A DNA stretch of 64,000 nt from contig CAWJKV010000016.1 of NCBI GenBank assembly GCA_963843555.1, positions 1 through 64,000 on the forward strand. Reading direction: 5' to 3'. The position numbers and the translations under genes were made by a program. Positions 1-64,000 of the stretch are shown here, one piece after another; position 1 is the stretch's first letter, and each line of letters starts with the position of its first letter. This DNA is from an uncultured Methanosarcinales archaeon. GTDB taxonomy: Archaea; Halobacteriota; Methanosarcinia; Methanotrichales; Methanotrichaceae. The notes under the pieces were generated by a model. The model ran no database searches. It saw only the letters and a program-made list of their open reading frames with translations, and was not told the origin of the DNA.

Positions 1-135
1 CGCTTCAATGGCTGTAGACATGGGGCCGGGGACGAACGTCTCGGATTCCCTCAGGAGCTCGTGGATCGCCAGCACATAATTGGAGGCGCTGGTTCCCACG
101 CCCAGGGGGATGGTGGAGAATTCTGCAACTATCAT
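1..135 (-). CDS. MTH1187/thiamine-binding family protein (5' part; runs off the window start)
   Basis: Manual translation MIVAEFSTIPLGVGTSASNYVLAIHELLRESETFVPGPMSTAIEA matches the family N-terminus. Confidence 0.75.
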   Translation of the reverse strand, partial: MIVAEFSTIPLGVGTSASNYVLAIHELLRESETFVPGPMSTAIEA

Positions 136-169
136 AATAGACTCATCTCCTGGTGGAGCAGATGATTCT

Positions 170-815
170 TTACTCCCGTCCAATCTCGCTGATCAGCTTC
201 GTCGCACAGGCTGCCGGGTTCTCTGCCTCATAGACCGATCTGCCCACAATCAGATAATCAGCTCCTGCCTGCAGAGCCAGTTGGGCTGAGCCTCCCTGGG
301 CTCCCACTCCCGGTGAAATGATGATCTTGTTCCCGATGATGGAGCGGATGAGCTTGATTCTCTCCTGGTGTGTGGCCGGGGCCAACACCACTGGCGCCGG
401 CTTCCACTGCCATACGGGCCATGCTCTCCGCCTGGGGTGCCATGAATTGCTCGGCTCCTGGGTGGCTCATCTCGGTGACAGCATATAGATCCGCTCCATA
501 ACTTGCGGCGCAATCGGCGCAGGCGATCAGGGAGTCTTTGCCCGGGAAGGCCTGGGCGATAATACCGCTTGCACCTGCTTCTAACACCGCTTCGCATATG
601 AGCCGGTTGGTGTTAGGAATATCAGCGACCTTCAGGTCGGCGATAACAGGTGCAATAACGCTGATTTCTTTGACGATCTTCAAGCCCGCGGGGAGGATGA
701 GAGGGTAGCCGATCTTTATGGCGTCGAAATAGTCTTTTAACTGCTCCGCTAGAATAAGGGCTCTATCTCGGGAGTTAACATCCAGCGCCAGGATTAGCGA
801 AGTATCTCGATTCAT
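170..815 (-). CDS. pyrF: Orotidine 5'-phosphate decarboxylase (one frameshift near 385)
   Basis: LILALD, IKIG and DLKVADIPNT in 258..815; ISPGVGAQGG and IVGRSVY in 170..391. Confidence 0.93.
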
Positions 816-839
816 ACCGGATAGACCATATTTGCCCTC

Positions 840-2035
840 TTATTTATTCCTTTCAGGGTCCTCCATGATCGCAATCACTGGATTTGACATGTCCTCTCCT
901 GCATGATAGCCATAAAGCGCTTCCAGGTCGGCTTCGATGGCGTGCATAAACCGTGCATTCGGTATATCCATGGGACACAGCTCCTCGCACTGGCCACAAT
1001 CTATGCAGGAATCGGCAACATGAGCGTAGCGCAACAGGTGGAATCCGAACTCTGGTGGAACCTTGCCAGGAAATGCAGTCATATAGGGCTTAGTGCTATT
1101 GAAAAGGGCCGGACATACCTCCACACAGGTGTAGCACTTTATACATCGACTCGTCTCCTCGATCATCATCTTCAGCCGCTCTCTGCTGCTCTGCAATGGT
1201 GCAAAATCGCGCTCACGCCAGGTGTCTGCCAATTTCAATACTGCCTCCTCTCTTCTCTTTCGGGCCTTGATGCATGAAGCATCCGGAACGTCCGTTCCTA
1301 TGGCTTTTGCCTCCAGGGCTCTATTGATCAGCTCCGCACCCCGCTCGCTGCATACTTCGACAAAGGTGGCCTTTCCCACCAGATCTTCCCTGACGCCCCA
1401 CTGCCCGCAGGCCAGGTCCGCCTGTCTCGGAACCTTCATCTTGCAGCGTCTGCAATTGCTTCTTCGGCCATAACCCGCTTCCTCAAGTTTGGGAATTGAG
1501 ATATCTTTCTGCTGATCTTTTTGCTGGCCATCATAGGTGATGTACAGATGCCCCTTATACATCGTCTCTTTTTTAACCGATTCCGGATCGACCTCAAAGA
1601 CCTCCGAAACCAACCGCCTCATCATGGCGGGAGTCGTGGCCCCTCCGCAATTAAGGCCAATCATCAGCAAATTGTCCAGATTGAGCTGCTTTCTCTTCGC
1701 CTGTTCATAGACTCCCATCACATCGCAGCCTTTGAGGGCGGCTGCTATCTTAAGCTCTCTTGCGCCCTGCAGATATTTACCGAAAAATTTGGAGAGAAGA
1801 AGCGTGCCCTCATAATTGGAACCGGCTGTCTCCAAGACCTCGTTTGGATCTGTGATGAGTACCGGCCTGGCATCGTATACGTCTATTGCCTTTCTTGACT
1901 GCGAGAACCGCGTCCACCACTGCCTTCCTCAAGGGCGAACTTGAGCAGGGCTGTGACCGCGCCTCCTGATTCGCCGTTTTTTCTGATCACAGGATCGCTG
2001 GCCGAGACGTGAATCAGATCGCCTTTTGCAGGCAC
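840..2035 (-). CDS. fdhB: F420-dependent formate dehydrogenase beta subunit (frameshifts in the 5' part)
   Basis: GESGGAVTALLKFAL read upstream of the tracked ORF; IGLNCGG, RRSNCRRC, CIKCYTCVEVCP, CIDCGQCEELCP. Confidence 0.88.
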
Positions 2036-2036
2036 T

Positions 2037-4111
2037 TCATGACTCCCCCATCTTTTCGATCTTTACTGCACACGCTTTGTATTCAGGAATCTTTGCTATG
2101 CAGTCCACTGCATTGTTGGTCAGGATGTTGGCGGCGCACTCTTTGAAATGGAACGGTATGAAGACCTCACCCTCTTTGATGTCTTCCGTCACCCGCGCCG
2201 TAATCTCTATCTCACCTCTGCGGGACGAGACCAGAACCCTCTCTCCGTCGCTAATGCCCAGTCTTGCGGCATCGTCAGTCTGAATTTCCACCCAGCCGGT
2301 CTTAACCTCATTATCCAGAGTCTCTGAGCGGCGGGTCATGGTTCCAGTATGCCAGTGCCAGATGCTCCTGCCGGTGGTCAGGATAAACGGGTACCCGGAA
2401 TCCGGTACCTCTGCCGGCGGCTGCCAGTGCACTGCTGTGAAGATGCCCAGGCCGTCCGCTGGTGGAGAATCTTCTCTGTATGGAGTATCTGCGTTCCCGG
2501 ATGACTTCTGTCCGGGCACGGCCACTGAAGGGCGTAAGGGTTCTCCAGCCGTTCATAATTCATTCCGCCATAAGAGGGCGTGACCCTGGCGACTTCGTCG
2601 AAGATCTCGCTGGCGTCACTGTAGGGGAACTGTTTTTCGTATCCCATGACTCTTGCGAGCTCGCAGACGATGAGCCAGTCCGGCTTTGCCTCTCCTGGGG
2701 GGTCGACGGCCTTCCTCCATCTTTGCACCCGTCTTTCCGTGTTGGTGTGGGTTCCGTCCTTCTCGGCATAGCAGGCAGCAGGAAGGACAACGTCTGCAAA
2801 CTCTGCGGTCTCGGAGAGAAAGATCTCCTGAGAGACCATGAATTCAACGTTCTCCAATGCCTTTCGAACATGATTCAGGTCGGGGTCGGAGAGCATGGGG
2901 TTCTCTCCCATCAGGTACAGGCACTTTATTTTGCCGGGCTGGTCTGCCAGCAGGTCGATCATCTCGGTGGCAGTATAGCCCGCGTCCCCGGCGAGTTCAT
3001 CCACGCCCCATGAATTCATCATTTTACTGCGGGACATATTGTCTGCCGACTTTCTGATAGCCGCTGTACACATTCGGCAAGCAGCCCATATCGCAGGCGC
3101 CCTGGACGTTGTTCTGGCCGCGGAGGGGATTGACTCCGCTGCCCGGTTTTCCGATGTTGCCGGTCAGCATCATCAGATTGGCAACGGATTTGACGTTATC
3201 TACCCCGGTGGTGTGCTGGGTAATTCCCATGGCAGTAGATAAGGGCGCAGGGTTTGGATTTTGCTATCCATTCCGATGCCTTTATCAGGTCGGATTCAGG
3301 AACGCCGGTAATCTCTGATACGTTCTTGAGGTTGTAGTCTTCCGACATGACTGTCTCTCGCAGGGAATCAAAGCCCTTTGTCCTGCGAGCGATGAACTCC
3401 TCATCCTCCCAGCCGTTCTCTATGATATGGTGCATCAGTCCGTTGAGCAGTGCCACATCGGTGCCGGAATACATGGAAAGGCAGAGGTCGGACTGCTTTG
3501 CCGTGGGGGTGTGCCTGGGATCGGCATAGATGATCCTGGCACCATTCTTCCGGGCAATGACAAGCCTCCTTGCGATCAAGGGATGCTGTTCAAAGGTGTT
3601 GCTGCCTATGACAAATATGCACTTTGCCTTTTTCCAGGTCCAGTATGGAGTTGGTCATGGCTCCTGAGCCAAAGACCTCCGAGAGGGCAGTAACTGTAGA
3701 AGAATGGCATAGTCTGGCACAGTTGTCTACGCTGTTGGTCTTCAATACCACTCGGGCAAACTTCTGCATGACATAGTTATCTTCATTGGAGGCTTTGGCA
3801 GAGGCCAGGCAGCCAAACTCCTCCGGTCTGTAGGATTTGAATTTTTCTGCGATCAGGCTGATAGGCTTCGTTCCAGGTGGATTCAACAAAGACTCCATCC
3901 TTTCTTTATCAAGCGGCCTGGTGAGGCGGTCAATGCTATGGATGAACTCGTGGGCGTACCTTCCCTTCTGGCAGAGTTTGCCCTCATTCACAGGAGGGCT
4001 GTGCCAGGGCTCGATTCCCAGGACCTTGTTGTCCCTGACCACCAGATAAAAACTGCATCCTGTGCCGCAGTAAGGGCAGGTGGTTGGAACAAATTTCAAA
4101 TCCGTTCCCAT
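2037..4111 (-). CDS. fdhA: Formate dehydrogenase alpha subunit (split over 5 ORFs by frameshifts)
   Basis: [69 protein letters not shown]. Confidence 0.92.
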
Positions 4112-4466
4112 TCTCATTCCATTCCCCTTGTCAGATATCAAAACCCAAAGGTACTTATATTGTTCAAAGTATAAAGAAGGCTCTGATCAGACTTCTTCTG
4201 GCTTTTCAGGTCAATAGTGCTTGCAAAAAGAATGTTGATCTGAAATGCTCGACATTTGGAATCTCTATCAGTCTGCAGCTTGATCGCTGTTGCTTGGCTG
4301 GCCGCGACCATCAGGCTTCTCGCGTTGCCACTGCAACCAGATCGGTCTGTATCAAAAACGGCCGTTATTTAAACGATATCGAGCGAGTTAGATGACAAGA
4401 GGATCGGGATCAGAGCATCCAGAAGGGAAGATGCTTCAATACCGGACTATCCGTACAAAGCTATGT

Positions 4467-4561
4467 ATCCGAGCCTGCCCGGCGTTGAGGGCGCCCAGTC
4501 ATGGCGCGGGAGGCCCGCAGGCCGACTCGCGGAACCCCAGAAGAATGTGCGAATGTTGTCC
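4467..4561 (+). repeat. GC-rich dispersed repeat family A, copy 1
   Basis: GCCCGGCGTTGAGGGCGCC...CGCGGGAGGCC-CGCA-GGCCGACTCGCGG..CCCCAGAAGA; recurs at about 9386, 16841 and 43105. Confidence 0.8.
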
Positions 4562-4630
4562 TGCGAGGATAAGACTGGTATCAATGCAGTTGAACAACAT
4601 TGGGAATTTTTTACTATGACACTCTGCCTT

Positions 4631-5269
4631 TCACACGCATCCGCTAATGATCTCCACTGCCTCGCGCAAGTCGCCCACCACCTCGCTCCCCTGGCGCTCG
4701 CCTTTGCGGTCCAGGAAGAGCGCATCCAGGCCTGCATCGAGAGCCGATTCGTAGTCGTAGTTGTAGTGGTCGCCAATGTGCAGGACCTCGACGGGCTTGG
4801 CTTTCATATGGGCACAGACGGCACCGTAGAGCAGAGGAGATTTCTTGACCTCCCGGAAGTCGCTGGTGGCAGAGAAGGTCTCGCGGAAGTAGTCTTGCAG
4901 GCCGTCCAGCTCTATATCGATGAACTCGCGGGCGGCGTTGGATGTCACCACCAGCTCATAGTCCTGGGCCAGAAGATCCAGCACCTCCTCCACCTCAGGA
5001 TAGACCTCGATCTCGTCCTCGTAGAGCTCCAGCAGCTCCTCTTTAGCGATCGCCAGGCCGAATTTGTCTATCCAGTATTTGAGGTCGTACCACTCCAGGT
5101 GGTCGCTGCCGATCTTCATGTACTCGCCGACCACGTATTCTTTGGCGGCAGGAAAGTCCAGGCCTGACTTTTCTGCATAGAGTTGGGGCATGCCTTCCAT
5201 CCAGACCTTGTCCACGAATCTGGATTTGACCAGGGTACCATCCATGTCCAGGGATATGACGCGAATCAT
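4631..5269 (-). CDS. HAD-superfamily hydrolase
   Basis: DMDGTL motif I, VTSN, KK.P, HIGD...D. Confidence 0.9.
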   Translation of the reverse strand: MIRVISLDMDGTLVKSRFVDKVWMEGMPQLYAEKSGLDFPAAKEYVVGEYMKIGSDHLEWYDLKYWIDKFGLAIAKEELLELYEDEIEVYPEVEEVLDLLAQDYELVVTSNAAREFIDIELDGLQDYFRETFSATSDFREVKKSPLLYGAVCAHMKAKPVEVLHIGDHYNYDYESALDAGLDALFLDRKGERQGSEVVGDLREAVEIISGCV

Positions 5270-5382
5270 CTTAAACTCCTGTTGAAGAGGAACGAGTCGC
5301 CTTTTGGGTTATTATTCTTTCCGGAACGAAAGTAAAATTTTGAGTCGAAAAAACTATACCCTCGGGCGAGAAATGGATTTCG

Positions 5383-6090
5383 ATGGATAATCGGTTGGTC
5401 TACAGCCCGGCGGGAATGCTTCTGATGCTATTTTTGGCATTCTTGCTCTTCATAGTTGTGGGCTTTCTCTTCTTGAGTCTGGCCAGAACTGCCTTCACCA
5501 AGATCGGTTTCTCCTGGGGCGAGGCGCTCTTCGTGCTGCTCGCTTCGCTCCTGGGCAGCAGCATAAACATACCTGTGACTAACATGCAGTGCAGCGCTCC
5601 CATGGTCCGGGAAAGAACCGTCTGGGCCTTCGGCATCCCATACCGAATTCCTGTGGTGGAGAACGTGAACTGCGACACACTGCTGGCCATTAATGTTGGT
5701 GGGGCCGTGATTCCGTCTCTGATCTCCATCGCGCTCGTCTACAGGTACCCTGCATCTTTGTCATATGCTCTGGCCGGGATCGCATTTGTCGCCATCATAA
5801 CCAACCGTGTTGCGAAACCCGTGCCCGGCCTGGGAATTGTCACTCCCGCACTTGTTCCTCCCTTGAGCGCGGCTCTGGCGGCGATCTTAATGGTCTATGT
5901 GTGGGGGGCCCCTCATGATCTGATCTTCCTCATCGCCTATGTAGGCGGAACTCTGGGAACGCTAATAGGCGCGGACATCTTGAACCTGGGCAAGATCCGC
6001 GATCTGGGGGCGCCGGTGGCCAGCATCGGTGGAGCCGGGACCTTTGACGGAGTCTTCTTGAGCGGCTTGATCGCTGTGCTCCTGGTGTGA
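5383..6090 (+). CDS. DUF1614 family membrane protein
   Basis: GSSINIPV, AINVGGAVIP, GTLIGADILNL, SIGGAGTFDGVFLSG. Confidence 0.85.
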   Translation: MDNRLVYSPAGMLLMLFLAFLLFIVVGFLFLSLARTAFTKIGFSWGEALFVLLASLLGSSINIPVTNMQCSAPMVRERTVWAFGIPYRIPVVENVNCDTLLAINVGGAVIPSLISIALVYRYPASLSYALAGIAFVAIITNRVAKPVPGLGIVTPALVPPLSAALAAILMVYVWGAPHDLIFLIAYVGGTLGTLIGADILNLGKIRDLGAPVASIGGAGTFDGVFLSGLIAVLLV

Positions 6091-6143
6091 TCGAAATGGT
6101 CGGAAAAATGATTTTTCAGGATTTAGGACAGAGGCCAGAAAAT

Positions 6144-7404
6144 ATGAGCTTCAGGGGTTTTTTGCAGGATCTGGAAGAGGCGGGACTGATGAGGAATGTG
6201 CGTGAACCCGTATCTCCCATTCTTGAGGTCACGGATCGCGCCTGGGGCGCCGGGCCCATATCATTTGAAAATGTAGCTGGTCACAGATGCTGCCTGAATA
6301 TCCTGGGGACGCGAGACCTGCTGGCCAGGGCTCTGGGCATTCCCGCCAAAGATATGGTTCGGCATTTGTCTTCCGTCGGCTACCAGGGTCCTGTCCGGGA
6401 GGTGGACTCTTCGCCCTTTATGGAGTGCGTCTCCAAGCCTGATCTGTCCCGTCTGCCCATTCTGACCTACTTTCAGGGAGACGGCGGGCCCTACATCACC
6501 TCCGCTGTGGTGGTAACTCAGTTTGAGGGCCGGATCAACGCCTGCGTTCACCGGCTGATGGTTGCTGGGCAAAGACCATCTGGCGGCAAGGCTCGTTCCC
6601 GGCCGGCATACTCATCAGTTCTGCCAGGCGGCATGGGCACGCAGAGAGGAGGTGCCCGTGGCCATCGCCATTGGCGTGGACCCGCTGGTGCTCATGGCGG
6701 CATCGACTCGCGTTCCCCCTGAGATGGAGTTCCAGTATGCTGCCGCCTTACGAGGCGCTCCGGTAGAGCTGGTGCGACTGGAGAACGGAGTGCCCGTACC
6801 GCATGCTGAGATCGTGCTGGAGGGCTACATTACGGGAGAGAGAGCCGCCGAGGGACCGTTCGTGGATATCACCGGCACCAGGGATCTCGTTCGTCAGGAG
6901 CCGGTCATCCGGCTTACCAGGATGATGACCTGCGAGAATCCCATCTATCACGGCCTGCTGCCCGCCGGAGGCGAGCATAAGATGCTCATGGGAGTGCCTT
7001 ACGAGCCGCTCATTTTCAGGGCGGTCTCCAAAGTGGCCAAAGTGAAGGACGTCCTCCTCACTGAGGGCGGATGCTGCTACTTCCACGCCGTGGTGCAGAT
7101 CGAGAAGGAGACGGAGGAAGATGCGCGAAGGGTGATAGACGCCACAATGCAGGCGCACGGCTCTCTGAAGCATGTTTTGGTAGTGGACACGGATATCAAT
7201 ATCCACGATCCTCTGGACCTGGAGTATGCCATTGCCACGCGCATGCGCGGGGACGAGGACATCGTGCTTTATCCGAATGTAAGGGGTAGCACTCTTGATC
7301 CGCGGAGCAAAGACGGCATCACCACCAAAGTGGGAGTTGATGCAACAGCCAGGCTGGATCGCCTCTGGAAGTTCCAGAGGGTTACGCCAGCAGGCAAGGG
7401 CTGA
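6144..7404 (+). CDS. UbiD-family decarboxylase (one frameshift near 6560)
   Basis: DGGPYITS, EIVLEG, EGPFVD, RGSTLDP, TTKVGVDAT. Confidence 0.88.
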
Positions 7405-7618
7405 AATTGGCTAAATGACAGCACAGGGCCAGAAGAGGAGCTTCAATTGATGCCCGAAAATAAGGCACTGTGTGGGCACAATGGCCCTGGCGTCCTCTGT
7501 CCCTGTCGAAGTCAGGTTCAGAATGTCCTTTAAGACTCACCTGTGACTTCTGCCTGGGAGCTCTCCACGATCCTGACCAAGCCTGTCTTCAACTGGAAGA
7601 TCCCGATTTTTTAAAGTC

Positions 7619-7714
7619 TCAGAGCTCCAGGTAAAGACGGATGCTGTAGATAGTGATAAACCCCAGGATCACGGATACCACCAGGGCCATGATTTCGAAT
7701 ACTGCATCGATCAT
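7619..7714 (-). CDS. Small single-TM peptide coupled to ftsZ (31 aa; possibly longer if frameshifted)
   Basis: ATG overlaps the ftsZ TGA (ATGA); [31 protein letters not shown]. Confidence 0.45.
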
Positions 7715-8781
7715 TTTATCACGTCTATCTTAGCGTGCTTCTGATTCATTTGCTTTTCTCTTTCCGGGATTATGCCCCTCTGAAATTCTGCCGGGCCGAG
7801 CACTTGCGCCGATTTCACGCCGGTGATTATGGCCATAAGCCTCACTTTTCCTGCAAACTCGGGCCTGATCCTGGCTCCCCAGATGACATTGGCTCTCGGG
7901 TCCAGGTCCAGGGTAAGCGCTCCGGCGATGGCGGCAGCTTCCTTCAGGGTCATATCCGGCCCACCGGTCATGTGCAGCAGGCAGGCTTTGGCGCCCCGAA
8001 AGTCCACATCCAGCAGCGGGTTCTTGAGAGCCGAGCGCACGATTTTCTCCGGGCTGTTCTTCATGCTGCCCTCACCAACAAACATGAAAGAAGCTCCACC
8101 GGTGCTCATGATGGTGTGCACATCGGCGTAATCGAGGTTGATGAGCGAGGGAGAGGTCAGAGTCTCGCAGATTCCCTGGATGATCTCGGCTATGATCTCA
8201 TCGACCACGAAGAAGGCCTGCTTAAGAGGCAGATGGGGCGCGCATTCCAGGAGGCGGTTGTTATCCAAAACGATAGTTGTATCGGCATAGGTCCGTAGAT
8301 TCTCCAACCCCTCCTCTGCCACAAAGAGTCGCGCTCTTTCCACATGGAAGGGAGTTGTCACCATGGCCACCACGAGAGCACCCAGCTCTCTGGCCATCTG
8401 GGCCACCACAGGGGCCGATCCTGTGCCCGTGCCTCCTCCCATGCCAGCCAGGATGAACACCAGGTCAGCGCCCCGCATGAGCTCCTCCAGCTCCTGCTTT
8501 GCGCTCTGGGCCGCCTTTCTGCCCACCTCCGGGTCCCCTCCTGCGCCCATGCCCCGGGTGAGTTTCCGACCTATCAGAATCTTCTTTTCCGCCTGCACTG
8601 TTTTAAGGTGCTGGCTGTCCGTGTTTATGGCAATGGTCTTTGCCCCTTTTATGCCCATCTTGACCAGGAGGCTTACTGTATTATTGCCTGCCCCTCCGCA
8701 GCCCAGTACCAGGATCCTGGGCATGCCAAAACCGTCCGCATACTCAGAAAATTCTAGAGATTCCCCTAAATTGCCTTCCAT
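7711..8781 (-). CDS. ftsZ: Cell division protein FtsZ (FtsZ2-like C-terminus)
   Basis: [33 protein letters not shown]; ends IDVIK. Confidence 0.95.
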
Positions 8782-8908
8782 CCCAAATTCCCCTTCATTG
8801 CTTTGCTCATAACCAATTAGTGGTATATGTTAATAATAATTGCGGACAGGTGGCCCCAACCGGATCTCCAAATGATATAAGAATGATCAAACGATATTGG
8901 AAATCTGA

Positions 8909-9334
8909 ATGTCATCGCTGCGAGGCGCGGAGGATCTGGCAGAGTTCATCGGCAAATACTACTCTGGCCGCATAGTTGAGGTGGGAGCAGGCCATGAATC
9001 ATCTGTTGCCCGACTTTTGTTGGCTCACGGACTGGACGTAGTCCTCACGGATAGAGGGGAACGCCTTTTGGACCGCATGCGCGTGGAGAAGGATGACGTA
9101 TTCGCGCCCCGGATGGAGCTTTACCAGGGGGCAAGCCTGCTCTACTCCATCCGCCCTCCCCACGAACTGCAGATAGCCATGGGCGACCTGGCCGCGCGAG
9201 TGGGTGCAGATGTCCTGATCCGGCCCCTGCAGGATGAGGTGGCAGAGCTGCCCGGCTTTGCGAGAAGGCTGGTGAATGCAGGGGAAGCCAGGTTTTACCT
9301 GTTCAGGGGAAAGGGTGGAGAGGGCAGTAGGTAG
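8909..9334 (+). CDS. UPF0146 family protein
   Basis: IVEVGAG, DDVFAP, LLYSIRPP.ELQ. Confidence 0.85.
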   Translation: MSSLRGAEDLAEFIGKYYSGRIVEVGAGHESSVARLLLAHGLDVVLTDRGERLLDRMRVEKDDVFAPRMELYQGASLLYSIRPPHELQIAMGDLAARVGADVLIRPLQDEVAELPGFARRLVNAGEARFYLFRGKGGEGSR

Positions 9335-9385
9335 ATTATTGCTGTGCTGCGATTACACAATCCATCAACTGTTCCGTCGTAATTT

Positions 9386-9455
9386 ATCCAAGCCTGCGGC
9401 GTTGAGGGCGCCATTGGGCCGCGTTTGACCGCGCGCGGAATACCACCAGAAGCAG
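9386..9455 (+). repeat. Repeat family A, copy 2 (degenerate)
   Basis: ATCCAAGCCTGCGGCGTTGAGGGCGCC...CGCGG...CCAGAAG. Confidence 0.6.
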
Positions 9456-9961
9456 ACTATAGGAAAGAATACGGAAGGAAAGCAAACTGCATCCAGGCCT
9501 GACTCCCTGAAAGCCAGAGATCTGCAGCAGTCTTACGCTCGCCCGCGCCTCCACGATTGCGCTCACGCGCACCCGAGCGCGCGCGCGTGGCTCCGCCAGC
9601 CGGGTCCGGGGTGTTTTGCTGGCATCCGGGCTCTAGCAATTCTTTGGCCTCCTGATAATACCCTGTGGTCATATGATGAACAGGACATACACGAGTAAAT
9701 CTTTTTTCACAATTATAATAGGTATGAAAATTCAAAAAGTCAAAACGACGACGATGCACACCGTCGCAATTGGTATCGGTCTTCGGCGAGAAAGGCTGTT
9801 CCAAGGTCCCGTCCTGCCTCGCCTACGACCTTGCTCCACACCACTAATTATCACCGGAAGATTAATCTCCTTGGCCTGTAACATCAAATGAATTATCAAA
9901 TTAAGGATATATTCGGCATCTAATTGTGCGGTTAAAATGTGGGCTTCTGGCGAGGTGTGCT

Positions 9962-11737
9962 ATGGCTAATGATGATCATAACCCCAAGAGACTGTCCAAG
10001 GTTTGCAGACGAATAGATGAACTCAAAGCGAGCGCTCTAAATGATCCCATTCGTGCTGAGATGATCCTGGATAACGGACTCGATGCACTCCGGGCCACCC
10101 ACGAGGATCATTCCATAGAAAGAGAGGAGCAGTTTTTTTATGATGAAAAAATGATCCGGTCTCAAATAGCGGAGGATGACCGCTACAGCACTCTTATAAA
10201 GACTGCATTTGAGAGCATCGCCATCAGCGTGGATGGCATCATTGTTGAAGCCCATGAGGATTTTGCCCGAACCAACGGTTATGAACTCTTTGAATTGATT
10301 GGAAGACATGTGACCGACTTCCTCGTCCTTGAAGAGCATGAACGAGCTTTTCTGGCCCTGAGGAGCAGCGAGGAACGCATGGGCGAGTTTTCTGCCCTGA
10401 AAAAGGATGGCTCAATGTTTGCAGTCGAGGCGCACGGGCGTATCATAGAGCGAGATGGGAAACCTGTGCGTGTGACGGTTATACGCGATATCACTGAGCG
10501 CAAGAAGGCTGAGATGGAGCTGCGCAGGTCAAAAGATGAGCTGGAGCTCCGGGTCTTGGAGAGGACCGCCGATCTGGTGAAAGCCAAAGAGACAGCTGAG
10601 GCAGCAGTCGAGGCCAAGGCAGCATTCCTGGCCAATATGTCCCACGAGCTGAGGACGCCCATGAATGCAGTGATCGGCTTCTCAAGTCTCCTCCTCGATG
10701 AGCCTCTATCCCCCGATCATAGAGATTATATAGAGAGGATCAGAGCAAGCGGCGAGGCTCTCCTGACCCTCATAAATGACATACTGGATTTCTCCAAGAT
10801 GGAAAAGAAAAAGACGATCATCAATCCCAGTCCGCTCTCCATCCGAACTCTGTTGGAGGAGTCCATGGATATGGTGGCTGTCCAGGCCGAAAAGAAGGGC
10901 TTGAAACTTAGTTACACCAGTGGCTATGGCACGCCTGACGCCATCATTGGAGACAACGGGAGGCTTCGGCAGATTCTTGTCAACCTGCTCTCCAACGCCG
11001 TCAAGTTCACAGATGCGGGAGAGGTATCTGTATCTGTCTTCTCCAGGGAAATCGGCGGGGGCAAGCATAGATTTTCTTTCGCAGTTATGGATACAGGGAT
11101 AGGGATACCTCCTGACAAAATGGGCATACTCTTCCAGCCCTTCAGCCGGGTAGATACCACTATGAGCAGCAGATATGACGGCAGTGGCCTGGGCCTTGCC
11201 ATCAGCAAGAGTCTCATAGAGCTCATGTGCGGCCAGATCTGGGCTGATAGCGAAGAGGGACGGGGCTCTACCTTCCACTTCACAATTGATTCCGAAATTG
11301 TCCCGGATTTATCCCGTAGATCAGTGACCTCAACCAAACTCTTCTATAATATGGCAGAAGGACACCCTCTGAGAATCCTGGTGGCAGAGGATAACCCCTC
11401 CAACCAGAAGGTCATGGTGGAGATGCTCAAGAGGATGGGCTACTGGCCTGATGCCGTAGCAGATGGCCGCGAGGTGATAGAGTCCCTGGAACGCAGGCCT
11501 TATGACATAGTATTCATGGATGTGAGGATGCCTGAGATGGACGGGCTCAAGGCCACTCAGGAGATACGTAAACGCTGGCCCATCAATGGGCCAAAAGTCA
11601 TAGCGATCACAGCGTATGCACTATCAGGAGACAGAGAGAAGTGCCTCGAAGCAGGCATGGACGATTATATCGCAAAGCCTGTGCAGAAGGGAGAGCTTGC
11701 CGGGATTCTGAAAAGGTATGCTCTGGAAATTCAATGA
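9962..11737 (+). CDS. PAS-domain hybrid sensor histidine kinase/response regulator
   Basis: PAS/PAC (RDITERK), [38 protein letters not shown], receiver [16 protein letters not shown]. Confidence 0.95.
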
Positions 11738-11809
11738 ATGCCAGTCAATCCTTCCGCCGAACATCTCCCGCCCCGGCATCCGCACTCCCATTCAGGCGCA
11801 TCGCTTTGG

Positions 11810-11985
11810 GGGCCGGGCTACTCCATCCGCCCCTCCCCTGGAGCCGCAGATAGCCATGGACGACGTGGCCGCGCAGGTGGTGCGCATATCCTGATCCGGC
11901 CCTTGCAAGATGAGTGGCAAAGCTGCACGGATTTGCGAGAAGGGTGGTCAATACGGGCTGAGTACCGGGTTTTGCCTATTAGGGA
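11810..11985 (+). pseudogene. Degenerate duplicate of the 3' half of the UPF0146 gene
   Basis: CTACTCCATCCGCCC..GCAGATAGCCATGG..TCCTGATCCGGCCC.TGCA.GATGAG matches about 9140-9310. Confidence 0.8.
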
Positions 11986-12386
11986 AATGAGACGGATTGA
12001 GGAGACGGATTTAGAAGTTAGATTTCCTATTCCCGAAGGATGCGTCTCTGGGTGCATACTCAAACGCATTCCATCAAAGCATCATCAGTCCAGATTCAGT
12101 GAAAACGGCTGCGACGCACTCGCAGATGGCCCTTTATATTGCATACTATAATTTTGCAGAACTCATCGATCTCTGAAATATAAAACGGATAGGCAAGCAT
12201 CCTTCAATTGTCCTGCAAAGTATGCTGGGCTCAAAGATCGCGTATGATCTACAGTGCAACTCCTAACGTTTCCATATCATAAAATATTAACTGATTAGTT
12301 ACTCACGATAGGATTGTCTGAAAGATTGTTAAATGAACGGTATTTGAAATTTTGAAATGATTGGATCGTGCTCGTAAATTCGGCAA

Positions 12387-12653
12387 TCATCTGAAGCGTG
12401 ATCTTTCCTCCTTCTTCTCAGCCAGATATGCCTTGGCCACCTTCGGATCCGTAGCCAGCTCATTTATTCTTTGCTCTGACATCTCCCAAAGCATATCATC
12501 CAATTCGATCTCTTCATCTCTCTTCTGCCACCAGGAGAGGCAGATGCTCGCCGCCAGCTCGCAGGCATCCTCATCAGTCAGATGGAGAGAACTACAAAAC
12601 GCCTCACCCACGCACGCTCCCGCCGGTGCTCTGGTACAGTAATCGCAAGTCAT
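12387..12653 (-). CDS. Small Cys-rich hypothetical protein
   Basis: 88-aa ORF with CDYC..C..C N-terminus, charged C-terminus and GGAG upstream. Confidence 0.55.
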   Translation of the reverse strand: MTCDYCTRAPAGACVGEAFCSSLHLTDEDACELAASICLSWWQKRDEEIELDDMLWEMSEQRINELATDPKVAKAYLAEKKEERSRFR

Positions 12654-12982
12654 TATCGCTCCTAAACTTTAAGATGCTGCTTTCTTCCGATATTTTCTCA
12701 TCAGCATTAGCTCATCCGCTCTAAAGGGATGGACGTTCTATAGAATGACTAAGCTCTATCGTTTCCCAGCTATATAAGGGCATTACATAAACTAGAAATG
12801 TTCAAAGATAGATATTTCATCTCATCTTTCGCGCATTTGGATTCCGTTTGCCAGCACTTCTGACTCCTTCTTGCTTAACAAATCTTTGAAACCCAATGCT
12901 TACCAACGCAAGTAGTATGTATTTATATAGAACCTCAAACAACGGTTAAGTCTAAGAATTGAATCGTTATCGAGGTAATTAA

Positions 12983-14629
12983 TTGGCAGGACAATTTAAC
13001 GGGACCCCTATCTACATACTTAGGGAAGGCAGCCAGAGAACTGCTGGAAGAGAGGCACAGAGATCGAATATCATGGCCGCCAAGGCCGTGGCCGGCGCCG
13101 TAAGAACCACTCTTGGCCCCAAGGGCATGGACAAGATGCTGGTCGACACCATGGGAGACGTGGTAATTACCAACGACGGCGTCACCATCCTAAAGGAAAT
13201 GGATATTGAGCACCCTGCCGCCAAGATGATGGTAGAGATAGCCAAGACCCAGGATACCGAGGTCGGAGACGGCACAACCACCGCCGTAGTCCTGGCAGGA
13301 GAGCTTCTCAAGCAGGCAGAAGAGCTGTTGGAGCAGGAGATTCATCCTACAGTTATTGCAGCAGGCTATAGGGCTGCAGCCGACAAGTCCATGGAGATCC
13401 TGCAGAGCCTGGCAGTAAAGGTCACCGTAAAAGATGAAGATCTTCTGAGAAAGATCGCCATCACAGCCATGACCGGCAAGGGCTCTCAAGCTGCTCGGGA
13501 TGATCTGGCAGTTATTGCTGTCAATGCCGTCAAGGCAGTTGTAGATGAAGACGGCTCCGTCGACACTGACAACATCACAGTAGAGAAAAAAGTCGGCGGC
13601 AGCATAGGAGACTCCGTTCTCATAGGCGGTGTGGTCATCGATAAGGATAGACTCCACCCCAGCATGCCCAAGAAGGTCACCGATGCCAGGATCGCTCTGC
13701 TCAATGCGGCTGTGGAGATCGAGAAGACCGAAGTCGATGCCAAGATTCAGATTACCTCGCCCGATCAATTGCAGGCATTTCTGGACCAGGAGGAGACTAT
13801 GCTCAAGGGCATGGTCGATAAGATTGCAGCCTCTGGAGCCAATGTGCTATTCGTCCAGAAGGGCATAGATGATCTGGCCCAGCACTACCTGGCCAAGGCC
13901 GGCATCTACACCGTCCGCCGCGTCAAGAAGAGCGACATGGACAAGCTCGCCCGTGCCACAGGGGGAAGGGTTGTCACCAGCCTCCATGAGATCACCAAAG
14001 AAGACCTGGGAAAGGCAGGTCTGGTCGAGGAGAGAAAGGTCAGCGATGAGAAGATGACCTTTGTGGAAGATTGCACCAATCCCAAGTCCGTCTCCATCAT
14101 CCTGCGCGGCGGAACTGAGCACGTGGTCGATGAGCTGGACAGGGCCATGGAGGACGCACTCCGGGTTGTGGGTGTAGCAGTAGAGGATAAGATGCTGGTT
14201 GCCGGTGGCGGAGCACCGGAAGTTGAGCTGGCTCTGAGACTTAGAGCCTATGCATCCACCGTGGGAGGCCGTGAGCAGTTGGCCATTGAATCCTTTGCTG
14301 ATGCCATGGAGATCATACCCAAGACTCTGGCCGAGAATGCCGGGTTGGACCAGATCGATACTCTCGTATCCCTGCGCAGCCAGCACGAGAAGGGTGTGAA
14401 GACTGCAGGTCTTGACATGGATACCGGCAAGCCGGTGGACATGTTGAAGCTGGGAGTGGTCGAGCCTCTGCGGGTCAAGACCCAGGCCATCAATTCCGCA
14501 GCCGAAGCAGCAGTCATGATTCTACGGATTGACGACGTCATCGCCTCCAAGTCAGGAGGGCCTGGTGGCATGCCTGGCGGAATGCCCGGCGGAATGCCAG
14601 GTGGCATGGGCGGAGAGGACTTCGAATAG
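12983..14629 (+). CDS. Thermosome (group II chaperonin) subunit
   Basis: [28 protein letters not shown]-repeat tail. Confidence 0.97.
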
Positions 14630-14695
14630 GTCCTAACCCTCTCTTTTTTATAGTCTATATTTTTCGATTTTATCGAAGTCTTTCCATAATAAAAG

Positions 14696-15160
14696 CTAAT
14701 TTAACAAATATATTGTGTTATCAGGAAGTTTAAATCGCTGCATGTTTTTATCAGAGGTAACCAGATAGTTCATATCGTAGGCGAGGGCATAGCCGATATG
14801 GACCAGATCCTGTGGTGTCATCCGCTCGTCTTTATATTTCGTATTTAATCTATAACATATTATGGCAACGGCTGGGTTAGGATGAAGGATGTTTAAGTTC
14901 AAACCGCCCCAGAAGGCAATCATATCATGGAGTTCTCTTATGTTATGAGATCGGCCCTCTCTTTCTCCTTCCAGGCACAAGGTAACGCTCTCTCCCAAAA
15001 CTGAAATTGGGACCGAAAGCTGGAACCTCCCTGCATGGCTACTCAAGTGCTGCAAATGATTCTTAATTTCGATAGGATTTATATTTCTCTTTTTAAGAAC
15101 CCTGTGATCTGAGGATATTGAAAAGAAGAAGATATCCGAATCAACGGCTATGCGAATCAT
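14696..15160 (-). CDS. PIN-domain (VapC-like) protein
   Basis: IAVDSDIF ... VLGE ... DLVHIGYA ... LVTSDK acidic tetrad pattern. Confidence 0.75.
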   Translation of the reverse strand: MIRIAVDSDIFFFSISSDHRVLKKRNINPIEIKNHLQHLSSHAGRFQLSVPISVLGESVTLCLEGEREGRSHNIRELHDMIAFWGGLNLNILHPNPAVAIICYRLNTKYKDERMTPQDLVHIGYALAYDMNYLVTSDKNMQRFKLPDNTIYLLN

Positions 15161-15327
15161 TATTCTGGAAATAGGTGATTGATTCTGGCCAGCATCTTGT
15201 CATGCTCTTCCTTTGTTACAGCCCAGACGACCCGGCCATGGAGATCTGTGGCCCCTCCATAGGGCAGTTGGTTCTTGGAGGGATCGTAATATTGCCCTAC
15301 AACAGATTCCTCTACTGCTCCAGCCAT
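15160..15327 (-). CDS. 55-aa putative antitoxin coupled to the PIN gene
   Basis: MAGAVEESVVGQYYDPSKNQLPYGGATDLHGRVVWAVTKEEHDKMLARINHLFPE; TAATG overlap with the PIN start. Confidence 0.6.
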   Translation of the reverse strand: MAGAVEESVVGQYYDPSKNQLPYGGATDLHGRVVWAVTKEEHDKMLARINHLFPE

Positions 15328-15469
15328 GACAGATAATCCGACTTACTGAGTTATAAGGATTGCGAAAATGAGGGACATATTATCGCACCTTTGGGGATTC
15401 GTCTGAAGAAGGTCGGCTAATCACTGCTTGGTCCCATCAAGTATCCATCAAGTAATCGCGTCACCCTGG

Positions 15470-15720
15470 GTGCGGGCCCAGAAAAGAATTATATGCATCA
15501 ACTTCGGGGCCGCATCTGGGTCATAGGGCAGCACGACACCGGCATCGACAGCCTCACGGATAAGCCGTGAGGCGATTGCGTTGTTTTTAGCTCGATGCCG
15601 AACCGCTCACGGACAGAGGTATTAGTCATGTGTTCCCAGTTAACGTAACGCAGGCAGGCGTGCAAATAAACTGCCCGAATTCTGTCTGCTTTGTCCATCT
15701 GTAGATCGCACTCTTGGCCG
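15470..15720 (-). pseudogene. C-terminal remnant of an AlbA/RecG-C-type ATP-binding regulator
   Basis: MDKADRIRAVYLHACLRYV..MTNTSVRERFGI, then after a frameshift AIASRLIREAVDAG..FWA; no N-terminus present. Confidence 0.55.
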
Positions 15721-15855
15721 AATGCTGGATGAATGACAGGGATACCAAAATCTTTTTATCGGATAATGGCAACACATTGCATGTTAACAGCTCACGGGCG
15801 GCGGGGATTTTATCCCCATGCAAATAGCGGATAACCGCTATGCCGCCTGGATTAA

Positions 15856-16449
15856 TTACTTTTTATCACGTTCAATTTTGCTTATGATCATCTCCAGGTC
15901 AATGAACCGATCTGATAGCCGGACCATCTCCTTATTAATGCCCTGACTTTTGAAGTATGCCACTTCCACAATTAACCCTTGCCTCTGAACATCGTCTATT
16001 ACTTGGTGAAAATCAAAGTCCCCCGACACGATAATAGCTACATCATAGGCGTTTGCTGCTGCCAGGGATAGAACATCCGACGCCAAAGCGATGTCTACGC
16101 CCTTCTCGATGAACGTTTCACTGATGGTAACGTGTTTGCAGCCTTCGCATGTGAACTCAGAGGTCCTTTTTCTTCTTGGAATTATCCTGGTTTTTAGTCC
16201 CTGATACTCCAGCATGTGATAGAAGCCCCATTTTTTGTTTACGCTCGCGGCTATTTCTTCATCATTATTTGGGTTGGGATGAATTGATCCATAGTAGTAC
16301 GCCCTCTTTAGCTTCCGACCTTCTGATAGCACTTTCACCAATTTGATGCAATCAACTTGTTTACCCAATCCACTAGCTCCACCATCAAGATTTGAACCAT
16401 CAATAAATATCATCAATCGGTCTTCTGGCATGCTATCTTCATAGATCAA
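15856..16449 (-). CDS. NYN (LabA/DUF88) domain protein with CxxC insert
   Basis: IFIDGSN, EKGVDIALASD, IVSGDFDF; FTCEGCKH. Confidence 0.9.
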   Translation of the reverse strand: MIYEDSMPEDRLMIFIDGSNLDGGASGLGKQVDCIKLVKVLSEGRKLKRAYYYGSIHPNPNNDEEIAASVNKKWGFYHMLEYQGLKTRIIPRRKRTSEFTCEGCKHVTISETFIEKGVDIALASDVLSLAAANAYDVAIIVSGDFDFHQVIDDVQRQGLIVEVAYFKSQGINKEMVRLSDRFIDLEMIISKIERDKK

Positions 16450-16840
16450 CTCAGTTATAAAAGAGAGTAGGTTATGAATCCTTAGGCACTTCTGCCCGCT
16501 TGATGGTTACTCCTGCATTCCCCCGCATCAGCTTTGCATGCAAAGTCCGTTCTGCAAATAAGATCTGATGCCTGCAAATAAAGCTCTGCCTTTAGGTTTG
16601 GACGTCTTTTAGAAAGTCCCAGACTCAATCCCAGACAGAATGATGGAACGATGGAATAAGGGTTCTCTGTCAGGTCCTCCCTCGCTCTGCGGATTTGGAG
16701 GTAGTAGTCTGCAACCATTAGACCATGAACAAATCAATGTAGTTTATGGAGTACGCTTAGAGAGGCTGATTAGCAAATGGAAAGACATGATCCACAGCCA
16801 GTATTCACCTATATTTAAATTAGCATTTTCAGTCGTTCTA

Positions 16841-17185
16841 ACCAAGCCAGCCCGGCGTTGAGGGCGCCCCCCGACCGTAGCGCGGGAGGCCAGCAGGCCG
16901 ACTCGCGGCACCCCAGAAGAATTCGCTGATACTGTCCTTGTTTGCATCTGCAGAGTCCAATATGCAGTTTAATGACATTGGCATATTTTTCATTTAGACG
17001 CAAAATTTTGTCCACCTCTTCCGGGGTTCCGCGCGGTGTTACGCGCTGGGGTGACGGGGCCCACTCCAGGCCGTGGCGGCCCCCCTGACCCCGCGTCCGC
17101 GGGGGACAAATTACTGAAGCTTGCCCTTCATCCTTGAATGTGTTTGAGGAGGTACCTGGTGGAGTGCATATTCGCACAAACGGTC
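16841..17185 (+). repeat. Composite GC-rich element (family A plus family C), copy at island 1
   Basis: A at 16841-16937; C (GGGTTCCGCGCGGTG..ACGCGCTGGGGTGACGGGGCCCACTCCAGGCCGTGGCGGCCCCC.T.ACCCCGCGTCCGCGGGG) at about 17020-17105; both repeated at 43105-43400. Confidence 0.85.
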
Positions 17186-17297
17186 GAATAGCAAAACCTG
17201 ATGACTCCGTTCTCAAGTTAGCCAGAAAAGCCGATTTGAGTGTCCATTTAAGATGATTTTAAGTACCGCGGCAGGTGTAGAGTGAAAAGAGGGGACA

Positions 17298-18169
17298 GTG
17301 ATGGTTGTTACCAATGGGCCAACCGCCGATCTCGTGCGGGAAATGTACGCACGCTTTGGTCTCGCATACTACCATAGCGAAGTCCTGCACAGAGGGCTGT
17401 GCCTTATCCTGGCGATGTCCGATCTCCCACGGAGGGATATGATCACACGTCCACGCGTCGAGGAACACTTCGCCAATGCGTTCTCCCTGACCCTTGGCCA
17501 GGTGATCACCGAACTGGCTGGCAGGATTCCAGAAGAGTATTCGACCCGATTGGAAGAAGTGCGAGAAAAAGGAACTTCCTTGCCCATCATTTTTGGTTCG
17601 ATCGAGCGCACCTGATGTTTCGGGCTGATAACATTCAGCAACTCATTGAAGAACTCGACGGCTACACAGCGATCTTCAGCCGGTTGGATGAGGAAACAAC
17701 TGCGTGGTTTCACAAGAGACAAAATGAACTCGGTATTACAGATGATATGCTTCAGGACTCCATTGCGCGATTCCTTTCAGGCGAGGTCATGGAACCCCTT
17801 CCGTGCAAGGATGTAGTAAAGGAACGAAAGAAGAAACTGAATCAAAAGCAACGTCTCGTTAGGGTATGGGAGTTCGATTCGCCAGATGAAGGAAAGCCGC
17901 TCGTTTTCGAGATGCAGGATGGAACCCTCTGGCAGCTCTGTGATGCTGGTTTGGGATGGACGCGTTTTGAAAACACCGAACCACACTGGGTCGAGCATCA
18001 AGCCGTCAAACCGTACCTACCTGCGGACATCACACCAAGGCCCAAAGACGCCAAACCGTGGGAGTATGAATTCAACCTAAAGGCCGGTGCTGTCCTCTGG
18101 GTCAGACCGGGGAAATGCCCAAAGACCTTTCAGTGGGGCGTCCGAAGAAAGCACAGAGGTTACGTCTGA
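17298..18169 (+). CDS. Hypothetical protein with HEPN-like RxxxxH motif (one frameshift near 17570)
   Basis: Joining the two ORFs gives ..TLGQVI..LEEVREK-RNFLAHHF.. Confidence 0.6.
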
Positions 18170-18429
18170 GTTTGAACCTCTGCGAGATCTTAACATAGAA
18201 CCGTCATGCCTGGCTAGGCACCCATGAGGCATGAAAATGGGTCATGGCATGAAGGCATTCTCAAGGACATCAATCGGATGCAGGAGAGGTTGCATCGATA
18301 TGCTTGAGGCCCATCTTCATATCAAATGCTAAAGATCGACAAAGGAGACGTCAATTTCCTTGCTCCCTGCGTTCGCCAAATTATGTAATCACGGTCGATA
18401 GATTTGAATAGCTAATCTTCACGAGTAGA

Positions 18430-19276
18430 TTGAGGAGATCACCTTTAATGCTCGATTTCGACAATATAGACGATTGGGCATCTAAGCTTACGGCTGCGCT
18501 ACGTCCGTATGTGCCAAATTCTGTTGAACAGAAGCTCATGGAAGCAGAACCAGAGTACATCGAAGATGCACAAGACATACTCTTCGAACTAACAGATCGT
18601 GATGCAGTCGTTGATGCAGTGTTGGCCTGGGTCCGATCAAGGAAGATAGCAGGATATCACGGATCCCGCCTGACAGATGCGGAGGTCGATTCTGTCCAAA
18701 GAATTGGTCTAGTTCCATTGAAAGCAGAAGCTCGTTGTGATCGTCTCATTAATGTTTTGTCTTCTCATCCTAGGTGGTATGAAGTAGAAGACCAGCTCAA
18801 TGCGGTCATTCAAGCCCACGGGCAAGGCAGCTTTGCTGGCTGTCGGGAGGGCCAAGTGCACCTCACGCTCTCAAAGGCTGGTTTGACTAAAGGTTTTGAT
18901 CACCTCACCTACGGGTCTGAATTTGATCAACACGTGGCTCGAAGGCTACTTGGGACAGAAGGGATGGAACTCCTTGCATTCTATGGTGAACCGAGGGTGT
19001 TCCAAGGTCGCAGTTCCAGGTACCTTAGCTTTGAATGCTGCGCATCCGTTTTTTACCATCGAAGATGTCCGGGGCAGAGGAGATGTTCCAAACCTGGTAA
19101 ACGAGTTTCTTAAGTCGTGGTGTTATAGATTAGCCCATCCAAATTTTCCGTCTTGGAAATTGAAGGTTGACTGCGGCATGATGTTCCGCCAGATCATTCC
19201 TGCTGCCTGGATAGTGGGTCTGGAAACGTTAAGTGATAGATACGATCAGAATGTACAGAAGAGGAAGGAGCATTAG
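18430..19276 (+). CDS. Hypothetical protein, possible ADP-ribosyltransferase/Tpt1-like fold (one frameshift near 19000)
   Basis: GYHGSRL..IGLVPL ... REGQVHLTLS; two overlapping ORFs. Confidence 0.45.
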
Positions 19277-19394
19277 GCATGGCAAGGCAAAGGAGATGCC
19301 GAATCATTCGCTTCAGTGGTGGGTAAACTGCGATGCTGAGCTTCCACATTAGGCAAACTGAAGATGGCTCAAGAACCAGCATGGAGACAAATCA

Positions 19395-19434
19395 AAAAAT
19401 TATAGCGATCAGGCCCCATTTCGAGGCCTGATCG
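19395..19434 (-). terminator. Hairpin plus T-tract downstream of glutamate synthase
   Basis: CGATCAGGCC (19406-19415) / GGCCTGATCG (19425-19434) 10-bp stem, followed by a T-run on the minus strand. Confidence 0.6.
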
Positions 19435-19447
19435 ATTCTTTCAAAGC

Positions 19448-21037
19448 TTATGCATCCAATACTTTCAGGGCTTCCTCGCGGCGGGCCTGCATCACGTAGG
19501 GGATGCCGGATACCTTGGCAGACTCTTCGGTGAGGGCCATGAGGTCGTCGCGGGACATGGTGGCCAATTTGAAGTTCCGGCTTCCGGCCATCAGCTGCTG
19601 CAGACCGGTCTTGAACTTCTGGCCGTAGGTGTAGAGGGCCATGGCGCCCAGTGGTATGTCCTTGAAGTCGTTGCCGTACTTGGCCTTCAGCTCCTCGTAG
19701 GCCACGAAGATCTCCTCGGGCTTGGTACCGAACTTGGAGACGCCCTTGGGCAGGTCTCCCTTGGCAATCCAGTCCTGGATGTTCTTGCCGACCATGCCGG
19801 GGATCATGAGGGGGCGGCCCATGCAGACTGCTCTGAAGTGGGGTGCGCCCATGGCCAGAGCCTTGTAGACGCCGTCCTCTGTGGAGAAGCCGCCTGCCAT
19901 TGCCAGGTCCGGAACGCGCATGCCTTTTGCCTTCAGGCGGTTGGCGAACTCGATGGCCAGCGACTGCAGGTAGAATGTGGGTATGCCCCACTCGTTCATC
20001 ATGTTCCAGGGGCTCATGCCAGTGCCGCCCGGTGCGCCGTCGATGGTGAGAAGGTCGAGCTTAGCCTCGGAACCATAGCGCAGTGCCATGGCCAGCTCAA
20101 CCATGGAATAAGCTCCTGTCTTGAGGGTGATGCGCTTGAATCCCAGGTCTCTGAGCCTGTCGATCTCGGCCATGAAGCCGTCATAGGTGACAAAGCCCAG
20201 ACGGGAGTGGCGCTCGAACTCCTTGATGGCGCCATCCTTGAAGGCAGCCTGGATCTCGGGCAGAGTCGGATCTGGAGAGACTATGTAGCCGCGTTTCTTG
20301 AGCTCGAGAGCGCGGTCCAGGGTCTTCACCTTGATCTCGCCGCCGATGCATTTTGCACCCTGGCCCCATTTGAGCTCGATGGTATCCAGGTTGTGCTTGG
20401 AGGAGACGTACTCAGCCACGCCGAGGCGTGTATCCTCTACGTTCATCTGCACCAGGATCTCGCCGAAGCCGTTGTAGAACTTCTTGTAGGTCTCGATTCT
20501 GCGATCCATCTCCGGAGATTTGGTGACCTTGCCCTTGCCGTCTCTCTCCAGTCCCGGGTCTATTCCGCAGACGTTCTCTCCGCAGACCAGAGTGATGCCG
20601 GTGATAGCGGCACCTATGGCGAAGTGCTCCCAGTTCTTTCTGGCGATCTCAGTCGAGCCCAGAGCGCCGGTGAAGATGGGAACCTGCATCTTGACCTTCT
20701 TGGACCAGCCGTACTCGGTCATTGTGTCAACATTCGGGAAAAGAGCCGTATCCGGGTTTGGCTCAACGCCTGCGGGCAGGCCGTCTGCGCCTATGGCATA
20801 TCCTTGAATGCTGAGATGAGAATAATCAATGGGATAATCCTTGTCAGCTCCTGCGGTGATCTCTCCGAAGGGCCCCGGATAGAGTACTTCACGACCCCGG
20901 AAAGAAGCCAGCCAGGTTTCGCATCCTCCCCGGCATCCGTCTAGGCAATCAGAACATATTCCCGACATGGGGACAACGCTCCGCGAGCGGTTAAAAGTTC
21001 CAGTGGCAGCACTGGCATTTGGCCTTCTCAGATTCAT
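19448..21037 (-). CDS. FMN-binding glutamate synthase family protein
   Basis: CSDCLDGCRGGC, GALGS, ELKWGQGAKCIGGE, IDGAPGGTG. Confidence 0.9.
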   Translation of the reverse strand: MNLRRPNASAATGTFNRSRSVVPMSGICSDCLDGCRGGCETWLASFRGREVLYPGPFGEITAGADKDYPIDYSHLSIQGYAIGADGLPAGVEPNPDTALFPNVDTMTEYGWSKKVKMQVPIFTGALGSTEIARKNWEHFAIGAAITGITLVCGENVCGIDPGLERDGKGKVTKSPEMDRRIETYKKFYNGFGEILVQMNVEDTRLGVAEYVSSKHNLDTIELKWGQGAKCIGGEIKVKTLDRALELKKRGYIVSPDPTLPEIQAAFKDGAIKEFERHSRLGFVTYDGFMAEIDRLRDLGFKRITLKTGAYSMVELAMALRYGSEAKLDLLTIDGAPGGTGMSPWNMMNEWGIPTFYLQSLAIEFANRLKAKGMRVPDLAMAGGFSTEDGVYKALAMGAPHFRAVCMGRPLMIPGMVGKNIQDWIAKGDLPKGVSKFGTKPEEIFVAYEELKAKYGNDFKDIPLGAMALYTYGQKFKTGLQQLMAGSRNFKLATMSRDDLMALTEESAKVSGIPYVMQARREEALKVLDA

Positions 21038-21269
21038 TGATCTCCACCCTTTTACAGTATGATCATATACTCGCATTCGATCCGCCTCTGACAACGGCTA
21101 AGGATCTTGGCAGCAGAGCATCTCTTTTTGGTTCTGCCTCGAAATGGATCCGCATAATTAGCCTCTCCTCCGGCAGATCGTCTTTGCGGTCTATGGCACC
21201 AACTGCCTTCCTATTCCACCTATAAATATGTTTTCACAAAGGACCATAAATTATATGAATTTACCTGGA

Positions 21270-21373
21270 GGAAAAGCATTTCCGGTAACAAATATCTTGC
21301 GGTTTCTTACATATGTTTCGTTTCATAAAACTTCATAATTATTATGAAATCTCAGACGGGAAAAAGCTTTTCC
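21270..21373. promoter_or_regulatory. Two NrpR-type operators upstream of glutamate synthase
   Basis: GGAA-AAGCAT-TTCC (21270-21283, N6) and GGAA-AAAGCTT-TTCC (21359-21373, N7), both followed by GGTAA. Confidence 0.7.
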
Positions 21374-21508
21374 GGTAATGATGATCTCTAAAATCGGGAA
21401 TACAAATTGCCCTATGAGGAGAGACCGATAAATTGGCAGTATGGGAGAGAACAGGGGCAAGCAGAAAAGGTTAGATAGAAGCGAGAGAGGAAGGGGGCTG
21501 ATAAGAAG

Positions 21509-22111
21509 ATGATAGCGATAGTCAATTATGGCATGGGCAACCTGTTCAGCATCTACAATGCTCTGGATCGGGTTGGCGGCGATCCCAGAATCGTACCCGA
21601 CCCGGAGGGGCTTGCCGGAGCAGACGGCATTGTGGTTCCGGGCGTGGGGGCCTTTGGAAGCTGTATGGATCAGCTCAGCCGATTCGAGGGTTCGCTCTTA
21701 AGCGCCTTTAGGGAAGGAGTGCCCATGCTGGGCATTTGCATAGGCATGCAGGTGCTCTTCGAAGAGAGCGAAGAGAGCCCCGGCGTCAAGGGCCTTGGCT
21801 GGATAAGCGGAAAGGTCGTGCGACTTCCCGATGGAGTGATGATTCCCCAGATGGGCTGGAACAGCCTGTCTATCAAGCGCCCTGTGGAGATGCTGGAGGG
21901 AATCTCGAACGGAGACATGTTCTACTTTGTGCACTCTTACTACGGCCAGCCAAGGGACAGGTCGGTGATGGTTGCCACCACGGAACATGGTGTGGAGGTT
22001 ACGGCAGCGGTAGCTAAAGACAACCTTTTTGCCACCCAGTTCCACCCCGAAAAGTCGGGCGTCAAGGGTTTGAAGATACTGGAGAACTTTGTGAGGTGCT
22101 TGCATTGTTAG
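21509..22111 (+). CDS. hisH: Imidazole glycerol phosphate synthase glutaminase subunit
   Basis: PGVGAF, GICIGMQ, YFVHSY, QFHPEKS. Confidence 0.96.
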
Positions 22112-22917
22112 CCCGGCGGATTATTCCCTGTTTGGACTGCGATCTGGGAGTGCCAGGCGGTCGAGTAGTTAAGGGAATCGAGTTCAAACAGATCAGATAC
22201 GCCGGGATTCCATGGGAGCTGGCCGGCAAGTACTACGAGGATGGCGCAGACGAGATAGTCTTCCTCGACATAACAGCATCCCATGAGCGGCGGGAGACTA
22301 TGACAAGCGTCATTAAAAAAACATCGCTGTCGGTCTTCGTGCCTTTAGCCGTAGGTGGCGGCATAAATAGTGTGGAGCAGGCAAGAGAGGTCTTCAATGC
22401 CGGGGCCGACAAGATCACAGTGAACACCTCCGCTCTGAAGCGCCCGGAGCTGATAAGCGAGATCTCAGATCGATATGGAAACCAGGCCGTGGTGCTGGCC
22501 ATTGATGCCAAGAGGCGCTATGGCCAAGAGGAAGGTCGGGAGATGGTAGAGACTCCGGAAGGCCCTTGCTGGTTTGAGTGCTCCTTTTACGGAGGCCGAA
22601 AGTTCACCGGAATTGACGCTATCGCCTGGGCAAAGGATGCAGTTACCCGGGGAGCCGGCGAGATCCTTCTCACCAGCATGGACCGAGACGGGACATATGA
22701 TGGCTTCGACATCCAACTCACTGATGCTGTATCAAAAAGGGTTCGAATACCTGTGATCGCTTCAGGCGGCTGCGCCAGCCCCGATCATATGCTGGAGGTC
22801 TTCCAGAAGACCGAGGCCTCCGCAGCTCTGGCTGCGAGCATCTTCCACTTCGATGAATGGAACATCCGCAATGTTAAAACATATCTGAAGGAGCAGGGAG
22901 TGAACGTCAGGATTTGA
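22096..22917 (+). CDS. hisF: Imidazole glycerol phosphate synthase cyclase subunit
   Basis: [38 protein letters not shown]. Confidence 0.96.
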
Positions 22918-22941
22918 AGGCTTGGGAGTGAAATATCAAAG

Positions 22942-23196
22942 ATGGGGTCTATAGAGCTAACTCGGGCTCCCTGCAATCAGCCGCTGGAAGTCAGGTCTGT
23001 CAATGGTGACTATGGCTGGGAGAAGAAATTTGAATCTATGGGGATAAGAAAAGGAAAACGCATGCGCATAATAGCCTGCCAGCCCTTCGGTGGACCGGTG
23101 GTAGTTGAGATAAACGGCTCAAAGATCTCTCTTGGCAGGGGAATCGCATCAAAAATTGAGGTGGAGGTACTTGCATCCCCCTCTCGCAAGAGCTAG
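22942..23196 (+). CDS. FeoA family protein
   Basis: SMGIRKG..PFGGPVVVEI.GSKISLGRGIA.KI.V. Confidence 0.85.
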   Translation: MGSIELTRAPCNQPLEVRSVNGDYGWEKKFESMGIRKGKRMRIIACQPFGGPVVVEINGSKISLGRGIASKIEVEVLASPSRKS

Positions 23197-23230
23197 ACCT
23201 AGACTACCCACCTCCAAATTCCCAGAACCT

Positions 23231-23608
23231 TCAGGTTGATATTAGTTGCTTGAGCCTCTGGATGCTCTCCATGGCCTGAGCAGACTCGTGCAGCTTCTCC
23301 TCCTCAAAATGCTTTATGATGGCATCAATGCTCGCTCGCAACGAGTAGACCTTCATCGGTCTCCCTTTGCCTTCGCGCTTGATCTCTTTCTCCTCAATCC
23401 AGTTGTTGTCGCGAAGGGTGCGCATGGCAATGCTCACTTCCGGCTGCCTGAGGTCGGAGCCCATCTCTATCTCGCGAGAAGAGGCTTCATCCACATTAGC
23501 CAGGAAAGTTATCAACGTTGCAACGTTGCGCGGAACTCCCAGGGATCGAAGCGTTTCGACAAATTCCATATCCTTGTCGTCCAGGATCTTTACGGTAGAC
23601 TCCCTCAT
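23231..23608 (-). CDS. Winged-helix transcriptional regulator (ArsR/TrmB-like)
   Basis: SREIEMGSDLRQPEVSIAMRTL, GKGRPMKVYSL. Confidence 0.85.
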   Translation of the reverse strand: MRESTVKILDDKDMEFVETLRSLGVPRNVATLITFLANVDEASSREIEMGSDLRQPEVSIAMRTLRDNNWIEEKEIKREGKGRPMKVYSLRASIDAIIKHFEEEKLHESAQAMESIQRLKQLIST

Positions 23609-23995
23609 AATCGTCACCATATTTTTCTTGTCACAAATACTTAATCATATAAATAATTTGTTTTGAAACGCAATGTCTTTTAATTTTACTAATTTAGACT
23701 AATACTTTAGATAATAAGTCAAAAAGCAATCGTCATTTACATTTAGATGGTTAAAGGAGCTAAGCGATAGTACATTAGGAATTTATAATTGTACGGATTT
23801 CCGGGAGATCATTAACGAGATCAAATATAAACGGTCATTTTGGGTGCTTTTGCCGGAGGAAGTCCAAGATCGAATTAAATAATTAATTTATAGAGAATAA
23901 TTTAGTATTCTGATATAAATTTTTTTATAATCAAATTATTTGCGTATCTGGATTGATCCCAACTTAGATATATTTCCCAAAGCCATTGTCTCATC

Positions 23996-24544
23996 ATGAT
24001 ACCCATCGAGATTTGCGAGAAGGATCTCAGTGAGCTGACCAAAACCGAGGTTAGCAACCTCCCAGGCTCCCTCTTTGCAGGGACAAGTCCTCTTCTCAAG
24101 CCTTTTATGAAGAAGCTGGAAGCGCTTCTTCCCCCGGAAAACAAGGGACTGGGTGACAGCTATGTCCTTTATGCGCTACATTCCCATATCGATGAGGTGC
24201 ACGCTGACGAAAACCAGATAATCGTCAAGAGCGGCGAGACCGTGGTGGAGATTCTTCGCGAAGAGCTGGGTGAGCTGATGGGTGAGAGATATCCTACCAC
24301 AAGCCATCATCGCCTCAACCTGCCCGGCCTTCTGTTCCTGCAAAGTGGCCCCGCGCTGCAGACAGCCAGCGCTATACTCCTGCGCCGGGAGCATAAGCTG
24401 CGCATCCCAGACGGGCGCAGGACTATGCGCTATATCTTTCACTTGGGCGTCGTCTCATTGGACGCCAATAAAGAAAAGATAATCGTAAGCTTTGATCCAG
24501 AAAGGCTGCCCAAGAAGGGGGACGGCACCTCTGTGCTGGAATAG
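23996..24544 (+). CDS. Hypothetical protein
   Basis: 182-aa ORF after an AT-rich intergenic region. Confidence 0.7.
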   Translation: MIPIEICEKDLSELTKTEVSNLPGSLFAGTSPLLKPFMKKLEALLPPENKGLGDSYVLYALHSHIDEVHADENQIIVKSGETVVEILREELGELMGERYPTTSHHRLNLPGLLFLQSGPALQTASAILLRREHKLRIPDGRRTMRYIFHLGVVSLDANKEKIIVSFDPERLPKKGDGTSVLE

Positions 24545-24693
24545 GACAAAACAGTTTTTTTATCCAGGAAATCCGATCTCAAATTGAGGCTTTGGATCCC
24601 GAGCGCTCGGCAGCCCTTGGTGAACTCCAGGGCAGGGGAGAAAATTCCCCGGAGCCACAGAGTTCATAGACTGCGAGAGTTCATTTCTATTGT

Positions 24694-25869
24694 TTAGACC
24701 ACCAGGTGGCGCAGATCCCACAGCAATTTCGGATTCAGCCTAAAGAGGACGCGCATCATAGCGGGCAGATCCATCTTGGAGATGTCCTCCTTCGCGAGGG
24801 AGCCGATGAGCATGTTGAGATCTTTATCGTTAAGCTTTACGAAGAACTCTTTGAGCTCCAGGCTGTGAGCTAGATGCCGGCCGATGCCCCCTCGCCAACG
24901 GTCTTCATACTCCTTCAGTCCCGCTCGACTGACATTGCCCGAGGCAATAGCTTTCGCCGCCACTTCTCCTGCGATGGTTCCTGCCTCCATGGCGTTCAAG
25001 ATGCCTCCGCCCGTAAAGGGATCGGTCTGACGGGCAGCATCTCCCACCAGCATCACGCCATCCGAGGTTGTGGATTCGATGATGCCTGAGCAGGGGTCTC
25101 CTCCCACTACCATCTCCACCACTTTGCCGTTGGGGAAGTGAGATTTCATGAATTCGTGCAGGAGGCGGGTCGCTTCTCCGGGCTTGGACCGGGAGCCCTG
25201 GATTCCCAGGCCGATATTGGCCAGCTTTTCACCCTTGGGAAAAGACCAGGCGTAACCTGATGGAGCGATCGCATTTCCCATGAAGAACTCGGTGTACTCA
25301 TCATCGATGCTTGGATCGGATACCAGGAACTGGGCGCAGGACTCGATGTCCTCCAGCTTAAGCGTGGTATCGATGCCCGCCCAGCGCCCTACCTTGGATT
25401 CAACTCCGTCAGCGCCGATGATAACTGGCGCCTCAATTTGCAGAGGCTCGCCTATGCGCATGGCAGAGACGCCACAGGGCACTCCGTCCTTTTTAAGAAG
25501 TCCAAGTGCCCGGGTTTTGACCATGACCTTTGCGCCCGCGCGGGCGGCTAGCATGGCCAGGCCGCGGTCGAAGACCTTCCTCTCCAGGACATAGCCTACC
25601 TCGCCGCCACTCCGGTTCTCGGACATGACGATGCTCTTTCCATCTGGAGCATAGATCCTGGCGCCCTTCACCTCAGAGGCTATCCACTCGGGCTCGGGTT
25701 TCACCATTTTGCATAGAGTCCTCTTGCTCACGCCCTCAGCGCAGCGCACGGGATCACCGATCTCCTGGCGCTTCTCCAGCAGGACTACATTCAGGCCCGC
25801 ATCCGCTGCTGTCTTTGCAGCCATCGATCCACCCGGCCCGGCTCCGACAATTATCACATCGCACTTCAT
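24694..25869 (-). CDS. Digeranylgeranylglycerophospholipid (geranylgeranyl) reductase
   Basis: VGAGPGGS, PVRCAEG, GADGVES, GYAWSFPKG, VGDAA..DPFTGGGI. Confidence 0.93.
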   Translation of the reverse strand: MKCDVIIVGAGPGGSMAAKTAADAGLNVVLLEKRQEIGDPVRCAEGVSKRTLCKMVKPEPEWIASEVKGARIYAPDGKSIVMSENRSGGEVGYVLERKVFDRGLAMLAARAGAKVMVKTRALGLLKKDGVPCGVSAMRIGEPLQIEAPVIIGADGVESKVGRWAGIDTTLKLEDIESCAQFLVSDPSIDDEYTEFFMGNAIAPSGYAWSFPKGEKLANIGLGIQGSRSKPGEATRLLHEFMKSHFPNGKVVEMVVGGDPCSGIIESTTSDGVMLVGDAARQTDPFTGGGILNAMEAGTIAGEVAAKAIASGNVSRAGLKEYEDRWRGGIGRHLAHSLELKEFFVKLNDKDLNMLIGSLAKEDISKMDLPAMMRVLFRLNPKLLWDLRHLVV

Positions 25870-26036
25870 GCCTTGACCTCCAGGGCTCCCACTGGGCATA
25901 TCTTGGTGCAGATGCCGCACTCTTTACAGTCTGCCGAGACCTCTAGCCAGGTCTCCACCAGCTCCAGGGCACATGTCGGGCAGACACCGACGCAGGCACC
26001 ACAGTAGCAGCATTTGTATCTGTTGACGGTAAGCAA
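25866..26036 (-). CDS. 2x[4Fe-4S] ferredoxin
   Basis: CCYCGACVGVCP and CKECGICTKICP. Confidence 0.9.
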   Translation of the reverse strand: MLTVNRYKCCYCGACVGVCPTCALELVETWLEVSADCKECGICTKICPVGALEVKA

Positions 26037-26096
26037 GAGATCACATCCTGATAAATAATCGCAATGATAAATTGATTTCAATATCTAATTTCATAA

Positions 26097-26366
26097 TTAA
26101 TATTCTATTTCAAAATCCTCATAGCCTTTGCACTCCAGCTCGGAGAACTCCATTCCCAGGATTATGGCTCCTGATGGACCCGACTTCATGGCTTTGAGCA
26201 ATTCTCCCACCTGTTTCCTCTCTCCTTCCAGCACAGCCTCCACTCCGCCACTGGGAATGTTTCTTACCCAGCCTTTGACGCCCAGAGCTTTAGCCCGATC
26301 GGTGGTAAAAGCCCGGTAGTAGACCCCCTGCACTCTGCCCGAGACTCGAACGTGCACGGCTATCAT
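26097..26366 (-). CDS. acyP: Acylphosphatase
   Basis: VSGRVQGVYYR, GWVRN. Confidence 0.93.
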   Translation of the reverse strand: MIAVHVRVSGRVQGVYYRAFTTDRAKALGVKGWVRNIPSGGVEAVLEGERKQVGELLKAMKSGPSGAIILGMEFSELECKGYEDFEIEY

Positions 26367-27031
26367 TTTTCGGCTCCGCTCACCAGATCTTCCAGGGCTT
26401 TCCGCTGATCTTTGGCCTTGATGATTCCCGACGCGAGCAGCACGCCCATCGAGCCCAGCTCCAGAGCACTTCTCAGATCCTCACCATGTGTTATTCCCGC
26501 CCCGCAGAGCACACCCACATTGGGAGCGATGTGCTTGACAGCATCAACAGAATCGCGAATTACACTGGGGTTGGCTTTGGAGACGGGAATGCCGCTGCCT
26601 ATCAATTCCGGCGGTTCCACGGCCACATAGTCCGGCTCCAATGCGGCCGAGGCCTTCGTTGTGGCCACGTTGTTGGTGCAGACTATCGTCTTTAGGCCGG
26701 CATCGCGGCATCCAGAGATGGAGGCTTCGATCTCGGCGAGCTTCAATCTCCTCTCAGAGTGGTTAATGAGAGATCCGCTAGCACCGGCCGCCTTCAGAGA
26801 CGCGGCTGTCACATGGCCCGTAAATCCGCCGTATCCGACGCCATCTACATGCTGTGCATAGACTGGTATTTTCACCGCTTCGGATATGACATGGATGTCG
26901 GCCACCTGAGGTACCACTACCATCTGCACAGAATAATCCCTGGAAATATCCTCGCAGATCTCCGCCAGGCGCAGAGCCTCCTGGCCTGTGGATTCACGAT
27001 AGGTCTTGAAGTTGAGCACAATTAAGGTCAT
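26363..27031 (-). CDS. tpiA: Triosephosphate isomerase (archaeal type)
   Basis: NFKTY, NHSERR, AVEPPELIGSG, LCGAGI. Confidence 0.96.
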   Translation of the reverse strand: MTLIVLNFKTYRESTGQEALRLAEICEDISRDYSVQMVVVPQVADIHVISEAVKIPVYAQHVDGVGYGGFTGHVTAASLKAAGASGSLINHSERRLKLAEIEASISGCRDAGLKTIVCTNNVATTKASAALEPDYVAVEPPELIGSGIPVSKANPSVIRDSVDAVKHIAPNVGVLCGAGITHGEDLRSALELGSMGVLLASGIIKAKDQRKALEDLVSGAEK

Positions 27032-27058
27032 AATCTCCCTCGCCAGACCTCTGTAACT

Positions 27059-27562
27059 TCAGTGAACATATATATTTTGGCTGCATTCTGCTTGCAGTTC
27101 ATTGTAGCACTTTTCATAAACCGCGGCGGAGATGCATTCTCCGCATGAGATCATCCTTACGGTTCCCTGGAAGATAAAAGCAATCATCGGCAGCATGCCC
27201 TTCTCTTCTCTATGTATCATATGATAAAGCAGGCCTTCAGACTGGGAATAGTCCAGCAACACCCGTTCCAAATCCGTATGGCTCAAGAGGAAGCTCTCCA
27301 GAATGGGCCGGCTTTTCTGGCAGATAACGCAGTCTTTTTTGCCGATGAAGAGCAGCACCGCCTTCTCTTTGTCGTGAATGGCTTCTGCCAGCCTGAGAGC
27401 CGGTCCATAGGTATCCTTCAAGAAGGAATCCACAACGCCTTCCACCTCATTCAGCGGAACTCCATACTTCTCAGCCAGCTCCTGGGCGAGTTGTTCCTGT
27501 TTCCAGGTCATGAATCCCTGCGCCTGGATATTGAGATCCATGGATGGTGCTGTTTTATTCAT
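27059..27562 (-). CDS. Thioredoxin-fold protein
   Basis: CVIC motif after a beta strand; LP.IAFIF. Confidence 0.6.
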   Translation of the reverse strand: MNKTAPSMDLNIQAQGFMTWKQEQLAQELAEKYGVPLNEVEGVVDSFLKDTYGPALRLAEAIHDKEKAVLLFIGKKDCVICQKSRPILESFLLSHTDLERVLLDYSQSEGLLYHMIHREEKGMLPMIAFIFQGTVRMISCGECISAAVYEKCYNELQAECSQNIYVH

Positions 27563-27591
27563 TCCTTAAATTGGTAATGGACATGATTTGG

Positions 27592-28140
27592 TTAGAGATC
27601 ATGAATTACCTTCACTCTCAGCTTTGAGAAGTCCTCTTTGATCTCCACCATAAATCCCATGCCTGCAAAGATCTCCTCCAGTTCTATGCGCACGAATTTC
27701 TTGGGTGCATCTGATCCGAAAATTAGAGTAAACTCATTATTGCCGGTCTTGCTCATCGTGAAGAGGTTGCATATCTCCAACCGTCGAAGGATGCTCTCTG
27801 CGTTGAAGAGCTTGTGTTTGAACTGCTCGGCATGGGCCCTGCAAACTTCCTTATGTAGGTTCCAGAACTTCTCTTTATTAGGGTGAGTCTCAATAAAGCT
27901 CAGGAAGAGTATCCAATGATCTATATCCAGGATCACATGCTCGCCTGCTGAGAGCATTTCCGCATGGGTGTAGACCATCTTATCTTCGGCTGACTCAAAG
28001 AGCATCTTATGCTTGCCAAAGAACTTCAAAGACTCCCGCATCAGTTCGCTCTGTGACATGCCCGAGTCCTCTTTCATCTTCTTGAACAGGCCTGCTGTCT
28101 CTTCGTCGAGAGCTATGGTAATCCTTTCCGGCGACTTCAT
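27592..28140 (-). CDS. Ribbon-helix-helix (CopG) regulator
   Basis: RITIALD...MSQSELMRESL. Confidence 0.8.
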   Translation of the reverse strand: MKSPERITIALDEETAGLFKKMKEDSGMSQSELMRESLKFFGKHKMLFESAEDKMVYTHAEMLSAGEHVILDIDHWILFLSFIETHPNKEKFWNLHKEVCRAHAEQFKHKLFNAESILRRLEICNLFTMSKTGNNEFTLIFGSDAPKKFVRIELEEIFAGMGFMVEIKEDFSKLRVKVIHDL

Positions 28141-28512
28141 TTCATCCTCAGCTTTTCTCTCCCACGCGATATAATTAAGCTTATGCTATATTACCTTTTT
28201 CTGGCATTATCTTTTTATACCGATGCCGGAAGATGCATTCCGCTTCTATGATGACAGATGGCAATATCGTCGCACCCCCCCCCGATAGTTCCATGCAGAC
28301 CGATATTGTTATATTCAAAAGAGAAGTGACTCTAAGTCATGGACGCGTGGATGAAGGATAAAAATAGGTATTGTGAAAAGGATAGAGAAAAGCTGGAAAA
28401 GGGGTCGGGTTTTGTCAAGGTCTGGACGCTGGTCAGCAACTGGGTCTACAGGGTTTTATCCTGGTAATACCCGGAAAACTTTTAACTTTTGTATTGCCGC
28501 TATCGTTTCAGT

Positions 28513-29586
28513 TTATTCTATAATCGCAATTAGCGCGGCCGCTCTCTTCTTTAATTGAGCCAGAACCAGATCTCGATCAGATCGTTCCGCCAGAATAGAG
28601 AGGATAGGATCGTCTCTGGCAATTCGCGTTCCCGGCCGTGGTACATCTGATGTCCAGGGCCTGGAAAGGTCCGACTTGACTTCTATTTCGCGGGAAGCAT
28701 AGATTATGGCTCTGCCGGCAAAGCAGCGGGCTCTGGCCCTGCCGGGCAGTCTTCCCTGGAAGGACTGCAGATGAGCCTGGAAGACATTCTGCCCCGTGGC
28801 CATCTCCACGGTATCCAGACTCCCCTGAAAGCGGCTATTGACCTCAACCACAACGGGCCCGGAGTCTGTAAGCAGGAAATCGACTCCATTGCTGCCCACA
28901 AGGCCCAGCCTTGCGATTATCTCCTCCGCCATCCCGGCAATCTCGCATTGCGGAGAGGCGAGAGGAGTGATGTTTCCACTGTACCTGAAACCTCTGGCTC
29001 CCGTCCAGCTCTCGCCTATGAGCTGCTCGTTGACGGCCAGGGCACGCGCGCCGCTGCCATTCCCGATGACCGAGACGCTTGCGGCTCTGCCCGAGATAAG
29101 CTCCTGGGCGATCAGACCCTCCTCCCATAACAGATCGGAGGGGTCCTCCACTCTTCTGCAGCCCACGCCTCCTGCACCCCGGCGCGGCTTGACAATGAAG
29201 GGAGTTCGAAGATCCTCTACGGAATGCATCTCCTCGGCCGAAGCATACGTTTTTATGAAGGGAAAGCCGGACTTTTCCAGCCAGCGAGCCAGCCAGAGCT
29301 TATCCGAGACCTGGGATGTCTTTTCCGGCGAATTGTTCAGCACAGGAACTCCTTTGACGTGAGCCTCTTCCAGGCCCGGTCCGAGGACGACAGCTTCCGG
29401 ATGGAACTTTTCAATATATCCAGAAAGGAATTCATCCGCCCTTTCGCGCGGAAGCCGGGCCGTCTCTTTTGCACATCTCTCCAGGTCAAGGTCCTCGTAG
29501 CAATCGACGGCGAAAACCTCATGGCCAGCCCGGCTGGCAGAGCATGCAATATGCCGGATGTTGATACCGATTAAAAGTATTCTCAT
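28513..29586 (-). CDS. ATP-grasp domain protein
   Basis: DKLW, VKPRRGAGG, QELISG, GVDF, EVNSRFQGS. Confidence 0.88.
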   Translation of the reverse strand: MRILLIGINIRHIACSASRAGHEVFAVDCYEDLDLERCAKETARLPRERADEFLSGYIEKFHPEAVVLGPGLEEAHVKGVPVLNNSPEKTSQVSDKLWLARWLEKSGFPFIKTYASAEEMHSVEDLRTPFIVKPRRGAGGVGCRRVEDPSDLLWEEGLIAQELISGRAASVSVIGNGSGARALAVNEQLIGESWTGARGFRYSGNITPLASPQCEIAGMAEEIIARLGLVGSNGVDFLLTDSGPVVVEVNSRFQGSLDTVEMATGQNVFQAHLQSFQGRLPGRARARCFAGRAIIYASREIEVKSDLSRPWTSDVPRPGTRIARDDPILSILAERSDRDLVLAQLKKRAAALIAIIE

Positions 29587-29597
29587 TTCTATCTATT

Positions 29598-30143
29598 TCA
29601 TTCCGGGTACAAAACCTGCTTTCCTCGGGGTGTGGGCACAATCTTGAGGCCCCCCTCAAACTCCTCACAAAGCTCCCGGCCCTGGAAGAGCCGGTCCAGG
29701 AAGACCGCCAGCGCCGCCACCTCGGAATGAGGCTGATTGCCGACGGCCACATTCCAGTCTGCCAGATCGTACATTTCCGCCGGAACCTTCTCCGCCCCCA
29801 CCACGACCAGGATATTCTCACTAGCCCGAATCTCGTCGATCACATCGGGCAGATTCGAACCGTACATGGTGAGGTGAACAACCTTCCCTCCCGATTCTTT
29901 CCAGCGAACTGTCTCTCCCTTCCAGGAGACATCAGGAGTGAGGCGAAAGTCTCCTCCCCAACGCTTTGCCACATCATTCAGGCTCTCTTCCACATGGGCA
30001 TCGCGACCGCAGAGAAGCATCTCTTCGGCTCCAAAGGCCCGGGCTACGAGTCCCACGTGGGTGGTGATTCTCTTGTCTCGCTCCGGCCGGTGCCCCAGAC
30101 GCAAAATCACTACTCGCACGAGCCCCAAGAATATGCCACCCAT
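29598..30143 (-). CDS. tRNA (cytidine(56)-2'-O)-methyltransferase (aTrm56)
   Basis: RLGHRPERDKRITTHV, HLTMYG, VGAEKVP, NQPHSEVAAL. Confidence 0.94.
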   Translation of the reverse strand: MGGIFLGLVRVVILRLGHRPERDKRITTHVGLVARAFGAEEMLLCGRDAHVEESLNDVAKRWGGDFRLTPDVSWKGETVRWKESGGKVVHLTMYGSNLPDVIDEIRASENILVVVGAEKVPAEMYDLADWNVAVGNQPHSEVAALAVFLDRLFQGRELCEEFEGGLKIVPTPRGKQVLYPE

Positions 30144-30198
30144 TATTTAGAACCTCCTTCCCGAAGCTATAAATTCCAATGAAGCTTTTCCGGGAGAG

Positions 30199-32334
30199 AT
30201 GAATCTGTGTGAGAAGTGTCAGGGCCTGGGCTACCTCGTGGTAGGAGAGACGCCCTGTCCCAACTGCAGCGGCAGCGGAAAGACCGAGTCCATCTCTTTG
30301 GGCGAGGCTTCGGATAAGGATATGAAGTCTCTAATTGAGAGCGGCTCCACAAAATGCAGCGTCTGCCAGGGCTCGGGCAAGATGCCGGTCACAGAAAGCT
30401 GCCAGGCTTGCGTGGGCCTGGGACGCGATTATCTATGCCTTGTCTGCAAGACAAAGCTGAACAGCAAGAAGGAGCTGTGCGAGCGCTGTTCCAAGAAGCC
30501 GCTCGTCCATGTCCTGGATCCAGCCTGCGATGTCAGAGATATCGTTGTGGGCGAGATATATCAGGGGAAGGTCTCGGGGCTGGCCAACTTTGGGGCCTTT
30601 GTGGATCTCACTGAGAGCGTGAGGGGCCTTGCCCATAACAAATACTTGAAGACAAGACCTGAGCCTGGCGATACGATATTCGTAACGGTAAGAAATATTC
30701 TGCCCAATGGCAATATTGAGCTCGAACCTGCGGAGCTCAAGGAGTACAATATCGTTGAGGTGGAGAAAGAGCTTCCCCTATCCAAAGCCGCCGATCTGCA
30801 GAGCCAGGTGGGCAAGACGATCATGATCAAGGGGGAGGTCATCCAGGTCAAACAGACTGGCGGGCCGACCATCTTCACTGTCGCGGATGACAGTGGCCTT
30901 GTCTTTTGCGCAGCCTTCGAGCGCGCCGGAGTGCGCGCGTATGCGGACATCGACAGCGAGATGATGGTGCGGGTCCTCGGTGAAGTCACCTTGCGCAACA
31001 ATCAGGTTCAGATCGAGATCAAATCCATGAAACGCCTCTGGGGAGGCGACGCATCTGGGGTCAAAGAGCTGATTGAGCAGGCTATAGACCGTCGCGCCGA
31101 GCCCTCTGAGACCCAGTTTCTGGTCAAGAGCGATATCATGACCCGTCTGCGGCCGGCCATGAAGGCGGTGGCCAAGGAGATTCGCCGTGCCGTCCTCAAG
31201 TCCCGGCCCATTGTGGTCCGCCACCACGCCGATGCCGACGGTATCACGGCTGCAGTAGCCATAGAGATGGCCATACTGCCGCTAATAGCGGAGGTGAGCG
31301 GCCCTGATGCCGAGTACCACAATTACCGTCGCGCCCCCAGCAAAGCCCCCTTTTATGAGCTGGAGGACGTGACCAAGGATCTGACCTACGCCCTGGAGGA
31401 CCAGACCCGACACGGGCAGAAGATGCCGCTCATTGTCTTGATGGATAACGGCTCCACGGAAGAGGATGTCCCGGCCATGCGACAGGCCCAGGTCTACGGA
31501 CTGGAGATGCTGGTCGTAGATCACCACCATCCCCACAAGATCGTGGACCAATTCCTCATCGCTCATGTCAATCCGGCGCATGCAGGGGGCGACTTCGGAC
31601 TTACCACCGGAATGCTGGCCACAGAGATCGCCCGCATGATCCATCCCGAGGTCGAGAACAAGATCCGGCATTTTCCTGCCGTGTCTGCTGTAGGCGACCG
31701 CAGCGAAGCGCCGGAGGCGGAGAGCTACATCAAACTGGTTGAAGATAAGTACCGCAAAGAGGATCTCAAGAAGATCGCCCTGGCCCTGGATTATGAAGCC
31801 TTCTGGCAGCGTTTCAACGACGGGCGGGGCCTGATAAACGATATTCTCTGTCTGGGCAGGCTGGACCGGCATCAGAAGATAGTCGAGCTTCTCTGCGAAC
31901 AGGCCAATGCCGCCATAGATGAGCAGCTGCGGGCCACCATGGGCAATGTGAAGAGCACCAAGCTTCCTAACGGCATTATCATGAACGTTCTGGATGTGGA
32001 GAACTTCGCCCACAAGTTCACCTTCCCGCCCCCTGGCAAGACCTCGGGCGAGGTGCATGACCGGCTCTGCCAGAAGTATGCCGGAAAGCCTGTGGTCACC
32101 ATCGGCTACGGCCCGGACTTTGCCGTGCTGCGCAGTCGCGCTGTCAGGATGAATATCCCCCAAATGGTCAAGGAGCTCATGGAGGAGATTCCCAATGGCG
32201 GCGTCTCCGGCGGAGGCCACCTGGTCGTCGGGTCGATCAAGTTCGTGGGCGGAATGCGAAAAGATGTGCTGGCGAAGCTCGCCGAGAAGATTGCCGCCTG
32301 CGGAGTGGATGAGGTTCCCGTTAAAGCGGGCTGA
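30199..32334 (+). CDS. RecJ-like DHH phosphoesterase with DnaJ-type Zn finger and S1/OB domains
   Basis: CxxCxGxG repeats, FGAFVDL, HHADADG, VDHHH, GGGH. Confidence 0.9.
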   Translation: MNLCEKCQGLGYLVVGETPCPNCSGSGKTESISLGEASDKDMKSLIESGSTKCSVCQGSGKMPVTESCQACVGLGRDYLCLVCKTKLNSKKELCERCSKKPLVHVLDPACDVRDIVVGEIYQGKVSGLANFGAFVDLTESVRGLAHNKYLKTRPEPGDTIFVTVRNILPNGNIELEPAELKEYNIVEVEKELPLSKAADLQSQVGKTIMIKGEVIQVKQTGGPTIFTVADDSGLVFCAAFERAGVRAYADIDSEMMVRVLGEVTLRNNQVQIEIKSMKRLWGGDASGVKELIEQAIDRRAEPSETQFLVKSDIMTRLRPAMKAVAKEIRRAVLKSRPIVVRHHADADGITAAVAIEMAILPLIAEVSGPDAEYHNYRRAPSKAPFYELEDVTKDLTYALEDQTRHGQKMPLIVLMDNGSTEEDVPAMRQAQVYGLEMLVVDHHHPHKIVDQFLIAHVNPAHAGGDFGLTTGMLATEIARMIHPEVENKIRHFPAVSAVGDRSEAPEAESYIKLVEDKYRKEDLKKIALALDYEAFWQRFNDGRGLINDILCLGRLDRHQKIVELLCEQANAAIDEQLRATMGNVKSTKLPNGIIMNVLDVENFAHKFTFPPPGKTSGEVHDRLCQKYAGKPVVTIGYGPDFAVLRSRAVRMNIPQMVKELMEEIPNGGVSGGGHLVVGSIKFVGGMRKDVLAKLAEKIAACGVDEVPVKAG

Positions 32335-32444
32335 GACGACTGGATAATAAATCTCTGTCGTCTTCTCTTTTAACTCACAACAAAATTTTAAATATTAAAT
32401 GTGGAGCATAATTGATTAAAGACTAATTGGAGGTGAGAATCTCT

Positions 32445-32534
32445 ATGGCCATGAAATTCAAACTGATTGGCCTGTTGCTGGCAGCAATGGCAACGACCAC
32501 AACAGTTCTTGCCGTAGTTGTAGTCAAGAGATAA
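32445..32534 (+). CDS. Putative 29-aa hydrophobic small protein
   Basis: GGAGGTGA RBS, then MAMKFKLIGLLLAAMATTTTVLAVVVVKR. Confidence 0.4.
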   Translation: MAMKFKLIGLLLAAMATTTTVLAVVVVKR

Positions 32535-32581
32535 GCCGCTGAAAGATAAATTACCTGATGATCTGGAAAACAGGCATTCTA

Positions 32582-32791
32582 TCAATCGGTCGCAATCATC
32601 ACATTGGTGGCTTTTATTACTACATAGACATCTTTTCCCTCTGACAGACCCAGGGTTTCGGCTGAGGTCCTGGTGATTACTGAGACTATTGTGTCGCCTC
32701 CGGGCAACCGGACGGCGACTTCAGTGCTAACCGGACCCGTGACAATGCCGTGTATTGTTCCTTTCAGGATATTGCGCGCGCTGATCTTCAT
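32582..32791 (-). CDS. TOBE/Mop molybdate-binding protein
   Basis: MKISARNILKGT..SVIT..S...LGL..G..V...IKAT.V. Confidence 0.92.
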   Translation of the reverse strand: MKISARNILKGTIHGIVTGPVSTEVAVRLPGGDTIVSVITRTSAETLGLSEGKDVYVVIKATNVMIATD

Positions 32792-32928
32792 AGCTATGGC
32801 CTCTCAATTTATGTAAGAATGCATATATGTAAGAATGCATAATACAAGAATGTATGCGATGATTTGCAGGGATAAATGCCCGAGGATCTCCAACTGCAAA
32901 ATTCTCGCCGGAATAGATGTGCCAGGCT

Positions 32929-33584
32929 TTACATCTGCACTTTATCCGGAGAAGTTGTGCCGGCTTTCAGGAGGCCCAGGAGCATCTCTACATTCTTCTG
33001 AAAATCATCCAGGCTGCCGTCATTTACAAGCTTCATGTCCGCGGCTTTTATGGCTTCACACATGCCCCATCCCATCTCCCGGCATTCCCGCTGCTCGATA
33101 GCAGCTGCCGCAATGGCTGTCCGGCTCAAAACAGGAGGAGATGATCTTGGCATCCTCATCTGTACCCCATGCAATCGTTTGCCGTGCCCTTGCCCGGATC
33201 GTCGGGACGGCCCCGCGCAGCCAGCCATCTCATTCGCGCTGTCCACTGGTGCGCGAGACCTCTACCAGATGAAACTCATCGGCATGATTGCGAAAGAAGT
33301 CCGCTTCAACCCTTGAGCGCAGACCATCTACCACTACCACATCCTTTCCCGTGGCCATGATGCTCTCCAATGTCCTTTTGGCAATAGCATCAGGGCCCTC
33401 ATGTGGCCCGCAGGGCATTGCCGATGCGCCCCAAATTCTGGTCGGTAGGCTCCAGGTTCTGTCTGGCTGCTTCCTGGCGGATGACGTCTCCCATGACCAC
33501 CACCGCAAGACCATGACGCCTGGCAATCTGCGAGGCTTCCCCTTTGCCTGAGCCCGGCAGGCCCACAAAACCGATGATCTTCAT
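32929..33584 (-). CDS. UPF0200 P-loop kinase (dephospho-CoA kinase-like), frameshifted
   Basis: GLPGSGKG, MGDVIR, VVDGLRS, RE..WG...AI..AD..LVNDG across 3 ORFs. Confidence 0.8.
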
Positions 33585-33589
33585 CTTTA

Positions 33590-34467
33590 TTCACCGATTC
33601 CTGTCATACAGCGCATTTGATTATCTAGTTTTTCCAGGTTATCTTGGGAGCGGCTCGAATCCGAACCATCAGTTGGATCCCTGTCCCGATCTCGCAAGCT
33701 TTGGCCATCTCCTGCAAGGCCTCTAGTCGAGACCGGCTCAAATCTGGGCTCCCCCTCTCGCGCCAATCCCTGTTGCAGTATCAGGCTTTCCAGGCGATTT
33801 TCCGGATACTTGCCAGCACTTCAGCAGAGCATCGCGGCAATCTTCTACCAACTGGGAGCAGGATGGCATCTCTGGAAAGATGGTGCTGCTTCGTCCAGTG
33901 CCACTCCCCATTTGCAGCAGATCTCAAGGCTCTCCCGCACCCGCGCGGCCACTGCCGCTCTGCCGGTAGCCTTTTCGTAATCCGGCTCCAGAAGAGCTGT
34001 CTTGAGATCGAGGAATACCTTATCCACCAGATCCTTTTGCCAGCAAGCGTCTCCAGCCGGCCGGGAAAGCAGCCCGAGGTCTCCAGGCCCGTGGCCAGAT
34101 GCAGGCTTCTGGCCAGACGAAAGAGTCTGGCTACAGGCCTCCAGTCTGGTGCAGCGGCTCGCCTCCGGATAGTACAAAGGCATCGACGAAGGGCTTGCTG
34201 CTTGCCCGCTGTGATGCATCATCAAGGTTGATCTGGGAGTGGAGAGATGTGCCGGGATCCCGGCAGCCAATCGCTACCCCTTTGACCTCAGATACAATGC
34301 GAGACGCGATAACATGAAGATGCGACAATGCTTTCTCCCGTCTGTAGCTTCTGGTTGTGGCAGTGGGGACAGCGCAGAGGGCAGCCTCGCAAGAAGACCA
34401 CCAGAGCGGCTCGTCCCAGCCAGTCCACCGTGGATAGAGGAACAATCCCGCCGAAGTTGACCTTCAA
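33590..34467 (-). CDS. Radical SAM protein (anaerobic RNR-activase-like), frameshifted
   Basis: [40 protein letters not shown]. Confidence 0.8.
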
Positions 34468-34474
34468 CCTTTCC

Positions 34475-35758
34475 TCATTTTCCCCGGGAAAGATCAAGTA
34501 TTTATCGGCCTTCCGGCAATCCTGGCCAGCCTCTCTTTCAGCTCCAGACTCGTCTGATGCTGCCTTTTCCTCTAATGAGGCCAGATCTTTTTTGGCTTGA
34601 TCCAAGGCCGCCTCCAGGCTCCTCATGCTTTTTCTGGCCTGGCTCATCTCCTCTTTCAGACGCACGGCCTCCCGGCTGCTTTCCGTGAGCTGCTGATCGA
34701 AGATCTCTGATCTCTCCTTCCAGAGCTTGCATGCCTGGCCCTGGCATTTTCCAGCGATCTTCTCTTGATGAGCAGATCGATATGATCGAGAATCTTTTCC
34801 TTCTTTTTGTCCTTCAATCCAAGTGCTGCCAGATGGGTCCGAAGCTCCTCTAGAGAGCCGGCAATATCTTTGTCCGAAACCAGGGAGGGTGACGATAAGA
34901 GCTGCTCAAAGACGTTTTTATGCTGCAGATTGATTCTATCGCTTGATCCTTGCTTCATAATTCTGGCCAGCGCCTTGGTCAGAGGTGCAATAAGATCAAT
35001 CAGTTCATCTTCCGCCAGAGATTGATCTTGCTTCTTTTTCTCCAGATTCTCTTCAGATCTTCCGCCTTTTTCCCTTCATCGCTTGCCGCCAGCCTTTTCG
35101 CTTCCTCTTCCAGACCGGATAACTGGGATTTTATCCCGGACAGCGTCTCTTCATTTTGCTGTATGTTCTTTTTCAGGTCATCGATGCCGGATAGCTCTTC
35201 CTGCAGCCTTGCCGCAAGCTCTCTGGAGTACCAGCTCTCCTCTTGCACCTTTCTTTTCTTGCCGATCTCTCTCTCCAGATCGACCAGGAGACGGCTGATC
35301 TGTGTCAGGTCGGAGTTGATGCTCTCGATGTTTCTGGGAAAGAGTGCGGCAACATACCTCTGCGCTCTGCCGAAGGTGGTCACCGTCCTCTCCAGCCCTT
35401 TGACGAGAGCCCAATGATGCTGAAAAGCAGAATCGAGATCCTTTTTCTGGGAGGCATCAGCTTCTCGGACAGCGTTTCAAGCTGCTTTGACGACCTCGCC
35501 GCGCGCCGCCAAGCCCTGCCCGCAGAAGCTTGGGCGGCGTGGCATCCATCCGCGCTCGGCCGATACCAGGGCCGATATGTCTTTAGAGAGGGCCTTGGCC
35601 ACATCTTCGATGCGGCCATAGATCTCTCGGCAAGCGCATTGCAAATCCGGATTCCTTCCCTCTCTCCTCCAGCCAGGAATTAATTTCGTTGAGAGCTGCA
35701 GGCTAACGGCCTCTTCCCCGGGCTTTTTTCCCTCAAAAATATTCTTGAGCCACTTCAA
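34475..35758 (-). CDS. Coiled-coil hypothetical protein, frameshifted
   Basis: Successive E/K/L-rich ORF fragments on one strand. Confidence 0.55.
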
Positions 35759-35794
35759 GGCTGTCTCTCCTGATCCACGGGACTCTCCTCTTTT

Positions 35795-37925
35795 TTAAGC
35801 TGAGAGATGACTTTCTCGGCAATCTTGGGACCGAGGAGGCGGGCGACCTCGATCTGGATCGGCTGCCTTCAGCTTTTCTATGCTGGTTATGCCCGACAAA
35901 TAGAGCTTCCTGGCCCGGACGCGGCCTATTCCCTTCAGGTTAAGCAGGGCAAGAAGATCCTGGCCGGCACCGTAGTGAATGCGCTCTGCCAGTTGCTCTG
36001 CTTTGAAGGTTATGCCCAGTTCAAGATGCTTGGACAGTTCCGCTAAGGAGTGCATGAGCCATTCTGCCGTCTCAGCCGAGCGGCGGATGTCTCCCGGTCC
36101 GATGTGGTATCTGCTCGCAATCTGCTCCTCATGCACCTCGCCGATCCAGTCCATGAGCATAGCCGAGGTCTTGGCCTCGCGGAGCAGATAGTCGTAGTTG
36201 TCCTCATCATATAGCTCCAACTGATGCTGATCGATGAACTCCTCCACCCATACGTCCGCGGCCTGGATATAGAGCAGATTCATATCCGGAGTCATGGTTA
36301 TGAGGTGAATGAGGCCGAGATCGGAGGGTCTTTTTCTCGGCCTGGCCCGGTCTCTTGCGCTCATGAATGTCAATACTATCATTTCCCTTCTTATCCTCCA
36401 GGTTTTCCAGCATGATGACGGCGCTCAAGAGGATCGATGTAGAGCTTGGAGACCAGAGAGCCGAGCCTGGTTGGCAGGAGATCGCCCTCATCGCTGCCCT
36501 GGATCATGCCGTTATCCGTCAGAAAGTCAAGGACCTTCTCCAGAGTGACATCCAGATGCCAGGGATCCTGCTGCTGGGCATAAAATGTGGTGGCGATGAA
36601 GTCTTTTAGCTCCGGCTCATTTTTGGCGAAACCGGCGGCAGATGTGGAGAGCAGATGGGTGCGAAGAGCGCTCTCGCTGGCCAGCTTCGACCAGATCTCT
36701 TCCGGGGTGCCGTTGATGTAGTGCTCCATCAGATCCTGCATCTCGGAGTCATTCTTGGCCATCAGAAAGGATTCGCCATAAGGATCGAGCCCCGGCCGTC
36801 CGGCGCGCCCTGCCATCTGGCGGTACTCGATGACGGGAATGGGCATCATGCCCGAGCCGTACTCATATCGTCTGTAGCTCTTGATGAGCACTCTTCGGGC
36901 AGGCAGGTTCAGGCCCGCGGCCAGGGTGGGAGTGCTGGCTATGACCTTGATCTTGTTGTCCCGGAAGCCCTGCTCCACCAGCCTCCGCTGCTCTGACAAG
37001 AGGCCGGCGTGGTGAAAGGCTATGCCGCGGGAGACGCAGGAGGCCAGGCGGTGGCAGGTCTCGCTCTCGCCTGTGGCCAGAATGCTCTCCGAAAGTGCCG
37101 CGGTCGCCGCATCAGCCGGGATCAGGTCGCAGAGCTTCGTGGCGGCAGCTTCGGCATTTTTGCGGGAGTTCTCGAAGATGAGGATCTGGGCTGCCTGGGA
37201 GAGAGTATCCTTGACCAGAGCCAGGGCTTCATCCTTCTTGGCCTCCAGCGCCGTCTCGCCATCGGAGAAGACCAGCTTTCCATTGCAGATGATGCCCTCT
37301 CGCAGGCTTATGGGCCGCCAGTCGCTGCTTACCAGCTCCGCATCCAGCCAGGCGGCGAGCTCTTTGGCATTGGCCACGGTGGCGGATAGGCCGATGACCT
37401 GCAAATCGGGATTGCAGTGGCGCAGCTTGGTGATGGTCATCTCCAGAGTGGGGCCGCGGCCCACATCATTGAGCAGATGAATCTCATCGACCACCAGAAC
37501 GCTCAGGTCTCGCACCCAGGAGGCACCGTTTCTCATAAGCGAGTCGGCCTTCTCGGAGGTGGCGATTATTATCTGATTCTTGCCCAGGCGCTCGTCTCTC
37601 TTGTCGAAGTCGCCGGTGCTGATGCCGACAGAGACGCCCAGAGCCCTGAACTTTTTAAAAGAATCGTACTTCTCTGTGGCCAGGGCGCGCAGAGGAACGA
37701 TGTAAAGGGAACGCGGCCTTGCAGGGCAGCTTTGAGCATGGCCAGCTCTGCCAGGAGGGTCTTGCCGGAGGCGGTGGGCATGGCCAGCAGCATGCTCTTG
37801 CCATCCAGCAGGCCCCTTTCCAGCGCCTCGGCCTGGGGCGGATAGAGCTCTTTATAGCCACGCTCTTCGTAAAGCTTGATGGCCTCCGGGGAGAGCCAGC
37901 GGGATAAATCTTTTATCTCCAGCAT
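35795..37925 (-). CDS. hel308: Ski2-like helicase Hel308, frameshifted
   Basis: [61 protein letters not shown]. Confidence 0.93.
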
Positions 37926-38141
37926 CGATCTCCTAGAAACTCAATCTTGTCCTTTAATCTTGTCTTCAATTTTGTCTTCAATCTTGAATTGGATAAATTC
38001 TGATCTCTTATCTTAAATCAACCGGGCTCCTCTAATCTTAAATACTACGTGAAAGTAGTACCTGCGGGATAACATCCTCTATAGGAACCAAAAAAAGAAT
38101 GACCGTCATCATATAAATGCATCTTCCATGGAGAGAAACTA

Positions 38142-39293
38142 ATGTATGCCGATCGGATAAAGAATCTCCCGCCGTATCTCTTTGCCGCCATCGATAAAGC
38201 AAAGCAGGAAGCAAGGGCAAGAGGCGTGGATGTAATTGACCTGAGCGTGGGCGATCCCGATTTGCCGACGCCTGAGCACATCGTCAAGGCCCTGAGGGAG
38301 GCGGCCAGGGACCCGTCCAATCACCAGTATCCTTCCTATGAGGGCAAGCTGACCTTTCGGACGGCGGTAGCGGACTGGTACAAGAGGACATTCAACGTCG
38401 ACCTGGATCCCGAAGAAGGAGGTGCTCACTCTGATCGGCTCCAAGGAGGGCATTGCTCATGCGCCCCTGGCCTTCATCAATCCCGGAGACGCGGCCTTGG
38501 TGCCCGATCCCGCCTATCCGGTTTACCGGACGGCCACCGCCTTTGCCGGAGGCGAGCCTGTGATCATGCCGCTTCTCCGGGAGAACAAGTTCCTGCCTGA
38601 CCTGGATGCCATTCCGGCCAGCGTGGCCCGCCGGGCCAAGATCATGTTTCTCAACTACCCCAACAATCCCATCGGCGCCTCGGCAGACAGGAGCTTCTTC
38701 CGGAAAGTGATCGACTTCGCCAGGGACTACGATATCATCGTCATGCACGACAATCCCTACTCTGAGATCTACTACGATGGCCAAAGGTCGCTCAGCCTTC
38801 TGGAGATGGATGGGGCGAGGGATGTGGCAGTGGAGTTTCATTCGCTCTCCAAGACCTACAACATGACCGGCTGGAGGATCGGCTCGGTGGTCGGCAACGC
38901 GAGGTCGTGGCCGGAATCGGCAAGATCAAGAGCAACATCGACTCCGGCACCTTTGGGGCGGTGCAGGATGCCGGAATTGTGGCCCTGCAGAGCCCGAAGG
39001 AGGTTGTGGACGATATCCGCAAGATCTACCAGCACCGAATTGAGATTCTCTACCAGGCCCTGCAGGATCTGGGCCTGCATCTGGAAAAGCCGCGGGCGAC
39101 GCTCTACCTCTGGGCCTGGGTGGGAGGAAGCTCCATCGAGTACGCAGGCAGGCTCTTGGAAAAGACGGGCATCGTGGCCACGCCCGGTGTGGGCTTCGGA
39201 AAGTACGGCGAGGGCTACATCAGATTCTCCATCACCCAGCCGACGGCGCGGATAGAAGAGGCTGTGGTGCGGCTGGAGAAGATGGGCAAGTGA
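38142..39293 (+). CDS. dapL: LL-diaminopimelate aminotransferase, frameshifted
   Basis: [49 protein letters not shown]. Confidence 0.85.
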
Positions 39294-42189
39294 TAGATTT
39301 GGGTCCGCTCAAAATTCGGAGGGAGTTCAAATTGCTGGAAAGTTATTCTGCAAAGGAGATCGAGGCCAAGTGGCAGAAGACCTGGGAGGAGATAGCGGTC
39401 TTCCAGCCCGAGCCAGACGAGCGCCAGAAGTTCTTCTTAACCATACCTTACCCTTATCTCAATGGAAATTTGCATGCCGGCCATACGCGCACTTTCACCA
39501 TTGGCGATGCCGTGGCTCGCTACCGGCGCATGCGCGGAGAGAATGTTCTCTTTCCCATGGCTTTTCACGCCACGGGAACGCCAATCGTCGGTCTCTCCGA
39601 ACTCATCGCCCAAAAGGACCCACTCATCTGGGAAGTTTACACCAAGCTGCACGGCATTCCTGAGGAGGAGCTGTCCGAGCTCAACACGCCGGAGAAGATC
39701 GTGCTCTACTTCCGCCGCCAGGCCAAGGCGGCCATGCAGTGCATCGGCTACTCCATCGATTGGAGGCGGGAGTTCACCACCACCGATCCCGCTTACAGCA
39801 AGTTCATCGAGTGGCAGTACGGCATTCTGCGGCGTCTGGATTATGTGGTCAAGGGCAGCCATCCCGTGCGCTGGTGCCCGCATGACCGGAATCCGGTGGA
39901 GGATCACGACATTCTCAAGGGCGAGGATGCCACCATCATGGACTTTTCCCTGATCAAGTTCCGAATGGGCGATACCATCCTGCCCTGCGCCACTCTGCGG
40001 CCGGAGACGGTCTTTGGAGTGGTCAACCTCTGGCTCAACCCGGATGTGACTTATGTCCTGGCCAGAGTGAACGATGAGACCTGGGTCGTCTCCAAGGAGG
40101 CATACGAGAAGCTGACCTTCACCGACCGGCAAGTGGCCTTTGGATCGGAGATCTCCGGGAAGGAGCTGATCGGCAAGACGGTCACGAATCCGCTCACAGG
40201 CACTGAGGTTCTCATTCTGCCCGCCGCTTTCGTGGACCCGGACAACGGCTCGGGGATCGTCATGTCCGTTCCGGCTCATGCGCCTTACGATTATCTGGCG
40301 CTGAAGGATCTGTACGACAAAGATCTATCCGAGTATGGCATCACTGCGGACCTGCGCGAGATCAAGTTCATCTCTCTGATCGAGTCGCCCGGATATGGAG
40401 AGTTTCCGGCGGTGGAAGCTGTAAACGAGCTGAAGGTGATGGACCAGAACGATCCCAAGGCAGAGGAGGCCACCAAGATCGTCTACCGGCGCGAGTTTCA
40501 TAACGGCGTTCTCAAGGCCAACACCGGCCGCTACGCCGGAATGGCCGTCTCCAAGATCAAGGATGTCCTGCTGGCCGACCTGATTGAGAAGGGCATCGCC
40601 GAGATCTTCTACGAGTTCTCAGAGAAGCCTGTCATCTGCCGCTGCGGCACGAGATGCGTCATCATGCTGGTGCGGGACCAGTGGTTCCTGGAGTACTCCG
40701 ATACCGAGTGGAAGGCCAATGTGCTCCGCTGCCTGGCAGAGATGCGCATCATCCCGCCGGAGTTCCGGGTGGAGTTCGAGAACAAGATCGACTGGCTGAA
40801 GGACAAGGCCTGCGCCCGGCGGAAGGGTCTGGGCACTCATCTGCCCTGGGATAAGGAGTGGCTCATCGAGTCTCTGGGAGACAGCACCATCTACATGGCC
40901 TACTACATTCTGGCCAAGTACGTGAACGCGGGCATGAAGATCGACAATCTGCCGCCTGAGTTCTTCGAGTACATATTCATGAATAACGGAGACGCCTGCC
41001 GCTGTGGCGGCGCCAGACGGGCCTGCCGCAGCAGACGGTGCAGCAGATCCACGACGACTTCGCCTACTGGTATCCTGTAGACCTGCGCACCTCGGGCAAG
41101 GATCTCGTCGCAAATCACCTGCTCTTCTTCCTCTACCATCACGTGGCCATATTCCCAGAAAGGCTCTGGCCCAAAGCCATTGCCGTGAACGGATTCGTCT
41201 CTCTGGAGGGCCAGAAGATGTCCAAGTCCAAGGGGCCGTTGCTCACGCTGCGCCAGGCCGTGGCCGAGAACGGGGCGGATGTGACGCGGCTGTATATCCT
41301 GGGCAATGCCGAGGGAACGGCGGATGTGGACTGGAGAAACGACGGAGTCGAGTCCACTCACGCCCATATGGAGAGGTTCTACAATCTGGCCAGGGAGATT
41401 CTGGCAGACAACAGTATCGATGAGAAGGCGGAGAAGACGCTGATCGATCGCTGGATGCTCTCCCGGTTGCAGAGGCGCATCGCAGGAGGCCACGACTGCC
41501 ATGGAGAACATCCAGACGCGGCGGGCGCTGCAGAGTGCCTTCTACCTGCTCTTCAACGATCTGCGCTGGTATCAGCGGCGGGGAGGCAAGAACCAGCTGC
41601 GTGCGGTCCTCTCGGCCTGGGTGCGGATGATGTCGCCCTTCACGCCGCATGTCTGCGAGGAGCTGTGGGCGGCGGGGTTGGGCGAGGGCTATGCATCGCT
41701 GGCTGACTGGCCGGTCGCGGATGAGACGCTCATCGACGAGAAGGCAGAGAAGGCCGAGGACCTCCTGGAGCGCACTCTGAACGATGTGCAGGAGATCGTG
41801 AATGTCACCAAGGCCAAGCCCGGCAAGATCACGCTCTACACCACGCCTGCCTGGAAGCGGGAGATGCTGCGGCTCGCCGTTGAGGCGGCAGCGGGCGGCA
41901 AGCTGGACATGGGCGCGCTCATGAAGGAGGCCATGGCCTCGCCCGCTATTGCGGAGCACAAGAAGGATGCGCCCAAGTATGCCCAGAAGCTGGCCAAGGC
42001 GGCCCACTCGCTCTCCGCGGAGGCGCTGGGGCTGGACGAGTTCGAGACGCTTGACACGGGAGAAGGCTGTACCTGCAGGCGGCGCTGGGCGTGCCGGTGG
42101 AGGTCTACTCGGCGGACGAGGCGGGAGAGGACCCCAAGGGCAAGAGCAAGCAGGCGGAACCGGGGAGGCCGGCGATATATATTGAATAG
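39290..42189 (+). CDS. leuS: Leucine--tRNA ligase (3 apparent frameshifts)
   Basis: PYLNGNLHAGH, ATLRPET, ESLGDSTIY, SGKDLV.NHL, KMSKS, C-terminal PGRPAIYIE. Confidence 0.95.
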
Positions 42190-42238
42190 GACTGCTCTGT
42201 TGATACCGGAATGAAATCAATCCATAGACGAGAAAGAG

Positions 42239-42541
42239 TTGAGGGCAATGAAGGGGGAAAAGCCATTCGCCTTGATTATCAGCAGAGGAGCCAACAAATC
42301 CCTGGATAAATTAGGAACAAGGACCGCGAAGAAGGTAATAGAAGCCCTGCGAGAGATTCAAAAGGATCCATTTAGGTCGCGATCAGGCGCTGACATAATG
42401 AAGATTAGAGGGAGAAAGGAACCACCGGCTTATAGACTGAAGTTTGGCCAGATACGAATTGAGTATGTCGTCTATGAGGAGGAGTCTTTGATCCAAGTGG
42501 TGCAGATCTTCAAGAGAAAGGGCGACTCCGATTACAGGTGA
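42239..42541 (+). CDS. RelE/ParE family toxin
   Basis: A.KSLDKL...DPF...DI.KIRG...YRLKFGQIRIEY. Confidence 0.85.
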   Translation: MRAMKGEKPFALIISRGANKSLDKLGTRTAKKVIEALREIQKDPFRSRSGADIMKIRGRKEPPAYRLKFGQIRIEYVVYEEESLIQVVQIFKRKGDSDYR

Positions 42542-42578
42542 AACCATAAATAGTAGCGGATTTAATTAGAGGTTAACG

Positions 42579-42755
42579 ATGAAAAGCGAATTGCTGCCTG
42601 CAAAAAATGAGCCTTTCACAGAGGAGGAACTTGCGGATCTGGAAGAAGGCGAGGAGTCGGAATGCTCCGATCCACTGTGGGAAAGCGCCAGGAAGCACAG
42701 GAAGGAAGCCATAAGCCTGGAGGAGTACTGCCGCAAGCGAGGAATTGATATCTAG
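42579..42755 (+). CDS. 58-aa acidic putative antitoxin
   Basis: MKSELLPAKNEPFTEEELADLEEGEE..AISLEEYCRKRGIDI, GAGGT RBS, adjacent to RelE. Confidence 0.65.
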   Translation: MKSELLPAKNEPFTEEELADLEEGEESECSDPLWESARKHRKEAISLEEYCRKRGIDI

Positions 42756-42779
42756 GCGACTCCAGCGTGCAGGAACAGA

Positions 42780-42978
42780 CTGGCCAAGGCGGATCTACTC
42801 ACCCTCTGCGGAGGCGCTGGGGCTGGACGAGTTCGAGACGCTTGTCGAGGGAGAAGGCTTACCTGGCGGCGGCCTGGGCGTGCCTGTGGAAGTCTTTTCG
42901 GCGGACGAGGCTGGGGAGGACCCCAAGGGCAAGAGCCGACAGGCGGAACCGGGGAGGCCGGCGATTTATATCGAGTGA
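42780..42978 (+). pseudogene. Duplicate of the last ~200 bp of leuS
   Basis: Near-identical to 41990-42189 (GAGGCGCTGGGGCTGGACGAGTTCGAGACGCTTG ... GGCGGAACCGGGGAGGCCGGCGAT). Confidence 0.92.
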
Positions 42979-43104
42979 AGCCTCCTGTTCCTTTTTTTCA
43001 ATGTAGATATCAAAGGAGTCCGCTTACGCACCTTTTCAATTGGTTTGCAGCTTGGCCGCCGTCGCTCGGCCGGGCCGCGACCATAAGCCTCGCCCCTCAC
43101 CACA

Positions 43105-43400
43105 GCGCTGGAGGGCCGCAGGCCGAACTCGCGGCACCCCAGAAGATGTGCGAACATTGTCCCGGCAAGCATCAGATAGATCCCATCTGCATTAAATGAC
43201 CTCTAATTTGTCGCAAAAAAATTATCCCACAACTTCTTCCCGGGTTCCGCGCGGTGAAACGCGCTGGGGTGACGGGGCCCACTCCAGGCCGTGGCGGCCC
43301 CCCTAACCCCGCGTCCGCGGGGAACAATCAATGAAGCTCTGCCCTTCAGGTTTGGACGTTTTTGAGAAGGTCCCAGGCAGAGTGCCCTATCCGAACGGCT
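43105..43400 (+). repeat. Composite GC-rich element (family A plus family C), copy at island 2
   Basis: Matches 16880-17185; C block 43241-43322 nearly identical. Confidence 0.85.
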
Positions 43401-43501
43401 CACATGCCGTTATTGATGGAGAACGAAATAGATGCTCTGAGCGTCGAAGTATCTGGGGCACAGACATAGGCGCATACCAATGGGAGTGTGCAAGCGATGA
43501 T

Positions 43502-43728
43502 TCAAATGGGACTCTCGTCGAGCATTTCGACTTCCAGGATTTCTCCCTCATCGGTCACAATTAGCCTGAACTTCTTGCCTTCTTCTTCGAATAGATCCTG
43601 GACAAGGCAGATGACCACCCAGCGTTCAGCGTCTCTTTTTGCAGAAACCGTCTCAAAGATGAATTTGGTTAAGGTCTTGGTGTCCTGGAAATATCTTTTG
43701 CGGCGATTGTGGCTTCTCTGGCGTCCAT
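43502..43728 (-). CDS. ~75-aa hypothetical protein (1-base deletion in an A-run)
   Basis: MDAREATIAAK/RYFQDTKTLTKFIFETVSAKRDAERWVVICLVQDLFEEEGKKFRLIVTDEGEILEVEMLDESPI. Confidence 0.5.
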
Positions 43729-44119
43729 ATCATCACTCGAAGTTCAAGATGATCAACACATTTATCAATTTTCCCAGGGACATGCAAAGCGAGATGAATT
43801 CGTGCCATTCTGCGCATGAGCCTGCCGAGGAAAAGCATCCCTGAGCGCGGAGACGCTGGAGCTGCACGGATTCGAGGTGATTTCCAGCTAGCGCGCACCC
43901 ACAGGCGCGGGACGGGAGGGTGGGCCAATGAGCAATATATATATATATATATTAATGAATTGATCTAAGATCTGCTATTTCCATATCTATATCAGTGTAT
44001 CGTTCATCATCTTAAACCTAATATATATTTTAAATACCTGATCACGATATTTTTAGTTGAGCTTTTGCACATCTCATCGGCTTTACTCTTAGAAACTGTT
44101 AAGATGTTGTTTAGCTAGA

Positions 44120-47100
44120 ATGCTCATTGATATGTCACGTGTGATGAATTCCCTTAAGGATCTAAAGGATACTACTCTATGGAAAAAATTAGATACAGCT
44201 TCCAAAGAGAATGAAGATGCGGAGTTTTTGGCGACAAATTTGCCGAAAATTTGTGAAGGAGCTAGCGAGCGTATGAAAGAGATGCCGTCATTGCATGGCC
44301 AATACACTCTCCACGACGAGACACATCTCCTACGCGTTACGGAATTAATGGCAAATATAATACCTGAAAAGGTACTTGATAAATTGAATCCAATTGAAAT
44401 TGCTTTGCTTATCTTATCAGCATTTTTCCATGATCAAGGAATGGTCTTAAGCAAAGAAGAATTAGTGTCTATGAATTCCGAATCAAAATTTAAAATATTT
44501 CGCGACAATTGGTGCATAAATCATCCGAATATAAGAGAGATTCAGATAATATTGCAGGACAAATCCATGAGCCAACCTGAAAAGGATAGAATTAGGCATA
44601 TGGAAAGGGAATTGTTTGACGGATTATTGACGGACTATATTAGGCAAAGCCATGCTCGTAGATCCAGAGATTTTGTTGTATCAACTTGTCATGATGATAG
44701 CTTATGGAAAATCGCAGGAACAAGTCTTACTTCATACGTTGGAAAGCTTTGTGAATCTCATTCATTATCAGCAACTGATTTAATACCCGAAAAGGGTTTT
44801 AACTATGATGAATCAATCGGACAATATAATATTAATCTATCATACCTTGCACTTGTTTTGAGATTGGCTGATATTCTTGACTTTGATCGTGATAGAACTC
44901 CTGATTCGTTATATAAAACGATAAATTTCACAAATGACGTTAGTTTAACTGAGTGGGAAAAGCATCGATCTGTTGAAGGTTGGAATATTGATCAAAAGAG
45001 TATCAGGTTCTCATTGCTTTGCGAAAGGCCAGAATATCAGAAAGCAGCCCTAGATTTCATGGATTTAATCGATAATGAACTAAAAGCTGCGATAAATTTA
45101 ACAAAATCTTATCCAAAAAATTTTGAGATATACTACTTCGACCTTCCTACATCTGTTGATCGAAAGCGTATTGTTGCCAAAGATGATGCGTATATCTATC
45201 ATGATCTAGAGTTTTCATTATCTCGCAACGAAATTGTTAAACTATTATTAACTGATAAATTATATAATTCTCCTGCAATTTGTGTCCGTGAATTACTGCA
45301 AAATTCACTAGACGCCTTAAGATATAGGCGATCACTTAAAAAATTTGATGGATCTGAATGGGCTGACGGCAAAGTGATTTTGGAGCATTTTGTGGATGAA
45401 TATGGGCATGAAGTTCTTAGATGTACCGACAATGGTGCGGGCATGGATGAGGACATAATAGAGAGATTCTTAACCAGAGTGGGCAGAAGTTATTATAGGT
45501 CTCCTGAATTTGAACAAGAAAGAATTATATTTTCCCAAAAAGGTGCGGATTTTGATCCTTGTTCTCAATTCGGAATCGGCTTCATGTCCTGTTTTATGAT
45601 TGGTGATCGAATTATAATAAAAACGCGTCGTGATTATGGTCCAGAAAAGGGTTGGGGTGAGCCCCTTCAGGTCGAAATAAATGGGCTAGGAGGCATGGTT
45701 GTGATTCGAAAAGGCTCTCCGAATCAATCACCAGGAACGATTGTGGAAATAACTGGAAGGAAGAAACCAAGACTATTTGATGAGTACGTAGACAAGATAA
45801 ATTTAATTGATGTCGTCGATGCCTACGCATTGGCCTGCGAATTCCCAATAGAAGCCCATTGCCTGATTGATGAAATAGGGAATGACATTTCGATTCCTTG
45901 CACAATTGTAATCCCAAAAACGGAAATTGAAATAGCTGGAATTAAGAATCAATTGAGCTTTGAGCAAGAATTTTTTGAGATCGATTCTAATTTGAGGGGA
46001 TACGTTCGAGCTAGCTTCCTCCTAAATAATTTGGGCAAAATTGATTTAGCTAATTCTGAAGCACATTGGGATATAGGTAACTTTGGACCTTGTCTTGTGC
46101 TGTCAAATGGCTTAAAAATAAAAGAATCATCAAGAAAGGGCGCAATTTGTTTGGATGGAATTTATGTGTGTGGCAATCCAGAGTATCGCAGCGAAAGACA
46201 TTTCATGAACTTCACAATTTGGAGCAATAATTATATCCCTCTCGAAGGAGATTATTATTTACTGGATGTAAGGGGCATTCTCAAACCACCCTTAACCACT
46301 TCGAGGGATCCTCCAAGAGATCCTCCTGAAGGGTCTCGTTGGGATCGACTTGCATGTATGGCAAATCTAGCAAGAGCCAGATTATGGGAGAAGGTAGCTC
46401 AAACCATCGGAGATAGATTGGATATTGATACATTCTGGAAATTAGCTTTGATACATAGAGCCCCTATCCCATGGTTGCCCGCAAATACAGTATGGTCAAA
46501 ATTATCTGTTCCCATTGTCAAGAATAATGAATTTATAGAATGGAGAGAGGTCTCATCCCTAGGGAATTTATATGTGAGAAAAGATACATCATCAGAAAAA
46601 GCAATATGCAGAGGGTTGTATCAAATTTTTACTGAAAACGGCTTGGAAATCAAAGCTTCGAAGGATTTAGCCAAATGGGAACACAAAGTCCGAATTCGTT
46701 ATGGGTGCCTAAATGAACAATTATTCAATCTAATTATTAGCTTTTCCATAGTTAAAATACTGCAAGGAGATGCCTGCATTTATCTGTCTGAGCCGTTACT
46801 AAATGAATCTCTGATTGTATATCGCATCAACTCAGTATTTTTGCTGCAATATGCAGGTGAGCTGGCCGAAGTTTTCACGGTTCAATTACCTTTTAAAAAT
46901 GCTAACCGCAATCATGCACTCGTTCGAACCGCATTCGATGCTAATTATGTAGAACATCTATCCGATATTCAAACATTTGCTCGTTCTTTGGTCCGATTCC
47001 TTGGTGATACGGATAATTTGAAAGCTCTAATGGATCCTGATGCATATAGCCACCCTGGGATTAATCGATGGATGCGTCATCTCGGCTACCAATACAATTC

Positions 47101-47218
47101 GATAGATTGGGAAAATTATGCTCCAGATCTTTCTCCTCCCTACAAGATTTGGCTGGGAGACCGAGGCATCTTTGAAATAACACATGATCATTTCGAAGCA
47201 TGGGCGTCTCTAAAATAA
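44120..47218 (+). CDS. HD-domain plus Hsp90-like (GHKL) ATPase fusion, AT-rich
   Basis: TLHDETH, FFHDQGM, CESH, LRLADILD; VRELLQNSLDA, DNGAGM, GRSYY, SQFGIGFMSCF. Confidence 0.85.
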   Translation: MLIDMSRVMNSLKDLKDTTLWKKLDTASKENEDAEFLATNLPKICEGASERMKEMPSLHGQYTLHDETHLLRVTELMANIIPEKVLDKLNPIEIALLILSAFFHDQGMVLSKEELVSMNSESKFKIFRDNWCINHPNIREIQIILQDKSMSQPEKDRIRHMERELFDGLLTDYIRQSHARRSRDFVVSTCHDDSLWKIAGTSLTSYVGKLCESHSLSATDLIPEKGFNYDESIGQYNINLSYLALVLRLADILDFDRDRTPDSLYKTINFTNDVSLTEWEKHRSVEGWNIDQKSIRFSLLCERPEYQKAALDFMDLIDNELKAAINLTKSYPKNFEIYYFDLPTSVDRKRIVAKDDAYIYHDLEFSLSRNEIVKLLLTDKLYNSPAICVRELLQNSLDALRYRRSLKKFDGSEWADGKVILEHFVDEYGHEVLRCTDNGAGMDEDIIERFLTRVGRSYYRSPEFEQERIIFSQKGADFDPCSQFGIGFMSCFMIGDRIIIKTRRDYGPEKGWGEPLQVEINGLGGMVVIRKGSPNQSPGTIVEITGRKKPRLFDEYVDKINLIDVVDAYALACEFPIEAHCLIDEIGNDISIPCTIVIPKTEIEIAGIKNQLSFEQEFFEIDSNLRGYVRASFLLNNLGKIDLANSEAHWDIGNFGPCLVLSNGLKIKESSRKGAICLDGIYVCGNPEYRSERHFMNFTIWSNNYIPLEGDYYLLDVRGILKPPLTTSRDPPRDPPEGSRWDRLACMANLARARLWEKVAQTIGDRLDIDTFWKLALIHRAPIPWLPANTVWSKLSVPIVKNNEFIEWREVSSLGNLYVRKDTSSEKAICRGLYQIFTENGLEIKASKDLAKWEHKVRIRYGCLNEQLFNLIISFSIVKILQGDACIYLSEPLLNESLIVYRINSVFLLQYAGELAEVFTVQLPFKNANRNHALVRTAFDANYVEHLSDIQTFARSLVRFLGDTDNLKALMDPDAYSHPGINRWMRHLGYQYNSIDWENYAPDLSPPYKIWLGDRGIFEITHDHFEAWASLK

Positions 47219-47445
47219 TATCAAATTTTATTTGGCATATCTTACCTTCTACTCCCAGAATGTGCGAATATTTGTGGCGCGGGCAGTCGTCCCGACTCCA
47301 GATGAGCATGATACGCCACGACTGCGTCCTCCTGCGGCCTCGGCCCAAAGGCAGCCATCCCTGCCAAGCGCCATCGGTGATATGCTCCCCGCGCGTATGC
47401 CCGTCCATACATGCACGCGGCCCGCCTGATTGCCCATCGACATGA

Positions 47446-47557
47446 GCCCGGACGACCCGGACCACAGGCGTCAGCAACGAGCGCAGCCCGGGGCAACGGC
47501 CGCAACCACTGTCGATGGCTGCCTGGGAGACTAACCATGCTCGCTGGATCGCAAAAC
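47446..47557 (+). repeat. Cassette-spacer repeat family B, copy 1
   Basis: GCCCGGAC..CCCGGACCACAGGCG..ACGAGCGCAGCCCGGGGCAACGGCCGCAACC..GTCGATGGCTGCC..GGATCGCAAAA. Confidence 0.85.
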
Positions 47558-47624
47558 TGGAGAATGCTTATGAATTGTCTCCAAAAAAATCTCAGCACAT
47601 CTGGATCACAAGATTTCATTTTGC

Positions 47625-47972
47625 CTATTTTGCAACCTGAGATCGGACAAATTCCATGAATTGACGCAAGCTTATGCCGGGATTATCATCCATATAGCTC
47701 TCCTCAACTGCATCCTGAGAACCGTTATGAAAGTGCTTGGGATAAGTCGATACACTCTGCCAGTTTGAATCTGGAAAATTGTCGTGACGTTACATGGAGC
47801 CATCGATGTGTCTTCTCTCCCAATGATAGGAAAACCGACCTGAGATTTTTAAGGAGAATCATATATCGATAAATGAGCCATCATCCACAAATGCTCTGAG
47901 CTTGCCGCGAGAAATGATGGAATCAGTCGAAATATCTGCATATTCTGTATCGATGATTCTCTTCAGCATCAT
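47625..47972 (-). pseudogene. DUF6516 (TumE-like) toxin, copy 1, interrupted
   Basis: KLRAF.DDGSFIDI*FS..FSYHWERR..HDNFP..TYPKHFH; TGA at 47859-47861 plus a frameshift. Confidence 0.7.
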
Positions 47973-47980
47973 TAGATCTG

Positions 47981-48265
47981 CTACTGTTGAGGAAGGTTCT
48001 TCATCGCGGCTAATAGCTCATCTCTTCTGGATTCCAGGTAGTCGAGCTCCTGAAAATCGTCCAGAGCATCCTCCCCCCTAACTTCTCCCTTTTTCAGCTT
48101 ATCATCCAGCTCAAATATGGATCTCACACCATGCTTTGTCCTGATCTCGAATACCTCTGCTTCAATGCATCTCAGTTCTTTCTCCAAGAAGGCCTTGATG
48201 CTAGCCCGAGCAAGAACGTCACGATCCATCTTCAGGGCACTTGCAACCTCATCGATAACTTCCAT
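47981..48265 (-). CDS. Antitoxin partner of DUF6516, copy 1
   Basis: MEVIDEVA..FLEKEL..KHGVRSIFELD..DFQELDYLE. Confidence 0.75.
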   Translation of the reverse strand: MEVIDEVASALKMDRDVLARASIKAFLEKELRCIEAEVFEIRTKHGVRSIFELDDKLKKGEVRGEDALDDFQELDYLESRRDELLAAMKNLPQQ

Positions 48266-48380
48266 GATCGAATACCATCCAATAAGACTGTCATTAAGAT
48301 ATTTCAATCCTACCGTTTCTAAAATATGCGTGTATAGAGAAGGATGCCAGATTCCTACTCTCTGAAAGAGATGAACAATT

Positions 48381-48495
48381 GGCCTCCAGCGCGCCCGAGC
48401 ACGAGCGCCTTCCAGGCAAGCCAGTCCGCCCAAATGACATCGCAGCAAGCCCGGACGTTCCCGGACCACAGGCGGCGGCCACGAGCGCAGCCGGG
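48381..48495 (+). repeat. Repeat family B, copy 2 (3'-truncated)
   Basis: AAGCCCGGACGTTCCCGGACCACAGGCGGCGGCCACGAGCGCAGCC. Confidence 0.85.
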
Positions 48496-48582
48496 CCGGA
48501 GGCAAGGCAAGTGGAGGTTCGGTGTTTCTGTAACAGAAAAGATTTATTGATAGGACGACAAATAGTCAAATGAAGGCTGTCC

Positions 48583-48867
48583 ATGAGTTACGAAAAAATC
48601 ACTTACCGCCTTCATGCGGTTCAGAGGATGTTCGAGCGCAAGATCAGTGCAGAAGAGGTTCGGTACGTGCTGGAGACGGGAGAGGCGATTGAAGAATATC
48701 CTGACGATACTCCATACCCAAGTTGCCTGATCCTTGGAAGCTACAAAGGTCGCCTCATCCATGTAGTAGCGGCAAATAATTTAATCGACGAGGAGAAGAT
48801 CGTAATCACAGTCTACGAGCCAGATCCTTCTGAATGGGACCCGGATTGTAGGGAGAGGATTTCATGA
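48583..48867 (+). CDS. DUF4258 family toxin
   Basis: HAVQRMFERKI..GEAIEEYPDD.PYPSCLILG..IHVV..ITVYEPD..W. Confidence 0.88.
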   Translation: MSYEKITYRLHAVQRMFERKISAEEVRYVLETGEAIEEYPDDTPYPSCLILGSYKGRLIHVVAANNLIDEEKIVITVYEPDPSEWDPDCRERIS

Positions 48868-49091
48868 AATGCGTTATTTGCAGAAAAGCATCTACGAAGC
48901 CCGGCACAACAACAGTTACTTTTGAGCGTGGTTGCCTGACAATGGTGGTGAAATGCGTGCCCGCTCAAGTTTGCCCCAATTGTGGCGAAGCATACATAAG
49001 CGAGTTGGTTACGGCCGAGTTGCTCGATGATGCAGAAGAGCGAGCCAAGACTGGTGCCCAAGTGGAAATTCGACAATATGTGGCGGCCTGA
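48864..49091 (+). CDS. YgiT-type zinc-finger (MqsA-like) antitoxin
   Basis: MKCVIC..VPAQVCPNCGE; ATGA overlap with the toxin gene. Confidence 0.88.
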   Translation: MKCVICRKASTKPGTTTVTFERGCLTMVVKCVPAQVCPNCGEAYISELVTAELLDDAEERAKTGAQVEIRQYVAA

Positions 49092-49139
49092 TTTACTTTT
49101 ATCGGACGGGCTGCCTGACGGCCCAATTGGTAACCGCCC

Positions 49140-49299
49140 ACCTCATGGCAAGCTCCTGCGCGTGTATGTGCCAACCTTACGTGCATGGGTCCGCGCGCAG
49201 ACCGACTTCACAGAAGCCCGGACAGCCCGGCCTCAGGCGACAGGCCACGAGTGCAGCCGCACCACCAACGGTCGATGGGCTGCCTGGCGCTGCTGCCAG
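49140..49299 (+). repeat. Repeat family B, copy 3
   Basis: AAGCCCGGAC..GGCCACGAGTGCAGCCGCACCACCAACGGTCGATGGGCTGCCTGGCGCTGCTGCCAG. Confidence 0.85.
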
Positions 49300-49342
49300 T
49301 AATCGACAAGTATTGCTCAGTCGGAGATTCTTCTGAATGATT

Positions 49343-49786
49343 TTATTCCCGCCCATCAGTCCTTGAGGCGTTTTCCAACCATTTTTCAGGGCTTATCGCT
49401 AGCACTGATTTCGGACAGCGCTCTAACATCTCTTCATCCCACGAAATCAAAACGGCATCAAAATCCAGAGCAACAGCTGCATAAACAGCATCTGCACCAC
49501 GAAGGCGATTTTCAATAGCAATCTCTGCCGCACGAAGAGCGAGAGTCAGATCCAGAGGAACCTGTGTCATTCCAGGAAAATGCTTTATGAGATTGACCAG
49601 CCTCCCGGATAAAAGCGAGTCTCCGGTCGGCCTGGCAATAGCGGCCCCACACTCGGCAAGCACAAGAGTAGGGCAGAATATTTTTGCTCCTTTTACGCTA
49701 TGCAGGAAACGGTAGCTCCGAGGATATTGTTTTTCAGAAGGTCGGGCTGCAGATACAAAGACGCTGGCATCAATTGTCAGGTTCAT
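49343..49786 (-). CDS. VapC/PIN toxin
   Basis: TIDASVF, VLAE, LRGADAVYAA, LISWD. Confidence 0.9.
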   Translation of the reverse strand: MNLTIDASVFVSAARPSEKQYPRSYRFLHSVKGAKIFCPTLVLAECGAAIARPTGDSLLSGRLVNLIKHFPGMTQVPLDLTLALRAAEIAIENRLRGADAVYAAVALDFDAVLISWDEEMLERCPKSVLAISPEKWLENASRTDGRE

Positions 49787-50040
49787 CTCCTCATCTCGGC
49801 AAGAATCTCCAAAGCGCTCTTCTTGCTCTTCCATGCCGAATCGATTTCATGGGCCAAAGCCAGCCACTCTGCATCCCAGTCAATTTCCTTTACCACATCC
49901 TCAGAGGATCTTAGTGGAACCAGTACAGCCATGGGTCTGCCCTCTGGGCCGATCAGAGTAGCTGTCTCACCTGGAGATAGTTTCGCTAGAATATCTTCAA
50001 GATTCTTTTTGGCCGAGTCTACAGAAACCTCTACCGACAT
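49783..50040 (-). CDS. Phd/YefM-like antitoxin
   Basis: AKKNLEDIL..GE...L....GRPMAVLVP; ATGA overlap with the toxin gene. Confidence 0.8.
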   Translation of the reverse strand: MSVEVSVDSAKKNLEDILAKLSPGETATLIGPEGRPMAVLVPLRSSEDVVKEIDWDAEWLALAHEIDSAWKSKKSALEILAEMRR

Positions 50041-50190
50041 GATTGACTCCTTCGTAATAATAATTTCATTTTCTTTGATTTATGTACAGCATGCTATTAA
50101 AAGTTAACCAAAAGCAAATCATCGTAGTCTGAGATCAATTGCATCGAAAGTCGCCAGGCCAAAACGGACTCCCCCTGCTCTAGCACCTGT

Positions 50191-50324
50191 CAGGCAATCC
50201 AGCCCGCCGTGACGACTGTGCCGCTGGCCCGGCCCATAGGCGGTGGCCACGAGCGCAGCCGCACCACCAACGGTCGATGGGCTGCCCGACGCTGCTGCCA
50301 GCGGCCCGCAAGGATCGCAAAAGC
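50191..50324 (+). repeat. Repeat family B, copy 4
   Basis: GGCGGTGGCCACGAGCGCAGCCGCACCACCAACGGTCGATGGGCTGCCC..GCTGCTGCCAGCGGCCCGCAAGGATCGCAAAA. Confidence 0.85.
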
Positions 50325-50514
50325 TGTAGCTTGCAACAGATCGCTCTGCTAAAAAGTCTCTGTGAGTCCTCTGTGCGCTCTGTGTCTTTGTGGTGAAATT
50401 GTTAGTTGTTAAGTCATAATTATCGGCTAATATTAATAACAAACCAAATGCATTGCTTTACCAATCCTGCACCAGGATAACTGCTTTTTCAGTAGCAAGC
50501 ACCACCTGGCCTCA

Positions 50515-50580
50515 GGCCCGACCGGCCTCCTGCCCGCCCGGACAGCAGCACAGCAAGCCAGGACGCCCCGGCCAACGGTT
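50515..50580 (+). repeat. Repeat family B, copy 5 (partial)
   Basis: CCCGACCGGCCT..GCCCGCCCGGA..CAGCAAGCCAGGACGCCCCGGCCAACGGT. Confidence 0.55.
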
Positions 50581-50632
50581 GGGGACAGAAAACCAGGACA
50601 CTCTTGCGGGAACTGTCGACAGGCATTATTGT

Positions 50633-51139
50633 TCAATCCTCATTCTCGCTCGAAGTATGCAATGCCTTTTTGTATATTTCTTCGCCTATCCAGAAACCAG
50701 CGTCATTTCTCAACCTGTCGAGCTCCTCTTTGAGCGATGCTATTCTTCCCTCTCGCTTGGCCCTAATCAAGATACCTATCACGCCGGATATGTTCAATCC
50801 ATACACTCCAGCCGTCTTTCTCGCCTCGCTTTCGTCCAAAAATACAACATCCGGATTCAGCTCGACTGCCAGAGCTATAGTCTCAGATTCGCCTTCATGT
50901 AGATCCCTTTGTAGAAAACAGATAAGAGGGCGATTTGCAGGTGCAACGACATCTATCCTTCCCAATTGTCGTCCCTCTTCTACCTCAGAGGAGCCGGGCC
51001 ATTTCCGGCCTTCCTGAACTACCTCTCTCCAAACAGCCGGTGCTATGAGAATCTTTTTATGAAACTCGAAGAGAAGATACAAGCGTCCAATCTTTGCCAG
51101 ATGTATTAGCGTTGAAGAATCACTGATTGCACCCGGCAT
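50633..51139 (-). CDS. DUF3368 PIN-family toxin
   Basis: ISDSSTLIHLAKIG, VWRE, LHEGESETIALA, FLDE..AR, G.IGILIRAK. Confidence 0.9.
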   Translation of the reverse strand: MPGAISDSSTLIHLAKIGRLYLLFEFHKKILIAPAVWREVVQEGRKWPGSSEVEEGRQLGRIDVVAPANRPLICFLQRDLHEGESETIALAVELNPDVVFLDESEARKTAGVYGLNISGVIGILIRAKREGRIASLKEELDRLRNDAGFWIGEEIYKKALHTSSENED

Positions 51140-51389
51140 ATTTTAAATCCTCTTCTAGCTCAGCTTCTCCATAGTGACGGTTAACCTTACGCTGGCCAAG
51201 AAGATCTTCGAACTGCAGACGCGTAAGGCCACTTAGGGCAGAGGCTTTTCCAGAGGATAGCATTCCTCGCTGGTAAAGCGCCAGAGCTAATTCTTTATAG
51301 AGTTCTGCTTCCACATCATCAGGTGGGACCCTAAGAGCATTTATTATCTCTTCAGGGATCTTTAAGGTTCGAGCGCTCATTTGATTCAT
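51120..51389 (-). CDS. UPF0175 family antitoxin
   Basis: ELALALYQRGMLSSGKASALSGL. Confidence 0.9.
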   Translation of the reverse strand: MNQMSARTLKIPEEIINALRVPPDDVEAELYKELALALYQRGMLSSGKASALSGLTRLQFEDLLGQRKVNRHYGEAELEEDLKYAGCNQ

Positions 51390-51486
51390 GCTCCATTTCC
51401 ATAATAATAGCAGAGATTATTAATTAAGCTTTGGCAGCAGAAGAGAATTCCGAGTTTTTAGAAGCTCTTGTGATATCTTATGAGCA

Positions 51487-51671
51487 ACCCGACCGGCCTT
51501 CTGCTCTCTCACGAGCGCTCATCAGGCAATCCAGCCGCCCAGACGACAACGCCGCAAGCCCAGACACTCGGACCACATGCGGCGGCCACGAGCACAGCCC
51601 GGGGCAACGGCCGCAACCAACGGTCGATGGCTGCCTGGCGAGACTAACCCATGCTCGCTGGATCGCAAAAC
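51487..51671 (+). repeat. Repeat family B, copy 6
   Basis: GCGGCGGCCACGAGCACAGCCCGGGGCAACGGCCGCAACCAACGGTCGATGGCTGCC..GGATCGCAAAA. Confidence 0.85.
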
Positions 51672-51738
51672 TGGAGAATGCTTATGAATTGTCTCCAAAA
51701 AAATCTCAGCGCATCTGGATCAACATGATTTCATTTGC

Positions 51739-52087
51739 CTATTTGGCAAGCTGAGATCGGACAAATTCCATGAAATGAACGTAAGCTTATGTCCGGATTA
51801 TCATCCATATAGCTCTCCTCAACTGCATCCTGAGAACCGCTATGGAAGTGCTTGGGATAAGTCGATACACTCTGCCAGTTTGAATCTGGAAAATTGTCGT
51901 GACGGTACATGGAGCCATCGATGTGTCTTCTCTCTCAATGATAGGAAAACCGACCTGAGATTTTTAAGGAGAACCATATATCGATAAATGAGCCATCATC
52001 CACAAATGCTCTGAGCTTGCCGCGAGAAATGATGGAATCAGTCGAAATATCTGCATATTCTGTATCGATGATTCTCTTCAGCATCAT
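51739..52087 (-). pseudogene. DUF6516 (TumE-like) toxin, copy 2, interrupted
   Basis: FIDIWFS..FSYH*ERRHIDGSMYRHDNFP..TYPKHFH; TGA at 51935-51937. Confidence 0.7.
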
Positions 52088-52098
52088 TAGATCTGCTA

Positions 52099-52380
52099 CT
52101 ATTGAGGAAGGTTCTTCATCGCAGCTAATAGCTCATCTCTCCTTGATTCCAGGTAGTCGAGCTCCTGAAAATCGTCCAGAACATCCTCCTCCCTAACTTC
52201 TCCCTTTTTCAGCTTATCATCCAGCTCAAATATGGATCTCACACCATGCTTTGTCCTGATCTCGAATATCTCTGCTTCAATGCATCTCAGTTCTTTCTCC
52301 AAGAAGGCCTTGATGCTAGCCCGAGCAAGAACGTCACGATCCATCTTCAGGGCACTTGCAACCTCATCGATAACTTCCAT
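52099..52380 (-). CDS. Antitoxin partner of DUF6516, copy 2
   Basis: Near-identical to 47981..48265. Confidence 0.75.
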   Translation of the reverse strand: MEVIDEVASALKMDRDVLARASIKAFLEKELRCIEAEIFEIRTKHGVRSIFELDDKLKKGEVREEDVLDDFQELDYLESRRDELLAAMKNLPQ

Positions 52381-52495
52381 GATCGAATACCATCCAATAA
52401 GACTGTCATTAAGATATTTCAATCCTACCGTTTCTAAAATATGCGTGTATAGAGACGGATGCCAGATTCCTACCCTCTGAAAGAGATGGACATTT

Positions 52496-52678
52496 GGCCT
52501 CCAGCGTGCCCGAGTACGAGCGCCTGCCAGGCAAGCCAGTCCGCCCAAATGACATCGCAGGAAGCCCGGACGGCCCTGCCCGAGGCGGCGGCCACGAGCG
52601 CAGCCCGGGCAACGGCCCAACCAAGGCCAGCGGCTGCCCCGGCGCTGCTGCGCCAGCGGGCCGCAAGGATCGCAAAAC
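52496..52678 (+). repeat. Repeat family B, copy 7
   Basis: AAGCCCGGAC..GGCGGCGGCCACGAGCGCAGCCCGGGCAACGGCC..GGCTGCCCCGGCGCTGCTG..CCGCAAGGATCGCAAAA. Confidence 0.85.
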
Positions 52679-52715
52679 ATTTGATTTGGCAAAATCGAAA
52701 TATATCATCCAACTT

Positions 52716-52931
52716 TTACACGCTTACCTCTACAGAAGCCGCCGTGGTAGTTGGTTCAGGTATGCTTAGAGACGCTTCCTTTAGCCCTTCCAGGTGGAAC
52801 TCTATTGCCTCTTTCATCAACTCTAGCGTCTCCTTTCTAGTTGGACCGGTTGCTATGACACCTGGCAAATCCGGACAATAGGCGGCGTAATTATTTTCAG
52901 CTTTTTCAATAATGATCAGATACTCAGTCAT
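52716..52931 (-). CDS. hicB: HicB family antitoxin
   Basis: YAAYCPDLPGVIATG.T..E....MKEAIEFHLE. Confidence 0.9.
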   Translation of the reverse strand: MTEYLIIIEKAENNYAAYCPDLPGVIATGPTRKETLELMKEAIEFHLEGLKEASLSIPEPTTTAASVEVSV

Positions 52932-53142
52932 CTTTTCCGACCTCCTTGATACCGCTTTGTCTTAAAATGCTATTCAAGGTACCCTTTGGTACTTCATCAT
53001 CCAAATTCCCTGAGATGGTCACCAATCCACTCTTGAAATGATGCTTGTACTGTCTGTGACTGCCTCTGGTTCTATCAAGGAACCATCCATCCTCTTCTAC
53101 TAGCTTGATGACGGCTCGGACTTTCAAATTGTTAGCCCTCAT
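52924..53142 (-). CDS. hicA: HicA family toxin
   Basis: DGW...RTRGSHRQYKH..GLVTI...KGTLNSILRQSG. Confidence 0.92.
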   Translation of the reverse strand: MRANNLKVRAVIKLVEEDGWFLDRTRGSHRQYKHHFKSGLVTISGNLDDEVPKGTLNSILRQSGIKEVGKDD

Positions 53143-53249
53143 TGAGATATTTAACCAATCATAATAGCCTCTCTAGACATATAATTGATTTGCCGCGTGG
53201 CAAATCCTGGCGCCCTCGATCTATTGGCAGCCCACGTCCGCGCCGCGTT

Positions 53250-53446
53250 ACCTTCGATGGCATGCTCCCGCGCATGGGTACCCGCTCGTGCGCACACGCG
53301 AGCCCGCCCGGATGGCAGCGCAGCAAGCCCGGCTGGCCAGGCCCGCTGGACTGCGGCGGCCACGAGCGCAGCCCGGGGCAACGGCCGCAATCGCAGTCGA
53401 TGGGCTGCCCGGTGCTGCTGCCAGGAGCCCGCAAGGATCGCAAAGC
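53250..53446 (+). repeat. Repeat family B, copy 8
   Basis: GCGGCGGCCACGAGCGCAGCCCGGGGCAACGGCCGCAA..GTCGATGGGCTGCCCGGTGCTGCTGCCAG..CCCGCAAGGATCGCAAA. Confidence 0.85.
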
Positions 53447-53673
53447 CGGAGGCCCCTTGATTGCTCCAAGGAGTCTCAAGTCTCTGCCTCTGTGTTCGGC
53501 CTGTGTTAATTGATATAATTATCTGACAATAATACTAAATCATAATCTCTTTCCAAAATCCGGTCTGCTGAATTGCCTCCCACCAGAGGCTTTCGTCACC
53601 TGGCCCCAGTCCCGACCGAGGAATTGCGAGCTAAAAGCTATATCCCATCACTGACAATAACTTCAAAGCGGCA

Positions 53674-53904
53674 ATGGATAAAGCGGTCTATGAGATCATT
53701 GACGATCCAGAGCCCTTTTATGGCGAGATACCGGAGCTTCAGGGTGTCTGGGCTTCAGGAAAGACATTGGAGGCCTGCCGTGACACCCTCATGAGCGCCC
53801 AGGAAGACTGGATTGCCTTCCGCCTTAGAACGGGACGGTCCATTCCGCCGATAGGTGGAGCTTCAATCGCAGTTTCATTGGAGCCGGTGAGCGTTGTTGA
53901 ATAA
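53674..53904 (+). CDS. HicB family antitoxin (N-terminus eroded; partner hicA truncated after about 7 codons)
   Basis: FYGEIPELQGVWASGKTLEACR..EDWI; overlapping TTG AAT AAG CTC ACT CCT GTC. Confidence 0.75.
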   Translation: MDKAVYEIIDDPEPFYGEIPELQGVWASGKTLEACRDTLMSAQEDWIAFRLRTGRSIPPIGGASIAVSLEPVSVVE

Positions 53905-53919
53905 GCTCACTCCTGTCTT

Positions 53920-54370
53920 AGTAAAAACCTTTTGATTTTTCTCTACCTCAATAGTACGAGCAGCATAGCTGTTCTCTTTAAAAAAACCAGAGAATAAACT
54001 GTTGCCCGGAACACTCCAGTATCTTCGGCAAGTACTATAGACGGTGATACTTGATTCAATCCGTGCTGGCTAAGATCGTGGCCGACGACCGGAAATCCTG
54101 CCGCCGACACCGCATTGCCCAGAAAGACTATGGCTCGTTGCTCGGCATATTTTCCTTTAGCTTCATCCGCCCCTCAGGCAGCTCTGGATCAGTCCTCCGG
54201 AAATAGCTCACTGCTGCCAGCACAGCAATGATGAGAACCACCCAGTTGAGCCATCCCTGCCAGTAATGAAGTGTACCCGCCCAGAGCATAGACAATAACA
54301 GGAATTATAAGGGCCGCCTGGCCGAACCTGATTATCACAAGCTTCCTCAGCGCATTCAGCCTCTGCTGCT
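53920..54370 (-). pseudogene. Remnant of an isoprenylcysteine carboxylmethyltransferase-family membrane protein
   Basis: Broken frames give AGTLHYWQGW, YFRRTDPEL..RMKLKE and FKENSYAARTIEVEK. Confidence 0.55.
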
Positions 54371-54906
54371 TAAAATTGCATCATCTCCTATTGCATCATC
54401 ATGCTCTGTTCGAATTTTTCCATTGTCAAATCCCTTAGAATATTTGCTGATCGTCAAGATATTAAAAAAACGTGCACATTTCCAGGGGAAAACCTACAAA
54501 TCATAAGGTAGCGACCTTCATATTAAGAATTCTAATTGTCGATATTGATTTTATTGAATTTGCGGTCATGGCTATGATGGATGGGCCAGTTGATGTTTTC
54601 CGGGTGTCGCTCTGGAGGAAGATCCTGCAAAACATCTAGAAATGATTTGCGCAGAAATATGCAAATCTATCCAGAACCGAGCCGCCTTTCCTGGGGAATG
54701 GGCAGGAACCCTCATGGCAGAGGAACTATTGTATTTGCAAAAAGGCTCCGCAATATGCATATTACATATCTAGTAGAAAATTATCCAAAAAAGAATATTT
54801 CTATATATCTAGATTTTTCAGGCATTAACCACCAGAACGTATAAATATTATCGAGTGTCAATTTAGTCTAACCTGAAAGGGTTAAAGGGGTGAAATTATT
54901 AGACAA

Positions 54907-55329
54907 ATGGGAGTTCTATTGGTATTGGCTATGGCTATTCTATCCGTGCCAGTTATGGCGCAGGGCCAAAGCGGCAGCGGTAGCGTAGACATCCTCGGAA
55001 CCGGCATATATGAGACAACTGGAGCTGCCTTCAAGTTCCCGTATTTTGCGAACACTAACCTCGACCTTCTGTCGGTTGGAAATGATAAAGCTTTGGCCAT
55101 TGGGAGTATCTGGCAAACGACACCCATGACCATTGCCACGAACAACCTGGAGATCAAGAAGAATCAGGATTCTGGAGCGTGCGACTGCTGTACCAGCGGC
55201 GATTTATCCTGCCAGGACTGCTGCCTCAAGGTCAATCTGGAGCAGATCACAGTAGGAAACAGGGAGGCCATGGCGTTCGGAATGGCTGTTGCCACCAACA
55301 ATGTGAAGATCGTCACCAACCAGCAATAG
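54907..55329 (+). CDS. Secreted protein with two Asn-rich repeats and a Cys-rich linker
   Basis: Signal-peptide-like N-terminus; NLDLLSVGNDKALAIG..ATNNLEIKKNQ / NLEQITVGNREAMAFG..ATNNVKIVTNQQ. Confidence 0.8.
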   Translation: MGVLLVLAMAILSVPVMAQGQSGSGSVDILGTGIYETTGAAFKFPYFANTNLDLLSVGNDKALAIGSIWQTTPMTIATNNLEIKKNQDSGACDCCTSGDLSCQDCCLKVNLEQITVGNREAMAFGMAVATNNVKIVTNQQ

Positions 55330-55358
55330 CTCGAGGTCAGAAAGACCCAGGATCATTT

Positions 55359-56012
55359 ATGAATAAAATGCATGGACCCATCGGCCTCGCGCTGATGGGG
55401 GCCGCTTTTGTTTGTTTTTGTATTATGCTCAGCGCCTCGGCAGCCCATATGCCATCAAATCTGCCGGACTTGCAGAACGAGTTAAGGAAATCCAGCTCTG
55501 TTCCTTTTGAACAGATCCCGGACATGCAGCATCGTATTCGAGAACTCATGCCCCAATCATCGCCTTCCAAAGAAGAAGTCGATCTGTTGGGATCATCTCC
55601 AGTGGCCCAGGTTCCGGATCTAAAAGCGATAAATACAATCAAGCAAAGAGATATCGTCTATGATGAGGCCCAGAGTGGGGATCCTGAATCACAGGGTCTT
55701 GTCAATTCCATGGATGTCAGCATCACAGGCCAAGAGCCTGCAAAAAACGATGCTTTCGGCAAGGGTGGAAGTGGGGATGACATAGAAAAAATTGTTGATG
55801 ATGCATTTAACAATCGCATGGAAAATAAAAAGAATGATGGCAGAGCGAAGTCACAGCAGATGGGCAACAATCTGAACATCGATGTGAGCGGAATTTCCGT
55901 CAGCGCCCTGAATACTGTGGAAGGGGGCAGTGCGGTCGCCACCTCTAATATTATCATAAGACCGGTGCAGATCATCATAAGCCCATCCGAGGTTGAAGAG
56001 AAGCTGAAGTGA
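55359..56012 (+). CDS. Secreted or anchored hypothetical protein
   Basis: Hydrophobic N-terminus; C-terminal SAVATSNIII. Confidence 0.7.
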   Translation: MNKMHGPIGLALMGAAFVCFCIMLSASAAHMPSNLPDLQNELRKSSSVPFEQIPDMQHRIRELMPQSSPSKEEVDLLGSSPVAQVPDLKAINTIKQRDIVYDEAQSGDPESQGLVNSMDVSITGQEPAKNDAFGKGGSGDDIEKIVDDAFNNRMENKKNDGRAKSQQMGNNLNIDVSGISVSALNTVEGGSAVATSNIIIRPVQIIISPSEVEEKLK

Positions 56013-56138
56013 TTTGTGTAAAAATTTGGAAGTGGGCTTTGTACCAATCTTCGTGCAGAGACTCCATTTCCTCCTTTTCTTATTCGATTCTGAGCTATCA
56101 CAAACTATAAGGGTATTTTGTACCATCCTTTTGTCGAC

Positions 56139-57488
56139 ATGACCATTCAAAGACCGAGAGGCACCCGGGACTTTCTTCCTGAGGAGACATGGAAGCGCGG
56201 CAGAGTTCGCCTTGCTATGCAAGATGTGTTAGAGCGGTGGGGATACCAGGAAGTGGCCACACCCACTTTTGAACATCTAGAGCTATTCACCAAAAAATCA
56301 GGCGCATCCGTGATGGAGGAGATCTACAGCTTCCCGGACAAGGGTGGTCGCAACCTCGCCCTCCGGCCGGAGCTGACAGCTCCTGTGATGCGCATGTACG
56401 TCTCCGAGCTGCAGAATTCGCCGAAACCCCAGAGGCTCTACTATTTTGGCAACTGTTTCCGCTACGAGAGGCCCCAGAAAGGACGTTTCAGGGAGTTCTG
56501 GCAGCTAGGTGCGGAGCTGATTGGTGGAGCTAAGCCCGATTCGGAAGCCGAGGCAATATCCCTGGCAGACCAGATTCTGAAGAGCCTGGGTGTGAAGGGA
56601 GACATTCACGTCGGCTACCTGGGACTTATCCGGTCCCTGCTCGGCAAGATCAAGGCAGAAGATCGACCTCTATTGATGAGAATGATCGATAAAAAGGAGC
56701 GCGAGGCCCTGAAGGCCTTCTTGCAGGAGACCGGCCAGGGCCATCTCGGCCTGCTGGAATTGATCGATCTAAAAGGCAAAGAGGCCCTGGACAAGGCCCT
56801 GGAGATCGCCCAGGATCTGGGGCCGCTTGAACCCGCTGCGGCTCCCTCTACGAATATGCAAACGGAGCCTTCCCCGGGGGAGCGCAGTTCGGCTCGCCAG
56901 GGCAGGTCTGTAGGCGCAGAGCTCCGGCTGGATGAGTTTCAAGAGACCGTAGATCTTCTGGAGGCCTATGGGGTCGACTTCCAAATAGACTTTGAGATTG
57001 TGCGCGGCCTGGAGTACTACTCCGGAACGGTCTTTGAGATCTATGCGGAGGGGCTGGGCGCACAGCGCCAGATCTGCGGCGGAGGCACATACGAACTGGC
57101 CAGCCTCTTTGGGGGTAAGGAGACCTCTTCTACGGGCTTTGGCCTGGGATTTGATCGCATAATGGAGATAGTGCAGATAGTCGAGAAGCGAAGGTCGCCC
57201 GTCTTTTTGGTCTATATGCCTGATGTCAAAGTAGAGGCAATTAGGATCGCGAATAAGCTGCGCCAGATGAATCAGAATGTTCCGGTCGTGCTGGATGTCA
57301 TGGGCCGGAGCCTGACGGCACAACTTAAGGCAGCTTCCAGCGCGGGAGCAGAGTTTGTGGTAATAATTGGCAAAGACGAGCTGGATGCCGGATCTCTCAC
57401 CTTGCGGGATATGAAAGGTGGCAAGCAGGAGAGCCTGACGCTGGGGGTTATCGAGGAGCGGCTGAGGGCGCATTTTCGGGTTTCGTAA
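56139..57488 (+). CDS. hisS: Histidine--tRNA ligase
   Basis: RPRGTRDF, LRPELTAP, FRYERPQKGRFREF.Q, VRGLEYYSG, GGG.Y. Confidence 0.96.
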   Translation: MTIQRPRGTRDFLPEETWKRGRVRLAMQDVLERWGYQEVATPTFEHLELFTKKSGASVMEEIYSFPDKGGRNLALRPELTAPVMRMYVSELQNSPKPQRLYYFGNCFRYERPQKGRFREFWQLGAELIGGAKPDSEAEAISLADQILKSLGVKGDIHVGYLGLIRSLLGKIKAEDRPLLMRMIDKKEREALKAFLQETGQGHLGLLELIDLKGKEALDKALEIAQDLGPLEPAAAPSTNMQTEPSPGERSSARQGRSVGAELRLDEFQETVDLLEAYGVDFQIDFEIVRGLEYYSGTVFEIYAEGLGAQRQICGGGTYELASLFGGKETSSTGFGLGFDRIMEIVQIVEKRRSPVFLVYMPDVKVEAIRIANKLRQMNQNVPVVLDVMGRSLTAQLKAASSAGAEFVVIIGKDELDAGSLTLRDMKGGKQESLTLGVIEERLRAHFRVS

Positions 57489-57558
57489 GAGCCAGGCTTA
57501 GACGGATGAGGGGCTTCTTCTCGGGAAGGCCTTTTCATTCGTATTACTTTATGCCCAA

Positions 57559-57705
57559 TTAGGTGGATGAGGCGGATAGTATTATCAATAGGAAGAAGGC
57601 CAGGGCCAAAGATAAAATAAGCATAATGTCATGATATTTGTTCTTCAGCAGACCATCCATAACCGTATTACTCCACCGTTGATCCTCAAGATCTGACATA
57701 ACCAT
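57559..57705 (-). CDS. Putative 48-aa membrane peptide
   Basis: MVMSDLEDQRWSNTVMDGLLKNKYHDIMLILSLALAFFLLIILSASST with a G-rich RBS-like run. Confidence 0.35.
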   Translation of the reverse strand: MVMSDLEDQRWSNTVMDGLLKNKYHDIMLILSLALAFFLLIILSASST

Positions 57706-57880
57706 CCCCCTATAATCTCCTGTAATATTATACGGTGTTTAGCTTTAAGTAGTTTTTTATGAATACATCTCAATTAATATGAGTATTACGGACGAGGCTG
57801 TAGGGAAGAGGCTGTAGATACTCTTACTATGACATAACAATTTTTAAAATAAAAATTTAAAAATAGAACATCCAAAAGGA

Positions 57881-58438
57881 TTAAAGCAGCCCCATGTTTT
57901 CGAGCTGCATCCTGACGATCCGCACACCTTCTTCGCACTCCTCAGGAGATTTGCCGCCCGTCACGACCAGTTTGCCGGAGCTGAATATTAGCACGACCAC
58001 CTTGGGAACTTTTATCCTGTAAACGAGTCCCGGAAACTGCTCTGGTTCGTACTCAATATTCTCCAGTCCCAGACCGAGGGCGATAGCGTTCAGATTCAAG
58101 TCAGTCTTCAGATCTGCAGAGGCCACAATGTTTTGAACGTGGATCTCGGGCTCCAGATCGATCTTCTCGAAGCCTATGGATTTGAGCGTCTTGGCCATAT
58201 TGGTTATGACTGTACGAACATCTTCGACGTTCTTGGCTCCGGTGCATACTACCTTGCCGGAAGTGAATATGAGAAAGGCAGCTCTTGGAGCCTTTACCCT
58301 GTAGACGAGGCCGGGGAACTTCTCCTTGTTATATTCAGCGCCCTCCAGCTCGGCCTCGATCTTATGCAGATCAAACTCTTCTGCCAGCTTGGTGGATGCC
58401 ACCACGTTCTCTATATTTATTGTGGACTCCATACTCAA
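57881..58438 (-). CDS. tbp: TATA-box-binding protein
   Basis: IENVVAS/VQNIVAS and FPGLVYR/LIF.SGK.V.TG duplicated domains. Confidence 0.97.
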
Positions 58439-58604
58439 GTATCTCCAGTACTACTCTTATAAACTGGGTGTATATATACATGAGTATTTAAGATTTATAA
58501 ACGGCTTATAAATGGTTTATAAACTGGCCGAAGAACGACATCGCCTTATGGAGAATCTGTTACGATTAGAATCTATTATGATTAAATGATAGAAAAAGCC
58601 AAAA

Positions 58605-58693
58605 AGCCGCCGATGGGATTCGAACCCATGAACTGCTGATCTTTCGGACTATCTTACGAATCAGCCGCTTTAACCGGGCTAAGCCACGGCGGC
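58605..58693 (-). tRNA. tRNA-Thr(CGU) with a 14-nt intron at 37/38 (58641-58654)
   Basis: GCCGCCG/CGGCGGC acceptor stem, GCTT/AAGC D-stem, GCTGA-TTCGTA[intron]A-TCAGC, ATGGG-TTCGAAT-CCCAT T-arm. Confidence 0.92.
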
Positions 58694-58728
58694 CCTCAAA
58701 GTCTCTACTAGCAAATGCAGATGCCAAT

Positions 58729-60000
58729 TTAAGATTTGCGATCCTCACACGAGATCAGCTCAGGCACCATCTCTTGCTCAATGATCTCCTCCGCCAGCTG
58801 GGGCAGGAATATCCCGATATCCGTCACGAGGCCGATGGCCTGAGCCGATCCCCGGTCCATGAGCTTGGTTACGGTTGCTGGATTGATATCGACGCAGATG
58901 GTCTTAACAAAGGATGGCAGCAAATTGCCCACTGCAATAGAATGCAACATAGTGCCCAGCATTATGGTCATGTCCACGCCTCGCAGCGCCTTGTCCATAG
59001 CATCCTTGGCTTTTGCCGTGTCCGTGATTACCTCTGGAAGCGGCCCGTCGTCGCGAATGGAACCTGCCAGAATAAAAGTGATCCCTTTCTTCACAGCCTC
59101 ATACATGACCCCGCCTTTGAGCTTACCCTCCAAAATGGCATTGCGGATTGAGCCGCTAGCCATGATCTCGCTGATAGCGTAAAGATGGTTCCTATGGCCT
59201 CCGGAGATGGCATTTCCCGAGCAGTTCATGCCCAGGCTTGTGCCAAAGAGCTGGCGCTCGATATCATGCACCGCTACGGCATTTCCCGCCAGCAACACAT
59301 CCACGTATCCATCTCGAATTAGTTTGGCAAGTGATGGCGCCGCACCGGTGTGGACTACGGCCGGCCCACAGACCACGGCAATCTTCCCCCCCGCCTTCTT
59401 GGTCCTGACGATTTCGCCGGCCAATTGGCGGACGAGCTCACCGCTGGGCCTCTCTGAGGATACTTCATTGGACATGAATCCAAAGAATGTCTTCTCCCTG
59501 GGGCGCTCGGGCGGCACAACCTTGACCCCTGTTGTTCCAATCACTACCCTATCGCCTTTTTTGATATGGCCGATGGGCGTACACGCCGCCTTGCCATCTT
59601 CAAGGACGATGAGGCAATCCATGTGGTTGTAATCAACCTCCACCCACGAGCCCTGGTAGCGCACGTAGGTGGGATGATTGGTGGTAGAATAAAAACCTCT
59701 GGGAACGACCATGTCTCCTGGTGCTATGCCCGTCCGGACGTCCTCCATCTCAACAAGCTGGGCCCCCAGGGCATGCAGCTCCAGGAGCACCCTGTCCAGA
59801 TGAGCGGCATCCTCGCCTGTGACTGTGATCTGCACATAGCTGGTATCGTTCTTCTTCTGGCCTATCTGAAAGCTCTTGATCTCGAACTCGCCACCCATGT
59901 CCATGATCTTATCCAGCACCCGGGTCAACATCTGCGAGTCGATGAGATGGCCTTCCATCTCAATATCTGCAATCTCGGTCATAAGTTCGCTCTTCACCAC
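58729..60000 (-). CDS. LOR/SDH-like (TIGR00300-type) ornithine cyclodeaminase-like protein
   Basis: GHLIDS, FYSTTNHPT, GPAVVHTG, GNAVAVHDIE, AGSIRDDGPLP, TMLHSIAVGN. Confidence 0.85.
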   Translation of the reverse strand: MVKSELMTEIADIEMEGHLIDSQMLTRVLDKIMDMGGEFEIKSFQIGQKKNDTSYVQITVTGEDAAHLDRVLLELHALGAQLVEMEDVRTGIAPGDMVVPRGFYSTTNHPTYVRYQGSWVEVDYNHMDCLIVLEDGKAACTPIGHIKKGDRVVIGTTGVKVVPPERPREKTFFGFMSNEVSSERPSGELVRQLAGEIVRTKKAGGKIAVVCGPAVVHTGAAPSLAKLIRDGYVDVLLAGNAVAVHDIERQLFGTSLGMNCSGNAISGGHRNHLYAISEIMASGSIRNAILEGKLKGGVMYEAVKKGITFILAGSIRDDGPLPEVITDTAKAKDAMDKALRGVDMTIMLGTMLHSIAVGNLLPSFVKTICVDINPATVTKLMDRGSAQAIGLVTDIGIFLPQLAEEIIEQEMVPELISCEDRKS

Positions 60001-61115
60001 ATCTCTCCGTCCAGGAGCGCCTGGGTTTTATCGTTTGTGCTCATGATGAGTTTGGTGATCCTTATCAGATAACCGTCATCTTCGGGCACTGGCTGGTCGA
60101 AGATAGCCCGAATTCCACTCCTGCGAAGATGATACTCAAATTCCCTGGCCGTTACCAGGCTTTTCACCCGAATCTGCACCTTCTGAACGATATTTTCTTT
60201 GTCCTGCTTTCTCTGGATGGTGTCAACCAGCGGCAAGAGAATGCTCTCCCCCAGGCGCAGAGCCCTCACTTTCCGCTCCTCTGCCGACTCCATCCACTCC
60301 ATGGACTGAAAGCCTTCACGAACTGCTCGGGATACAAAGAAGTCCAGAGCATAGTCATTATAGTAGCGAAAGGCTATCTTCAGGTCGCCGCAATTGGTCT
60401 CGGAGCTGGTATATTTCAGGGGTGCCACCTTATTTTCCGGGTCCTTCATCACCACGCCTTCTCGCCCCTGCCGCCCAAGCTTAATCACAATCTGTTTGAT
60501 CCTTTCCGGTGCGATCTCTTTACGAAATTCGCCCAGGAAGGCCGCAGTCTTCAGGCCGAATTCCTGGGCAAATTCGTGCGTCCTTTGCACACCAAGAGTG
60601 CCTTTCCGGTTTTTTTGAGCAATGTCGAAGAGATAGAAGTCGATGGTATCCGTGGGATAGATATCCTTGGGTACATAGGGGTTTTCCGGGCCCACCATCT
60701 CGCCGCACATGACCAGGTTGGGGTTCTCTTCGAATACCTCCCCCGGCAGAAGACTGGCCGCCACTTCAGTGGAATAAGGACAGATAAATCCACCTCTAGT
60801 AAGGGCCACCAACTCTCCGTCTATGGATAAGACGCGCACATTGTGGCCGTTCATCTTCTCCTCGACCGCGACATTGTCGGAAAAATGCCTCTTTATCGCC
60901 GCTCCGAGCATGAGGGGACGGCGGATCTTTGGATAGCCATAGACGACCTCGCCACTCTTAAAAACAACTGTACCGGCCTCGATCCCCGAGGTCTCTTTTT
61001 CAAACCTCAGAAGTCGAGGCTCGGGCCAGTTCGACTCTCTGATTATAGTCTCTTGCAGGCCTTGCAGCCGATCTTCACTTATTCCCAGTCTATCTGCAAC
61101 TTTTCCGAGATTCAT
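59994..61115 (-). CDS. ATP-dependent RNA ligase, archaeal Rnl3/Pab1020 family
   Basis: GYPKIRR, EEKMNGHNVR (motif I), TRGGFICP, CGEMVGPENPY, REGVVMK, KYT. Confidence 0.92.
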   Translation of the reverse strand: MNLGKVADRLGISEDRLQGLQETIIRESNWPEPRLLRFEKETSGIEAGTVVFKSGEVVYGYPKIRRPLMLGAAIKRHFSDNVAVEEKMNGHNVRVLSIDGELVALTRGGFICPYSTEVAASLLPGEVFEENPNLVMCGEMVGPENPYVPKDIYPTDTIDFYLFDIAQKNRKGTLGVQRTHEFAQEFGLKTAAFLGEFRKEIAPERIKQIVIKLGRQGREGVVMKDPENKVAPLKYTSSETNCGDLKIAFRYYNDYALDFFVSRAVREGFQSMEWMESAEERKVRALRLGESILLPLVDTIQRKQDKENIVQKVQIRVKSLVTAREFEYHLRRSGIRAIFDQPVPEDDGYLIRITKLIMSTNDKTQALLDGEMW

Positions 61116-61900
61116 CTGGTCCTCACCAGATAATCTAAGATAGACCGCCTGGTGATCATGCCCACTACCTCTTCTCGATGGTTGAGAACGGGTAGGCCGC
61201 CTTTGTTCTCGGTGAGAATTATCGACTTTACCTCCTCCAGAGGAGTATCGGCGTAGACGTACCTGACATCATGGGTCATCACATCTGAGACCAGGATGTT
61301 GAAGATGCGGGCGTACTGCTTGCTGGCGGTGTCGTTCAGGTCCCGGAAGGCGCGCATGGATGTGGCCATGTCCTTCTCCGTTATTATGCCCACCAGCCGG
61401 CCTGCCTCCACTACGGGAAGCCTTCCTACGTCTCTGTCCAGCATCATGTGCCGGGCGTGAACCAGCCGGTCATTGGGGTTAGCAGTTAGGGGAAATCTCA
61501 TGGCGTCGGATGCCATGCCGCTCACATTTACGGCCGCCAGGATCTCTCTCGGCCGGACCCAGCCCAGAATCTTGTCGCCATCCACCGCTACCAGCACCGA
61601 GGTCTTCTGCAAGAGGATCATGGCATCGTCCACGCCCATATCCGGCAGGACCTTGATTACGGCATCCATAGTAGCTGACGCTACATGAAGAGAGGAGGCA
61701 GGCATGCCCAGTGATTTTCGGGTGCCAAGAACTCGAGCGATCTGTCTCGTAGTGATTATGCCGCCCATCTTGTCCTTATTGGTCACCAGGAGCCTACGCT
61801 GATCATTTTTCTCCATCAAATCCAGTGCATGGCTAATGCGCTCGGATTTATCGATAGTCATAGGCTCTGTCATGATGTCCTTTACCTGCATTACTTCCAC
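61112..61900 (-). CDS. CBS domain protein
   Basis: VKDIMT, LPVV...LVGIIT. Confidence 0.9.
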   Translation of the reverse strand: MEVMQVKDIMTEPMTIDKSERISHALDLMEKNDQRRLLVTNKDKMGGIITTRQIARVLGTRKSLGMPASSLHVASATMDAVIKVLPDMGVDDAMILLQKTSVLVAVDGDKILGWVRPREILAAVNVSGMASDAMRFPLTANPNDRLVHARHMMLDRDVGRLPVVEAGRLVGIITEKDMATSMRAFRDLNDTASKQYARIFNILVSDVMTHDVRYVYADTPLEEVKSIILTENKGGLPVLNHREEVVGMITRRSILDYLVRTR

Positions 61901-62751
61901 CTCCCGATCTCGGCGATGATCTCATCGGCTGAGAAGAATCCCACAACTTCGTTGTTCTCCGTAACAGGCATGCCGATGATGTGTTTTTCCTCAAGCGTTT
62001 TGCTGGCCTCAACGGCCTTTATCTCCGGGCTGAGAGAGAATATCGGCGAGGTCATGATATCCTCGGCCACGAAAGGCATCTGCTTCACGTACCGATACTG
62101 TTTTCTGCCTGCAGTGCTCTCTTTCCTGGTCATCTTGATGTTCTTGGTCTCCATCTCATCCTTGGGCCCCATCATCTCCGAGAATGTGAGGCCTGACCTG
62201 GTCACTATGCCCACGGGAGTCGTATTGTCCTCATAGACCAGCGCGCGGCTGACGCCTTGCACATTCATCTCCTCCAGTACATGGCCGATGGTATGATGAC
62301 GGTGCACATTCAAGATGTTCTTACTCATCAGGTCGCCCACAGTCGCTTTGATGTCTTGCTCTGAGAAGTACTTCACCATATCACGGGATGTGATCATGCC
62401 CACTATCTCATCATCGCGTTCTACGGGCAAGCCACTGATATCGTTTTCTATCAAGAGCTCTGCTGCCTGGGACATGGTGGCATCGGGGAATATGGTGATG
62501 GGTTTCTCAGTCATAACCACCTGGATGGGGACCTTGTCTATGGGCCGTCTGCGCCACTCCGGAGACGCCTGGCTGAGCCGGTTGGTGATATCGTACTTGG
62601 TAACTATGCCCACCAGCTTGCCGCCGTCCATTACAGGCATTCTGCCAATGCCGTACTTGAACATCAGATTCCTGGCCCTTTGGATGGGCTCGTTTCGCTC
62701 AATGACATATATGGGAGCGCTCATGTAATCTTTGACTTTCTTTATGATCAT
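61891..62751 (-). CDS. CBS domain protein
   Basis: VKDYMS, MPVMD..LVGIVT, LPVE..IVGMIT. Confidence 0.9.
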   Translation of the reverse strand: MIIKKVKDYMSAPIYVIERNEPIQRARNLMFKYGIGRMPVMDGGKLVGIVTKYDITNRLSQASPEWRRRPIDKVPIQVVMTEKPITIFPDATMSQAAELLIENDISGLPVERDDEIVGMITSRDMVKYFSEQDIKATVGDLMSKNILNVHRHHTIGHVLEEMNVQGVSRALVYEDNTTPVGIVTRSGLTFSEMMGPKDEMETKNIKMTRKESTAGRKQYRYVKQMPFVAEDIMTSPIFSLSPEIKAVEASKTLEEKHIIGMPVTENNEVVGFFSADEIIAEIGRWK

Positions 62752-63737
62752 GGCAGTATCCCTCTGTTCTCAGCTAACGCCCTCACGTAGTCTCTTTCCG
62801 TCAGAATCCCCACCAAGGAACCCTTGTCCATAACGGGCAGCGATCCAATGTCGTTGTCCATCATCTTCCTGGCCGCCTGGCCCAGGTCGACTTTCTTGTC
62901 TGTAGCCAGCAAGCTTCTCTTGATCAGGCTCTTGATGGGCTGATTCATTACCTCACCGATGTCGCCGGTAACCACTTTTTCAAAGGCGTCGCCGCTGCCC
63001 AGATATTTCATGATATCCGAAGCTGTGACCATGCCCATGAGAACTCCGTCCTGAACGACAGGCATGCGGCGGAAGCCCTTCTGGATGATCATCCTTGTCA
63101 TCTTCTCAATAGTGGTTTGAGCCGGTGCCGTCACCACATTGGGGCTCATGAAGGACTCAACGGAAAGGCCAGTATCCAGGCCTCTGCAAAAGCGCACAAA
63201 GTCCTCTTCTGTTATTATGGCCCGGATGCGGCTGTCCTCGTCCACGATGGGAAGGCCACCCACGTTCTTTTCATACATCAGCTTCAGGACGTCGGTCAGG
63301 GAGGAATTGTCGCTGGCATAAGTGAGTTTATCGCTCATTATCTCCCTGATATCGGCGTTTATGGCTGTGAAGATGTTGCCCCCGTACTTCTCTTGCAGCA
63401 AGTTATGCCGTAGCCCACCGCCCAGAAAGTCTACGATATCCACGGATGTTACGAAGCCAATCAGCCTCTTTGTGCCGGCATCAGCAATAGGAAGCCGGGA
63501 GAAGCCGTAGAAGGTCATGGTCTTTATGGCACCCATGATGGTTGTTGTCGGCGGAACGGTGACTACATCAGGCGATGCTGCCCCAATCAGCTCGCTGATG
63601 TGCTTGGCATGCCTGGAGTCAAATTGCAGAGGTCCTCTATCCCCTGAGCCGGGGGCTCTGGGCATCCGATCGTTCTTTTGCGGTATCCTTGTTATCTCTT
63701 TTCCCGTAGTTGGACCGTTGCTCATCTTATTCACCAA
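62748..63737 (-). CDS. CBS domain protein
   Basis: LPIAD, GGLPIVD, RRMPVV, SLPVMD..LVGILTERD. Confidence 0.9.
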   Translation of the reverse strand: MVNKMSNGPTTGKEITRIPQKNDRMPRAPGSGDRGPLQFDSRHAKHISELIGAASPDVVTVPPTTTIMGAIKTMTFYGFSRLPIADAGTKRLIGFVTSVDIVDFLGGGLRHNLLQEKYGGNIFTAINADIREIMSDKLTYASDNSSLTDVLKLMYEKNVGGLPIVDEDSRIRAIITEEDFVRFCRGLDTGLSVESFMSPNVVTAPAQTTIEKMTRMIIQKGFRRMPVVQDGVLMGMVTASDIMKYLGSGDAFEKVVTGDIGEVMNQPIKSLIKRSLLATDKKVDLGQAARKMMDNDIGSLPVMDKGSLVGILTERDYVRALAENRGILP

Positions 63738-64000
63738 GGTAACTCTTGATCAGATCGTTTCTATCCGCTATTCCCGCGAGCTTTCCTTTATCCACAACTG
63801 ATATTCTGCCCACGTCATGCTTGAGCATCAGCTCGATGGCTGCGCGCACGCTTTCTTCCGGCCTTATGCTATATAATGGCGAGCTCATAAATTTCTCTAC
63901 TGGCATCGAATCCGACGGCCTTCTCTCACTCTCCTTGCCAATCCTGGCGGTGCCTTTTAGAAGATCAAATCTGGTGATCATTCCCATTGGCTTGCCGTCC
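63727..64000 (-). CDS. CBS domain protein (3' part; runs off the window end)
   Basis: GMITRFDLL, VEKFMS, GIADRNDL. Confidence 0.85.
   Translation of the reverse strand, partial: DGKPMGMITRFDLLKGTARIGKESERRPSDSMPVEKFMSSPLYSIRPEESVRAAIELMLKHDVGRISVVDKGKLAGIADRNDLIKSYLGE

Follow-up and report, generated by a model that had tools for sequence, protein, structure and literature searches.

How do toxin-antitoxin (TA) pairs come to lie between same-strand copies of one repeat in an archaeal chromosome, and do they change places there? The window analysed here, a stretch of 64,000 nucleotides from contig CAWJKV010000016.1 of an uncultured Methanotrichaceae archaeon (assembly GCA_963843555.1), contains such an array. 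A sequence-only reading had suggested that it may be a cassette platform in which a recombinase acts in trans on a structured site. Here, we show that repeat-linked, shuffled TA arrays reach well beyond this window, and we ask what could move their cassettes.

The repeat unit, its cassettes and the leuS anchor

A profile made from seven copies of the repeat finds seven strong copies in the window (105-144 bits), all on the + strand, and one partial copy at 50528-50580 (10.8 bits, E 0.36), in agreement with the roughly eight + strand copies reported from the sequence alone. Together they set apart six TA pairs (Table 1). The repeat is part of a unit of ~415 nt arranged head-to-tail, in which a GC-rich block is followed by a three-fold nonamer block, an AT-rich motif and an end block. 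The interval between copies 4 and 5, previously described as empty, is actually filled by the rest of a unit that is joined head-to-tail to its successor, and it is here that the nonamer block and the AT-rich motif are included. This motif, the best-conserved stretch of the unit, is present in 60 of 111 intervals and could be a TATA-type promoter. The repeat copies of the window are 68-94% alike in local alignments and share exact matches of 8-59 nt.

Beyond the window, matches in a comparable range occur in the 2.68-Mb source genome only on contigs C11 (three profile matches at E<=0.005, plus one weak) and C2 (one match). The concern that the repeat is simply scattered genome-wide thus holds for one part of the unit and not for another: the GC-rich block is limited to two arrays and two fragments, whereas the nonamer arm is dispersed throughout the genome like a REP element, which makes this part of the unit ordinary. 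The arm forms alternating runs as well as ~110-nt inverted pairs between housekeeping genes, in the source genome and in bacteria, and across the phylum its pattern is patchy (6 of 151 genomes). The ~415-nt unit is matched in 47 of the 59 genomes of the genus, nearly all matches to the repeat motif come from Methanothrix/Methanotrichaceae, and lone single units occur in some relatives. Searching Rfam gave one chance match and no relevant one. Plasmid and phage collections gave no match, and the IMG/VR pattern searches gave 0, 0 and 1, the single match lacking the ~415-nt unit, so that these searches revealed neither a virus nor a plasmid as vehicle.

The two pairs initially named DUF6516 are both present, but the Pfam name of their intact relative is TumE (PF20126), and both TumE-like toxins are interrupted by in-frame stops. 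Frameshifts occur in this assembly even within leuS, and indel-based calls of decay are therefore not trusted. The TumE-like cassette is duplicated within the window, and the duplication (51557-52608, at 95% identity to 47445-48495) takes in half of the repeat on either side but none of the neighbouring cassettes. The Phd match of cassette 3 is below the curated cut-off. For the last module, proposed as a decayed HicB/HicA pair, the HicB-like gene stands; HicA gave no match in tblastn with two HicA homologues, and a few of its first codons are left.

The island is anchored on its left by the 3' end of leuS, as are 11 loci from relatives. A RelE/ParE module lies between two copies of this leuS end, and in the relative L035 it is 82% identical and bracketed in the same way. 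Directly upstream of the array, the HD-CE/HSP90-like gene occupies a variable defence slot, which holds nine different defence-type contents across 12 loci. This gene has a depth of 0 in the four environmental runs that contain the cassettes, all of whose contigs are from relatives 90-99% alike.

Table 1. Positions of the leuS anchor, slot genes, repeat copies and cassettes in the window.
Feature	Position	Strand	Unit positions	Basis or remark
leuS 3' end, conserved left anchor of the island	41990-42185	+		match to relative's leuS
RelE/ParE toxin (42239-42541) and 58-aa partner (42579-42755)	42239-42755	+		Pfam ParE_toxin
Second leuS 3'-end copy	42780-42974	+		88% identical over 197 nt
HD-CE + HSP90-like ATPase gene, 1032 aa	44120-47218	+		Pfam HD-CE, E 1.8e-55
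Repeat copy 1	47373-47600	+	88-332	
Cassette 1: TumE-like toxin with in-frame stops (47616-47981) and partner (47981-48265)	47616-48265	-		
Repeat copy 2	48346-48508	+	39-227	
Cassette 2: DUF4258 toxin-like gene and YgiT-type zinc finger	48583-49091	+		Pfam, NCBIfam
Repeat copy 3	49115-49339	+	60-309	
Cassette 3: Phd/YefM-like antitoxin and PIN (VapC) toxin	49343-50040	-		Pfam
Repeat copies 4 and 5, head-to-tail (50152-50454; 50451-50582)	50152-50582	+	60-415, then 2-190	
Cassette 4: UPF0175 and DUF3368	50633-51389	-		Pfam
Repeat copy 6	51488-51714	+	67-332	
Cassette 5: second TumE-like pair (one in-frame stop in the toxin)	51731-52380	-		
Repeat copy 7	52494-52688	+	72-301	
Cassette 6: HicA and HicB	52716-53142	-		Pfam
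Repeat copy 8	53250-53561	+	85-430	
Short start of next unit after copy 8	near 53550-53625			read directly from sequence
Remnant cassette: UPF0150/HicB-like gene (53674-53904) and first HicA codons	53674-53920	+		

Cassette polarity, order and flank ends

Are the cassettes free to turn and to trade neighbours? Cassettes do face both ways along the array, as had been noted, but each type is fixed relative to the repeat: among 177 cassettes of 41 types, none of 576 same-type pairs is reversed. The positions within the unit at which cassette and repeat join are likewise specific to each cassette and consistent across genomes. Each cassette thus holds on to its orientation and to repeat ends truncated in its own way.

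Neighbours, by comparison, change. The 107 adjacencies comprise 95 distinct type pairs. Different arrays hold 31 of the 45 recurring type pairs in opposite orders, and five of these are pairs among the window's own cassettes. Across 32 other arrays, the 5 adjacencies of the window were not found again, and one of its cassette types is present at both leuS-anchored and ilvC-anchored arrays. The proposal of a cassette array with shuffled order is therefore borne out, and order is not fixed between genomes, the comparison being one of different species (leuS 83-85% identical) and not of strains. The cassettes are 76-90% identical to those of relatives, close to the identity of leuS, which indicates a cassette pool resident in the genus.

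Near-identical cassettes bring their repeat flanks along to new neighbours, and the flank ends show where shared sequence stops. An initial breakpoint script was poorly anchored and has been superseded by two later analyses. In the first, cassette pairs at least 96% identical gave 88 flank ends, of which 39 were dropped; the 49 usable ends fall at unit positions 20-335, a median of 40 nt from the cassette. The second method places 32 ends from 27 pairs at positions 39-399. Right-hand ends cluster at positions 20-88, and 13 of the 49 ends fall at positions 52-88. None of the 49 falls at 350-440, the site of the AT-rich motif, which we therefore rejected as a crossover site, also in view of its presence in only part of the intervals. 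One cassette pair is ~99% identical over 232 nt and then drops abruptly inside the repeat. The scatter of flank ends could partly stem from fast decay of non-coding sequence rather than from crossovers. Among the joints listed from the environmental contigs, seven start and finish in or at repeats, such as 48456-49234, 49278-51629, and 53266 back to 48426; their sides are only 30-65 nt long, so excision, circles and transcription are not proven by them. In the assembled contigs we saw neither an excised circle nor a rearrangement within one strain.

Integron tests and the mechanism of shuffling

Judged by attC geometry, fold and integrase, the array is not an integron. Strict attC geometry was found in 1 of 337 repeat copies (relaxed, in 14) and in none of 7 window intervals, in line with the earlier remark that the repeats lack attC ends (RYYYAAC...GTTRRRY). 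The repeat is without a conserved fold: folding z-scores are -0.31 to -1.01 for both strands of two copies, the consensus fold from 20 copies has 2 pairs on the + strand, and that of the - strand is matched by 11 of 60 column shuffles. Neither IntI (TIGR02249) nor RAYT (NF047646) scores above cut-off in any of 59 genomes, 30 of which are at least 90% complete, the source genome being 82% complete. No tyrosine recombinase was found in 146 GC-block loci, nor a GC block next to any of 25 tyrosine-recombinase loci, and the source genome's three tyrosine recombinase matches all look broken. That no integrase accompanies the array is thus confirmed; the suggested structured site served by a recombinase in trans is not supported, given the missing fold, the scattered flank ends and the lack of IntI, RAYT or a linked tyrosine recombinase.

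Several other candidate movers were rejected. The IS110 copies of the source genome either lie >115 kb away from the nearest repeat or are on a repeat-free contig. At one locus an IS110 is inserted within the nonamer block and two more of five relatives have nonamer-like flanks (up to 3 of 5 loci), and we read IS110 as a parasite of the repeat. The GxxExxY nuclease occurs in 6 of 25 genomes, is absent from the source genome and was found at none of the 146 GC-block loci; its own loci are flanked by nonamer arms in 12 of 12 cases. The GC block adjoins IS200-type Y1 transposases at only 2 of 30 loci.

What, then, moves the cassettes? We consider it probable that recombination drives the exchange of cassettes, with the repeats acting as homology linkers, similar to the PeSL of phages, beside a swappable post-leuS defence slot. 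In the mechanism we infer, each TA pair turned into a cassette a single time, when it landed within a run of tandem units. The cassette-dependent junction positions, which have no common motif, suggest that this first capture occurred in rare illegitimate events. A crossover between any two repeat copies could subsequently excise a cassette as a loop, integrate it at a different copy, give a duplicate of it, or exchange it for DNA from a relative. The general recombination machinery may suffice for this, with no dedicated recombinase, and RadA is present in the source genome. By the same logic, large defence genes might be swapped in the slot that the leuS 3' end and the first repeat enclose, and TA pairs, addictive by nature, would probably slow the loss of deletion-prone arrays. 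The exact matches seen here are on the short side for homologous recombination to be efficient; turnover may thus be slow, or another protein may aid it. It also counts against homology linkers that most TA loci of the source genome have no repeat link, 10 of 55 lying within 500 nt of a GC block.

Alternatively, a dedicated recombinase or nuclease encoded elsewhere could act on a short site in the GC-rich core (~60-190), as a new integron-like system. Methanothrix-like archaea would then have, at several places in the chromosome, a dedicated non-integron system for capturing and reordering TA pairs as well as entire defence systems. We regard this as unlikely, even though the core is present in 104-105 of 111 intervals, its positions 110-190 being retained as expected of a real site, which weighs against homology linkers. 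Strict cassette polarity, genus-wide conservation of the unit, the 13 flank ends at positions 52-88 and the high conservation of the AT-rich motif would fit such an enzyme as well. However, the flank ends are spread over positions 20-335 and avoid the AT-rich motif, itself missing from many intervals, the repeat has no fold, and the candidates described above, whether tyrosine recombinases, GxxExxY nucleases or Y1 transposases, are broken, absent from the source genome or rarely if ever beside the GC block.

The unit might instead be a decayed non-autonomous mobile element or a REP/BIME-like mosaic, a harmless landing zone at which TA pairs arrived independently via other mobile elements, which would account for their differing orders. 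The scattered inverted pairs of the nonamer arm, the isolated single units and the IS110 elements at nonamer-like sites agree with this, as does the clustering of TA pairs in permissive spots reported for Photorhabdus (PMC13617665). Independent arrivals would not, however, give each type a shared orientation and junction position across genomes, nor do they account for near-identical cassettes moving to new neighbours with their repeat flanks, and we judge a landing zone to be decidedly improbable. There is very little chance that a single long ancestral array of fixed order lost different cassettes in each lineage: the resident pool, with cassettes about as diverged as leuS, is compatible with it, but the pairs found in both orders contradict it unless they are clustering errors, and one cassette type sits at two different anchors. 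Hardly credible, finally, is a canonical integron array that lost its integrase (CALIN). Layout and TA cargo are compatible, and one Methanotrichaceae genome is reported with 2 attCs and no IntI (PMC9668308), yet attC geometry, hairpin and IntI are lacking and the unit is ~415 nt long and truncated at cassette-specific points.

Known systems and implications

The closest parallel to homology linkers is the PeSL, a promoter and stem-loop element of T4-type phages, where accessory genes lie between direct repeats, and exchange and mini-circles are attributed to repeat recombination (PMC2839356). In that account, the authors assume no dedicated recombinase and liken the system to integrons, and the Discussion, written in 2010, states that there was no evidence of comparable plasticity in cellular organisms (PMC2839356). 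Methanothrix arrays too hold accessory genes between direct repeats, exchanged among relatives. They differ in a ~415-nt linker without conserved fold, an archaeal chromosome, and TA and defence cargo; circles have been shown for PeSL, whereas exchange in Methanothrix is known from comparison of assembled contigs. Integrons and CALINs, including archaeal ones, are described as having same-strand repeats and reordered one- or two-gene cassettes rich in TA and defence genes (10.1101/2022.02.06.479319; PMC9668308). The Methanothrix arrays share this layout, cargo and variable order, but have no attC geometry, hairpin, IntI, attI or single crossover point, and their repeat ends are cassette-specific.

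REP, REPIN and BIME elements are extragenic repeats associated with RAYT. The nonamer arm resembles them in its dispersed inverted pairs, alternating runs and use as an IS110 target; RAYT is, however, absent at cut-off from all 59 genomes, and there is no such dispersal of the GC-rich block, the hallmark of the arrays. Conserved genes flank both defence hotspots and minimal mobile elements. The post-leuS slot similarly holds different defence systems in relatives, but what closes it on the right is not a second core gene: it is a repeat that runs on into the TA array. In pdif modules, moved by XerC/D, TA pairs also lie between repeated sites; here, in contrast, no short fixed-spacer site is present in every interval, the AT-rich motif being found in 60 of 111.

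We found no earlier description of these arrays in the full-text literature searched, a scope that leaves out most subscription papers, so that this absence is not proof. The repeat is a marker for candidate new TA and defence genes, as Pfam matches are lacking for several cassettes and slot genes, among them a 96/173-aa pair (8 arrays) and single genes of 167 aa and 370 aa. The arrays resemble a gene library of the integron kind in which ordinary recombination takes the place of a dedicated enzyme. If this is true, an abundant methanogen group has a chromosomal, integrase-free counterpart of integrons that attC-based searches would not detect, and there would be a concrete, testable route for the clustering and turnover of TA pairs and defence systems in archaea.

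Repeat unit and window array

The TA cassettes in the window are separated by a repeat unit of ~415 nt, defined by iterating over the archaeon's own genome and its relatives, which comprises a GC-rich block, a three-fold nonamer block, a conserved AT-rich motif and an end block, and is often arranged head-to-tail. The assembly holding the window (as contig C16) measures 2.68 Mb and is 82% complete. A profile search detects eight copies, seven strong and one partial, all on one strand, in line with the roughly eight of the sequence-only reading. That nearly every interval holds a two-gene TA module stands for the six pairs between repeats, namely a TumE-like pair, DUF4258/YgiT, Phd/PIN, UPF0175/DUF3368, a second TumE-like pair and HicA/HicB, but not for the lone HicB-like gene after the last copy. 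The supposedly empty interval between copies 4 and 5 is the remainder of a unit that leads directly into another, the two copies forming a head-to-tail tandem. Both TumE-like toxins contain in-frame stops. In addition, leuS is broken into four segments with frame changes and further core genes are split, which probably reflects indel errors in the assembly.

Two arrays of this genome contain the GC block, that of the window and another on contig C11, and C2 has two fragments of it. The C11 array, downstream of a 1098-aa gene, carries RelE-like, nucleotidyltransferase/HepT and AF2212/PIN cassettes and a further one of two genes. Only a minority of the genome's TA genes therefore sit in the arrays: 10 of 55 TA-like loci lie no more than 500 nt from the GC block. 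The nonamer arm by itself forms ~110-nt inverted pairs genome-wide, chiefly between housekeeping genes, a pattern also seen in some bacteria; two genomes from another family of the phylum have 87 and 10 copies of the nonamer pattern.

A window repeat copy matches 16/24 same-genus genomes versus 0/13 in a sister family, and the full unit 47/59 genus genomes, some perhaps via the nonamer part only. An exact 21-nt motif retrieves 63 overlapping loci, 61 of them titled Methanothrix or Methanotrichaceae. A second, unrelated repeat of ~350 nt, apparently an ordinary MITE-type element, has about 28 sites genome-wide, mostly adjoining housekeeping genes, and very high depth in environmental contigs.

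Coordinates of features in the window and in other loci (L, fetched loci of relatives; G, genome; C, contig)
Feature	Location	Coordinates	Remark
Repeat copies	window	47373-53561	+ strand
Duplicated span	window	47445-48495; 51557-52608	95% identity; covers one cassette and half of the repeat on either side, neighbours excluded
leuS	window	39329-42186	
Extra leuS 3'-end copies	window	41990-42974	also L025, L027, L035, L304, L306
Second repeat	window	43041-43400; 16865-17167; 4504-4561	
Homologue of 167-aa L033 cassette gene	window	14723-15160	repeat absent nearby
No-Pfam cassettes	L026; L023; L033; L306	9310-10061; 10571-11680; 5617-6120; 8090-8485	
TA-rich arrays	G000 C9; C6	77900-84900; 98400-101400	
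IS110	L227 (L227/L372)	840-2147	in nonamer block of one unit

Cassette order and the leuS slot

From the fetched loci we obtained 293 inter-repeat segments, 177 after removal of duplicates, falling into 41 types; as a few clusters merge composite segments, these and the order counts are approximate. Cassettes of one type always face the same way with respect to the repeat (0 of 576 pairs reversed), and the 107 adjacencies comprise 95 distinct type pairs. Among type pairs co-occurring in at least two of 46 arrays, 31/45 appear in opposite orders from one array to another, five of these 31 among the window cassettes, which bears out the expected variation between genomes, here different species (leuS identity 83-85%, cassette identity 76-90%). 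The positions at which the repeat breaks off and resumes on either side of a cassette are mostly specific to cassette type, and by eye no common motif marks the junctions. Cassettes with no Pfam assignment, a 96/173-aa pair in 8 arrays and genes of 370, 167 and 131 aa, are candidate new TA or defence genes.

The window array follows the leuS slot, a variable defence-gene position between the leuS 3' end and the first repeat copy, here filled by HD-CE/ATPase. Across 11 related loci its content varies: Gabija-like genes in three, and elsewhere SIR2-STAND, STAND, a CBASS-type cyclase accompanied by TGT and QueC, HD-CE/TPR, SIR2, an ATPase pair or a PDC-S31 match, with no defence-type gene seen in one. 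Four environmental runs contain cassette pieces and lack the HD-CE gene. Arrays also occur at ilvC, nifH/amt and uvrC. Extra leuS 3'-end copies (75-197 nt) after leuS, present in several relatives too, enclose a RelE pair, as in the window genome and L035, or a nonamer arm, and may be traces of past integration at the end of the gene. Two more TA-rich arrays, in G000, are bounded by nonamer inverted pairs and another linker, and have 173-aa acylphosphatase-like genes and an antitoxin/PIN pair in duplicate.

How cassettes may be exchanged

The cassettes are repeat-bracketed and reordered, with fixed polarity, inherited junctions and one single-cassette duplication; integron parts are absent. 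We favour, with some reserve, homology-driven shuffling between repeat copies through recombination of the RadA type; RadA itself is present in the genome. Crossovers at any point of the repeat would remove, insert, duplicate or exchange cassettes, and likewise the defence gene upstream, and first capture would probably be rare and illegitimate. Among 44 spanning cassette pairs at least 96% identical (49/88 flanks usable), near-identical tracts stop at unit positions 20-335, a median of 40 nt beyond the cassette, and never at the AT-rich motif; that motif is present in 60/111 intervals, positions 110-190 in 104-105/111. Against homologous crossover count the 13 tract ends at positions 52-88 and exact matches of only 8-59 nt between window copies, and early ends can instead mirror fast decay of non-coding DNA.

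A dedicated enzyme acting in trans, as the sequence-only reading proposed together with a structured site, seems unlikely: the flank ends are spread, folding z-scores are -0.3 to -1.0, and neither strand yields a consensus structure. The recombinase sought near the repeats did not emerge, as the GC block occurs at 0/25 tyrosine-recombinase loci, and five mobility proteins, searched against 146 overlapping loci with the repeat (1.27 Mb), matched no more than two IS110 fragments and a single IS200-type TnpA. RAYT scored above cut-off in 0/59 genomes. A passive REP/MITE-like landing zone is less probable still; such dispersal describes the nonamer arm but not the GC block. Differential loss and CALIN, taken jointly, are very improbable. 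Loss alone from a fixed ancestral order is excluded by the type pairs found in both orders, strict attC geometry occurs in 1/337 repeat copies, and IntI exceeds cut-off in 0/59 genomes, so that the absence of attC ends and of an integrase was read correctly.

GxxExxY genes and IS110 were also seen near nonamer sequence. All 12 GxxExxY (PF13366) loci from 25 genus genomes (L106-L117) adjoin nonamer arms, mostly left and right of the gene, and TA pairs or fragments of glycosyltransferase genes are often close by. One IS110 element interrupts the nonamer block of a unit (L227/L372). Of the IS110 relatives (L374 and L376 among their loci), two have nonamer-like flanks and two others do not.

Comparison with known systems

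Further systems for comparison are REP/BIME, pdif and minimal mobile elements, and a follow-up study of PeSL shuffling (PMC4122927) has reportedly been published. The literature searched yielded no prior description of such repeat-linked arrays. The arrays probably work like PeSL-mediated shuffling in T4-type phages (PMC2839356); integrons (10.1101/2022.02.06.479319) resemble them in layout only. The main text of the published version of the integron study (PMC9668308) does not mention the genus, and among its supplement rows is a single genome of the Methanotrichaceae, listed with 2 attCs. In Photorhabdus, TA genes cluster in permissive spots, where, unlike here, the available text of PMC13617665 mentions no repeat linkers.

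In conclusion, the feature is genuine, extends across the genus and is subject to shuffling; the array is not an integron, and exchange is probably not site-specific. The arrays are best regarded as a new form of linker-mediated modular shuffling in an archaeal chromosome, with TA and defence genes as cargo.
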